This document shows positions 1 to 37,977 of a stretch of 37,977 bases of DNA, one piece after another. The notes beneath the pieces were generated by a model. It was not told where the DNA came from. It searched no databases and worked only from the letters and a program-made list of their open reading frames with translations. How positions within the stretch are numbered: the first letter of the stretch is position 1; the number at the start of each line of letters is the position of its first letter. The translations under genes and the position numbers were made by a program. The DNA is from a virus, in the IMG/VR virus record IMGVR_UViG_3300011688_000001, positions 1 through 37,977 of that record; one strand, written 5' to 3'.

Positions 1-287
1 TTAAAAACGTTTCAATACCGAGTGAGTGCGCTTCATTATGGTGTATTCTGCATAACTGTACTGCTCGGTGTTTCAAGTGATTTGTTTTGCGTCTATCTAC
101 ACCTTGACCAATCGTGTCTAAATGGTGGAGGTCGCTTGGCTTCTTACCACATATCACACAACACTTATTCATCAGACAAGCATATTCAAAATGTGCGACA
201 TCTTCCGGTTCTAATGCGTCCAGTGGTTTAAAACTCAAAGGCACGTTGTGGTCGGCCACGAAGTCCAGCATGAATGTGATGAGACCG
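1..287. repeat. Terminal direct repeat copy 1 (identical to 37691-37977); contains a truncated copy of the HNH-like ORF (1-271, minus)
   Basis: Base-by-base identity read directly from the sequence. The repeat boundary falls inside an ORF. Confidence 0.97.
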
Positions 288-591
288 ACTTTTCAACGTC
301 TCGCAGTGAAATTGTGTCCAGCTCTTGCCAATACTCATAAGCCAACTTGAACCATTGTTTGACAAATTCTGGTGCATCGCCTGACCACTTTGAAATGTCA
401 TTGAACATTGCGTAAATGAACCGTCGTTGCTTAGCACTGATTTCACGGTCATCTCTCACTTGGATTTCAATCAATGTCTGATTAAACAGATTGAATGTCG
501 ACTGAAATTTATTCGCGTCTTCTTCATCACGAAACCTGAATGTGATGTCTCGTCCATCTTTCTTGATCGGGTATGCCTGAAATTCTTTCAT
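235..591 (-). CDS. Hypothetical early protein; probable N-terminal half of a split DUF968-like/HNH gene
   Basis: SD GAAGG lies upstream of the ATG at 591. The ORF ends 37 nt inside the start of the HNH-like ORF, which is in the -1 frame (see findings). Confidence 0.6.
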   Translation of the reverse strand: MKEFQAYPIKKDGRDITFRFRDEEDANKFQSTFNLFNQTLIEIQVRDDREISAKQRRFIYAMFNDISKWSGDAPEFVKQWFKLAYEYWQELDTISLRDVEKSVSSHSCWTSWPTTTCL

Positions 592-602
592 GGCATACCT
601 TC

Positions 603-1016
603 TTAGAATGGTAGTTGTGAGTCATCAAATTCCATTTTGCCGTTGTCGCTATTTGCAAATGGATCAGCCGGTTGCTGTTGGGCATTTTGACTATCACCTT
701 TCTTTTCCAGAAGGCTAAAGTTGTCAACCACAACCTCGGTAACGTAGACACGTTGCCCTTGGTTGTTCTCATAGTTTCGTGTTTGTAGCCGACCTTCAAT
801 GCCAACCAGCGAACCTTTATGAACGAAGTTGGCGAAATTTTCAGCTGGTTTACGCCAGATGATAGCATTAACGAAGTCTGAACTCCGTTCGCCATTTGCA
901 TCCTTAAATGGTCGTTGCACGGCCAATGAAAACGATCCAACTGCTGTACCAGATTGCGTGTACTTCAAGTCAACATCACGTGTTAGGCGTCCAAGTAGGA
1001 CTACTCGATTAATCAT
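603..1016 (-). CDS. ssb: Single-stranded DNA-binding protein
   Basis: N-terminal OB-fold signature [33 protein letters not shown]. Acidic C-terminal tail ends ...DDSQLPF. Confidence 0.9.
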
Positions 1017-1626
1017 TTACTTTTTCCTCTGCTTTCTTATGCCACTCAGTGACTTTTGCTAGTAATGGTTTGTAATTCTCTTCTGTCACGAACTTCAGTG
1101 CCGAAACGTTCGCTGCTTTCAACGTAAACGCCATCATATCTTGTCCGCTAAGTTGTGATGTATCTGCGATTAATTTTTCAAGCAACGTAACTTTTTCTTG
1201 TGAGATTGTCCTAGGTGTGGCTGGCTTGCGATTTGAGCCACCTGCACCGTTACCGTCATCATCAACATCACTTGCGACCCCAAATGCCATAGACAAGCTA
1301 TAACGTCTTGCATACGTCAAGGCTGACCCTTCCGCTTGCGCTGAGTTTGTCCCACGGTTACCAAGATCATTAGCAACTTTTGAACCTTTTAAGTCCAACG
1401 TTGTGTCGTACCCAATAATTCGAGTGATCATGTGGTCATCTTCCACAACATTTGTGAAAAAGAACTTTGCACCAGATGCCTTACGCGCCTTAACAATTGC
1501 ATTGATCACTGCATCCAATGTCACGTAGCTCGATTTAAACATTGGATTACTAGCATCTTTTTTAGGTTGCTCAATATTGTTCTGTGTTTCAGCAAGCGCT
1601 TCATATAGATTGCTAAATTCGGTCAT
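1009..1626 (-). CDS. ERF-family single-strand annealing (recombination) protein
   Basis: ERF-like motifs: [14 protein letters not shown] and [16 protein letters not shown]. Sits in the typical position upstream of ssb. Confidence 0.75.
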
Positions 1627-2531
1627 TTTTCACCCCTGAACGCAATACCGTTCGCTTTCATGTAGTCCGCCAAACCGTTAAGTTGCTTGCTGGTTGCACC
1701 GATAATATAGAGTGTGCGGTCGTATTGCTTTTCTGGTTTTGGTGCCTGAACGACTTCACCATTTTCATCAACTAGCTTGTCGCCGACTTGCTGTGCATTT
1801 TCTGCACGTACTTGTTCCGCCTTTGCTACTGCTTCAATGTGGGCTTGCTCGGCAGCAAGACGTGCTTCTTCTCGTGCATTCTTGATTTCATCATCACGAT
1901 GCATCTGCGCTTTGATGTCTGCGAAGTCTCTTAGCCCCAGCATTGAGAGATATGGTGTTGGATCAATTCCTAATCCACTTGCTTCAATCTCAATCTGGTT
2001 TGTTTGCAACGCTAACAATTCATCATCTTTTTTCAGCTGAACAATTTGCGCATCAACTTCTTTGATCATGTCGTTACGGCTGTATGTCTTATTGAGCCAC
2101 TTTTCATTGAATTGAATGCGTGCCCAATCAACGCCTTGATCATTAGCCAATGCCGTGACATCATTCATCACAACTGCCTTGCGACGTTCCTTGCGTTCAT
2201 TTTCGACTGGTAACATCTGGTCTTTCATCAAGTCAGATGCTGCTTTACCGGCCTTTTCAATCAACATCATCTTTGGTTTAATCTCAGCCCAATTACCCAA
2301 CAGCTCCTTTTCAATCTTTTTGCGTTGGTCAGCAATATCCTTGATCGTTGCATTCAACACTGATCGCTGTTGTTTTGCTATATCGTAACTTTCTTCAGAT
2401 ACCGGAAACTCACGATACTTGGCTAACATCTTGTCTGTATTTGCTACTAAATCATCAAGATTTGGTGCTTCAATAACCGCTGGTGTTAACTTTGTTACTT
2501 GTAGATTGCTAACTACTACCTCGTTTGTCAT
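1623..2531 (-). CDS. DUF1351-like phage protein (recombination-module associated)
   Basis: 302 aa, coiled-coil rich. Conserved position directly upstream of the ERF gene in Firmicute phages. Assignment is from memory of the family. Confidence 0.5.
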   Translation of the reverse strand: MTNEVVVSNLQVTKLTPAVIEAPNLDDLVANTDKMLAKYREFPVSEESYDIAKQQRSVLNATIKDIADQRKKIEKELLGNWAEIKPKMMLIEKAGKAASDLMKDQMLPVENERKERRKAVVMNDVTALANDQGVDWARIQFNEKWLNKTYSRNDMIKEVDAQIVQLKKDDELLALQTNQIEIEASGLGIDPTPYLSMLGLRDFADIKAQMHRDDEIKNAREEARLAAEQAHIEAVAKAEQVRAENAQQVGDKLVDENGEVVQAPKPEKQYDRTLYIIGATSKQLNGLADYMKANGIAFRGEK

Positions 2532-2571
2532 TTGCTATTCTCCGTTTTCCTTGTTAGAATTACGGTATAAA

Positions 2572-2874
2572 TTACCCTGATAAGTATTTATACCTACGTC
2601 TGACGGTTGCACCCGTTAGGCGTTTTTTTTCTGCTCTCATTTCAATCAGTGTTTGGATCGCTATTGGTGATGCTTCCCAAACTGACTTGATCGTAAATTC
2701 TGACGTTCGCTCGACATACTTCATCATCTCTATAAGCCCGCCATTTGCCTTTAGACGTGCGCCCAACTCTTGGACATCTATTTGTACATAACTACGTCCC
2801 TCGTCTGTTGTGCGAACTCCTGATGCTTTTAAGCTGATAGCTGACTTAACATACTCTCCTATCCATTTGTCCAT
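2572..2874 (-). CDS. Hypothetical protein
   Basis: 100-aa ORF in operon register after the replisome organizer gene. Confidence 0.5.
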   Translation of the reverse strand: MDKWIGEYVKSAISLKASGVRTTDEGRSYVQIDVQELGARLKANGGLIEMMKYVERTSEFTIKSVWEASPIAIQTLIEMRAEKKRLTGATVRRRYKYLSG

Positions 2875-2877
2875 AGC

Positions 2878-3675
2878 TTATCCTTTTAGGAATTTAGGTA
2901 CTACAGCTTCACGTTTTTGTCTGCCATAGCCATTTGTCTGACGCACTTCTGGTGTGAAGTCATATTCATCTTCCCAACCAGATTGATGAAACCAAGTTGA
3001 ACCCTGCTTAATGAATTGCTGTGGTGTCTGTTTAGCTTTGATCTGTTTCAAATACTCCTCAAGTTTTGATTTAATCAATTCAGGATCAACACCTGATTTA
3101 ATTGCTTTATCAAAATCTCTCTTGGCATTTGCTTTACCTGATTTCTTTGGATAGAGTTTCCAAATGGTTTCAAACATTTGATCACGTTCTGATTTTTGAA
3201 TACGCTTGCTGTCGGGTTCGTCAGAACCGGACAATATATCTTTACTATCCTTACCTAACCTATCCTTACCTAACCTTACCTGTGTCAACGTGTCGTCTAC
3301 GAGCCGTGGACGTTCCGTCGACGTGACAAATTTTTGATTTTCGTATTGACCAGAATCATTGACTTGAAGCTGTTCTAACTCGTTTGGATACATCGTTTTG
3401 TTATATGTATCTTTCCGAATGTAGTTATGAACTAACCAATCTTTTATGACAACAACGCCTGTCTCGAACGGGAAAATAAATTGCTTAGCCGTTAGTAATT
3501 TCAGATCATCTTCACTTGAGCCAATCATTCTTTGAATTGTTTTCGTGTTATCTATGAATCCGTCATCATCCGCATGCATATTGAGGTGAAAATACAATGC
3601 TTGAGAAGACAACGGCATATCTAGAAACGTATCTGTGTCAGTAACTTTTTTACTGAACATTCTTCTCTGTGCCAC
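2878..3675 (-). CDS. Phage replisome organizer / replication initiation protein
   Basis: N-terminus MAQRRMFSKKVTDTDTFLDMPLSSQALYFHLNMHADDDGF matches the replisome-organizer N-terminal signature. Tandem iterons lie inside the gene. Confidence 0.8.
   Translation of the reverse strand: MAQRRMFSKKVTDTDTFLDMPLSSQALYFHLNMHADDDGFIDNTKTIQRMIGSSEDDLKLLTAKQFIFPFETGVVVIKDWLVHNYIRKDTYNKTMYPNELEQLQVNDSGQYENQKFVTSTERPRLVDDTLTQVRLGKDRLGKDSKDILSGSDEPDSKRIQKSERDQMFETIWKLYPKKSGKANAKRDFDKAIKSGVDPELIKSKLEEYLKQIKAKQTPQQFIKQGSTWFHQSGWEDEYDFTPEVRQTNGYGRQKREAVVPKFLKG
3246..3281. repeat. Tandem 15-bp iterons (TATCCTTACCTAACC x2 plus a partial third); candidate origin of replication
   Basis: Exact tandem copies at 3246-3260 and 3261-3275, followed by the partial TTACCT. 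They encode RLGKD RLGKD in the organizer protein. Confidence 0.6.
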
Positions 3676-3876
3676 TTACGCTCTCATCTCCTTTTCTAAA
3701 CTCTCAACACGTCGCTTAAGCGTTCGTGTCCAGTTTGTCATTTCACGGATTGTGTCTTTTCGTAACTTTCCGTCAATCGACATACTTGTGTTTGTTTTAA
3801 ACAATTTCAGTTCAATTTCTGCTTTAGCAAGGTCGCCTTTGACGTTTGCTAACATTAGGTCGTAATTAACGTTCAT
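3676..3876 (-). CDS. Hypothetical coiled-coil protein
   Basis: 66-aa ORF overlapping neighbours in operon fashion. Confidence 0.45.
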   Translation of the reverse strand: MNVNYDLMLANVKGDLAKAEIELKLFKTNTSMSIDGKLRKDTIREMTNWTRTLKRRVESLEKEMRA

Positions 3877-4066
3877 CTGATCTCCCTACAAGATAGTCAA
3901 TTGATACATCGAAGTAATCGGCTATCGTAATTAAACGCTTCAGACTTGGTGAGACAACGCCACGCTCATACCTTGATATTTCTTGTGCGTCGAAATCTAA
4001 CTCAACAGATAGATCAAGCTGTGTCTCAGCATTTTCAAGCCGTAGCTCTCTAAGTCTCTTCATCAA
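3866..4066 (-). CDS. XRE-family helix-turn-helix protein (small)
   Basis: HTH_3-like sequence LRLENAETQLDLSVELDFDAQEISRYERGVVSPSLKRLITIADYFDVSIDYLVGR. Confidence 0.8.
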   Translation of the reverse strand: MMKRLRELRLENAETQLDLSVELDFDAQEISRYERGVVSPSLKRLITIADYFDVSIDYLVGRSDER

Positions 4067-4302
4067 TCCACCACCGTTCTGATAGGTTGTGCGCTTACTT
4101 CATCGAGCATGGTTTGAAGTTGCTTAATCTTTAATTCAATCAAGTCGATATTGTCTTGCCATGCGGACTGTGCATCTTCATGTGTATCAAACTCACATTC
4201 TTCTTTCGTGAAGTCTAATTCACTTACCAAATCCAGATGCCACGTTACATTTTGATATGCTGCATCAGGCTTATAAAATTCCACTGCGTCGCTTACGCTC
4301 AT
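4063..4302 (-). CDS. Small strongly acidic protein (79 aa)
   Basis: SD GAGGAA lies before the ATG at 4302. By my count, 18 D/E versus 5 K/R. Shares a 4-nt overlap with the downstream HTH gene. Confidence 0.6.
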   Translation of the reverse strand: MSVSDAVEFYKPDAAYQNVTWHLDLVSELDFTKEECEFDTHEDAQSAWQDNIDLIELKIKQLQTMLDEVSAQPIRTVVD

Positions 4303-4408
4303 GACGTTCCTCGTCTTTCCGCATCTGATAGCCAACACTGAAGCTAAGAAATGCTACTGCGATGGTAAATGCTACCAGGCCAAAAACTTGCGTTACCCAA
4401 AGTCCCAT
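4271..4408 (-). CDS. Small membrane peptide (45 aa; not in ORF track)
   Basis: Strong SD GGGAGG 6 nt before the ATG at 4408. Hydrophobic core VTQVFGLVAFTIAVAFLSFSV. Confidence 0.4.
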   Translation of the reverse strand: MGLWVTQVFGLVAFTIAVAFLSFSVGYQMRKDEERHERKRRSGIL

Positions 4409-4411
4409 GCG

Positions 4412-4609
4412 TTACCTCCCTGACTTTTTATCAAGCCAATACTGAATCCGTGTCCCCCAGTACATCACAGCATTACCTGTGTTGATGTACGGTTTTGGAA
4501 AAGATTTTTCGTGACGAATATGCTTATCGAATGTGGCTCGAGCAATATTGAGATGGTCTTTATCAACTATCTCGCCGATGTTATAACCACGGTTGTCGAA
4601 TGTCGCCAT
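4412..4609 (-). CDS. Small DNA-binding protein, excisionase-like/HTH_17-like
   Basis: 65 aa. Pattern ...NIARATFDKHIR....FPKPY...G....W....I..W resembles MerR/Xis-type winged HTH proteins. Confidence 0.4.
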   Translation of the reverse strand: MATFDNRGYNIGEIVDKDHLNIARATFDKHIRHEKSFPKPYINTGNAVMYWGTRIQYWLDKKSGR

Positions 4610-4620
4610 ATGTTTCCTCC

Positions 4621-5388
4621 TTATACTGGTTGGTCTTGCTCAATCAAAGGTAAGTATCCGTTGTCTTTCAATAGTTCATACAAACCGAGTCGTCCCTTTT
4701 GCGTCCACTTTGTGTTCATCACAAGTTTCTTTGAGCCATCTTTTCGTACAACTTCGGTTGTCTCTGATTGAGTCCACCCTTTTGTCTGATGTTTTGCGTA
4801 TAACAACCACACACCCGATTGACTGTATTGGACGCCCAAATCATGTAATAACTTATTCATTGCTAGTCCGCTCATACCGTAATCTTTTGCGATAAAAGTG
4901 ATCGTTACTAATGTTTTGTTAGAAAGAATTAAGTCCGTGTAGTCAGCTTTCGGCTTTAACTCCGTAACCTGTTGCGCAAGCATTAGTTTTTCTTGACGCT
5001 CATTCTTTAAATCCGTTGCCAATCGAATGATTGTGTCTGGATTCGTTAAGACTTCTTCAATCGTCTTGTCCGTCATGTACGTGCCGTGTTTACGAATTGT
5101 TGGCAATACTTCGGTCGTTACCCAGTCTTGGAATTTTTCAGCCGTTTCGTTGTTAGCCTTGATTGCTAACTTGTAGAATTGTGGTTCAGTAATGAAATCA
5201 CCGCGATTTATGCTTTCGCCACTTGTGGCGAAAAGGTATTTATTAACTCGATTCCAACGAACATAGGTAACTTCCCCTTTTTCGTCTGAAATCCCCAAAC
5301 CGATTGCTGCTGATTCTGCATCGAACAATACCTGTCCGTTTTCTTCTTTGACCTTAAGGTTGTCAAACACCTGTACAGCTAATGACAT
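4621..5388 (-). CDS. Phage antirepressor (Bro-N / KilA-C type)
   Basis: N-terminal Bro-N-like region and C-terminal KilAC-like region (FIAKDYGMSGLAMNKLLHDLGVQY). Lies directly downstream of the cro-like gene. Confidence 0.75.
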   Translation of the reverse strand: MSLAVQVFDNLKVKEENGQVLFDAESAAIGLGISDEKGEVTYVRWNRVNKYLFATSGESINRGDFITEPQFYKLAIKANNETAEKFQDWVTTEVLPTIRKHGTYMTDKTIEEVLTNPDTIIRLATDLKNERQEKLMLAQQVTELKPKADYTDLILSNKTLVTITFIAKDYGMSGLAMNKLLHDLGVQYSQSGVWLLYAKHQTKGWTQSETTEVVRKDGSKKLVMNTKWTQKGRLGLYELLKDNGYLPLIEQDQPV

Positions 5389-5397
5389 ATTTTCTCC

Positions 5398-5622
5398 TTA
5401 TAACCAGCCTTCGCCGTCGTAATCAGTGAATTTGAACAGCGTGTTTAAATGTTCCTTGGCTGCATCACCAGTCGCTGCACCTGATAGAAGTTGGCGAACA
5501 TAAGATTCAGATTTACCAATAACCGGCGCTAACATACGAGGTTTCACCTTTTTCTTTTTCAAATGAAACGAGAATTTAATTCGTTCCGTTTCAAGTGTTT
5601 GGATTGCTTCCTGTACGCTCAT
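5398..5622 (-). CDS. Cro-like HTH regulator
   Basis: SD AAAGGAGGAA lies before the ATG at 5622 (the track start at 5670 lacks an SD). HTH segment MLAPVIGKSESYVRQLLSG. Divergent from the repressor gene. Confidence 0.65.
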   Translation of the reverse strand: MSVQEAIQTLETERIKFSFHLKKKKVKPRMLAPVIGKSESYVRQLLSGAATGDAAKEHLNTLFKFTDYDGEGWL

Positions 5623-5670
5623 AATTTCCTCCTTTATATTTTTTACTGTAAAAATGTTTGTAAGTTTCAC

Positions 5671-5699
5671 TTTACAAGTTGGATAAATTCAACTATAAT
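5671..5699 (+). promoter_or_regulatory. Rightward promoter TTTACA-17-TATAAT with operator half-sites AAGTTGG-N6-TCAACT (5676-5694) in the spacer
   Basis: Hexamers and the 17-nt spacing read directly from the sequence. Points toward the repressor gene at 5886. Confidence 0.55.
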
Positions 5700-5802
5700 G
5701 ACAGAGTAAACACATCAAAAAACCATTGTTATTACTTATCCCTCCGCCAAGATTGATAAAGTTATAGCTGTTTTTTGTTTGCGTAATTAACTTACAAGAA
5801 TA

Positions 5803-5831
5803 AGTATAGTTGGTTTTTTCCAACTTGTCAA
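5803..5831 (-). promoter_or_regulatory. Leftward promoter TTGACA-17-TATACT with palindromic operator AAGTTGG-A6-CCAACT (5808-5826) filling the spacer
   Basis: Hexamers and spacing read directly from the minus strand. Points toward the cro-like gene. Confidence 0.6.
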
Positions 5832-5838
5832 CACCTTT

Positions 5839-5856
5839 GTTGGTTTTTCCCAACTT
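5839..5856. promoter_or_regulatory. Third operator-like palindrome GTTGG-N6-CCAACTT
   Basis: Shares half-sites with the operators at 5676-5694 and 5808-5826. Confidence 0.5.
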
Positions 5857-5885
5857 ATGCTTATTCAGAATAGCAGGATATTGAT

Positions 5886-6227
5886 ATGCCAACGATCTAC
5901 GAACGAATTAAAGAAGTATCAGATAAAAGAAAAATGTCTATAGACTACGTTAACGACAAGGCTGGCCTAAGTAATAAGGCTATTTACGGTTGGAAGAAAT
6001 CAACACCTAAAGCCGATAACCTGCAAAAAGTAGCCGATGTACTGCACGTTTCTACTGATTATTTACTCGGCCGTACCGATGAGATGAATCCGTCACCAGC
6101 AACACAAACAGAATTTGATCTAAAGCAAGCGATCGAAAACGATATCATGCTGGCCTTCGACGGAAAACCTATATCTGAAAAGTACAAGCGAATTATCGTT
6201 GAAATGCTAAGCGAAGAAGATGATTAA
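5886..6227 (+). CDS. XRE-family phage repressor (CI/ImmR-like, no S24 peptidase domain)
   Basis: HTH segment MSIDYVNDKAGLSNKAIYGWKKSTPKADNLQKVADVLHVSTDYLLGR. First gene of the plus-strand lysogeny module. Confidence 0.8.
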   Translation: MPTIYERIKEVSDKRKMSIDYVNDKAGLSNKAIYGWKKSTPKADNLQKVADVLHVSTDYLLGRTDEMNPSPATQTEFDLKQAIENDIMLAFDGKPISEKYKRIIVEMLSEEDD

Positions 6228-6230
6228 TAT

Positions 6231-6671
6231 ATGAATGGATATGAATTTGATTATGATCTGAGTCTATACTCTGAGAAAATTGATAAGGTCATCAGTGATC
6301 ATGGCATTAAAATCAAATATGTTAATGCTGAGTCTACTGACCCATCCTTTTCTTTCCCAAAACATAATACGATAATATTGAACGTTGCATATGAATCAAA
6401 TATTTCACATTTATTTATATTGGCACATGAAATTTTTCATACTATAGAAAAAAACGTTAACCAACAAATATATGCCTTCTCTCCTTTGGCCAAGCTAGAA
6501 GAAGAAAAAAACGCACATTTATTTGCATTAAGGCTTTTCTTTGACACGATAGAAGATAACTATGTTCCTAACTATATTGAGGTTATATACGCTCTAGGAC
6601 TACCATTATCTATGGAGCATTTAGTAAGACAAGTATGGATCGAACATTCTTCAAGAGATTTTGTAATATAA
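6231..6671 (+). CDS. ImmA/IrrE-family zinc metalloprotease (anti-repressor protease)
   Basis: HExxH motif in LAHEIFHTIE. Immediately downstream of the XRE repressor, as in ImmR-ImmA pairs. Confidence 0.7.
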   Translation: MNGYEFDYDLSLYSEKIDKVISDHGIKIKYVNAESTDPSFSFPKHNTIILNVAYESNISHLFILAHEIFHTIEKNVNQQIYAFSPLAKLEEEKNAHLFALRLFFDTIEDNYVPNYIEVIYALGLPLSMEHLVRQVWIEHSSRDFVI

Positions 6672-6723
6672 TTAGGCTATGTGATAAGCAACCACATTAA
6701 AAGGCTAAGGAGAGTTTTTATGG
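6660..6723 (+). repeat. Promoter/hairpin-leader cassette, copy A (TATAAT 6667-6672; hairpin ATGTG-N9-CACAT 6679-6697; SD)
   Basis: About 62 bp, near-identical to 7292-7353. Confidence 0.8.
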
Positions 6724-7253
6724 CGAAGAAGATTGTTGATGAGAACGGTAATGTTTACGTTCAGAAGAAACCGTTTTATAAGCGCGTTTGGTTCATCATT
6801 TTAGCGGTCATTGTTGTTATTGCTACCCTAAGCAACATTGGCAGTGGTAGCGACAGTGCTAAAACTAACTCAACTGATAACCAAACCAAAACGAGCACCC
6901 AAAGCAGTCAAGAAGCAACAAGCAGTTCAAGCGAAAAACCAAAGGTTTCTGCAGAATTCACGGCTGCATTAGCAAAAGCGAACGCATACGCTAATACTAT
7001 GAGTATGTCAAAAGCCGGCGTATATGATCAACTAACTTCACAAGCTGGTGAAAAGTTCCCTGCTGATGCAGCACAATATGCAATAGATAACATGAAAGCC
7101 GACTTCAACAAAAATGCTCTCAACAAAGCCAAGTCTTATCAAAGCCAAATGCAAATGTCTACAGATGCAATTCGAGATCAGCTCACATCAGAAGCTGGTG
7201 AGAAATTTACACCTGAAGAAGCAAACTACGCAATCCAACACTTGAATGATTAA
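6720..7253 (+). CDS. Ltp-like surface protein (superinfection-exclusion family), membrane-anchored
   Basis: Two Ltp-type repeats: MSMSKAGVYDQLTSQAGEKFPADAAQYAIDNM and MQMSTDAIRDQLTSEAGEKFTPEEANYAIQHL. N-terminal TM helix with no lipobox Cys. SD AAGGAG before the ATG at 6720. Confidence 0.75.
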   Translation: MAKKIVDENGNVYVQKKPFYKRVWFIILAVIVVIATLSNIGSGSDSAKTNSTDNQTKTSTQSSQEATSSSSEKPKVSAEFTAALAKANAYANTMSMSKAGVYDQLTSQAGEKFPADAAQYAIDNMKADFNKNALNKAKSYQSQMQMSTDAIRDQLTSEAGEKFTPEEANYAIQHLND

Positions 7254-7291
7254 CACATGCCCTTTTGGGCGTACATAATAGACAATGAAGC

Positions 7292-7353
7292 TTTGTAATA
7301 TAATTAGACCATGTGCTAAGCAACCACATTAAAAGGTTGAGGAGATTTTATGG
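7292..7353 (+). repeat. Promoter/hairpin-leader cassette, copy B
   Basis: TTTGTAATATAATTAG...ATGTG-N9-CACATTAAAAGG..AGGAGA, matching copy A. Confidence 0.8.
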
Positions 7354-7354
7354 T

Positions 7355-8113
7355 ATGGCAGAGAAAAAAGTTTTAGGGATCTTGTCGATTGTATTCGGTG
7401 GCGTTGGTTTAGCCTTTTCATGGATGCCGTTCATCAACAACATGGCATTTGTCTTGGGTGTCGTCGGTGTCGTTTTGGGAGTAATTGCGATTATAACAAA
7501 TCGCAAATCAAAGAAAACTCTAGCATTAATCGGAACCGTTATCAGCGTCTTGTCAGTGGTTTTCGTTCTTGCAATCCAGAGCTCATACAGCAAACAATTG
7601 GATGATGCCTTTGGAAATAGCTCATCTTCACATTCTGAAAAGACTAAGTCTGAAAAAGCAACTAATAAAACTTCTGAGAATTCAAATGATCCATCAAAGG
7701 ATAAATGGACATTTAAAAATGATGTATTCTCAGCAGGTATTATGACGTACAAGTTGAATAAATCAGAAGTATTAGATTCTATTGAAGACGGGAAAAAAGT
7801 CTTAGTTATATATGCAGATGTTACAAACAACACTGACGAAGAACAAGAACCATCAAACATTTATATGGTAATGCATGCGTTCCAAAAGACGGACACAGCA
7901 AACAAAGACTTAAACCCTGGAATGGTTAAATTGAATGACGATGGCAATAGCCCTATCCAGCAACAACAAGATGCATTAAACGATAAGTTGCTTGGTAAAA
8001 AGACAGCTCCTGTAGTAATGATATTTACACTTGAAAATGATAATCCTGTTACCGTTAAATTCGATAACGCCAACTTTAAGACTATCGGTGAAAAGCAATA
8101 TAACGTTAAGTAG
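7355..8113 (+). CDS. Multi-TM membrane protein with DUF4352/DUF5067-like extracellular domain
   Basis: N-terminal hydrophobic helices, a Ser/Lys-rich linker and a beta-rich C-terminal domain (VLVIYADVTNNTDEEQEP...). SD GAGGAG upstream. Confidence 0.55.
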   Translation: MAEKKVLGILSIVFGGVGLAFSWMPFINNMAFVLGVVGVVLGVIAIITNRKSKKTLALIGTVISVLSVVFVLAIQSSYSKQLDDAFGNSSSSHSEKTKSEKATNKTSENSNDPSKDKWTFKNDVFSAGIMTYKLNKSEVLDSIEDGKKVLVIYADVTNNTDEEQEPSNIYMVMHAFQKTDTANKDLNPGMVKLNDDGNSPIQQQQDALNDKLLGKKTAPVVMIFTLENDNPVTVKFDNANFKTIGEKQYNVK

Positions 8114-8136
8114 TTCATGCCCTATCGGGCGTACAT

Positions 8137-8168
8137 ACGTGCTGAGCATCACGTTAAAAGGCTTAAAG
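8137..8168 (+). repeat. Vestigial third copy of the hairpin leader (ACGTG-N8-CACGT, SD lost)
   Basis: Aligns with copies A and B. The hairpin is kept through a compensatory T:A to C:G change, and no ORF follows. Confidence 0.55.
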
Positions 8169-8229
8169 AAAAACAAAAAACACACCCCGTCTCGCCAAAG
8201 TTCAGGGTGTGCTGGATCACTAAACGCAC

Positions 8230-8271
8230 GGGGCGTTCTGTATAATTATAACAGATATCCGCCCCTTTTTT
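8230..8271 (+). terminator. Intrinsic terminator immediately upstream of the int RBS (GGGGCG...CGCCCC + T6), with TATAAT in its loop
   Basis: 6-bp GC stem, inner CTGT/ACAG stem and a T6 tract, all read directly from the sequence. Confidence 0.65.
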
Positions 8272-8286
8272 AAGGAGGCTTTTTTT

Positions 8287-9354
8287 ATGGCATCGATTTA
8301 CAAACGTGGTAAGACGTGGACAGCTAATGTTTTTATCACAATAGACGGAACCAGAAAAAGAAAAACTAAATCCGGTTTTACAACAAAGGCCGAAGCTAAC
8401 AAATGGGCTGTTGATGTTGAACACAAAAAAATCAACGATATTTTAGTTAAAAAAGACGGCCCAATTACTGAAATGTTCTATGAGTGGTATCAAGTATTTA
8501 AAGAACCACACCTTGAGACAAGAAGTAAAACTTGGTATATCACCACGCTGACAGTGATGAAAAAATATTGGGACGGTAGGAAACTATCAGAACTCACCTC
8601 TTCTGATTTTCAGAAGTTGATCAATGACTATGGTAAGGATCACGTTCAATCATCCGTTTCGCATGTTAAGAATATGATTGGTGCTTTCGTCAAATATGCC
8701 GTTGATGAAGATTACATTTTTAAAGACTTTACTCGTAACGTCAAAACGTATTCGGCCAAAGACAGTAAGGATAAAAATTTAAAATTCCTAGAAGCTCACG
8801 AAATTGAATATCTCATCCACTCTCTTGAAGATAATCCAGCTACAACAAGTAAAATGATCTTAACGGCAGCATATTCAGGTGCCAGATATTCTGAAGTTGC
8901 CGGACTAACAAAAGATGATTTTAACTTTCAGAATAATACAATTTCTATTAATAAAGCTTGGCAAGCAGATGATCGTGCTTTCAAAGTTACCAAAACTAAA
9001 TCCTCTAATCGTGTAATTGATATGCCAAGTGAGTTCATGGAAATTGCCAAGAATTGGGAATTTGGAAAGACGTATGCTTTTGAGGGAGAAAACGGTTACC
9101 CACCTACTAATGCTGCTGCTAATAATCAGATTGCTAGATACCTTAAGTACAAGGATTATAAAGTGATCACATTCCATGGATTGAGACACACTCATGCTAG
9201 TTTGCTGTTGGCCAATGACGTGTCTATACAATATGTCAGTGAGAGACTGGGACACTCCGATGTGAATATCACGTTAAGTGTGTATGCTCATTTACTAGAT
9301 AAAAAGCGCCATATCGAGACACAAAAAGCACTTAAAATCCTAAATAATTTGTAG
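8287..9354 (+). CDS. int: Tyrosine site-specific integrase
   Basis: SD AAGGAGG upstream. C-terminal catalytic motifs HGLRHTHASLL and LGHSDVNITLSVYAHLL. Confidence 0.92.
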   Translation: MASIYKRGKTWTANVFITIDGTRKRKTKSGFTTKAEANKWAVDVEHKKINDILVKKDGPITEMFYEWYQVFKEPHLETRSKTWYITTLTVMKKYWDGRKLSELTSSDFQKLINDYGKDHVQSSVSHVKNMIGAFVKYAVDEDYIFKDFTRNVKTYSAKDSKDKNLKFLEAHEIEYLIHSLEDNPATTSKMILTAAYSGARYSEVAGLTKDDFNFQNNTISINKAWQADDRAFKVTKTKSSNRVIDMPSEFMEIAKNWEFGKTYAFEGENGYPPTNAAANNQIARYLKYKDYKVITFHGLRHTHASLLLANDVSIQYVSERLGHSDVNITLSVYAHLLDKKRHIETQKALKILNNL

Positions 9355-9370
9355 CACTATTGTAGCACTA
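9349..9370. repeat. Tandem pair of 11-bp TTGTAGCACTA repeats (putative integrase arm-type sites, left)
   Basis: Exact tandem copies. The first overlaps the int stop codon. Confidence 0.7.
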
Positions 9371-9626
9371 ACACCTAAAAACATAGGTAACTCTCAATAA
9401 CTCACACTAACTGTAAACAACTCACAAACCTAGTCATACCAACGCTTTGACACACAAAAGCCGTCCTACCAGTATTACTGATAAAACGGCTAAAAAGGAG
9501 ATAGCGGGATACTAAGATCACTGGTACCAATGGGTTTGATGCCTGTTGTAGCACTTTTGTAGCACTAATTTTAAATAGTATAAAAGTTCTATTTTTTCCT
9601 ATTTCTTCCTATTATATAGGCAGATT
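9355..9626. other. attP region (non-coding, between int and the converging cargo operon)
   Basis: 272 nt without an ORF, directly downstream of int. Flanking arm-type repeat pairs and additional short repeats (AACTCACA x2, TTCCTATT x2). Confidence 0.6.
9546..9567. repeat. Tandem pair TTGTAGCACTT TTGTAGCACTA (putative integrase arm-type sites, right)
   Basis: Same 11-mer in the same orientation as 9349-9370, 175 bp away. Confidence 0.7.
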
Positions 9627-9878
9627 TTAGAAGCCATCTAACACGACAGTTAGTTTGGTTTCTTTTTTTATTCTGGCTACCAATTCATCAAGCTGATCGC
9701 TGGTCATTTCGTTGAACCGTGCAATCTGTCGTGACTTGGTTGCATACCCAATTCTGTACCACTCAAAAAACATATTCACGGTATGCTTGTATACTTCATT
9801 GACAATGCGTACTTCATAAATCGTATTTGGATTTTTCAAGAATAACGAATTAATGGTTTCAATAACTTCGTCTGTCAT
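9627..9878 (-). CDS. Hypothetical protein, third gene of the polymerase operon
   Basis: 83 aa. SD GAAGGAAG upstream. Overlaps the YolD-like gene end. Confidence 0.5.
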   Translation of the reverse strand: MTDEVIETINSLFLKNPNTIYEVRIVNEVYKHTVNMFFEWYRIGYATKSRQIARFNEMTSDQLDELVARIKKETKLTVVLDGF

Positions 9879-10245
9879 CTACTGATACTTCCTTCACTGC
9901 TCTAATATTTTCAAATAATATATGTTCCTTATCTATGACTACACCACGGTCGGAAAAACCGTCTATATTACCAACAATGTTTTTAAACAACTTACCTGTT
10001 TCATCCTGCACATCTTGTTGGATTACTACCTCATGATATTCAAGTAAGGTGTGCATCAACGTTTGTCTAATGTCTTCAACAGTCATTCTAGGCAACCGCT
10101 CGGTTTGTTGGTGCCGTTCATGTGCTTCACTTTTTAATGACGATGTATGGTCTGATAGAAAATAGCCGTTCCACTTAACCTTGCCACGCTCTCGATAATC
10201 ATTCTTGAAATAGCTAGTCACTAGCCTGCCGAAGTCATCAGTCAT
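9859..10245 (-). CDS. YolD-like protein
   Basis: Motif DYRERGKVKWNGYFLSDHTS is typical of the YolD family. Overlaps the polymerase stop by 8 nt. SD GGGGGA before the ATG at 10245. Confidence 0.65.
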   Translation of the reverse strand: MTDDFGRLVTSYFKNDYRERGKVKWNGYFLSDHTSSLKSEAHERHQQTERLPRMTVEDIRQTLMHTLLEYHEVVIQQDVQDETGKLFKNIVGNIDGFSDRGVVIDKEHILFENIRAVKEVSVDDRRSY

Positions 10246-11551
10246 AACTATTTCCCCCATTATGGCCACCGACTAATGATGCACGGTTAATTGCTGTTCC
10301 GCCAGTATCTTTCGACATGGCCCGCATAACTGCGGTTGTACCAAACCGCTTTCTAAGCTCGTCCACTACCTTATCAATTTTGTTGGTTTTGATCTGAGTT
10401 TCTGGTTGTGCGAATAGATCAAGTTGAATGCCTACATCATCAATCAGCCCACCGTAGTCAATACCGATGTTCCGGATAACTTCACCCTGCCAATACTTCT
10501 CAAATAGCTCAATCATTATCTTCATAAGCGTTCGTGTATCGTTGGTTGGACTAATTCGCATCTGCTTTCTAAAGCCATGACTACCACGCTGCTCACTTTC
10601 AGCAAAAGAGTAACCGATTGATAAACTCACAAGGCTTGTCTGTTTTTTGTGGTATCTAATTCTTGATGCCACTTGATCAGCCATTTCACGAATAACAATT
10701 TCAATCTCTTCACGCTTACGATAATCACGTGGCAACACTTGTGAATTACTATACGACTTACTCTTTGGCACAACCTTTTCGGTTAAGTCTGAACGATCAA
10801 TGCCCCAAGATAAGGCATACAGCTGTTCACCCATTAACCCCATTTTTGATCTAAAAACGTAAGGGTCTTGATGTGCTAAGTCATACATCGAATAGATACC
10901 CATATCATTTAATTTCTTTGCCGTCCGTCTGCCGATGCTCCATATATCAGTGAGTTCAGTTATTGGCCATAATTTCTCAGGTACGTCTTCATAGTGCCAT
11001 GTGGCCATTAAGTTATGCACTTTCTTAGCTTCAATATCCAGCGCGATTTTAGCTAATACTGGTGAGTCGCCTATGCCTACCGATAGATAAATACCAGTTT
11101 CGTTTCTCACACGTTTCTGTATTTTTCGAGCTAAGGCTTGTGGTGAGTCACCAAAGAACTCCCACGTATCGGTGACATCAAGAATTGACTCATCTATTGA
11201 ATAAGGCAGTACCTTGTCTTCGGTAGTATACTCCCGATAGATGCTGTTTATTTTCAGGTTTTCTTTGATATATAAGTTCATTCGTGGTGGTGCGATGATT
11301 AGGCTTTTGTCTTGTGGCACATCACGTTGTCGCATAACATTGCTCACGCCTAGTTTCTTCTTAGCCATTGGGGACGCAGCAAGTACCAGCCCACCGTTAG
11401 TATTTTCCTGTTCAGACATCACAACCAGTATTGACTTCAAGGGATTAAGACCCCGCTCTACACTTTCCACGCTTGCATAGAAACTCTTTGAGTCAATCAA
11501 AAAGAACACTCGGCGTTTCTCTAAATTGTAGTCATATTCAGTCTTTCCCAT
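10238..11551 (-). CDS. Y-family (UmuC/UvrX/ImpB-like) translesion DNA polymerase
   Basis: N-terminal FFLIDSKSFYASVE signature and length of about 437 aa. SD GAGG before the ATG at 11551; the track start at 11611 lies inside the promoter. Confidence 0.85.
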   Translation of the reverse strand: MGKTEYDYNLEKRRVFFLIDSKSFYASVESVERGLNPLKSILVVMSEQENTNGGLVLAASPMAKKKLGVSNVMRQRDVPQDKSLIIAPPRMNLYIKENLKINSIYREYTTEDKVLPYSIDESILDVTDTWEFFGDSPQALARKIQKRVRNETGIYLSVGIGDSPVLAKIALDIEAKKVHNLMATWHYEDVPEKLWPITELTDIWSIGRRTAKKLNDMGIYSMYDLAHQDPYVFRSKMGLMGEQLYALSWGIDRSDLTEKVVPKSKSYSNSQVLPRDYRKREEIEIVIREMADQVASRIRYHKKQTSLVSLSIGYSFAESEQRGSHGFRKQMRISPTNDTRTLMKIMIELFEKYWQGEVIRNIGIDYGGLIDDVGIQLDLFAQPETQIKTNKIDKVVDELRKRFGTTAVMRAMSKDTGGTAINRASLVGGHNGGNSYD

Positions 11552-11582
11552 GTCATCGCCTCGAACAGTTATTGTACAATTC

Positions 11583-11611
11583 ATTATACGAACAAACGTT
11601 CTTATGTGCAA
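11583..11611 (-). promoter_or_regulatory. Promoter TTGCAC-17-TATAAT with a LexA/Cheo-type SOS box GAAC-GTTT-GTTC (11590-11601) in the spacer
   Basis: Read directly from the sequence: minus strand TTGCACataaGAACGTTTGTTCgTATAAT. Confidence 0.7.
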
Positions 11612-11630
11612 GTTTCTAATTGGTTACAAA

Positions 11631-11667
11631 CAAAAAACCACCCAACCAGAAATAATCCAGTCGGGCG
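11631..11667 (-). terminator. Intrinsic terminator after csbD (CGCCCGAC...GUUGGGUG + U6)
   Basis: 8-bp stem whose two non-Watson-Crick positions are G.U only on the minus-strand RNA, followed by GUUUUUUG. Homologous to the terminator at 11959-11997. Confidence 0.65.
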
Positions 11668-11683
11668 TTTTTATTTAAACTTT

Positions 11684-11878
11684 TTACTTTTCACCATCGT
11701 TCTTCATGCCTTCAACAGTATCTTTGACATCTGTGATAGCATCCTTTACTTTTCCAAGTACACCTTGGGCCTTACCTTCTGCCTCACGTGTCTTGTCCCC
11801 GGTAACTTTGCCTTCTACTTCTTTTGCCTTACCAGCAACTTGGTCTTTGGCGCTATCAAACTTTTCTTCGACTGACAT
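11684..11878 (-). CDS. csbD: CsbD-family general stress protein
   Basis: 64 aa. Repeated KxxGKxKE pattern: DQVAGKAKEVEGKVTGDKTREAEGKAQGVLGKVKD. SD AAGGAG upstream. Confidence 0.8.
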   Translation of the reverse strand: MSVEEKFDSAKDQVAGKAKEVEGKVTGDKTREAEGKAQGVLGKVKDAITDVKDTVEGMKNDGEK

Positions 11879-11958
11879 AATAATGATCTCCTTAGATTTT
11901 TATTTGATGTTACAAGCTTATGATACCACTGTTTGTTAAATAACGCCGAGTATATGCA

Positions 11959-11997
11959 CAAAAAACACCCAACCAGATAATCCAGTTGGGTGTTTTA
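11959..11997. terminator. Bidirectional intrinsic terminator after the endolysin gene (CACCCAAC-N11-GTTGGGTG flanked by A6 / T4)
   Basis: Perfect 8-bp stem read directly from the sequence. Confidence 0.75.
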
Positions 11998-12007
11998 ATC
12001 TATTCAG

Positions 12008-12949
12008 TTATAACTTAAGGAAAGAATCTGCATTAAACCAATTCATACCATATTGTCCAAACTTGATACCAACGGCATTGCTTGCATTGTCATAATCAAC
12101 AATCGTACCATTGTTGTAGTTTACGTTAAAAATAACTAAGTCACCAATTTGTGTTGCAGCTTGGTTACCTCGTGTGACGTTATCAACAATATCCAAAGGA
12201 ATACCGTTGTTAGTCCATGAGAAATCACGTCCGCCGGCTAGATCATAATTGATCATTTGCCAGATACCGTTTACTTCCTTAATCTCATCGACACGGAATA
12301 CGCGTGTTGCTGTAAACGCGTTACCAGCGTTTTTAAATGCTTGAATTGCCGATGTATTAGACACGGGCTGCGGTCGAGGCGCGATGACTAGTGTCACTGT
12401 GGTATCATCACCAACGCCATTAACCAAGTCACGATTAAACTTGTCACGTGATACACCCCATTTTGCTAAGAATGGGATTGGGTCAACGTGATCAGAACCA
12501 TGACCAGTAGCCGAAGCGTAATTGTGTGACTTAATTCCAACCGTATTGAGGTTGTCAATTGTATACGTGATACCGGCTTTCTTGGCTAGATAACGTGCTA
12601 ACCAGATATAAGCTGGGTACGCCTTGTTAAAGTCTGCCTGTGATTTGATACCCTCGGAAAATTCAATAGCTGCATAGGTCTGCCAATTCCAATCGCCACC
12701 AACGTCCCACGCACCACTATTATCATTCATAACATGACGAATATCTACCTGACCGTTCGTGATACCAACTAAATAGTTATAGTTAGCTGCATTATAATGC
12801 CCTGCTAAATAATCACGTTCATTTTGCACACTAGCAGTTGGGTTACCGGTCGAGTGCATGTGAATTTGATGAAATCCGGGCTGTAAAGCGCTGACGTTAT
12901 AGACATATCCGTTTGGCACGACAATATCTTCTTTAATTGTATAGCCCAT
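12008..12949 (-). CDS. Endolysin: N-acetylmuramoyl-L-alanine amidase (Amidase_2-like) with C-terminal cell-wall-binding domain
   Basis: Position after the holin. N-terminal HMHSTGNP...ERDYL amidase-like region. C-terminal SH3-like region. Confidence 0.75.
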   Translation of the reverse strand: MGYTIKEDIVVPNGYVYNVSALQPGFHQIHMHSTGNPTASVQNERDYLAGHYNAANYNYLVGITNGQVDIRHVMNDNSGAWDVGGDWNWQTYAAIEFSEGIKSQADFNKAYPAYIWLARYLAKKAGITYTIDNLNTVGIKSHNYASATGHGSDHVDPIPFLAKWGVSRDKFNRDLVNGVGDDTTVTLVIAPRPQPVSNTSAIQAFKNAGNAFTATRVFRVDEIKEVNGIWQMINYDLAGGRDFSWTNNGIPLDIVDNVTRGNQAATQIGDLVIFNVNYNNGTIVDYDNASNAVGIKFGQYGMNWFNADSFLKL

Positions 12950-12960
12950 GTGATACCTCC

Positions 12961-13383
12961 TTATTGTGCTTCTGTTGGTGCAGCTGCTTTGTTATCGGTA
13001 GCCGTTACTACTTTTTCTGCTTCTGCCAGTTCTTCCGCTGACACAACCGGCTTAACGGTAGCTAGTGAACCATCTGCCTTATTACTTGCATAAGCCTGCT
13101 TGATATAAGCTAGGATTTGTGCTTGCGTAAACTTATCACCTAGCCCATTTTCGTCTAAGCGGGCTTTTACATCATAGGCAGCCGATTCCTGTTGCACCTT
13201 GCCGTCACCAAGCAACGCTTGTGCTGACAATACCGCTTGGCTTGCAAAGGTTAAGATGGTTTTGATGTGTTCGTTTTTTTGAACAGATGCTTGTTTCTTC
13301 AAAAACTTTGCACCACCATAACCAAAACCACCTGCAAAAAATACAAATACAAGCGTCTGGATAACTTTTAATGCTTCATTCAT
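12961..13383 (-). CDS. Holin (LL-H-family-like)
   Basis: Single N-terminal TM helix (VIQTLVFVFFAGGFGYGGA) plus a long hydrophilic tail. Directly upstream of the endolysin gene. SD AGGAGG. Confidence 0.65.
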   Translation of the reverse strand: MNEALKVIQTLVFVFFAGGFGYGGAKFLKKQASVQKNEHIKTILTFASQAVLSAQALLGDGKVQQESAAYDVKARLDENGLGDKFTQAQILAYIKQAYASNKADGSLATVKPVVSAEELAEAEKVVTATDNKAAAPTEAQ

Positions 13384-13400
13384 GAATAATTTCCTCCTAT

Positions 13401-13429
13401 ATAAAAAAGCTAGGCATTACGCTTAGCTT
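13401..13429 (-). terminator. Terminator-like hairpin between the XhlA-like gene and the holin RBS
   Basis: AAGCUAAGC-GUAAU-GCCUAGCUU (one A.C mismatch) followed by UUUUAUAU, then the SD. Confidence 0.45.
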
Positions 13430-13435
13430 CGTGTT

Positions 13436-13702
13436 CTACTTATCGTTTTTATTGAACAACGTGTGGATCTGTTCACCGTGAGTAGCCAAAGTAACATCAT
13501 GTTGGCTTAGATGTTTACTAATCTCGTCAATTTCAGTCTGACTTTTCGACAGCGCCGTGTTTAATGTTCCAAAGTTTCCGTTTAATTCACTGATTTGCGC
13601 GCTCAACGGATTAACTATCCAAACCTTTACAACCGCCGTCAAAACAGTAACTACTGCACTACCCACAGTTATCCACCCTAAAACGTCATGTGGAAATTCC
13701 AT
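13436..13702 (-). CDS. XhlA-like membrane/coiled-coil protein (lysis-associated)
   Basis: SD GGAGG before the ATG at 13702. N-terminal TM helix plus a coiled coil. Position upstream of the holin, as in PBSX xhlA. Confidence 0.45.
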   Translation of the reverse strand: MEFPHDVLGWITVGSAVVTVLTAVVKVWIVNPLSAQISELNGNFGTLNTALSKSQTEIDEISKHLSQHDVTLATHGEQIHTLFNKNDK

Positions 13703-13703
13703 A

Positions 13704-13940
13704 TTATACCTCCGTTGTTTTCGCCGGAGCATCTGCGATAAGCGCTTGAATTTTCTTCTTAGCTGCTGCCTTAATGTCATCTTCTGTTGATGTCATGCTA
13801 ACACCATCTTCTGGTGTCACCTGCAAATTACCATTCAAACTATTTGGGAACGTGCCTGCGTTAAATGAAACTGACGCGTACTTCAATGTCAACTTACCGT
13901 CAACGAAACTAAATTGTAAATCTCCAACTGTCATATTCAT
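13704..13940 (-). CDS. Hypothetical protein
   Basis: 78-aa ORF between the tail and lysis modules. Confidence 0.45.
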   Translation of the reverse strand: MNMTVGDLQFSFVDGKLTLKYASVSFNAGTFPNSLNGNLQVTPEDGVSMTSTEDDIKAAAKKKIQALIADAPAKTTEV

Positions 13941-13942
13941 GA

Positions 13943-14089
13943 TTATTTCTCCTCTGCCTTTTCGGCTTGTTCTACTTGTGCTTTTTGTTGGTATTGTTCA
14001 ATAACGCTTTCTAATTGCGCTTTATCAAAAGTAAGTTGTGCGTTCTGTTGCAATAACTTGTTAATGATCACATCTTTATTTGGTTGCAT
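13943..14089 (-). CDS. Small hypothetical coiled-coil protein (48 aa; not in track)
   Basis: ATG at 14089, in register between neighbours (MQPNKDVIINKLLQQN...). Confidence 0.35.
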   Translation of the reverse strand: MQPNKDVIINKLLQQNAQLTFDKAQLESVIEQYQQKAQVEQAEKAEEK

Positions 14090-14113
14090 AATTTTTCCCT
14101 TTTTTTATTAATA

Positions 14114-17100
14114 TTAAGTAGTGACGTTACGCCATTGTGTGACTTTGCCTGTGCTATCGATATTAGTTGGAACTGACCATGCACCCAACCCGCTTAGCGC
14201 TTTAATTACCTTTGATAAGTTAACATATTGGTTTTGCAATACCATATAAATTTCATTACTTGTGTACGCAAAACCCGTCATATTATCTTGATTTCCAAAA
14301 AAAGGAAAGAGATTTCCGTAAAGATTTATCGGTCTGAAACCAAGATTAATGGATGTGCCTTCAATATTTATTGGTTTATTAAACGTCACACGGTCCGAAA
14401 ATATGAAACCATAATTACCACCAAGAGCTGGTTTTCCTTGACGGTACCAAGCTAATTTGTCTATATATGGTCCAGTAGAATTGCCTTCATTTCTGGCAGA
14501 CCATGCCATATAAGCCCCCTCACTTTCCAATCGCATAGATAATCCTGGCTCGCCGTTTAGATATTGCGATATTCCCATACCGCCGATTTTTTTGTTGCTG
14601 TAACTAAAATCCATACCGAAGCCTTGAAAATCAGCTTGAATGTATTGTGTATTAATTTTCATACCAGTGCTCGTGATTTTTGTGCTGCCGTACGCGCCAT
14701 CCCAATTTGTCTCTAGGAACCTAGACACGTTACCAGTAAGTGTATTAACGTCCAGATTTATTATTCTAACTTCATCAGCATCTAAATTACCAACAGTAAT
14801 ATTTGAAGCGTTAATATTTTTGAAGTTACCACCTTTAGCGTAGAAGTCGCCAGTCACCGTTGTATTGCCATCAAGGGTGATTTTTTTACTGATCAATGTC
14901 ATGCCGTTAAGGTCTCCGGCTATGCCACTGGCAAGCGCACCGGCATTGTCAGCAATTCCAATGCTCCAGTTATCCTTTAGTAGGGCTAATTGGGTGGTGC
15001 TTGCCGTACCTGCATACGTAGGACTATATGTCCCTACCTTAGAGCCAATATTAAGCATTGGGCGCCCAACAACGTCATAACCACCTGATGTAGCACCACT
15101 ATGTGCAATAGCAATAGCTACAAAAGCGGTGTTTGCGGGTGAGGTTTGGTTTTCCAACTTGTAAAGTTTCAAACCCGTGTATGAGGCTGTGTTGATGATG
15201 TTTCCCGCTGAGCTGTATCCTATGACTTTCTTTGATGAGTCTAGCCACAAGATGCGTAGGTCTAAGGCCACGGACGTTGTTAGATTAGTCCTACCTGCCA
15301 CGATTGATGCGCTATATTGTTTCCCAGAACTGGCCTGTCTTGGTTCTGAGGCATACCAGCTACCTGAGTCGTACCTTACTAGTTGTGACCCCCCAGCCTC
15401 TGGCCAATCACCAAAGGATGTAGTCAATGACCCTGGCGCTAACTCACTTCCTACGATAGACCCTGTAGTTGGTAATACCTGGTACCAGCCCTTACCAATT
15501 GGGTCAAATTCTGAGTTAGCTACCATGTTGATAGAGTTAACCTGGGCAATAATAGCATCACTAGTCTGTGTAAGCTGGCTTTGCATACCCGTGTTGTAGT
15601 TCGTGATACTACTTGTGGTAAAGTCCTTAGCTTGGGTCAGGGTGTTGGTGTCACCCGTAGCACGGTTACTAATTTCAGTGGTTAGTCCGTTGGCCGTCTG
15701 CGTTTGCTTGCTTTGCAGGTCACTCACGTTGCTTTGTACGGTGCTAATACTACCCTCAGCTGTTTGGACACGCTTAGTTAAGCCTGTTGTTGGGTCTGAT
15801 ACGATACTGCTGATGCTGTCCACCGTTTGGGATACGGTGCTAATCTTGTCGTTGTTGACGTACTGACCGGGCACGTAGTTTCCTACTGTGCCACCTTTTA
15901 CTAGGATAGGCCTGTTAATACCCGCCTTTGTGCCTGCCCCTCTTACGTCAAAACTAAATACTATATAGGTAGCTCCCGTAGGTGGTGTTACCCCTAAGTT
16001 TGACACTGTTCTTTTTTGCCATGACCCTACTGGTGTAGTAGCTAGGTTGACGCTACCTGGATAACTACCACTTATTTCTTTCATAGCGCTATCTAGGTAA
16101 GTTAGTTGGCTATATACCGTCCCACCCGCTGGTAAACCAAAAATATAGTAATTAAAGGTGTATGACACCGTTGTGGTACCAGTTAATGTTATAGGGACAC
16201 TGTTAACACGTAACATACCACCAGCGGTGTTGTTCAATACCATAACATTACCAGCGTAGTCATAATCGCCGGTAGTTACCGTACCAGATGATGGGTTTTG
16301 AATAGACCAACCAGACAAATCAGGTCTAAAGTCTGAGTTGTTAATTAGGTTTACTTGACTAAGTGTGTTAACCTGTCTTGCAACGTCTGACACGCTTTGG
16401 CTAATCTGACCAGCGGTCTGGTTAATCGTGCTAATTTGGCCATCAATCTGGCCCGTCTTTGCGTTGTAGTCTGTTTGGCTAACTTTCTGAGTGATAGCTG
16501 TTGCGTTGGCTGTTATCTTACTTTCAGCACTAGACACACGGGCATCATTTGATGTCTTATAGGCACCAATCGTGCTTGTGGCGCTATCAGCTGTAGATTG
16601 AGCGGTGTTAACCTTTGTGGTGAGGTCACCCGTCTTAGCGTTGTAGTCTGACTGTGATACCTTTTGCGTGATTGCATTGGCATTAACAATAATGTCCGCT
16701 TGCGCCTTGCTGATTCGTCCGTCTGCATCTGTCTTGTAGGTATTTAGGCTAGTTGTAGCTTGGTCGGCCGTTAGTTGTGCTTTGGCAGTCGCAGAGTCAA
16801 CATCTTCGGGGGCCGGTGTATATGAGCTTGCTAAATTGCCCTTTTCAATCTTCAAGTCCCAGATAGTAAAGGTACCAGCCCCGCCTCTTTGAAAGTTACC
16901 CATATAGAGTGACTGGTCAGATGCTGTAGGGATAGTAGCATTAGTGTGTAACTGGATGACAACCCTTTGGTCTGAGCCACTTGGCACTGTTGGTGTTGTT
17001 TTTTGTTGTACAAAGTTGTTACCTGATGCCCCATTGGCAAATAACACACTAGGCGTAACAGGGACACTAAAATTAGCCATAAAGCTAAGCACGTAGTCCG

Positions 17101-19429
17101 TATCAGGTTTATATTTTTCTTTAACAAACCCCCAGAACTGATACACTGCCCAATTTGTTGAGGCTGTAGTATAAGTAAATTGATACTTATACCCACCATC
17201 AAAAGGAACATACTTAGTTGTGTATTGTCCGTTACCTGAGTTAAGGGTACTATAGCTGTTCGTGTTTGTATGCAGTAAAAGGTTACGGCCACCTACTGAT
17301 AAGCTGTTTACCTTCGTAACCGTAGCATCAAAACCATCAGCACGTTGCTGTAGCGTAGTAATTGAGCCATTAGCCTTACCTAAGTCGGTCTGTAAGTTGC
17401 TTACCGTGGTCTTAGTTCCGTTGGCATCACTTTCAATGGTGGTCATACGGGCGTCTTGACTATCATTTTTAGACTTGATAGCCACAATGTCCGTCCTAGC
17501 CTGATTAGCTGTGGTTGTGGTGGTGTTTAGGTCTGTTTGTAGCTGGCCCGTCTTAGTGTCGTACGCTGTTTGTGATACCTTAGTGCTTAACCCGTCTAAG
17601 GCTTGTTGGGCTGTGCTTTGGGCTGTTGTAATCTTGCCATCTGCATCCGTTTTGTTTTGGCTGATTGTACTAGTGATGCTTGACGCTGTATCATCAATCT
17701 TTTTGTTAATGACCCCATCAGCAGTTGTAGCAGCGTTAATAGCATCCGTTTTAGCCGTGTCCGCGTAACCCTTAGCCTTTGTATCAAGTGCTGATACTGC
17801 GTTAGCCCTATCTGTTACCTCTTTGTTAAGGTTTTTTGTTAAGTCTGTTTTGGCTGTTGCTAAAGCATCCTGTGCGTCCTTAGCTGTTTGCGTAGCTGTG
17901 GCCAAAGTGTCGGCCTTGGCGTCTGCAAGTGCCTTGTTCGCGTAACCCTTAGCCTTGGTGTCTAGCTCAGCCTGTTGTGCTGTTAGGTCGGCTTGCTTGG
18001 CTTGTACGTCATCTAACACTGCGTTAACCTGTGCTACGTTGTCGGCCACTAGTTGGTCACTGTATGCCTTCCCTGATTCCAGAGCATCGCTCACGCGTTG
18101 CTTGATTTGATCAGCAGACATCGAGTCTAATATCTTGACCCAACTGAACATGCCTGTATCGTTGTTGAACATGTAGCGATACATAATACTGTTTTCGCCA
18201 TCTTTGACGAAAGCTGTATCGTTTTCATTTGGATTAGTTGGCCATGGATCACTACTGTTGAGATAATAAATGGTCGACTTACCGTCTGCACTTTGTAGCG
18301 CAACCAATGCTTGATTTAATGCTTTGTTGGCATTCTCGTCAGCTGTTGTTGCTAATTCTGAAATGCTTTCAGTTAGTGATGCCCGTCTAGCTCCAATTTC
18401 AAACTTGTCGTAATCATCTGACAAGACATTCCAAACAGCTTTGATAACTTTTGCCGATGTTGTAATCCCAAGCTTTTCAAAGTAAACGTTAACCGTGTCG
18501 CCTAGATCAATATCTTCTGAAAAACCACCCGTTGCTCTTGATAAATCGACAGTCGATATTTTCATATTGACTTTAGGCACACCGATGTTGTTTGACTGGA
18601 TATACGATAGCGCATAATTTCTAAGCTTAGTTTCTGAATAATCAGCAACATCTTTGAACTTGTTTGATAAATCCAACATCAAGACTTTTGGGTTAGGATA
18701 CTTTCCAACAAATTCACTATCAACCGTTCGCTCTGGAAGAAAATGGGTTTTATTCCCATCATCGCCAGAATTTTCTTGATAGTACGGATAGACAGATGTG
18801 TACGTATCTGCAATATTAGTATCTTGCTCAAACGAGATAAGGTTTCGACCATATGCAATGATCGCATTAGCAGACTTACCACGCTGTTTTAACAGTCGGA
18901 TATGCCAGTTATCAAATTGATACTCACCACCCCACACATCAAGAATTGATCCAGTGTGACCACCTAACCCCTGTCGAGCTGTTTCAAATTCTGGCGCACC
19001 AATCAATGTCGAATTGGTAGTTAAGATGTCAGAATCAACTGTGAAATCAACAGCTGGTACTAGCATTCTTTTCCAATTCTCAAGCGCTGTCTTCGCATCC
19101 CCAGAAATAGTCCCAACCGGTGCTAAAGCAACATCAAGTGTCGCATAGCTGACGTGTTCTGCATAAACAGTCATCGTCAAATCAATCTTGCGCACAATTT
19201 GACGAATAATGAACCCTTGCCGTTTTAAAATATGACCTGAATTAACAACGATGATGCGATTTTCTTTAATCAAATCAGCGTTGTTTCCAGAAACCGGATA
19301 GTCCATTTCAAAAATGAATTGGCCATTTAATTCTTCAGTTGTCGTTGCTTGAATAGCATCTGACAATAACCCCAAACCGAGTGTCGAGAAGTCTCGTGTA
19401 CCTTTTTCAAAAATAATTGGACTACTCAT
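14114..19429 (-). CDS. Tail-associated lysin-like / receptor-binding tail protein (1771 aa)
   Basis: Prophage-tail (Tal) type N-terminus after Dit. Long Ala/Thr/Gln coiled-coil repeats. Two jelly-roll/CBM-like segments beginning NLINNSDFRPDLSGW and NMVANSEFDPIGKGW. Confidence 0.8.
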   Translation of the reverse strand: MSSPIIFEKGTRDFSTLGLGLLSDAIQATTTEELNGQFIFEMDYPVSGNNADLIKENRIIVVNSGHILKRQGFIIRQIVRKIDLTMTVYAEHVSYATLDVALAPVGTISGDAKTALENWKRMLVPAVDFTVDSDILTTNSTLIGAPEFETARQGLGGHTGSILDVWGGEYQFDNWHIRLLKQRGKSANAIIAYGRNLISFEQDTNIADTYTSVYPYYQENSGDDGNKTHFLPERTVDSEFVGKYPNPKVLMLDLSNKFKDVADYSETKLRNYALSYIQSNNIGVPKVNMKISTVDLSRATGGFSEDIDLGDTVNVYFEKLGITTSAKVIKAVWNVLSDDYDKFEIGARRASLTESISELATTADENANKALNQALVALQSADGKSTIYYLNSSDPWPTNPNENDTAFVKDGENSIMYRYMFNNDTGMFSWVKILDSMSADQIKQRVSDALESGKAYSDQLVADNVAQVNAVLDDVQAKQADLTAQQAELDTKAKGYANKALADAKADTLATATQTAKDAQDALATAKTDLTKNLNKEVTDRANAVSALDTKAKGYADTAKTDAINAATTADGVINKKIDDTASSITSTISQNKTDADGKITTAQSTAQQALDGLSTKVSQTAYDTKTGQLQTDLNTTTTTANQARTDIVAIKSKNDSQDARMTTIESDANGTKTTVSNLQTDLGKANGSITTLQQRADGFDATVTKVNSLSVGGRNLLLHTNTNSYSTLNSGNGQYTTKYVPFDGGYKYQFTYTTASTNWAVYQFWGFVKEKYKPDTDYVLSFMANFSVPVTPSVLFANGASGNNFVQQKTTPTVPSGSDQRVVIQLHTNATIPTASDQSLYMGNFQRGGAGTFTIWDLKIEKGNLASSYTPAPEDVDSATAKAQLTADQATTSLNTYKTDADGRISKAQADIIVNANAITQKVSQSDYNAKTGDLTTKVNTAQSTADSATSTIGAYKTSNDARVSSAESKITANATAITQKVSQTDYNAKTGQIDGQISTINQTAGQISQSVSDVARQVNTLSQVNLINNSDFRPDLSGWSIQNPSSGTVTTGDYDYAGNVMVLNNTAGGMLRVNSVPITLTGTTTVSYTFNYYIFGLPAGGTVYSQLTYLDSAMKEISGSYPGSVNLATTPVGSWQKRTVSNLGVTPPTGATYIVFSFDVRGAGTKAGINRPILVKGGTVGNYVPGQYVNNDKISTVSQTVDSISSIVSDPTTGLTKRVQTAEGSISTVQSNVSDLQSKQTQTANGLTTEISNRATGDTNTLTQAKDFTTSSITNYNTGMQSQLTQTSDAIIAQVNSINMVANSEFDPIGKGWYQVLPTTGSIVGSELAPGSLTTSFGDWPEAGGSQLVRYDSGSWYASEPRQASSGKQYSASIVAGRTNLTTSVALDLRILWLDSSKKVIGYSSAGNIINTASYTGLKLYKLENQTSPANTAFVAIAIAHSGATSGGYDVVGRPMLNIGSKVGTYSPTYAGTASTTQLALLKDNWSIGIADNAGALASGIAGDLNGMTLISKKITLDGNTTVTGDFYAKGGNFKNINASNITVGNLDADEVRIINLDVNTLTGNVSRFLETNWDGAYGSTKITSTGMKINTQYIQADFQGFGMDFSYSNKKIGGMGISQYLNGEPGLSMRLESEGAYMAWSARNEGNSTGPYIDKLAWYRQGKPALGGNYGFIFSDRVTFNKPINIEGTSINLGFRPINLYGNLFPFFGNQDNMTGFAYTSNEIYMVLQNQYVNLSKVIKALSGLGAWSVPTNIDSTGKVTQWRNVTT

Positions 19430-20157
19430 ACTAATACCCCCCAGTTTGGAATGATCGACATGCTAAAGCCTGCCGGAAACGTGATTTTATTGTCCCCTGG
19501 CACTAAAGTTGGAAAGGGGTACGTCAATACCTGGCTATATGCTGGTAAGCCATCATTAAGTGAGATAGCCGACTGATTTTGAACATCGATCACAATGCCT
19601 TTTGTGACATTTTGCAAACGAAAAGCGGTTGAACCAAAGTTAAAGGTTCCCCCGCCTGTGCCGTTAATTGTTATTTTTGGCAAGCTCTCAATCGCATACG
19701 GATTAACAAGTGTTAACCCAGTTGTTACTGCCACCGAATTTCGGCCAGTGTTTAAAAACTTTACCGGATGAACAATGAATGAAATCGTTCCAGTTGCTCG
19801 ATTTGGTGACTCACGATCAAAGTTTAATGAGCTTGTTATTGCTGCACGATAGGTATAATCAGGATCACCATCAAACGTTAAATCCTGCCAACCCTTCGCA
19901 CCGTTCAACCAGTTTGAAATGCTGTTTAATTGTGCCTCAATGCTAGGATAACTTGCTAGTTTTATAATGACAAAATCAAAGTCACGACCAATCGTCTTAT
20001 ACCGACCACGGTCAATCAGAAGTGATCCGTTACGCCCAGGCACCTCAATTTCATCATAATCACGCTCTGGTGTTTCAAATGTTATTTTGGCAAGCAATCG
20101 CATGCCGTAAGTATTTGATGATTTACCAGCAAACGTTACAACGCCTTGTGCCATCAT
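19426..20157 (-). CDS. Distal tail protein (Dit)
   Basis: 243 aa, between the tape measure and Tal genes, with overlapping stop/start codons. Confidence 0.7.
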   Translation of the reverse strand: MMAQGVVTFAGKSSNTYGMRLLAKITFETPERDYDEIEVPGRNGSLLIDRGRYKTIGRDFDFVIIKLASYPSIEAQLNSISNWLNGAKGWQDLTFDGDPDYTYRAAITSSLNFDRESPNRATGTISFIVHPVKFLNTGRNSVAVTTGLTLVNPYAIESLPKITINGTGGGTFNFGSTAFRLQNVTKGIVIDVQNQSAISLNDGLPAYSQVLTYPFPTLVPGDNKITFPAGFSMSIIPNWGVLV

Positions 20158-23100
20158 GCCATCGCCCCTCTCCTGTTGATATTATCTTGCCATCCCAAGT
20201 CTTCAAGTGTCTTTTGGATGTCATCTTTTCCGTTCCACACAACTTGACCGAACGTAATGTTTTGTACATGTGTTTGTGTGCTTGAGTTAGTTGTATTGAT
20301 TGCGTTGGCCTGTGCGCCACCCGCTGATGCAATAGAGCCTTCAGCTGTGAACTTTCCACCAAGCAATGCTGATACTTGCGGTGAGACATTGAAAGCATCT
20401 TGAACTGAACCAGCGATGTCGGCATCTTGAACAGCTGAAATAGCTGAATCAACCATGTTACTCATCGCATTAACAACCGTGTTGGCATTGTTATCAATTC
20501 CAGTAGCCACAACATCTGATATTTGTCCTGCAAATGATGATACTGACGTCTTAACATCAGAAAAGTGATCTTCTAATGCATTACCAAACCCAGTCATGAT
20601 TGCTTTACCGGCTGGTATCAATAACTTTTTATCGTAACTAATTGGGCCTTTATGTTGCTTGATCCACGAAGCGATGCCACCAACGAATGATGTGATGCTA
20701 CCCCACATGCTTTGTAAACCACCCAAAAAACTTTGCATAATAGCGGCACCAGCTCTGAATAAGCTGATACTTTGAATACCCCGCATAACGGCATTTGAAG
20801 CTCCGCTACCAGAACTTTGAGCTTGTCCAAAACCGTTCATAATTCCTTGCACAAATATTGATAGTAACTGTCTACCAGACCCCATAACTTGGCCGAGTGC
20901 ATTGCCAACCCCATAAACGAACTTAAATACAGCTTGTAATGCTATAGAAGTTAATTGTGGCATTGCGTTGACAATTCCCATAACAAATTTTGCTATTAAA
21001 TCAATTCCAGCTTGGATAATTCGCCCTAAATTGTTAGCGATACCGTTGATGAATGACAAGATAACATTAACACCAGAATCAATAATTCTAGGCATTTGTT
21101 GCGCGATACCGTTCAACAAACTAATCAAGAAATCCGCACCAGCTTTAACAAAATTAGGCATGTTATCAGTTAATGACTGAAGTATAGCAATCACCATATT
21201 GGTAAACGCTGCAATCAACGTTGGCGCATTGGTTGCTACCGCTGTCATCATAGCAACCAACATATTCGTTACAGCTATTGAAATAGGCTGAATATTATTT
21301 GTAATTGTATTTAGGAAACTCAAAATAATTTGAATGAATTGTTGCGTGATAATAGGTGTATAAACCACAAGTTGAGCTAGGAAGCTAACCAACATGTTCA
21401 ATAAACTTGCTGAAATTATCGGCATGTTATCTGCTAGTGTAGTCACAAAACCTGTAAGCATCTCAGCAAATCCAATACCGACAACTGCCATAGTATTGAT
21501 TATTTGTGAAAAACTTAGATTTGTGTTGTCTATTGCTGTTATCAACGCTGACAAACCAAATGAAGCGATACCTATTCCGATTCCTATTGCTAGAATAGCA
21601 GCACCGAAAACACCGATCCCAACAGCACCGGCTGTCAATACTGGACTCAGCAGTGCAAATGCACCAGCTATACTAACAATTGCTAGAACCATTGCACCGA
21701 TAACTAATAATCCATCGCTTCCGGTCTTTGCTAATGAAGAAAAACCAAATGCCATAATTCCTAAACCGGTAGCGGCAATGCCAACACCAGCGCCTATTTC
21801 TAGAATTGCAGTTGCGATTCCCATCAATTTAGGGCTAGCACCCCCTGCTTTTTTGCCAATTCCCCCAACACCGTTTTTAACAGCTTCAAGCGGACTTGCC
21901 GTTTTGGAAAGAACATCTTGTGCAGACTTCAACCCGTTTTTAAACTTCGAAATTCCAGCGATAACTACTCCTACACCCATAGCACCGCCAAGAAATCCAA
22001 AAACCGCCTTTAATCCGGCCAGTCCACCAGTTGTTTTTGGAACTTGAGTTGCAAGATCCCCCAGTTTCTTAACTAATTTGTCAACAAAGTCATGAAACGG
22101 TTTGATGTTTACATATGCTTCATAAAACGCAGTTGCAAGCAATACAATCATTGCAAGAATTGGATGCTTGTAAATCGCTCCCAGAACTGTTGAAATACCG
22201 CTTGCTGCTTTAACAAATGCGGTGACCCCAATACTAGCAGCGATAAATCCCCCACCAAGACCAGCAATCAATGGCGCTAAGTTTTTAACAACAGGGTAAA
22301 GCTTTTTAAATATATCAATAATAATCGGTATGGTTGTTTGAATAACTTTATTTATGACAGCAAACGATGAAATAATAGCTCGTTTGGCTTGGTCAAATAT
22401 ACCAGCAATACCATTGACAATTCCGGCATTTTTTAATCCGTTATCAATGGCTGTCAGCATATTTGTTAACCCATTGACAACGGCATTCTTCATGTTCGTA
22501 AATGAAGTTCCAATACCACCAGATGCTGTACGTGCTGTGTTTGCAAATCCGTTCACACCACCATCAAGCTCAACAAACCGTGCGTTTAATTGATCGACAG
22601 TAATCTGACCAGATTTCAACTTAGCGTACAGATCACGTTCAGCGCTCTTCCCCGTTAAACCAAACGAGTTAGCAACTTTGGTCAAGGCATAAGGCATTGT
22701 TTCTTGCAAAGTACGCCATGACTGCAAGTCAACTGTGCCACTTGCTAACATTTGTGAGTATTGCTCAACACCACGAGAAGCATCCCCAGCACTAGCACCA
22801 GATGCAAGAAAAGCATCATTTAAGGCAGTTGCCGTTTCAGCCCCCTTTGTAGCGCTCTTTTCTAGGATTGCAAATCCCTGCGCACTTTTGGTCAAGTCTT
22901 GCAATGATGTCGGTAGTCCGTCAACACCCTTTTTAAGGATCCCGACAGACTTGGTTACATCATCGGTTGAGTAGCCCATTTGAGCCATAACCTTTGGATA
23001 GGCATTCAAGGTATCAAACCGTGCTACTGCACCACCAAGACTGCTCTTCATGGCATTAATACCACCAGTAACGACTGCCATTGCAGCGCCTGCGACAGTC

Positions 23101-23258
23101 CCAAACAGTGCGCTACTCTTTACCATCGAACCAAAGCCGCCATTTGACTTTTCTGCCGCTGGTCCAAGACCAAACAACGACTTCTTTACTTTCTCAGTTT
23201 CGCCGATAGCCTGCGATCCATTAGCATCAATATCAATAACAACTCTGCCATCAGCCAT
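20154..23258 (-). CDS. Tape measure protein
   Basis: 1034 aa, Gly/Ala-rich with hydrophobic central segments. Canonical position. Confidence 0.85.
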   Translation of the reverse strand: MADGRVVIDIDANGSQAIGETEKVKKSLFGLGPAAEKSNGGFGSMVKSSALFGTVAGAAMAVVTGGINAMKSSLGGAVARFDTLNAYPKVMAQMGYSTDDVTKSVGILKKGVDGLPTSLQDLTKSAQGFAILEKSATKGAETATALNDAFLASGASAGDASRGVEQYSQMLASGTVDLQSWRTLQETMPYALTKVANSFGLTGKSAERDLYAKLKSGQITVDQLNARFVELDGGVNGFANTARTASGGIGTSFTNMKNAVVNGLTNMLTAIDNGLKNAGIVNGIAGIFDQAKRAIISSFAVINKVIQTTIPIIIDIFKKLYPVVKNLAPLIAGLGGGFIAASIGVTAFVKAASGISTVLGAIYKHPILAMIVLLATAFYEAYVNIKPFHDFVDKLVKKLGDLATQVPKTTGGLAGLKAVFGFLGGAMGVGVVIAGISKFKNGLKSAQDVLSKTASPLEAVKNGVGGIGKKAGGASPKLMGIATAILEIGAGVGIAATGLGIMAFGFSSLAKTGSDGLLVIGAMVLAIVSIAGAFALLSPVLTAGAVGIGVFGAAILAIGIGIGIASFGLSALITAIDNTNLSFSQIINTMAVVGIGFAEMLTGFVTTLADNMPIISASLLNMLVSFLAQLVVYTPIITQQFIQIILSFLNTITNNIQPISIAVTNMLVAMMTAVATNAPTLIAAFTNMVIAILQSLTDNMPNFVKAGADFLISLLNGIAQQMPRIIDSGVNVILSFINGIANNLGRIIQAGIDLIAKFVMGIVNAMPQLTSIALQAVFKFVYGVGNALGQVMGSGRQLLSIFVQGIMNGFGQAQSSGSGASNAVMRGIQSISLFRAGAAIMQSFLGGLQSMWGSITSFVGGIASWIKQHKGPISYDKKLLIPAGKAIMTGFGNALEDHFSDVKTSVSSFAGQISDVVATGIDNNANTVVNAMSNMVDSAISAVQDADIAGSVQDAFNVSPQVSALLGGKFTAEGSIASAGGAQANAINTTNSSTQTHVQNITFGQVVWNGKDDIQKTLEDLGWQDNINRRGAMA

Positions 23259-23820
23259 AATCTCCCTCCTCTCTTAGCGCCACACGACGCTTTAATTTCT
23301 GCATCTTCTCCTTGTACTCAGCCGAGTCATGCTTGCTAGGCTGATAGTTTCGTATTTCTCGAATGCGAGATAATGGGGTCTCACTGGATAGATTATTTAA
23401 AAGCGCGATAAACTTTTTCCAGTGCATCTTTCCTTGTTGTTCAAAAAGGTCGATTTTGTAATCAAATAAAAAAGATGCAAATATTAAATCTGCATCTTGC
23501 TTTAAATCGAAATCTTTTTCTTGTTCACTTGGTCCGTTCGGCATGGGATTACCAGCTAAATCATACGAAACATCATCGTCGGATGTACTATTAATCGCTT
23601 GTTTGAACACTGCTTCGAAAATATCTTGCTTAGTCTGCCAATCAACCTCAATATCATGACCAATCAATAAAATGATTGCGCCGTTCAATTTTTCAAACTC
23701 TGTTAATTCGTCATCGGCTAACATATCAAACAACGTTAATACATTATCGAATGACATATTTAATTCATACTGGTGTCCGTCAAACGCAATAATGTCAGTC
23801 AGTTGCTCATTTAACCTCAT
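23251..23820 (-). CDS. Gp15-like tail assembly protein
   Basis: 189 aa, acidic, immediately upstream of the tape measure gene. Confidence 0.5.
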   Translation of the reverse strand: MRLNEQLTDIIAFDGHQYELNMSFDNVLTLFDMLADDELTEFEKLNGAIILLIGHDIEVDWQTKQDIFEAVFKQAINSTSDDDVSYDLAGNPMPNGPSEQEKDFDLKQDADLIFASFLFDYKIDLFEQQGKMHWKKFIALLNNLSSETPLSRIREIRNYQPSKHDSAEYKEKMQKLKRRVALREEGDYG

Positions 23821-23821
23821 A

Positions 23822-24160
23822 CTACTTGATGTACTTATCCAAGCCTGATCGCTTATTCATTTCAGTATGAACGCCATCAATAGCTTGTGCGAATGCACCC
23901 ATTGTAATCGCCATGCTGCCTGTATAATCGTATACCTTACGAAATACACCAGTTTCAAAGGCTTCATCCATAATGGGTTCAATAATGACCATCACTTGTT
24001 CAAAGGTTGCATTATCATCAATTTCTGCAATCTTTTTTTGAGCACCTAGGAATACTTTCTTGATACGGTCAAGTCCTGAATCGGTTGCATCAACTTCAAA
24101 TGTTACTGGACCCAATTCAACCGGTACTGTTTGCTTGTTATTTAGCTTAATTTTGATCAT
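23822..24160 (-). CDS. Tail assembly chaperone
   Basis: Lies between the major tail and Gp15-like genes. SD AAGAAAGAGG before the ATG at 24160. Confidence 0.5.
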   Translation of the reverse strand: MIKIKLNNKQTVPVELGPVTFEVDATDSGLDRIKKVFLGAQKKIAEIDDNATFEQVMVIIEPIMDEAFETGVFRKVYDYTGSMAITMGAFAQAIDGVHTEMNKRSGLDKYIK

Positions 24161-24201
24161 GTTATTTCCTCTTTCTTGTATGTACGGCGAAAACGCCAAA
24201 G

Positions 24202-24669
24202 TTATGCAGCAGGTGTCGTAGACTTAGTAATCGTTGGGCTCTTGATGTACGTTACAGTTGCCTTAAATGCTTCCCATTCCGTAGCATCACCATCACCGGC
24301 AACGATTTCAGAAACAACAGCCACACCAGTCCATGTTTCATCACCAGCGGCTGAAATCACCTTAAACCAAACCTTACGGTCATCACCCACCTTAGTACGC
24401 ATGTCAGCTACCATTTTTTGTGCGGGGTCTTCGTTGTCGTATGACCCTTCAAATGAGTAGCCTAACGTTACCGAGTTAACGACCTTTTCAGGCGTGCCAT
24501 CGCCGTCATAGTACCCATCGTCTGATGTATCTTCATCCGATGCGTCACTGACAGTTGCGATCCACTTTGCTAGTGGTAAGAATGACTCCTCTGTACTTGG
24601 TGCGGTTGTATCACCCTTTTTCCATGGGGCGATAAAGTGTTGACGTAACGCGTTTTTTGATTTTGACAT
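24202..24669 (-). CDS. Major tail protein
   Basis: 155 aa. Position after the head-tail joining genes. Confidence 0.6.
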   Translation of the reverse strand: MSKSKNALRQHFIAPWKKGDTTAPSTEESFLPLAKWIATVSDASDEDTSDDGYYDGDGTPEKVVNSVTLGYSFEGSYDNEDPAQKMVADMRTKVGDDRKVWFKVISAAGDETWTGVAVVSEIVAGDGDATEWEAFKATVTYIKSPTITKSTTPAA

Positions 24670-25067
24670 TAGTTATTCTCCTTTTTATCAATTATTGTTG
24701 CGGTTAAACTCAACTTATGTGTGAACATACCTTGTTCATCACGTTCATCTAGGTACGGCTTATCGACCTTTAGCTCCTCAAAGTCATAAGAGCCATTACC
24801 ACTCTTGATTACAGTGTGAAAATCACTTAAATACTCATTGATTGTCCACATTTGAGCGATAGCAATCTCATTATCCTGATGCTGAATTGCAATTTCGTAG
24901 TTCAAATTACTTTCAACATCGCCATTCATGAAACCGCTAGTAATACTGCCACCTGGTAATGAATAGATAGCGATCATTGGCTCATCACTCAGATAACCCA
25001 CTCGAACAGGCAAGGCTGTCAATGCTTTAATTCTATTTTTAAGTTGCTCAACAAAATCGTTTGCCAT
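24669..25067 (-). CDS. Head-tail joining / tail completion protein
   Basis: Synteny only. Confidence 0.45.
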   Translation of the reverse strand: MANDFVEQLKNRIKALTALPVRVGYLSDEPMIAIYSLPGGSITSGFMNGDVESNLNYEIAIQHQDNEIAIAQMWTINEYLSDFHTVIKSGNGSYDFEELKVDKPYLDERDEQGMFTHKLSLTATIIDKKENN

Positions 25068-25408
25068 TACAGTCCTGCTCCTTTCTTAAATGCCCTCTTC
25101 CAGTTATCCATGTGTAACTTTTTAGCCTTTGTGTCCCAACGCTTACCAGTACCCTTCACGGTATACTTTTTAAACTTAACGATGCCGTTCGTCCCGTAGA
25201 ATTGTGCACGACTATAAACAGTTGACCATTGCACACTGTTACTCGATGCGTGCCCAGACGCCCTCAATTCGCCGTTACGGCTTGGAACATAGATAGACAT
25301 ATCAATTAACGCTTGATTGGCTACTGCCGACTGACCACGCTGGAAAGCCTTCTGGCTAATTTTCTTGTTAACGCCACTCAAGTCAATCGTGATTTTTGTG
25401 TTGGCCAT
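25067..25408 (-). CDS. Head-tail joining protein (minor-capsid-family-like)
   Basis: Synteny. TAATG stop-start overlap with the upstream gene. Confidence 0.45.
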   Translation of the reverse strand: MANTKITIDLSGVNKKISQKAFQRGQSAVANQALIDMSIYVPSRNGELRASGHASSNSVQWSTVYSRAQFYGTNGIVKFKKYTVKGTGKRWDTKAKKLHMDNWKRAFKKGAGL

Positions 25409-25749
25409 TAAATCACCCCTAACTCCCATGAGTAGGTTTCATCAATACCAACTTGACTATAGGTATTGATACTTTTAACCATGAATGACTTACCATGGAA
25501 AGAAACCTTTGCATCGAGCCACGTGTCATCAATAACTAATCCAGGTTGATTGAACGCATAGATGTAAATTGTTGCATTGGCTACCTTTTGACGTTGCGAA
25601 CCACTACCGCTATAGACTTCCTGTTCATCTACTCGAACATGCTCAATTGTTTCTGCATCAAGATAAACTTGCGTATCGTAATCATTCAATTCAGACTTTG
25701 CAACTTCAATCTGATGGATCAAAAATAATTCATCGGGGTTATCAAGCAT
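25408..25749 (-). CDS. Head-tail joining protein
   Basis: Synteny. ATGCTTGA overlap with the upstream gene. Confidence 0.45.
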   Translation of the reverse strand: MLDNPDELFLIHQIEVAKSELNDYDTQVYLDAETIEHVRVDEQEVYSGSGSQRQKVANATIYIYAFNQPGLVIDDTWLDAKVSFHGKSFMVKSINTYSQVGIDETYSWELGVI

Positions 25750-26131
25750 AAGAGACCCCCGAATACAGTAAACCAGTACCATACAAGGCTTGCTTTGCAT
25801 CTAGTGACAAAACGCTTGCTTCGTCAGTTGTTGGCTTAGCAAATGATTTGTTAATTGTTGTCCCACCAACAGACTGAGACACGCTCACGGGCTTATCAGC
25901 CACCGCCTGTGCTGTTGTGAGCCTGCTTGTATACATATGGTTAATCTGAAACGCCATGGCTAATTTAAACGGCTCACGGCGCCACTTAACATCAGTCGTT
26001 AAATCCGTTGTCATATAGAATGACCGCGTCACACGATTTAATTCAATCTCGGCACGTCTTTCGAGTTGATCATAATTATCAGGTGCTGTCCCTGGATTTA
26101 ATGCGACATATTCCTCTTTACTTAAATACAT
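25742..26131 (-). CDS. Head-tail connector protein
   Basis: 129 aa. Position downstream of the capsid gene. Confidence 0.5.
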   Translation of the reverse strand: MYLSKEEYVALNPGTAPDNYDQLERRAEIELNRVTRSFYMTTDLTTDVKWRREPFKLAMAFQINHMYTSRLTTAQAVADKPVSVSQSVGGTTINKSFAKPTTDEASVLSLDAKQALYGTGLLYSGVSYA

Positions 26132-26168
26132 AAAGACCTCCTAATGGGCTTCTCACCCCATCTGGAAA

Positions 26169-26411
26169 CTATTCGGTTTCGTCAGTATTGTCTGGTTCAG
26201 GTTCAACCGCTTCGGCAGCCTCTTCCTCAACCAGTTCAATAATTGGTGACCCTTGAAGTCGTTCATCACGACCGTCATTGTGATCACCGAGTAATTCATT
26301 AATTCGTGACTTTGGTGTGCTTACTGGCATCAAGTCACCCTGCTTACGGATTACACCATTCGCTTTTGCATCAGCAAATTCTGGCACGATTACCTTATAT
26401 CGATCAGTCAT
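26169..26411 (-). CDS. Hypothetical acidic head-module protein
   Basis: 80 aa with an E/D-rich C-terminus. Confidence 0.45.
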   Translation of the reverse strand: MTDRYKVIVPEFADAKANGVIRKQGDLMPVSTPKSRINELLGDHNDGRDERLQGSPIIELVEEEAAEAVEPEPDNTDETE

Positions 26412-26422
26412 AATTCACCTCC

Positions 26423-27253
26423 TTAGGCAGATGGTACTGTCGTGGATGCGACAAGCAAGGCATCGTTGTAGATAGCCACACCGTAGTGTTCATCAGCGTT
26501 GAACTTCGTCACCTTATGATCCATATCACGGCCAACTTCAGCAAAGATGTCACGCTTCAAGTAAGTCTTCAAAGCACCAGGCTTAACGGCAACGAATTGG
26601 TTTTGTTCTAACTTCATTGATCGAACGATTTCCCAACCCAACAATTCACCGAACAATCCCTTAACTAAGATGTCATCGCCAAGTTGAGTTGGTCGTGTCC
26701 AATCTTGGCCAGCCAACTTACGTAACTTAGCAGCATCCTTATAAGACACAAACAAAACACCAGTAGTTGAGATGTTGTTATCTTCAATAGCATCAGGTGC
26801 ATCAGTAAACGTTGCTTCCAACTTGTCAATCAAGTCCAAGTCGATGTCTGCAGTGAGCTTCAATGGTGCCTTTAATGCTGTGGCAAGAATGTCATTGTCA
26901 ATCTTTGAGGCAATGGCCATACGTACTTGACGTTGTCCTTCACCAACTGGATCACCCAAACCAGACAAGACTGCTTCATCGGTGATTTCGACACCCTTCG
27001 CTGCCTTCTTGATAGTCATCGTGCGCTTTGTTTGTTCCAGCTTTGAATACTCAATGGCTGCGCCTTCAGCAACTTCATCCGCATCACCAATGTACTTGTA
27101 TGATGGGACAGTAAGTGTTGAACCAGGCACACCAACCAATGTTGTATCAAGTGGTGCGATTGCGCTGAACTTAATAGCCTTTGGTAGTTGTGCTTCAATC
27201 AAATCGGCCATCACTTCTGGGTCGATCAAGTTTGCTAATACTGTAGTTGTCAT
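26423..27253 (-). CDS. Major capsid protein
   Basis: 276 aa, directly after the scaffold gene. SD GGAGG. Confidence 0.75.
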   Translation of the reverse strand: MTTTVLANLIDPEVMADLIEAQLPKAIKFSAIAPLDTTLVGVPGSTLTVPSYKYIGDADEVAEGAAIEYSKLEQTKRTMTIKKAAKGVEITDEAVLSGLGDPVGEGQRQVRMAIASKIDNDILATALKAPLKLTADIDLDLIDKLEATFTDAPDAIEDNNISTTGVLFVSYKDAAKLRKLAGQDWTRPTQLGDDILVKGLFGELLGWEIVRSMKLEQNQFVAVKPGALKTYLKRDIFAEVGRDMDHKVTKFNADEHYGVAIYNDALLVASTTVPSA

Positions 27254-27255
27254 AT

Positions 27256-27867
27256 TTAATTACCTCCTAATAGGGCTTGATATTCTGTCGGGTTGTTTGA
27301 CTTCAAATCCGACAGTTCTTTGTACGTGTAATCCGCCATTGCCTTTCCTGAACCACCAGGATTAGGGTTGGGATTACCACCATTTACGATTTTTGGCTTA
27401 ATTGGATCAGCCTGCGTTTCAAACAAGAATGGATTTTCAGTCTTAACTGCTTCGATTTGTTCAGATAAACCAGTGATCTTACCTTCCTTGTCCAACTTGA
27501 TAACATCACGATCTAATAACGCCGATACGGCCTTATCGTTCAAAGCACCGTTTTCTTTCAAAGCAAGCTTCAACTCATAGTCCACTTTTGTTTGTGAGAC
27601 ACGATTTTCTGCTTCTTGCTTGGCTGAGTCCAAGTCCGACTGCAATTGTTGCAACTGAGATGTCAATTCTTGATTGTTTCCTGCTGCCGCCTTTGCATCA
27701 TTGAGTTTTGTTGTGACATCATCAACCTGTGATTGATAACCATCACGTTCAGCAGTCAGTGTTGACACTTGAGCGTTCAGGTCATTCACTTCTTGACCAT
27801 GTAATTTAAAAACGCTATCGACTTGTTCCTTTGTCAAACCAATCGCAGTTAAATCTTCTGTTTTCAT
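27256..27867 (-). CDS. Scaffolding protein
   Basis: 203 aa, coiled-coil, between the minor head and capsid genes. Confidence 0.7.
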   Translation of the reverse strand: MKTEDLTAIGLTKEQVDSVFKLHGQEVNDLNAQVSTLTAERDGYQSQVDDVTTKLNDAKAAAGNNQELTSQLQQLQSDLDSAKQEAENRVSQTKVDYELKLALKENGALNDKAVSALLDRDVIKLDKEGKITGLSEQIEAVKTENPFLFETQADPIKPKIVNGGNPNPNPGGSGKAMADYTYKELSDLKSNNPTEYQALLGGN

Positions 27868-27922
27868 ATACTTTCCTCAGGTGTTGTTCCGGCAGTCACC
27901 CCTGCCATGGATTTTGTGCATG

Positions 27923-27969
27923 AAAAAAAACGGTTTATTTGATAAACGGGGACATGTTCGGGTCCCCGT
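27923..27969 (-). terminator. Two overlapping alternative hairpins followed by U8, between the minor head and scaffold genes
   Basis: ACGGGGAC-N8-GUCCCCGU (27946-27969) shares ACGG with a second hairpin (27931-27949) that is followed by UUUUUUUU. Confidence 0.5.
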
Positions 27970-27972
27970 GGG

Positions 27973-29166
27973 TTAATTCGACATTGTGTTTTTAAGCGCT
28001 TCAATTCGTTTTGCATCCTTAAACGCCTTTTCTCTTGAATAGTCACGGCTTAAGAAGTCATTGACAGGCTGATCAAGTAATTCCCTGATACCACTTTGTA
28101 ATGAGCTAACACGTTGACGGTACTTATCAATTAAATCTTTGTCCTTTAGTAGCTTTGCCGCTTCTAGATGGTATTTAGCATCACGTATTTCACGTTCAAA
28201 TGCCCGCTGTTTCGCTTGCTCTTTACCATTGGCAATAGCATCTGCTGGTGAGGGTATATCTTCATCAGGTAATTCATTCACCCCGATAATAAATGGTGTC
28301 AGCACGTGGTGACAGTTAACACCTAGTGTGCCACCTGCTTCTCCCCAATCATGTTCGTACAGTGACGGCACATAACCAATCTCACTATTGAACCCCTTAG
28401 GTTGTTTGGTGACAATGCGTCCTTGAATTGGTGCACATGCGGGTCGTGCTGCCTTGTGTGAACTCATGTGGAAAGTTGACACACCCATTTCATCGGCTGC
28501 TTGTGTCCGCATCATGTTGTATGTCTTATACGTTGTGGTCTGCATTAACATACGAGCATAGCTGTCAAAGCGCCAGTTACGTCCACCCTTGTCTTTGAAC
28601 GATGATGATATACCTTTGGCTAGTGCAAGCTCTACTGACTTAGAGAAGGCTTGCTGTGTGCTCATAGCGCCAGTCGTTACATTAACAACGGCTTTAGTAA
28701 TCATACGTCGATAAGCAATCATTGCTGGATTCACACCCAAATTCTTAGACAACAGACTTTCATTAACAAAGTTTTGTAAGTCTGCTGTTGTTTGTGCTGC
28801 AATAACTTCAAGTGTTTGGTGTACATCGTTATTTGGTGTTGATTTGTTTAAATCGTTAGCAAGTTGATCAGCAGTCTTTTGATATACCGTGATGCCCTTA
28901 TTAACCAATATTTCATTAATCAATTCGTCAGCAACACCAACCTGTTGTTTGATAAAAGCGATATTTTCAGCATTAAGCATGTGCATGTCTTGCAACTTTT
29001 GTAACTGCCACACATACGGATTTTCTGCTAAATCAACCGCACCACGTTCAATCATGCGTTTAATCATACGTAGCATTAACTCTTGGGCAATTTCTTCGTA
29101 CAAATCACCTAATAAAGATGCCCCTAACGTCATTTGATCATCGTTGTTTGGTATTTTCTTAGCCAT
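27973..29166 (-). CDS. Minor head / head morphogenesis protein (SPP1 gp7-like, minor capsid protein 2 type)
   Basis: 397 aa, immediately after the portal gene. Confidence 0.7.
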   Translation of the reverse strand: MAKKIPNNDDQMTLGASLLGDLYEEIAQELMLRMIKRMIERGAVDLAENPYVWQLQKLQDMHMLNAENIAFIKQQVGVADELINEILVNKGITVYQKTADQLANDLNKSTPNNDVHQTLEVIAAQTTADLQNFVNESLLSKNLGVNPAMIAYRRMITKAVVNVTTGAMSTQQAFSKSVELALAKGISSSFKDKGGRNWRFDSYARMLMQTTTYKTYNMMRTQAADEMGVSTFHMSSHKAARPACAPIQGRIVTKQPKGFNSEIGYVPSLYEHDWGEAGGTLGVNCHHVLTPFIIGVNELPDEDIPSPADAIANGKEQAKQRAFEREIRDAKYHLEAAKLLKDKDLIDKYRQRVSSLQSGIRELLDQPVNDFLSRDYSREKAFKDAKRIEALKNTMSN

Positions 29167-29168
29167 AA

Positions 29169-30659
29169 CTAATTACCAAACATACCAGCATCATTAGACA
29201 ACGGTGGTTGCTGTTCTTGGTTAATTTCTGCAATCATCGTGTCTAATTCTTCATCACTCAAATCACGATACAGTTTCTTCATGGCATAGCGCTTTGAAAC
29301 TAGCCCGCCTGCAGCCGCTTGACTCCAATAAGCAAGTTCGCTTGTCTTATCCAAGAAAACTCCATCGTCAAAGCTAACACGAACGTCATCTAATGTTGGT
29401 ACGTCACCTTCGTAAAGACCAAATACCTTACCTAACTCCAAAATCGTCACGATTAACTCTTGTACAGCCCGCTCAACGTTATTGAGATGGCTGTTTCGTG
29501 TCCGATAAGTCATTGAGTTTTCACTCACAACTTCAGTAGCTGTCTTTAATCCTTGTCCGTCAAATGATAACGTTCCAACTGATAACCCGACCTGCATCTC
29601 AAGCGTCTTCAAGAATTGATTAATACTCGTGATGTAGTCGGCTGCACGAATTGGTGTGGTCATGTCAGTGACCTTCATCTCATCAACACCCGCACCCATG
29701 CCAATGAAAACGTTCTGGTCCGCCTCAAACGTTTCTTGTCGTTCACCACCTTCAGAAACCCGCACACTGATCATGCCTTCAGGAACAGCCACACGTCTTT
29801 GCCCCATTTTCAACTCCCAAAAGAATTGATCATAGGCGGTGTTAATCTGGTCAAGTGTTGGCCGTGCATTGTCGTAAATAGACAAACCAAGTGGGCTAGT
29901 AATATCCTTGTTGTTGAATCCAAACGGCTTGAGATAAATAAACATTGGTCGTGTTAGACCAGCCAGTGTAACGCTTGGCTCTAAGTCATCATAGAGATTA
30001 GTCAATGGTACTTGAACACCAGTCACATTCGCTTCATCTGATCGGTACAACTCGTTATCAATGTGATATAAGCCATTGTCGTCCCAGTAGTGGAACTCTA
30101 GCAGTGTGTAGTAAGCGTTATGCCCCTTTTCAACTTGTGTTGTTCTAGTAGCGATTGCTGCTTCACTCACATCATTCGTATTTGAACGCAGTGGAAAGAA
30201 TACAGGCGCTTGAACATAGGCGATTTTAATCTCATCACCTGACACATAAGGTCGCATAGCTAGTCCACCCAACGCTAACATACTTTCAAGATAACGTTCA
30301 AACGACTTATTGAAATCATTTGCATCTAGCACATCATGTGCAAACTTGTCAGCATTATCGTTCCCTTCAATCGCAAATGTTGCCTTCTCGTTGAAAAGGA
30401 TTGATGCCTGTTGTTGAACAACTACCTTAGCCACGTTCAAAGGTTGAAACGGACGGCTCTTTGATTGCCTTGACGTGTTGTTGTATCTTACATCTGGATA
30501 TTCACCCCTGAAATAAATCAAGTCTTTCTTGATGCGTTCATACTCACCAGGTGACACATTAATTTTTGGGTGATCTAATACGCTATTCAGTGAACTTACA
30601 ACGCCCATTTGTGCGCCTCCTATCTTAAACATTGTTTTAATTCTATCTAGTAGCTTCAT
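29169..30659 (-). CDS. Portal protein
   Basis: 496 aa, directly after terL. SD AGGAG. Confidence 0.85.
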   Translation of the reverse strand: MKLLDRIKTMFKIGGAQMGVVSSLNSVLDHPKINVSPGEYERIKKDLIYFRGEYPDVRYNNTSRQSKSRPFQPLNVAKVVVQQQASILFNEKATFAIEGNDNADKFAHDVLDANDFNKSFERYLESMLALGGLAMRPYVSGDEIKIAYVQAPVFFPLRSNTNDVSEAAIATRTTQVEKGHNAYYTLLEFHYWDDNGLYHIDNELYRSDEANVTGVQVPLTNLYDDLEPSVTLAGLTRPMFIYLKPFGFNNKDITSPLGLSIYDNARPTLDQINTAYDQFFWELKMGQRRVAVPEGMISVRVSEGGERQETFEADQNVFIGMGAGVDEMKVTDMTTPIRAADYITSINQFLKTLEMQVGLSVGTLSFDGQGLKTATEVVSENSMTYRTRNSHLNNVERAVQELIVTILELGKVFGLYEGDVPTLDDVRVSFDDGVFLDKTSELAYWSQAAAGGLVSKRYAMKKLYRDLSDEELDTMIAEINQEQQPPLSNDAGMFGN

Positions 30660-30667
30660 GTAGACTC

Positions 30668-31993
30668 CTAGTATTTGAGACCAAGCAACGCAGCATTATC
30701 AAGCACAAAGTATTGTGTCTGATCCACGGTGTGGTCATCTTCTTTGATTACTTTAGGGTCATCGGTGTTGATTGTCTTGTCATCATATCGATAATCACGA
30801 TGTTGTACGTACCATATCTCGTTGGCTGGTGTATTGAGATAATAAAAACGCCCACTCGCTACTAACGAATGAACGTAATCTATCATCTCTTGCTTTCTCT
30901 TTTTTGCTACTGGATGCCAACTAATACCGTAGTCCACAGCATACTGATTTTTTAATGCTGCTTCAGCACTATCTATCGTGCGCTTAATGACTTCAACATG
31001 TCCCCAGCGTGGATCCTTGTTTTGTTTCACGATCCATTCATACACCATCTTCGCTAATTGGCTTGGTGACTTCTTAACTGTTTGGCCACTTGGTGAGTAG
31101 TACAACGTATCTAATAAGATGACGTTATCCTTTTGCGTGATGCCGTACAGTGATACAGTAGTTGCTGACTGCGAGTGACCACCATCTAATGAGTAAGCAA
31201 CATAACGTAATGGATCATCACTTGGCAATTCGTTAAGTGGCTTAAATAAGTCGATGTTATAGACATTGCTATCATAACCAACCGCTTCACCTAGGTAGAT
31301 GTAGCGATAGTAATCATAGTCATTATCTTTGATACGATTGATTTCATCGAGTATCTGACCACCATTAGCCTTTAGTAGCCCTAATTCATCGTCAAGATAA
31401 CTTGAATAATCAACCAGATAATTTGGATCACCTCTCTTTTCTGCTACCCACTCATTAATCCAAGCATAGGGATTACGCGGTGGGTTGTACGACCAGTAGA
31501 ATTTAACGTGTGGCACATCCTTCTGCTTTTGTCGCATGAATGTGATGTTTGTCTGGTCAAATTCTTCAGCGCTTTGGAATTCGGCTGATTCTTCATACCA
31601 CACGGCAATAATGTCATTGATATCGTTTGACTTCAACTTCTGAAAGTCATCTGAACCATAGAAATAAAATGTTGAACCTGTTTGCTTATGCGTAATCTTA
31701 AACGGTGATACGGTAGCTGAAAAACGTCCCATCATACCAAACTTCTTAAGCGCCCACTGTATCTTTTGAAAGACTGAGTCACGAATCGTGTTACCGACTT
31801 TTCTGATTACCACGATGTTAGCCTTACGACCATGTACAATCTGATCAATCATCAATCTTGCTAATTTTAAGGCTACTACCGATGACTTGAATGAGTTACG
31901 TCCACCGTACAGAATGTTGTACGGCTGTTTACCAATCCATACATCCTTAAAGTGAGGTTGCACCTCTTGTTGAATATTAATCGTTGGTGTCAT
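30668..31993 (-). CDS. terL: Terminase large subunit (PBSX/Terminase_3-like, headful type)
   Basis: Walker-A-like region YGGRNSFKSS and a C-terminal nuclease region. The start is ambiguous between 31993 and 31999. Overlaps the terS end. Confidence 0.88.
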   Translation of the reverse strand: MTPTINIQQEVQPHFKDVWIGKQPYNILYGGRNSFKSSVVALKLARLMIDQIVHGRKANIVVIRKVGNTIRDSVFQKIQWALKKFGMMGRFSATVSPFKITHKQTGSTFYFYGSDDFQKLKSNDINDIIAVWYEESAEFQSAEEFDQTNITFMRQKQKDVPHVKFYWSYNPPRNPYAWINEWVAEKRGDPNYLVDYSSYLDDELGLLKANGGQILDEINRIKDNDYDYYRYIYLGEAVGYDSNVYNIDLFKPLNELPSDDPLRYVAYSLDGGHSQSATTVSLYGITQKDNVILLDTLYYSPSGQTVKKSPSQLAKMVYEWIVKQNKDPRWGHVEVIKRTIDSAEAALKNQYAVDYGISWHPVAKKRKQEMIDYVHSLVASGRFYYLNTPANEIWYVQHRDYRYDDKTINTDDPKVIKEDDHTVDQTQYFVLDNAALLGLKY

Positions 31994-32486
31994 CTTCATC
32001 ACCCCAACTGTCGACAATCACAATCTTTGCATCACTTGATACGCGATCATCGTTCATCAACCTTACTCTTGCTTCTGCCATGTCAGCATCAGCGGTCAAT
32101 TTACGCACCTGTTGTTCAACTAGCTTGTCATTACCTGGGTAGCGTTTAAGTATCTCTTTTAAGGCTGTGATGCGTGTCTTAATATCCGCTTCTTTTTCAA
32201 CCGTCTCTACACCGTCCATAGTGCCTACTACGACCGTCTCCATTAACTCACCTCTGGCTATACTAGTTAGCAACTCAACGGCTTCTGTGTAGCCCATAAC
32301 GCGGTCTGATGCGATTTTATCCATGCGTTCAGCTATGTACGATTTAATATTAGGTTTTATTAAGTTTTCAGCTCCAATAACTGCTGCTGTCTTCTTACTA
32401 TAACCCGCTTCAATCGCTGATTGCGTTGCGTTTCCAGTCTTGATGTACTCATCCGCAAACTTCTGCTGTTTCGGTGTTAATTTCAT
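31977..32486 (-). CDS. terS: Terminase small subunit
   Basis: N-terminus MKLTPKQQKFADEYIKTGNATQSAIEAGYSKKTA is the classic terS HTH. Confidence 0.88.
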   Translation of the reverse strand: MKLTPKQQKFADEYIKTGNATQSAIEAGYSKKTAAVIGAENLIKPNIKSYIAERMDKIASDRVMGYTEAVELLTSIARGELMETVVVGTMDGVETVEKEADIKTRITALKEILKRYPGNDKLVEQQVRKLTADADMAEARVRLMNDDRVSSDAKIVIVDSWGDEDDTND

Positions 32487-32520
32487 GTCATTTCGGCACC
32501 TCCTTTCAACGTTTTACTGC

Positions 32521-32545
32521 AAAATAAAAAGCGCTTATTCAGCGC
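32521..32545 (-). terminator. Intrinsic terminator (GCGCU-GAAUA-AGCGC + U5AU4) with the upstream gene's stop codon in the hairpin
   Basis: Read directly from the sequence. Lies 35 nt upstream of the terS start. Confidence 0.6.
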
Positions 32546-33017
32546 CGTCAAGATTTATAAAGTTGATTTTAAATTTACGTCTTTTGTTTCCTGCTAAAAC
32601 GACTACTAGTTTCGGATTCTGTTCCTTCACGAATTTATATGCCGACATATCGCGAACCCATTTTTTGACTTTGTCTGTATCGATTCTTTTGGCTTCAAAA
32701 CCTCTTATCACGATTGGTTCTGCCTGTAAAAAATTTGAAATAACTGTACCGTCTTCATACTCAACTTCTATATCTTTAATCAATAAATCTGGGTCATTTA
32801 TATTGAATATATCTATTTCAAATCTGGGCTTCACATCATAGATTTCTCGGTTATTAAATTTAACTGCACTAGCTATAACTGTTGCGTCCACACCATACTT
32901 AACTTTTGTTCTTCGATAGCTAACCGCTATCCAAACAGCGCCGATCGTACCAACAGCACCAAACCAATCCGCCACTCCCTGATTATGATTCATCCATTCT
33001 ATTACGGTTAATATCAT
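32535..33017 (-). CDS. Hypothetical N-terminally membrane-anchored protein (160 aa), AT-rich moron
   Basis: Strong SD GGAGGGGAG and a TATAAT box upstream, with its own terminator. TM helix WFGAVGTIGAVWIAV. I recognise no family. Confidence 0.6.
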   Translation of the reverse strand: MILTVIEWMNHNQGVADWFGAVGTIGAVWIAVSYRRTKVKYGVDATVIASAVKFNNREIYDVKPRFEIDIFNINDPDLLIKDIEVEYEDGTVISNFLQAEPIVIRGFEAKRIDTDKVKKWVRDMSAYKFVKEQNPKLVVVLAGNKRRKFKINFINLDGAE

Positions 33018-33108
33018 CTCTCCCCTCCAATAGCAGTAATTATACTACTAGAGAGACGTGGGTTGGATTAGAAATTGTTGAATCGCTTAACCATCGTCTT
33101 TTTCAATG

Positions 33109-33312
33109 TCATTTATGTTCTTCCAAATCATTTAAGATTTTTTCTTTCTCATCTAAAAGTTTGGACCTTTTATCAAGCAAGTTATCTATCAGTTTTTTTC
33201 TTTCATCAATGTCTTTTACAATTTTGCTTGCACAATTTATCATCAAAAACGAAGCTAAAAACAACAAAATGGCTAATAGCATTAATATTAAAGCGAGATA
33301 ATCATTATTCAT
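33109..33312 (-). CDS. Small TM + coiled-coil protein (67 aa)
   Basis: Hydrophobic N-terminus LALILMLLAILLFLASFLMI and a charged helical tail. Confidence 0.5.
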   Translation of the reverse strand: MNNDYLALILMLLAILLFLASFLMINCASKIVKDIDERKKLIDNLLDKRSKLLDEKEKILNDLEEHK

Positions 33313-33321
33313 ATCATTCTC

Positions 33322-34533
33322 CTAAACGTGCCACTCGGCAACTAACTTGTCACTATCATATTCAAGTGCATATAGCTCTTTTTTAGATAACGTCCAACCG
33401 TTCATGATTTCGTAATTGTCATTCGGTTTAACTGTTCCAAGTTGTCGACTAATCACGCCTCCCTCATCAACTGTCTTTTCCTTGTGGAAGTGACCTTTGT
33501 GAATTTCACGACTGTGCGATAGTGACCATGCACCACCAAACTCATTTGCAAATAGCATGGGTAGGTTTTTAGGTGCTAGATCACCATGGGCTAACATGAT
33601 GCCAACGTTATCCAATAAATAGGCATCACGGAACTGGATATTGTTCTTGATAACAACTTGTGGGTACTTGGCTTTCAAATACTCCATGAACATGTACTCC
33701 ATGTTGCCTGAATGATTGCCAGCCATTTGTTTGATGTGAAGTGTTGTGCTGTTTTGCAATGCAGCAGTGACCAAAACGTCAAAGAACTGCTTAGCGTCCT
33801 CAACGGCTTGCACCATATTAACCTCATCAAGCAACGTGCCTTTTAAAGTCTGTGATGACCACATCTGACTAGAATGGAATAGATCACCTAGCTGCTCGAT
33901 CACAATCGTTTTGTAACCCTTATTGATAAGCTCTAACAGCCTATCTAAGTGACCTTTAACATCAAGCATGGTAGTTATACCAAAATGCAAATCAGGAAGC
34001 GGTACAACCAAATTGTGCGTATCTCGTGCAACCTGATTGACCGTGTATGGCTTAATGTCTGCTTTGAACAGATTAGCAATATCTTGTGGCGTTAATTCAT
34101 CATCAACTTTAGGCTTAACATTAACCTTTAACTGGAAGTTCCACTTTGGCCCATTATCTGTTGGTGTCGTCCATTGGTTTGGAATTGCTGACACGATGCG
34201 CCAGTCGTTTACATCAAGATTAAGATACTCAAGAATATCTTCTGGTGTCTTTTGTGTCTGCTCATTCAGTAGTAGATACTTGGCTGTGATTTTAATATCA
34301 TCAACCTTACCGTCACTGCCATAGCTATATTTAGGCTCGATACTAAAATGGTCGTTTTCATCATTGTGTGATTGTGGCGCTTTTACACTTGCATATCGTT
34401 GCACAGAACGTCGCGCATAATACACACCTGTTTCTTCATAAAGTTTTTCAACTATATTTCTTGGATCAAGTCCTTGCTCACGCAATTCTTGAACACGCTG
34501 CTTTAATTCATCAGTCCATTTTGTGTAGCCCAT
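33322..34533 (-). CDS. Mre11/SbcD-like metallophosphoesterase with about 190-aa N-terminal extension (HTH-like start)
   Basis: Ordered phosphoesterase motifs PDLHFG, GDLFHSS, GNHSG, LAHGD and GHFH. The start could be the ATG at 34533 or the GTG at 34542. Confidence 0.7.
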   Translation of the reverse strand: MGYTKWTDELKQRVQELREQGLDPRNIVEKLYEETGVYYARRSVQRYASVKAPQSHNDENDHFSIEPKYSYGSDGKVDDIKITAKYLLLNEQTQKTPEDILEYLNLDVNDWRIVSAIPNQWTTPTDNGPKWNFQLKVNVKPKVDDELTPQDIANLFKADIKPYTVNQVARDTHNLVVPLPDLHFGITTMLDVKGHLDRLLELINKGYKTIVIEQLGDLFHSSQMWSSQTLKGTLLDEVNMVQAVEDAKQFFDVLVTAALQNSTTLHIKQMAGNHSGNMEYMFMEYLKAKYPQVVIKNNIQFRDAYLLDNVGIMLAHGDLAPKNLPMLFANEFGGAWSLSHSREIHKGHFHKEKTVDEGGVISRQLGTVKPNDNYEIMNGWTLSKKELYALEYDSDKLVAEWHV

Positions 34534-34703
34534 CACTGCCACTTCCTATCATCATAAAAGGCATCTTTGCGCTTGTCTGTATTAGAACTGCGTTTAGATG
34601 CCTTATTGTGTTTCTTATTATATTTTTGTTGCTTATCTAGCCTGCGGTAGATGTTTAATTCATCATCACTAGCGACAAGTCCATAATCTTTATCGATTTT
34701 CAT
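34533..34703 (-). CDS. Small basic protein (56 aa)
   Basis: SD GGAGAA before the ATG at 34703. Lys/Arg-rich C-terminus. Its stop overlaps the phosphoesterase start. Confidence 0.45.
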   Translation of the reverse strand: MKIDKDYGLVASDDELNIYRRLDKQQKYNKKHNKASKRSSNTDKRKDAFYDDRKWQ

Positions 34704-34710
34704 AGTTTCT

Positions 34711-34761
34711 CCAAACAAAAGGTCCAACATGCGTATCTGTTTTAGATTCGCAAGTTGGACC
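34711..34761 (-). terminator. Strong hairpin GGUCCAAC...GUUGGACC (+ inner UGCG/CGCA) followed by UUUUGUUU, directly before the SD of the 34703 gene
   Basis: Perfect 8-bp stem at 34721-34728 / 34754-34761, read directly from the sequence. Confidence 0.55.
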
Positions 34762-34777
34762 GCGTATTTTATGTACT

Positions 34778-34818
34778 AAAAACCGCCGTTAGATTTAACT
34801 AACTAGCGGTTTTTGTTT
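34778..34818. terminator. Bidirectional terminator after the hdeD-like gene
   Basis: Two-part stem ACCGC/GCGGT plus GTTAG/CTAAC, flanked by A and T tracts. Confidence 0.6.
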
Positions 34819-34821
34819 AGA

Positions 34822-35358
34822 CTAATTTTTTAATGTAAAATAATGGATTAACTTGAAAATACCAATAACCAGTAATGTGATTCCAAAGAATGTCCATACA
34901 ACCAAACCACCCCAAATCGGGCTAAACAAAATACTTGCACCACCTAGTATACTGATGAAGGCTAATATTGTAGACCAGGTTTTGTTTGTCGCTAATTTAT
35001 TTAAAATAAACAACTGAACAAATCCTTCGACCAACCAAGTTATACCAGTTAATATACCAACGACCAGAATAAGCGATATCGCAGCTGATTGCATATCCAC
35101 AAAAATAAAAATTCCGGCTACAAGATAAATTACTGAAACGATCAGGTTGCCTAATCTTGCCATAGCATTTTCTGCATCTCTTCTAAACACAGAAATTAGC
35201 TTAAAAAGACCAACAGCAATCAAAACAGCACCAATCATGCCGGCAACAGCTCCGGCACTTAGAGTTGGTAAAAATACTATAAGTGCACCGATAATAGTAG
35301 ATATCAACCCATCAAATCCTATAGTTCTCCGTACTTTTGTAAAAAATTCCTCAGACAT
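34822..35358 (-). CDS. HdeD/DUF308-family membrane protein
   Basis: About 178 aa with six predicted TM helices in DUF308-like repeats. SD GAGGGAG before the ATG at 35358. Confidence 0.6.
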   Translation of the reverse strand: MSEEFFTKVRRTIGFDGLISTIIGALIVFLPTLSAGAVAGMIGAVLIAVGLFKLISVFRRDAENAMARLGNLIVSVIYLVAGIFIFVDMQSAAISLILVVGILTGITWLVEGFVQLFILNKLATNKTWSTILAFISILGGASILFSPIWGGLVVWTFFGITLLVIGIFKLIHYFTLKN

Positions 35359-35388
35359 AAGCTTCTCCCTCATAATGTGATTAGAACC

Positions 35389-35417
35389 ATTATATCTCAA
35401 TTAGTCGTTAATTACAA
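35389..35417 (-). promoter_or_regulatory. Sigma-70-type promoter TTGTAA-17-TATAAT for the hdeD-like gene
   Basis: Hexamers and spacing read directly from the minus strand. Confidence 0.6.
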
Positions 35418-35740
35418 AAATGTTAGCCTAATAAAAGGCACCTGTTAAGGTTCAGTTATGTACGCAATCGCAGGCAAGCGACTGCTATTAAGTTATGCGG
35501 ACGTACCGCAATTGGCAGGGTAAGGATTTGCACCTTACAAACGATATTTCTAACCCAGTTGCTCATGTAAGGTACTGGAGCGGTCTGTTCCGCGACCTGT
35601 CATAATGATAGATATTTCAACCTATCTATTTTAGATTACCACTAATCTTTGTTCTTGCAAGTGTGTGCAACGTCGCTTTAGGGTGCGATAACCCATAACG
35701 TAAGTCACGCCGTAGCATGTGTGAACGATTCTCTCAATCA
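35418..35740 (-). ncRNA. Candidate structured non-coding RNA / long leader (about 320 nt), family not recognised
   Basis: No SD-preceded ORF. Many stable hairpins, one with a G.U pair only in the minus-strand sense. Bracketed by an upstream promoter and the hdeD-like promoter. Confidence 0.4.
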
Positions 35741-35744
35741 TTCG

Positions 35745-35753
35745 ATAATACCA
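35745..35753 (-). promoter_or_regulatory. Extended -10 element TGGTATTAT
   Basis: Read directly from the minus strand, just downstream of the ArpU-gene terminator and palindrome. Confidence 0.45.
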
Positions 35754-35782
35754 ATTTACACCCATTTTTATGCACAAAACTG

Positions 35783-35811
35783 CATAAAAACCGCAGTATT
35801 ATAGGACTGCG
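35783..35811 (-). terminator. Intrinsic terminator at the end of the ArpU-like gene (CGCAGU-N8-ACUGCG + GUUUUUAU)
   Basis: The stop codon lies in the loop. 6-bp stem plus a U tract. Confidence 0.6.
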
Positions 35812-36191
35812 CCTAATATGTGTTTTACTTCTGTACGCCAAGCGATTGCTGTTCTTTCGGATATGTGAAACTGCTGTGCTACCTTTACCCACGTGACAGA
35901 CTTGCTTGCATAATAATACGCAACTACTTTCTGCTTGTCAGGCTCAAAAGTTGCTATCCAGCGTTCGACATCTTCCTTTTGCTTAACCAACGTCTGTAGT
36001 GTCTTATCGCTTTCCAAGCGTATCATCATGTCGTCTAGCGGCCTTGCGTGTTTATTAAGCGCTTTACCACCGCCGATGTTTTCATCGGTTGGCCCACGAT
36101 CGTTTCGCAACTCATATTCGCGTTGTCTAATTTTTAAATCGAGACGACCAGAGAAGTAGTCTCTCAAAATACTATCTATCCTATCTGCCAT
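35799..36191 (-). CDS. ArpU-family late transcriptional regulator
   Basis: 130 aa. C-terminal sigma-region-4-like HTH: VTWVKVAQQFHISERTAIAWRTEV. Sits at the end of the early region, before the packaging genes. Confidence 0.65.
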   Translation of the reverse strand: MADRIDSILRDYFSGRLDLKIRQREYELRNDRGPTDENIGGGKALNKHARPLDDMMIRLESDKTLQTLVKQKEDVERWIATFEPDKQKVVAYYYASKSVTWVKVAQQFHISERTAIAWRTEVKHILGAVL

Positions 36192-36270
36192 GATCGCCTT
36201 TCTTACATTGCGTTCTAACCCACCTAATTTGTGGTATAACGCGTTTTAATTGCACAGGTGTGTAAATGTG

Positions 36271-36378
36271 TCACTTGTGATTAACTTGTTCTAAAACGAC
36301 TTTAAGAACTAATACAAATCCGACCATTAGAGTTGCTAACTGCAAAACGTCTCTTAGGTTATTTCCGATTTCAATCAT
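36271..36378 (-). CDS. Small membrane peptide (35 aa; not in track)
   Basis: SD GAGGTG 6 nt upstream of the ATG at 36378. Hydrophobic core LATLMVGFVLVLKVVL. Confidence 0.35.
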   Translation of the reverse strand: MIEIGNNLRDVLQLATLMVGFVLVLKVVLEQVNHK

Positions 36379-36381
36379 GAT

Positions 36382-36594
36382 TTACACCTCGTCTTCTAAC
36401 AAAACTGGCAACAAACCGACAGCTTGACCACCATATCGTTTAGCTGTATCAAAAACATATTCCTTTGAAAACCAAAAGGCATCTCTTACTTGTAACGTAA
36501 TTTTGTACTTTGATACAGATAAAATTGACGCGTTATGATCTTTTGCTAGATAGCCGTTACCGATTTTTACAGCATATGCAACATATTCTTTCAT
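36382..36594 (-). CDS. Hypothetical protein (70 aa)
   Basis: SD AAGGAG before the ATG at 36594. Confidence 0.5.
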   Translation of the reverse strand: MKEYVAYAVKIGNGYLAKDHNASILSVSKYKITLQVRDAFWFSKEYVFDTAKRYGGQAVGLLPVLLEDEV

Positions 36595-36639
36595 TTCATC
36601 TCCTTGATAAACGCACAACTCCACAAAAATTCCAGATTT

Positions 36640-36648
36640 TGTTATAAT
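36640..36648 (+). promoter_or_regulatory. Perfect extended -10 TGTTATAAT for the plus-strand small gene
   Basis: Read directly from the sequence, 31 nt upstream of the ATG at 36680. Confidence 0.55.
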
Positions 36649-36679
36649 CAGGGCAACAAAATATTATTTAGAGGAACTC

Positions 36680-36886
36680 ATGTCTAATAGCTTATTTATG
36701 GTTTATACTTTTTTATTTCTTAGCGTCATCTTATTGACAATCTGTTTAGTATTTGGTGTTTTAACCAAAAGTCGAGGTACCATTGTGATATCTTCAGTAG
36801 GTATCGGCTTACAATCACTTGTCATTTTAATGTTCAGATTTTTATTATTTGCAGGAATGCAAATCGGTAATTTGTATATTGGATGA
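36680..36886 (+). CDS. Small hydrophobic membrane protein (68 aa), antisense to the early lytic operon
   Basis: SD GAGGAA 4 nt before the ATG. Two or three predicted TM segments. The only plus-strand gene outside the lysogeny module. Confidence 0.6.
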   Translation: MSNSLFMVYTFLFLSVILLTICLVFGVLTKSRGTIVISSVGIGLQSLVILMFRFLLFAGMQIGNLYIG

Positions 36887-36894
36887 TATAGTAC

Positions 36895-37044
36895 CTACTT
36901 TCCATAGTCGCGAATCACAATCGCTTTCTTGTCTGGCGATGTAAGTGAAAATGTCGCATTCAAATTACCGGCTTTTTCTTTAGCTTCGGCTAGCGTGTCA
37001 AATTTGTATTTTGTTTCGCCGTCAATTCTCGCGTCATATTTCAT
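36895..37044 (-). CDS. Small hypothetical protein (49 aa; not in track)
   Basis: The ATG at 37044 overlaps the RusA-like stop (ATGAAATATGA). Sequence MKYDARIDGETKYKFDTLAEAKEKAG... Confidence 0.4.
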   Translation of the reverse strand: MKYDARIDGETKYKFDTLAEAKEKAGNLNATFSLTSPDKKAIVIRDYGK

Positions 37045-37513
37045 GCGTTGCCTCCATCTCATAAATTTCTAACCTAGGGTTCACCTTGTCTACATAAAAG
37101 TCATGGTCGAACCCTTTTATATTTTTCACGTTGTCATTGTCCAAGAACACGCGCTTTCCAATCTGTGCTTTCTGCATACCATCAAAGATGAACTTCTGCG
37201 TAAACGTCCAGTTATCAGGGTCAATACGTCTGTCTGGCAGATACCAATCAAACTTTAACTTTGTTGGCCATGAGAACGATACATTATCAGTAATTGCTTG
37301 TAAAAAAACGTTTCTGGCATAGGCAGTAGCTGTCTTTTTTAATTTAGCAGCGATAAAACGATTTTTACGTTCAGCTTCAATGTATTTATTGAGTGTGAAC
37401 TGCCTTAGTATATTTGGATCTAGTATCACCTTATCCATGTACTCATCACACAATCCGCAATGCTTCTTTAAATCCGAACTCGCTACGTTTCTTTTCTGAT
37501 CTACCTTTTCCAA
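37034..37513 (-). CDS. RusA-like Holliday junction resolvase (start uncertain)
   Basis: C-terminal half LPDRRIDPDNWTFTQKFIFDGMQ...FLDNDNV aligns by eye with the E. coli RusA motif PDRRRRDLDNLQKAAFDAL...DD. No good SD at the TTG at 37513. Confidence 0.5.
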   Translation of the reverse strand: MEKVDQKRNVASSDLKKHCGLCDEYMDKVILDPNILRQFTLNKYIEAERKNRFIAAKLKKTATAYARNVFLQAITDNVSFSWPTKLKFDWYLPDRRIDPDNWTFTQKFIFDGMQKAQIGKRVFLDNDNVKNIKGFDHDFYVDKVNPRLEIYEMEATHEI

Positions 37514-37619
37514 CTGTTTTTGAAATCAAGTTATCATTTATATACCGTCGGCATGCGATTGCGTCGCCCACAAAGTAAATATTTTTAGTCTGCGTTCCGA
37601 CTACCTTTTGCTGTGTCAT
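37446..37619 (-). CDS. Short ORF (57 aa) with strong SD, overlapping the RusA-like frame; possibly its true 5' end
   Basis: SD AGGAG 7 nt before the ATG at 37619. Overlaps the RusA-frame ORF by about 68 nt in a different frame. Confidence 0.4.
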   Translation of the reverse strand: MTQQKVVGTQTKNIYFVGDAIACRRYINDNLISKTVGKGRSEKKRSEFGFKEALRIV

Positions 37620-37670
37620 TGTTTTCTCCTATATTCAATCTATGCACCCTAGCAATGCGCTCATCTATCT

Positions 37671-37961
37671 TTATGCCATTGATATGGTACTTAAAAACGT
37701 TTCAATACCGAGTGAGTGCGCTTCATTATGGTGTATTCTGCATAACTGTACTGCTCGGTGTTTCAAGTGATTTGTTTTGCGTCTATCTACACCTTGACCA
37801 ATCGTGTCTAAATGGTGGAGGTCGCTTGGCTTCTTACCACATATCACACAACACTTATTCATCAGACAAGCATATTCAAAATGTGCGACATCTTCCGGTT
37901 CTAATGCGTCCAGTGGTTTAAAACTCAAAGGCACGTTGTGGTCGGCCACGAAGTCCAGCAT
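37671..37961 (-). CDS. HNH/zinc-finger nuclease-like domain protein (probable C-terminal half of a DUF968-like gene)
   Basis: Motif set CCVICGKK...DLHHLD...CRIHHNEAH. Confidence 0.6.
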   Translation of the reverse strand: MLDFVADHNVPLSFKPLDALEPEDVAHFEYACLMNKCCVICGKKPSDLHHLDTIGQGVDRRKTNHLKHRAVQLCRIHHNEAHSLGIETFLSTISMA

Positions 37962-37977
37962 GAATGTGATGAGACCG
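37691..37977. repeat. Terminal direct repeat copy 2
   Basis: Identical to 1-287. Confidence 0.97.

What the first reader, a model, noticed from the sequence alone, without database searches (positions are those of the whole stretch)
35418..35811. ORF-free, hairpin-dense ~320-nt RNA candidate with its own promoter between the ArpU-like regulator and the packaging genes
Seen in sequence: about 440 nt between the ArpU-like stop (35799) and the hdeD-like start (35358) hold no SD-preceded ORF. The longest ATG ORFs are about 36 codons.

Reading the minus strand, the order is:
- (i) An intrinsic terminator whose loop holds the ArpU stop codon (35783-35811).
- (ii) A perfect palindrome, TTTATGCA-N6-TGCATAAA (35767-35788), overlapping the terminator's U tract.
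- (iii) An extended -10, TGGTATTAT (35745-35753).
- (iv) A run of stems: ATAGATA/TATCTAT (35608-35629), GCGG/CCGC, CCAGT/ACTGG (35555-35578), a T-arm-like TAAGG-TGCAAAT-CCTTA (35521-35537), TGCGG/CCGCA (35496-35510) and an 8-bp stem at 35464-35485. The one non-Watson-Crick position in that last stem is G.U only if the RNA is minus-sense.
- (v) A GUAAGG segment that can pair with either of two CCUUAC copies (plus-strand 35520-25 or 35566-72 versus 35533-39), giving mutually exclusive helices.

Downstream lie a separate promoter, the hdeD-like moron, and then two terminators before the packaging-proximal genes.

Inference: the position matches lambda PR'-6S-tR' or the HK022 put RNAs. This could be a cis-acting antitermination or late-leader RNA, a riboswitch-like leader, or a stand-alone phage ncRNA. 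I cannot match it to any Rfam family from memory.
Basis: partly seen in the sequence, partly recalled or inferred. Interest (0 to 1): 0.7.

Follow-up and report, generated by a model that had tools for sequence, protein, structure and literature searches.

The report
Phage tRNA-like RNA in late-operon leader
The ORF-free stretch after the phage's late-gene activator is the start of the late transcript, and it carries a 91-nt tRNA-shaped RNA without a normal anticodon arm; this RNA belongs to a large family in phages of Gram-positive bacteria that I could not find described, and its function is unknown.

Summary
The sequence features are real and at the stated coordinates. The window is a Leuconostoc-type temperate siphophage with its genes on the minus strand.

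Directly after the Alt-like (DUF722) late activator lie its terminator, two 11-bp-spaced direct repeats and an extended -10 with a poor -35. This is the layout described for Ltr/Alt-dependent late promoters.

About 135 nt downstream, at 35512-35602 (minus strand), is a tRNA-like cloverleaf that ARAGORN and Rfam 15 do not call. In a sibling phage (LLC-1) the same slot, between the same flanks, holds a genuine tRNA-Ala.

The element belongs to a family of about 120 distinct sequences recovered from two capped scans of phage contigs. The family also occurs in Listeria phage B054, Bacillus phage phi3T, Leuconostoc phage Ln-9 and, by BLAST only, Enterococcus phage EFP01.

Family features:
- a 7-bp acceptor stem that covaries freely
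- a tRNA-Leu-type D arm
- a 6-bp T stem with loop UGCAAAU (G55)
- no encoded CCA
- a hypervariable 8-232-nt domain in place of the anticodon arm

Members sit in tRNA arrays or, typically, between the late activator and the HNH/terminase genes.

The window copy is a divergent member (shortened D loop, one A.C mismatch).

The antitermination and riboswitch readings have no support. The function is unknown. The best guess is an RNase P/Z-released tRNA-Leu "top-half" mimic.

The parts
35783..35811 (-). Intrinsic terminator of the Alt-like gene: 6-bp stem, 8-nt loop holding the stop codon, then a U tract.
   Evidence: Scan; sequence. L008 has an 8-bp version. A terminator after the ltr gene is expected for Ltr-type late regions (PMC3753634).
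35767..35791 (-). Two direct repeats, GTTTTTATGCA / GTTTTGTGCA, 11 bp apart; they also read as the palindrome TTTATGCA-N6-TGCATAAA. Candidate Alt-binding site.
   Evidence: Sequence. Repeats are kept in LLC-1 (GTTTTTCTGAC/GTTTTATGCA) and L003. Direct repeats just distal to the activator gene are the binding site in the Ltr superfamily (PMC3753634). Binding here is inferred.
35736..35766 (-). Late promoter core: extended -10 TGGTATTAT (35745-35753), no good -35, predicted start near 35738.
   Evidence: This block is conserved in L008, L003, L010, and even in L025 and L052, whose Alt is only about 34% identical or unknown. It is not listed by the sigma-70 scan, as expected for an activator-dependent promoter. 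The transcription start is inferred.
35673..35694 (-). Candidate small H-type pseudoknot in the 5' leader: GGGU..UCGC..ACCC..GCGA.
   Evidence: Read from the sequence. LLC-1 has AGGG..UUGC..CCCU..GCAA at the aligned place, with a compensatory change in the second stem. Too few variants to test.
35603..35629 (-). 5' flank hairpin (block A): AUAGAUA-GGUUGAAA-UAUCUAU, then CAUUA, ending at the first base of the tRNA-like element.
   Evidence: 92-96% identical in L001 (there it precedes tRNA-Ala), L007, L116 and L019. No covariation is available.
35512..35602 (-). The tRNA-like RNA, 91 nt. Layout: acceptor UGACAGG/CCUGCCA (35596-35602 / 35513-35519; A3.C70 mismatch); UC; D arm GCGG-AACAGA-CCGC (35580-35593); hairpin CCAGU-N14-ACUGG (35555-35578); 16-nt linker; T arm GUAAGG-UGCAAAU-CCUUAC (35520-35538); discriminator A (35512); no CCA.
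   Evidence: The covariance model R1, built without the window, scores it 43.9 bits, E = 3.9e-9; the next hit in the window scores 7 bits. The minimum-free-energy fold recovers the cloverleaf. It is orthologous to canonical members in L007 and L116, which share the acceptor, T arm and 5' flank. L019 has an identical copy with A:U at pair 3:70. ARAGORN and Rfam find nothing.
35457..35511 (-). 3' trailer motif (block C): hairpin UGCGG-UACGU-CCGCA (35496-35510), linker UAACUUAAUA, hairpin GCAGUCGC-UUGCCU-GCGAUUGC (35464-35485), then the invariant GUACAUA (35457-35463).
   Evidence: It follows the last tRNA or tRNA-like gene in L001, L007, L116, L003, L004, L010 and L008. Both hairpins change compensatorily between variants while AACUUAAU and CGUACAUA stay fixed.
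35430..35453 (-). Degraded copy of the leader-end hairpin and U tract (GAACCU-UAAC-AGGUGC CUUUUAUU).
   Evidence: The intact form GCACCTTAACGGGTGC-T6 lies 15-20 nt before the first late ORF in L001, L003, L007 and L008 and scores as a terminator there. It is not scored as one in the window.
34711..35417 (-). Context: an inserted moron. It has its own promoter TTGTAA-17-TATAAT (35389-35417), a DUF308/HdeD-like gene (34822-35358) and two strong terminators (34711-34818), all lying between the late leader and the first late genes.
   Evidence: It is absent at this place in LLC-1, L003 and L007; phiMH1 carries a methylase there instead.

Best explanation
The region is the 5' leader of the phage late transcript. 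It starts at an Alt-activated promoter immediately downstream of the alt gene. The leader is built from exchangeable RNA cassettes.

Its conserved core is a tRNA-like gene (35512-35602, minus strand). This gene belongs to a large family, apparently undescribed, in phages of Bacilli. The family keeps the tRNA-Leu acceptor stem, D arm, tertiary core (U8, A14, A15, G18G19, A21, U48, C56) and T arm. It differs from tRNA in three ways:
- a 6-bp T stem, giving a 13-bp acceptor/T helix
- G55 in the T loop
- a hypervariable domain in place of the anticodon arm

Most likely mechanism (inferred): the element is cut out of the late transcript by the tRNA-maturation enzymes. RNase P would cut at 35602. 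RNase Z would cut after the discriminator at 35512, because no CCA is encoded, and CCA would then be added. The product would be a stable ~91-nt RNA that presents a tRNA-Leu 'top half and elbow' but cannot decode.

It then probably acts in trans, as a mimic or decoy for a factor that reads the tRNA elbow and acceptor end, or as a scaffold for its variable domain. The flanking hairpins (block A, block C + GUACAUA) would be processing or stability signals for the released RNA and for the downstream mRNA.

The window copy is a divergent, possibly weakened, member.
For: Promoter:
- The terminator, direct repeats and extended -10 are conserved after alt in 6 or more relatives.
- This matches the experimentally defined Ltr/Alt arrangement (PMC3753634).

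Slot:
- In LLC-1, ARAGORN finds tRNA-Ala(UGC) exactly between block A and block C.
- L010 has tRNA-Phe plus a family member in the slot; L003 has a member plus an odd tRNA.

Family, ascertained by the T arm:
- 78 distinct sequences were recovered.
- In a 44-sequence alignment that excludes the window, 98.2% of cells are paired and all 7 acceptor pairs show double changes.
- There are 161 compensatory cells. The covariation score is 0.598, against 0.152 for shuffles (0/500 reach it) and 0.04-0.09 for slid controls.

Family, ascertained independently by the D arm:
- 54 more distinct members were recovered. 43 of the 54 have loop UGCAAAU, and U48 is invariant.
- In a 35-sequence alignment of these, T-stem pairs 2-4 covary (AU/GC/CG/UA) and the covariation score is 0.673 against 0.167.
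- Genuine tRNA-Leu genes with the same D arm have 5-bp T stems and UUCRA loops.

Strand: G.U/U.G pairs number 29 against 4 A.C/C.A.

tRNA-like behaviour:
- About 20% of members lie inside tRNA arrays on the same strand, some 2-11 nt from a tRNA.
- None encodes CCA, and the base after the discriminator is mostly U.

Context of 123 members, all neighbours on the same strand:
- Recurrent upstream neighbours are DUF1492 (14 loci) and DUF722 (12 loci) late activators.
- Recurrent downstream neighbours are HNH (16 loci), TerL (11 + 9 loci) and TerS.

Window copy: R1 gives 43.9 bits, and it is orthologous to the L007/L116 members.

LeuRS: recognition rests on A73 plus the tertiary core, and the anticodon arm is dispensable (PMC2377443).
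Against: - No expression or processing data exist. The transcription start, the RNase P/Z cuts and CCA addition are all inferred.
- The window copy lacks G18G19 (D loop shortened by 3 nt), has A3.C70, and has UUU instead of YAU before the T stem.
- Its CM score (43.9 bits) falls in the range that ordinary phage tRNA-Leu genes reach with the same model (35-43 bits). Membership therefore rests on the family-specific T arm and on synteny, and the copy may be decaying.
- The discriminator is A in only about 60% of members, and position 55 is G. G18-U55 matters for LeuRS, so general leucylation is doubtful.
- 112 non-redundant variable domains share no motif, so no effector function can be read from them.
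- Location next to late activators may only reflect a permissive insertion hot spot that tRNAs, ROOL and morons also use.
Confidence: 0.68

Rival explanations
1. Cis-acting late-leader RNA. The folded leader acts on the transcribing RNA polymerase, as put or 6S/Q do, or acts as a processing or stability signal, so that late transcripts pass the downstream terminators and reach the packaging genes. In this reading the tRNA-like fold is a cis RNase P/Z 'punctuation' site that sets the 5' end of the late mRNA, not a trans-acting product.
For: - Family members lie on the same strand between late activators and HNH/terS/terL in many unrelated phages.
- A hairpin with a U tract closes the leader in relatives.
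- In the window, three terminator-like sites separate the promoter from the packaging genes.
- Block C hairpins directly after the predicted RNase Z site could protect the downstream mRNA.
Against: - The same family occurs inside tRNA arrays of large phages, far from any late promoter.
- In phi3T it lies after yonN, and in B054 it lies among early-type genes.
- Sibling phages replace the element with ordinary tRNAs or with nothing, as in phiMH1.
- No Q-like antiterminator is present; Alt belongs to an activator family.
- Rfam finds nothing.
Confidence: 0.15
2. Inert remnant. In this phage the element is a decaying tRNA or tRNA-like pseudogene left in a recombination-prone tRNA slot. The surrounding hairpins are leftovers of cassette shuffling with no present function.
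For: - The window copy has a shortened D loop without GG, an A.C mismatch in the acceptor, and a non-consensus junction before the T stem.
- It scores about half of canonical members: 43.9 bits against 78-90.
- The leader-end terminator is also degraded.
- Folding energy is barely better than shuffles.
Against: - The 115-nt block (hairpin plus element) is near-identical, with 3 differences, in L019. That phage has an Alt only 36% identical, and its flanks diverge abruptly at the element's ends.
- The T arm and acceptor are intact.
- The family as a whole is under clear structural selection.
Confidence: 0.12
3. DNA-level element. The conserved blocks are protein-binding sites, or a pac/cos-related or replication-related DNA structure near the packaging module, rather than an RNA.
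For: - The region lies just upstream of the packaging genes; in Ln-9 it is 150 bp from the genome end.
- Repeats are present (GTTTT..., GTACATA).
- Folding z-scores are equal on both strands.
Against: - G.U pairs outnumber A.C by 29 to 4 on the sense strand.
- The element always has the same orientation as neighbouring tRNAs and genes.
- tRNA tertiary-core positions are conserved.
- The terminase here is a headful (Terminase_3) type.
Confidence: 0.03
4. Small protein gene. One of the 30-48-codon ORFs in the gap is translated.
For: ORFs of 36-48 codons exist on both strands.
Against: - None has an SD.
- None is conserved as a protein; blastx hits are only frame-independent artefacts over block C.
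- Indels between relatives break all the frames.
Confidence: 0.02

Closest known systems
Class II tRNA-Leu (phage and bacterial)
   Same: - 7-bp acceptor stem.
- U8, and a D arm GCGGAAUAGGUAGACGC that is identical to real phage tRNA-Leu genes.
- A14, A15-U48, G18G19, A21 and C56.
- A hairpin just 5' of the T stem, placed like a long variable arm.
- Discriminator mostly A.
- Sits in tRNA arrays.
   Different: - No 5-bp/7-nt anticodon arm: 10-17 nt of single strand or nothing, then a domain of 8-232 nt.
- A 6-bp T stem, so 13 bp of stacked helix instead of 12.
- T loop UGCAAAU with G55.
- The first pair is often U:A or A:U.
- Not called by ARAGORN or by Rfam's tRNA model; the best score, from a 76-nt member, is 26 bits against a gathering threshold of 29.
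mascRNA / menRNA (tRNA-like RNAs cut from the MALAT1 and MEN-beta transcripts by RNase P and RNase Z)
   Same: A tRNA-shaped, non-decoding RNA embedded in a longer transcript and released by tRNA-maturation enzymes. This is the mechanism proposed here (analogy; PMC11693755, listed).
   Different: - Those RNAs are eukaryotic, lie at the 3' end of a lncRNA, and are unrelated in sequence.
- Here the element is in a 5' leader or a tRNA array, and processing has not been shown.
Phage T4 RNAC and RNAD (species 1 and 2 RNAs)
   Same: Stable phage RNAs of unknown function that are made late (PMC9697503). From memory: they are encoded in the T4 tRNA cluster and matured by tRNA enzymes.
   Different: - No sequence or structure relation was tested.
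- T4 infects a Gram-negative host.
- The tRNA-like termini of RNAC and RNAD are recalled from memory, not checked here.
tmRNA
   Same: A tRNA-like domain whose anticodon arm is replaced by a large insert that can contain pseudoknots. Possible pseudoknots are seen in L045 and L102.
   Different: - ARAGORN in tmRNA mode finds none (for the window).
- No G3:U70 and no tag ORF.
- A full D arm is present.
- Inserts are as short as 8 nt.
Ltr/RinA/ArpU/Alt-dependent late promoter regions of Gram-positive phages
   Same: An activator gene just upstream of terS, followed by its terminator, direct repeats within about 60 nt after the gene, and then the late promoter (PMC3753634; window).
   Different: That work describes no structured or tRNA-like RNA in the leader; the word tRNA does not occur in the paper.
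ROOL / GOLLD phage RNAs
   Same: Phage and prophage non-coding RNAs of unknown function found near tRNA islands, with tRNAs sometimes nested inside (10.1101/2024.12.08.627333). One family member lies 14 nt after a ROOL RNA, and one has a tRNA-Lys nested in it.
   Different: ROOL and GOLLD are far larger (about 580 nt to over 800 nt) with unrelated folds. Neither is present in the window.

Membership tests
Canonical tRNA | Detected by ARAGORN or by Rfam RF00005 at its gathering score | tested here: not met
   ARAGORN finds 0 genes in the window. Rfam finds no hit at gathering or at E<=10. 77 of 78 family members are not called.
Canonical tRNA | Anticodon arm: 5-bp stem and 7-nt loop, one base after the D stem | tested here: not met
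   The window has CCAGU-N14-ACUGG plus a 16-nt linker. The family has inserts of 8-232 nt with no shared motif.
Canonical tRNA | 5-bp T stem with loop UUCRANY (U54-U55-C56), and G18G19 in the D loop | tested here: not met
   The T stem is 6 bp and the loop is UGCAAAU. The window's D loop, AACAGA, has no GG.
Phage tRNA-Leu-like, anticodon-arm-less RNA family (defined here; model R1) | 6-bp T stem GYNNGG/CCNNRC with loop UGCAAAU, abutting a 7-bp acceptor 3' strand | tested here: met
   GUAAGG-UGCAAAU-CCUUAC, then CCUGCCA-A.
Phage tRNA-Leu-like, anticodon-arm-less RNA family (defined here; model R1) | 7-bp acceptor stem closing the molecule, U8, no encoded CCA | tested here: met
   UGACAGG/CCUGCCA pairs at 6 of 7 positions (A3.C70); the L019 copy pairs at 7 of 7. 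U8 is present. The trailer is UUG.
Phage tRNA-Leu-like, anticodon-arm-less RNA family (defined here; model R1) | D arm GCGGAAUAGGUAGACGC, and YAU immediately 5' of the T stem | tested here: not met
   The window has GCGGAACAGACCGC (3 nt shorter, no GG) and UUU before the T stem; only U48 is kept.
Phage tRNA-Leu-like, anticodon-arm-less RNA family (defined here; model R1) | Significant score with a covariance model built without the window | tested here: inconclusive
   43.9 bits, E = 3.9e-9, the only hit in 38 kb. But genuine tRNA-Leu genes reach 35-43 bits with R1.
Phage tRNA-Leu-like, anticodon-arm-less RNA family (defined here; model R1) | Orthologous position and flanks shared with canonical members | tested here: met
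   Compared with L007 (88 bits) and L116 (88 bits), it has the same 5' hairpin, the same acceptor and T arm sequence, and the same position after alt.
HK022 put / lambda PR'-6S-tR' antitermination leaders | A conserved leader fold directly after the start site that is kept across relatives | tested here: not met
   The leader is a mosaic. phiMH1 lacks the middle blocks, and LLC-1 has a tRNA-Ala there.
HK022 put / lambda PR'-6S-tR' antitermination leaders | Q-type antiterminator, or factor-independent modification of RNA polymerase | not testable with these tools
   The adjacent gene is an Alt/DUF722 activator. Its effect on elongation cannot be computed.
Riboswitch / T-box / known cis-regulatory leaders; ROOL, GOLLD, raiA | Match to any Rfam 15 model | tested here: not met
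   No hits at gathering on the whole window. Only noise (mir-3 and DGCR5, E about 1.5) at E<=10 on 35300-35900.
Ltr/Alt-dependent late promoter region | A terminator after the activator gene, direct repeats within about 60 nt, then a promoter lacking a good -35; conserved among relatives | tested here: met
   criteria from PMC3753634.
Ltr/Alt-dependent late promoter region | Alt binding and Alt-dependent transcription start | not testable with these tools
   Needs EMSA or footprinting, and 5' RACE after induction.
tmRNA | tRNA-Ala-like domain with G3:U70 and a tag reading frame | tested here: not met
   ARAGORN finds no tmRNA. Pair 3:70 is A.C or A:U, and it is variable across the family.

The most novel reading that the evidence does not exclude
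Firmicutes phages make, at the onset of late transcription or from their tRNA arrays, a dedicated class of non-decoding tRNA-Leu 'top-half' mimics. The 13-bp acceptor/T helix and G55 would keep these RNAs out of the EF-Tu and ribosome pathway, while their hypervariable domain differs from phage to phage.

They would act in trans in one of two ways. One is as decoys or sponges for host factors that read the tRNA elbow or 3' end, for example tRNA-directed abortive-infection toxins, CCA-end modifiers or LeuRS. The other is as a natural 'tRNA scaffold' that delivers diverse effector RNA domains. Either way this would be a new layer of phage-host conflict centred on tRNA mimicry.
Probability: 0.3. 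Interest if true: 0.88.

Novelty: new variant of a known kind. Interest (0 to 1): 0.74.

Why it matters
If the family is real and expressed, it is one of the more widespread unannotated phage RNAs. About 120 distinct sequences came from two capped scans. It is also present in well-studied phages of Listeria, Bacillus, Enterococcus and Leuconostoc, where nothing is annotated at the site or only a small hypothetical ORF overlaps it.

It gives a concrete, testable object in tractable systems (phi3T in B. subtilis, A118/B054-type Listeria phages). Three questions could be addressed with it:
- Why do phages carry tRNA-like genes that cannot decode?
- What do tRNA islands, with ROOL and GOLLD, do?
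- What sits at the head of late operons controlled by the Ltr/ArpU/Alt activators?

Practically, tRNA finders and Rfam miss it, so phage annotations currently show an empty gap or spurious small ORFs at this position.

Tried and rejected
- Rfam on the whole window (gathering) and on the region (E<=10): nothing.
- Rfam at E<=1 on 19 related loci: only ROOL, two true tRNAs, DUF3800-VIII, and a sub-threshold tRNA score for the 76-nt member.
- ARAGORN on the window and on 78 members: negative, apart from one tRNA nested inside a member.
- Thermodynamic folding: z about -2 on both strands, so uninformative for strand or function.
- Decayed-ORF idea: blastx against 8079 ORFs of related loci gave only frame-independent artefacts.
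- Conserved motif in the variable domains: none in 112 non-redundant inserts.
- A strict link to Alt/ArpU genes: frequent but not universal. Other neighbours include Gp157, integrase, scaffold protein and cell-wall hydrolase.
- Literature: six word searches and one search for the sequence strings found no description of this family. A 2023 catalogue of 10,006 phage structured-RNA candidates mentions tRNA-like candidates only generically (PMC10690425).
- My recollection that staphylococcal non-proteinogenic tRNA-Gly carry 'GUGC' in the T loop could not be verified. The paper read says only that they lack G18, G19, U55 and C56 (PMC4574755). I do not rely on it.
- Leucylation as a general property: weakened by the variable discriminator and by G55.
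- The first viral scan used a 15-mer taken from the window's own T arm, which biases T-arm statistics. This was corrected with a second scan seeded on the D arm.
Full report
**Setting**

The window is a temperate siphophage of Leuconostoc type with its genes on the minus strand. Around the finding lie, in order:
- a RusA-like resolvase
- an Alt-like late activator (35799-36191; Pfam DUF722, PHROG 'Alt-like transcription activator')
- the ORF-free gap
- a DUF308/HdeD-like membrane protein (34822-35358)
- a 65-aa protein
- a 406-aa 'DNA repair exonuclease'-type protein
- TerS (Terminase_2) and TerL (Terminase_3)

The nearest relatives are Leuconostoc phages phiMH1 and LLC-1 and prophages of L. 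holzapfelii, L. citreum, L. pseudomesenteroides, L. falkenbergense and L. aquikimchii.

**Observation check**

Three qualifications apply:
- The longest ATG ORF is 44 codons, not 36.
- The 314-nt RNA folds only modestly better than shuffles (z = -2.1), and the opposite strand does equally well (z = -2.0).
- The 3' hairpin is too weak in the window to score as a terminator.

Rfam 15 finds nothing in the window at gathering thresholds, and only noise at E<=10 in the region. ARAGORN finds no tRNA or tmRNA.

**The promoter end**

Right after the alt stop codon, relatives conserve a block that contains two direct repeats one helical turn apart and an extended -10 with no good -35. In the window the repeats are GTTTTTATGCA / GTTTTGTGCA and the -10 is TGGTATTAT.

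The -10/start region is recognisable even in phages whose Alt is only about 34% identical (L025).

This is the arrangement shown experimentally for the Ltr/RinA/ArpU superfamily, and noted for Alt: the activator gene's terminator, then a repeat-containing binding block of about 59 nt just distal to the gene, then the late (terS) promoter (PMC3753634).

Binding and the start site are inferred.

**The core**

Aligning the gap with LLC-1 and phiMH1 shows a mosaic. The promoter block and a terminal hairpin with a U tract are shared by all three. The middle consists of short blocks shared with some relatives only.

In LLC-1, ARAGORN finds a bona fide tRNA-Ala(UGC) lying exactly between two of those blocks: the 5' hairpin (block A) and the 3' trailer (block C).

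In the window the same slot, 35512-35602 on the minus strand, holds a cloverleaf:
- acceptor UGACAGG/CCUGCCA
- a D-like arm
- a hairpin with a 14-nt loop
- a linker
- a T arm GUAAGG-UGCAAAU-CCUUAC
- discriminator A
- no CCA

L007 and L003 carry homologues. They have a perfect tRNA-Leu-type D arm (GUGGCGGAAUAGGUAGACGC), the same unusual T loop, compensatory changes in the acceptor and T stems, and quite different middles.

**A large family**

Most hits were not chance: 78 distinct sequences share this layout:

[7-nt acceptor]-UG-GCGGAAUAGGUAGACGC-[insert of 8-232 nt, median 76]-GYAAGG-UGCAAAU-CCUURC-[acceptor']-N

In a 44-sequence alignment that excludes the window and its twin L019:
- 98.2% of cells are paired.
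- Every acceptor pair shows double (compensatory) changes, 161 cells in all.
- The covariation score is 0.598, against 0.152 in shuffles (0/500 reach it) and 0.04-0.09 when partners are slid.

That scan fixed the T arm, so I repeated the ascertainment with the D arm alone. This gave 54 further distinct members:
- 43 of the 54 have loop UGCAAAU, and the rest are one base away from it.
- The base before the T stem (U48) is invariant.
- The T stem is 6 bp, and its pairs 2-4 covary (AU/GC/CG/UA). The 35-sequence alignment has a covariation score of 0.673 against 0.167.
- Real tRNA-Leu genes that share that D arm are distinct, with 82-85 nt, 5-bp T stems and UUCRA loops.

G.U pairs outnumber A.C by 29 to 4, so the RNA is read in this sense.

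No member is called by ARAGORN. No Rfam family matches; the shortest canonical-length member reaches 26 bits with the tRNA model, below the gathering score of 29.

BLAST and the covariance model R1 find members in named phages:
- Listeria B054: 85 bits
- Leuconostoc Ln-9: 90 bits
- Bacillus phi3T: 67.5 bits, just after yonO/yonN
- by BLAST only: Listeria LP-101, Enterococcus EFP01 and EfV12-phi1, and Brochothrix and Paenibacillus phages

At these sites either nothing is annotated or only a small hypothetical ORF overlaps the element.

**What is conserved and what is not**

Conserved:
- U8, A14, A15, G18G19, A21, U48 and C56, and the T loop, which together make the tRNA tertiary core and elbow
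- pairing, but not sequence, in the acceptor stem
- a 13-bp stacked acceptor/T helix

Free:
- the discriminator (A in about 60% of members)
- the first base pair (often U:A or A:U)
- everything between the D stem and U47-U48

That variable region usually consists of 10-17 unpaired bases followed by a hairpin domain whose 3' strand ends two bases before the T stem. This resembles a collapsed anticodon arm plus an enlarged class-II variable arm.

The 112 non-redundant inserts share no motif. One insert contains a complete tRNA-Lys. Some members instead carry insertions in the D loop or the T loop.

**Context**

About a fifth of members lie inside tRNA arrays on the same strand, some only 2-11 nt from a tRNA.

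I clustered the neighbours of 123 members. The most recurrent neighbours, all on the same strand, are (also 33, 49-51):
- upstream: DUF1492 (14 loci) and DUF722/Alt (12 loci) late regulators
- downstream: HNH endonuclease (16 loci), two TerL types (11 and 9 loci) and TerS

So in temperate siphophages the usual place is the head of the late operon. The link is not exclusive.

**The window copy**

R1, built without the window, scores it 43.9 bits (E = 3.9e-9), and the next best hit in the window scores 7 bits.

Caveat: ordinary tRNA-Leu genes score 35-43 bits with R1, so the score alone does not decide membership. Membership rests on two things:
- the family-specific T arm abutting a 7-bp acceptor
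- orthology with the canonical members of L007 and L116, which share the 5' hairpin, acceptor and T arm

The copy is aberrant: its D loop is 3 nt shorter and lacks GG, pair 3:70 is A.C, and UUU replaces YAU before the T stem.

L019 is a phage whose Alt is 36% identical. It has the same 115-nt block (hairpin plus element) with three differences, one of which restores A:U at 3:70. Its flanks diverge sharply at the element's ends. That pattern fits a mobile cassette. It cannot separate selection from recent transfer.

**Flanks**

Block C follows the last tRNA or tRNA-like gene in seven related loci. Its two hairpins change compensatorily:
- hairpin 1: UGCGG/CCGCA against UUGCG/CGCAA
- hairpin 2: GCAGUCGC/GCGAUUGC against GAGCGGC/GCUGCUC, GAGUGAC/GUUGCUC and GAGUAAGC/GCUUGCUC

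Meanwhile AACUUAAU and CGUACAUA stay fixed.

'Hairpin + GUACAUA' recurs two to four times per leader in relatives. In the window it recurs once more, after the moron's first terminator at 34770-34776.

The leader-end hairpin is intact in relatives, 15-20 nt before the first late ORF, and scores as a terminator there. In the window it is degraded, and a DUF308 moron with its own promoter and two strong terminators has been inserted behind it.

**Mechanism**

Shown:
- the non-coding nature of the region
- the strand
- the promoter architecture by homology
- family membership
- the structure by covariation
- the context

Inferred:
- transcription from the Alt-dependent promoter
- excision by RNase P and RNase Z, suggested by the lack of an encoded CCA, the U-rich trailers and residence in tRNA arrays
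- CCA addition
- a trans-acting role as a non-decoding tRNA-Leu top-half mimic

LeuRS reads A73 and the tertiary core and does not need the anticodon arm (PMC2377443). The retained parts coincide with what LeuRS needs. However, G55 and the variable discriminator argue against leucylation as the general function.

I rank a decoy or scaffold role first. A purely cis processing or antitermination role comes second, and decay third.

**Novelty**

I found no description of the family in Rfam 15 or in the paper library. The library is incomplete, so prior description cannot be excluded.

The nearest analogues are:
- tRNA-Leu itself
- mascRNA-type RNase P/Z-released mimics
- T4 RNAC and RNAD, late RNAs of unknown function
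- tmRNA, in topology only
- the ROOL/GOLLD RNAs of tRNA islands

Noticed in passing
L066:667-1248 (ROOL) and L066:1262-1385 (family member): A ROOL RNA (Rfam RF03087, 260 bits) lies 14 nt upstream of a tRNA-like family member on the same strand. This links the family to the tRNA islands where ROOL and GOLLD occur.
   Followed up: partly
L090, minus strand, about 4903-5104: A complete tRNA-Lys(UUU), called by ARAGORN, is nested inside the variable domain of a 202-nt family member. L034 and L067 carry T-arm-like hairpins (GGAGUUCGAAUCUCC, GUGGUUCGAAUCCAC) inside their inserts.
   Followed up: partly
L003:3217-3291: A tRNA with an 8-nt anticodon loop (ARAGORN gives anticodon 'uaga'; Rfam tRNA 42 bits) lies about 100 nt after the tRNA-like element in a L. 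holzapfelii prophage. It could be a frameshift- or suppressor-type tRNA.
   Followed up: no
window 35457-35463 and 34770-34776 (minus strand); L003 x3, L008 x4, L116 x3, L007 x2, L001 x2: The motif 'hairpin immediately followed by GUACAUA' recurs in the same sense through the late leaders of Leuconostoc phages, and the hairpins covary. From memory, UACAU is the cleavage pentad of Firmicute MazF/EndoA toxins. The meaning is unknown.
   Followed up: partly
L007 about 1150-1195; L116 about 13285-13328; L008 about 3108-3160: A second, smaller tRNA-like unit precedes block C in relatives. It has acceptor GUGAAUG/CAUUCAC and a T arm whose stem covaries (UCUGG/CCAGA, CGGG/CCCG, CAGG/CCUG), but no D or anticodon arm. 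It is absent from the window.
   Followed up: no
window 35673-35694 (minus strand): A candidate H-type pseudoknot lies about 45-65 nt after the predicted late transcription start (GGGU..UCGC..ACCC..GCGA). LLC-1 has a compensatory variant (AGGG..UUGC..CCCU..GCAA). Rfam does not match it to preQ1 or any other family.
   Followed up: partly
window 34711-35417 (minus strand): A DUF308/HdeD-like moron, with its own sigma-70-type promoter (10/12 match) and two strong terminators, is inserted between the late promoter/leader and the first late genes. Either late transcripts read through three terminator-like sites, or another late promoter exists downstream.
   Followed up: partly
L131:2500-2635 (Bacillus phage phi3T, KY030782 about 50191-50326, minus strand): A family member (67.5 bits) sits directly after yonN (HU-like) and yonO, partly under the annotated hypothetical gene phi3T_57. 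A DUF3800-VIII RNA (Rfam, 44.7 bits) lies 1.2 kb further on.
   Followed up: partly
L014, L030, L082, L106 (D loop); L158, L186, L215, L211, L210 (T loop): Some family members carry large insertions inside the D loop (GUGGAAUAG-[insert]-UAGACAC) or inside the T loop (GGGUGAC-UAUACGAG...). The chassis therefore tolerates cargo at three different positions.
   Followed up: no
L038, L070 (3' of the listed members): A second GGUGGCG... 5' half begins within about 30 nt after the first member, suggesting tandem copies of the tRNA-like gene inside large tRNA arrays (26 and 12 tRNAs).
   Followed up: no
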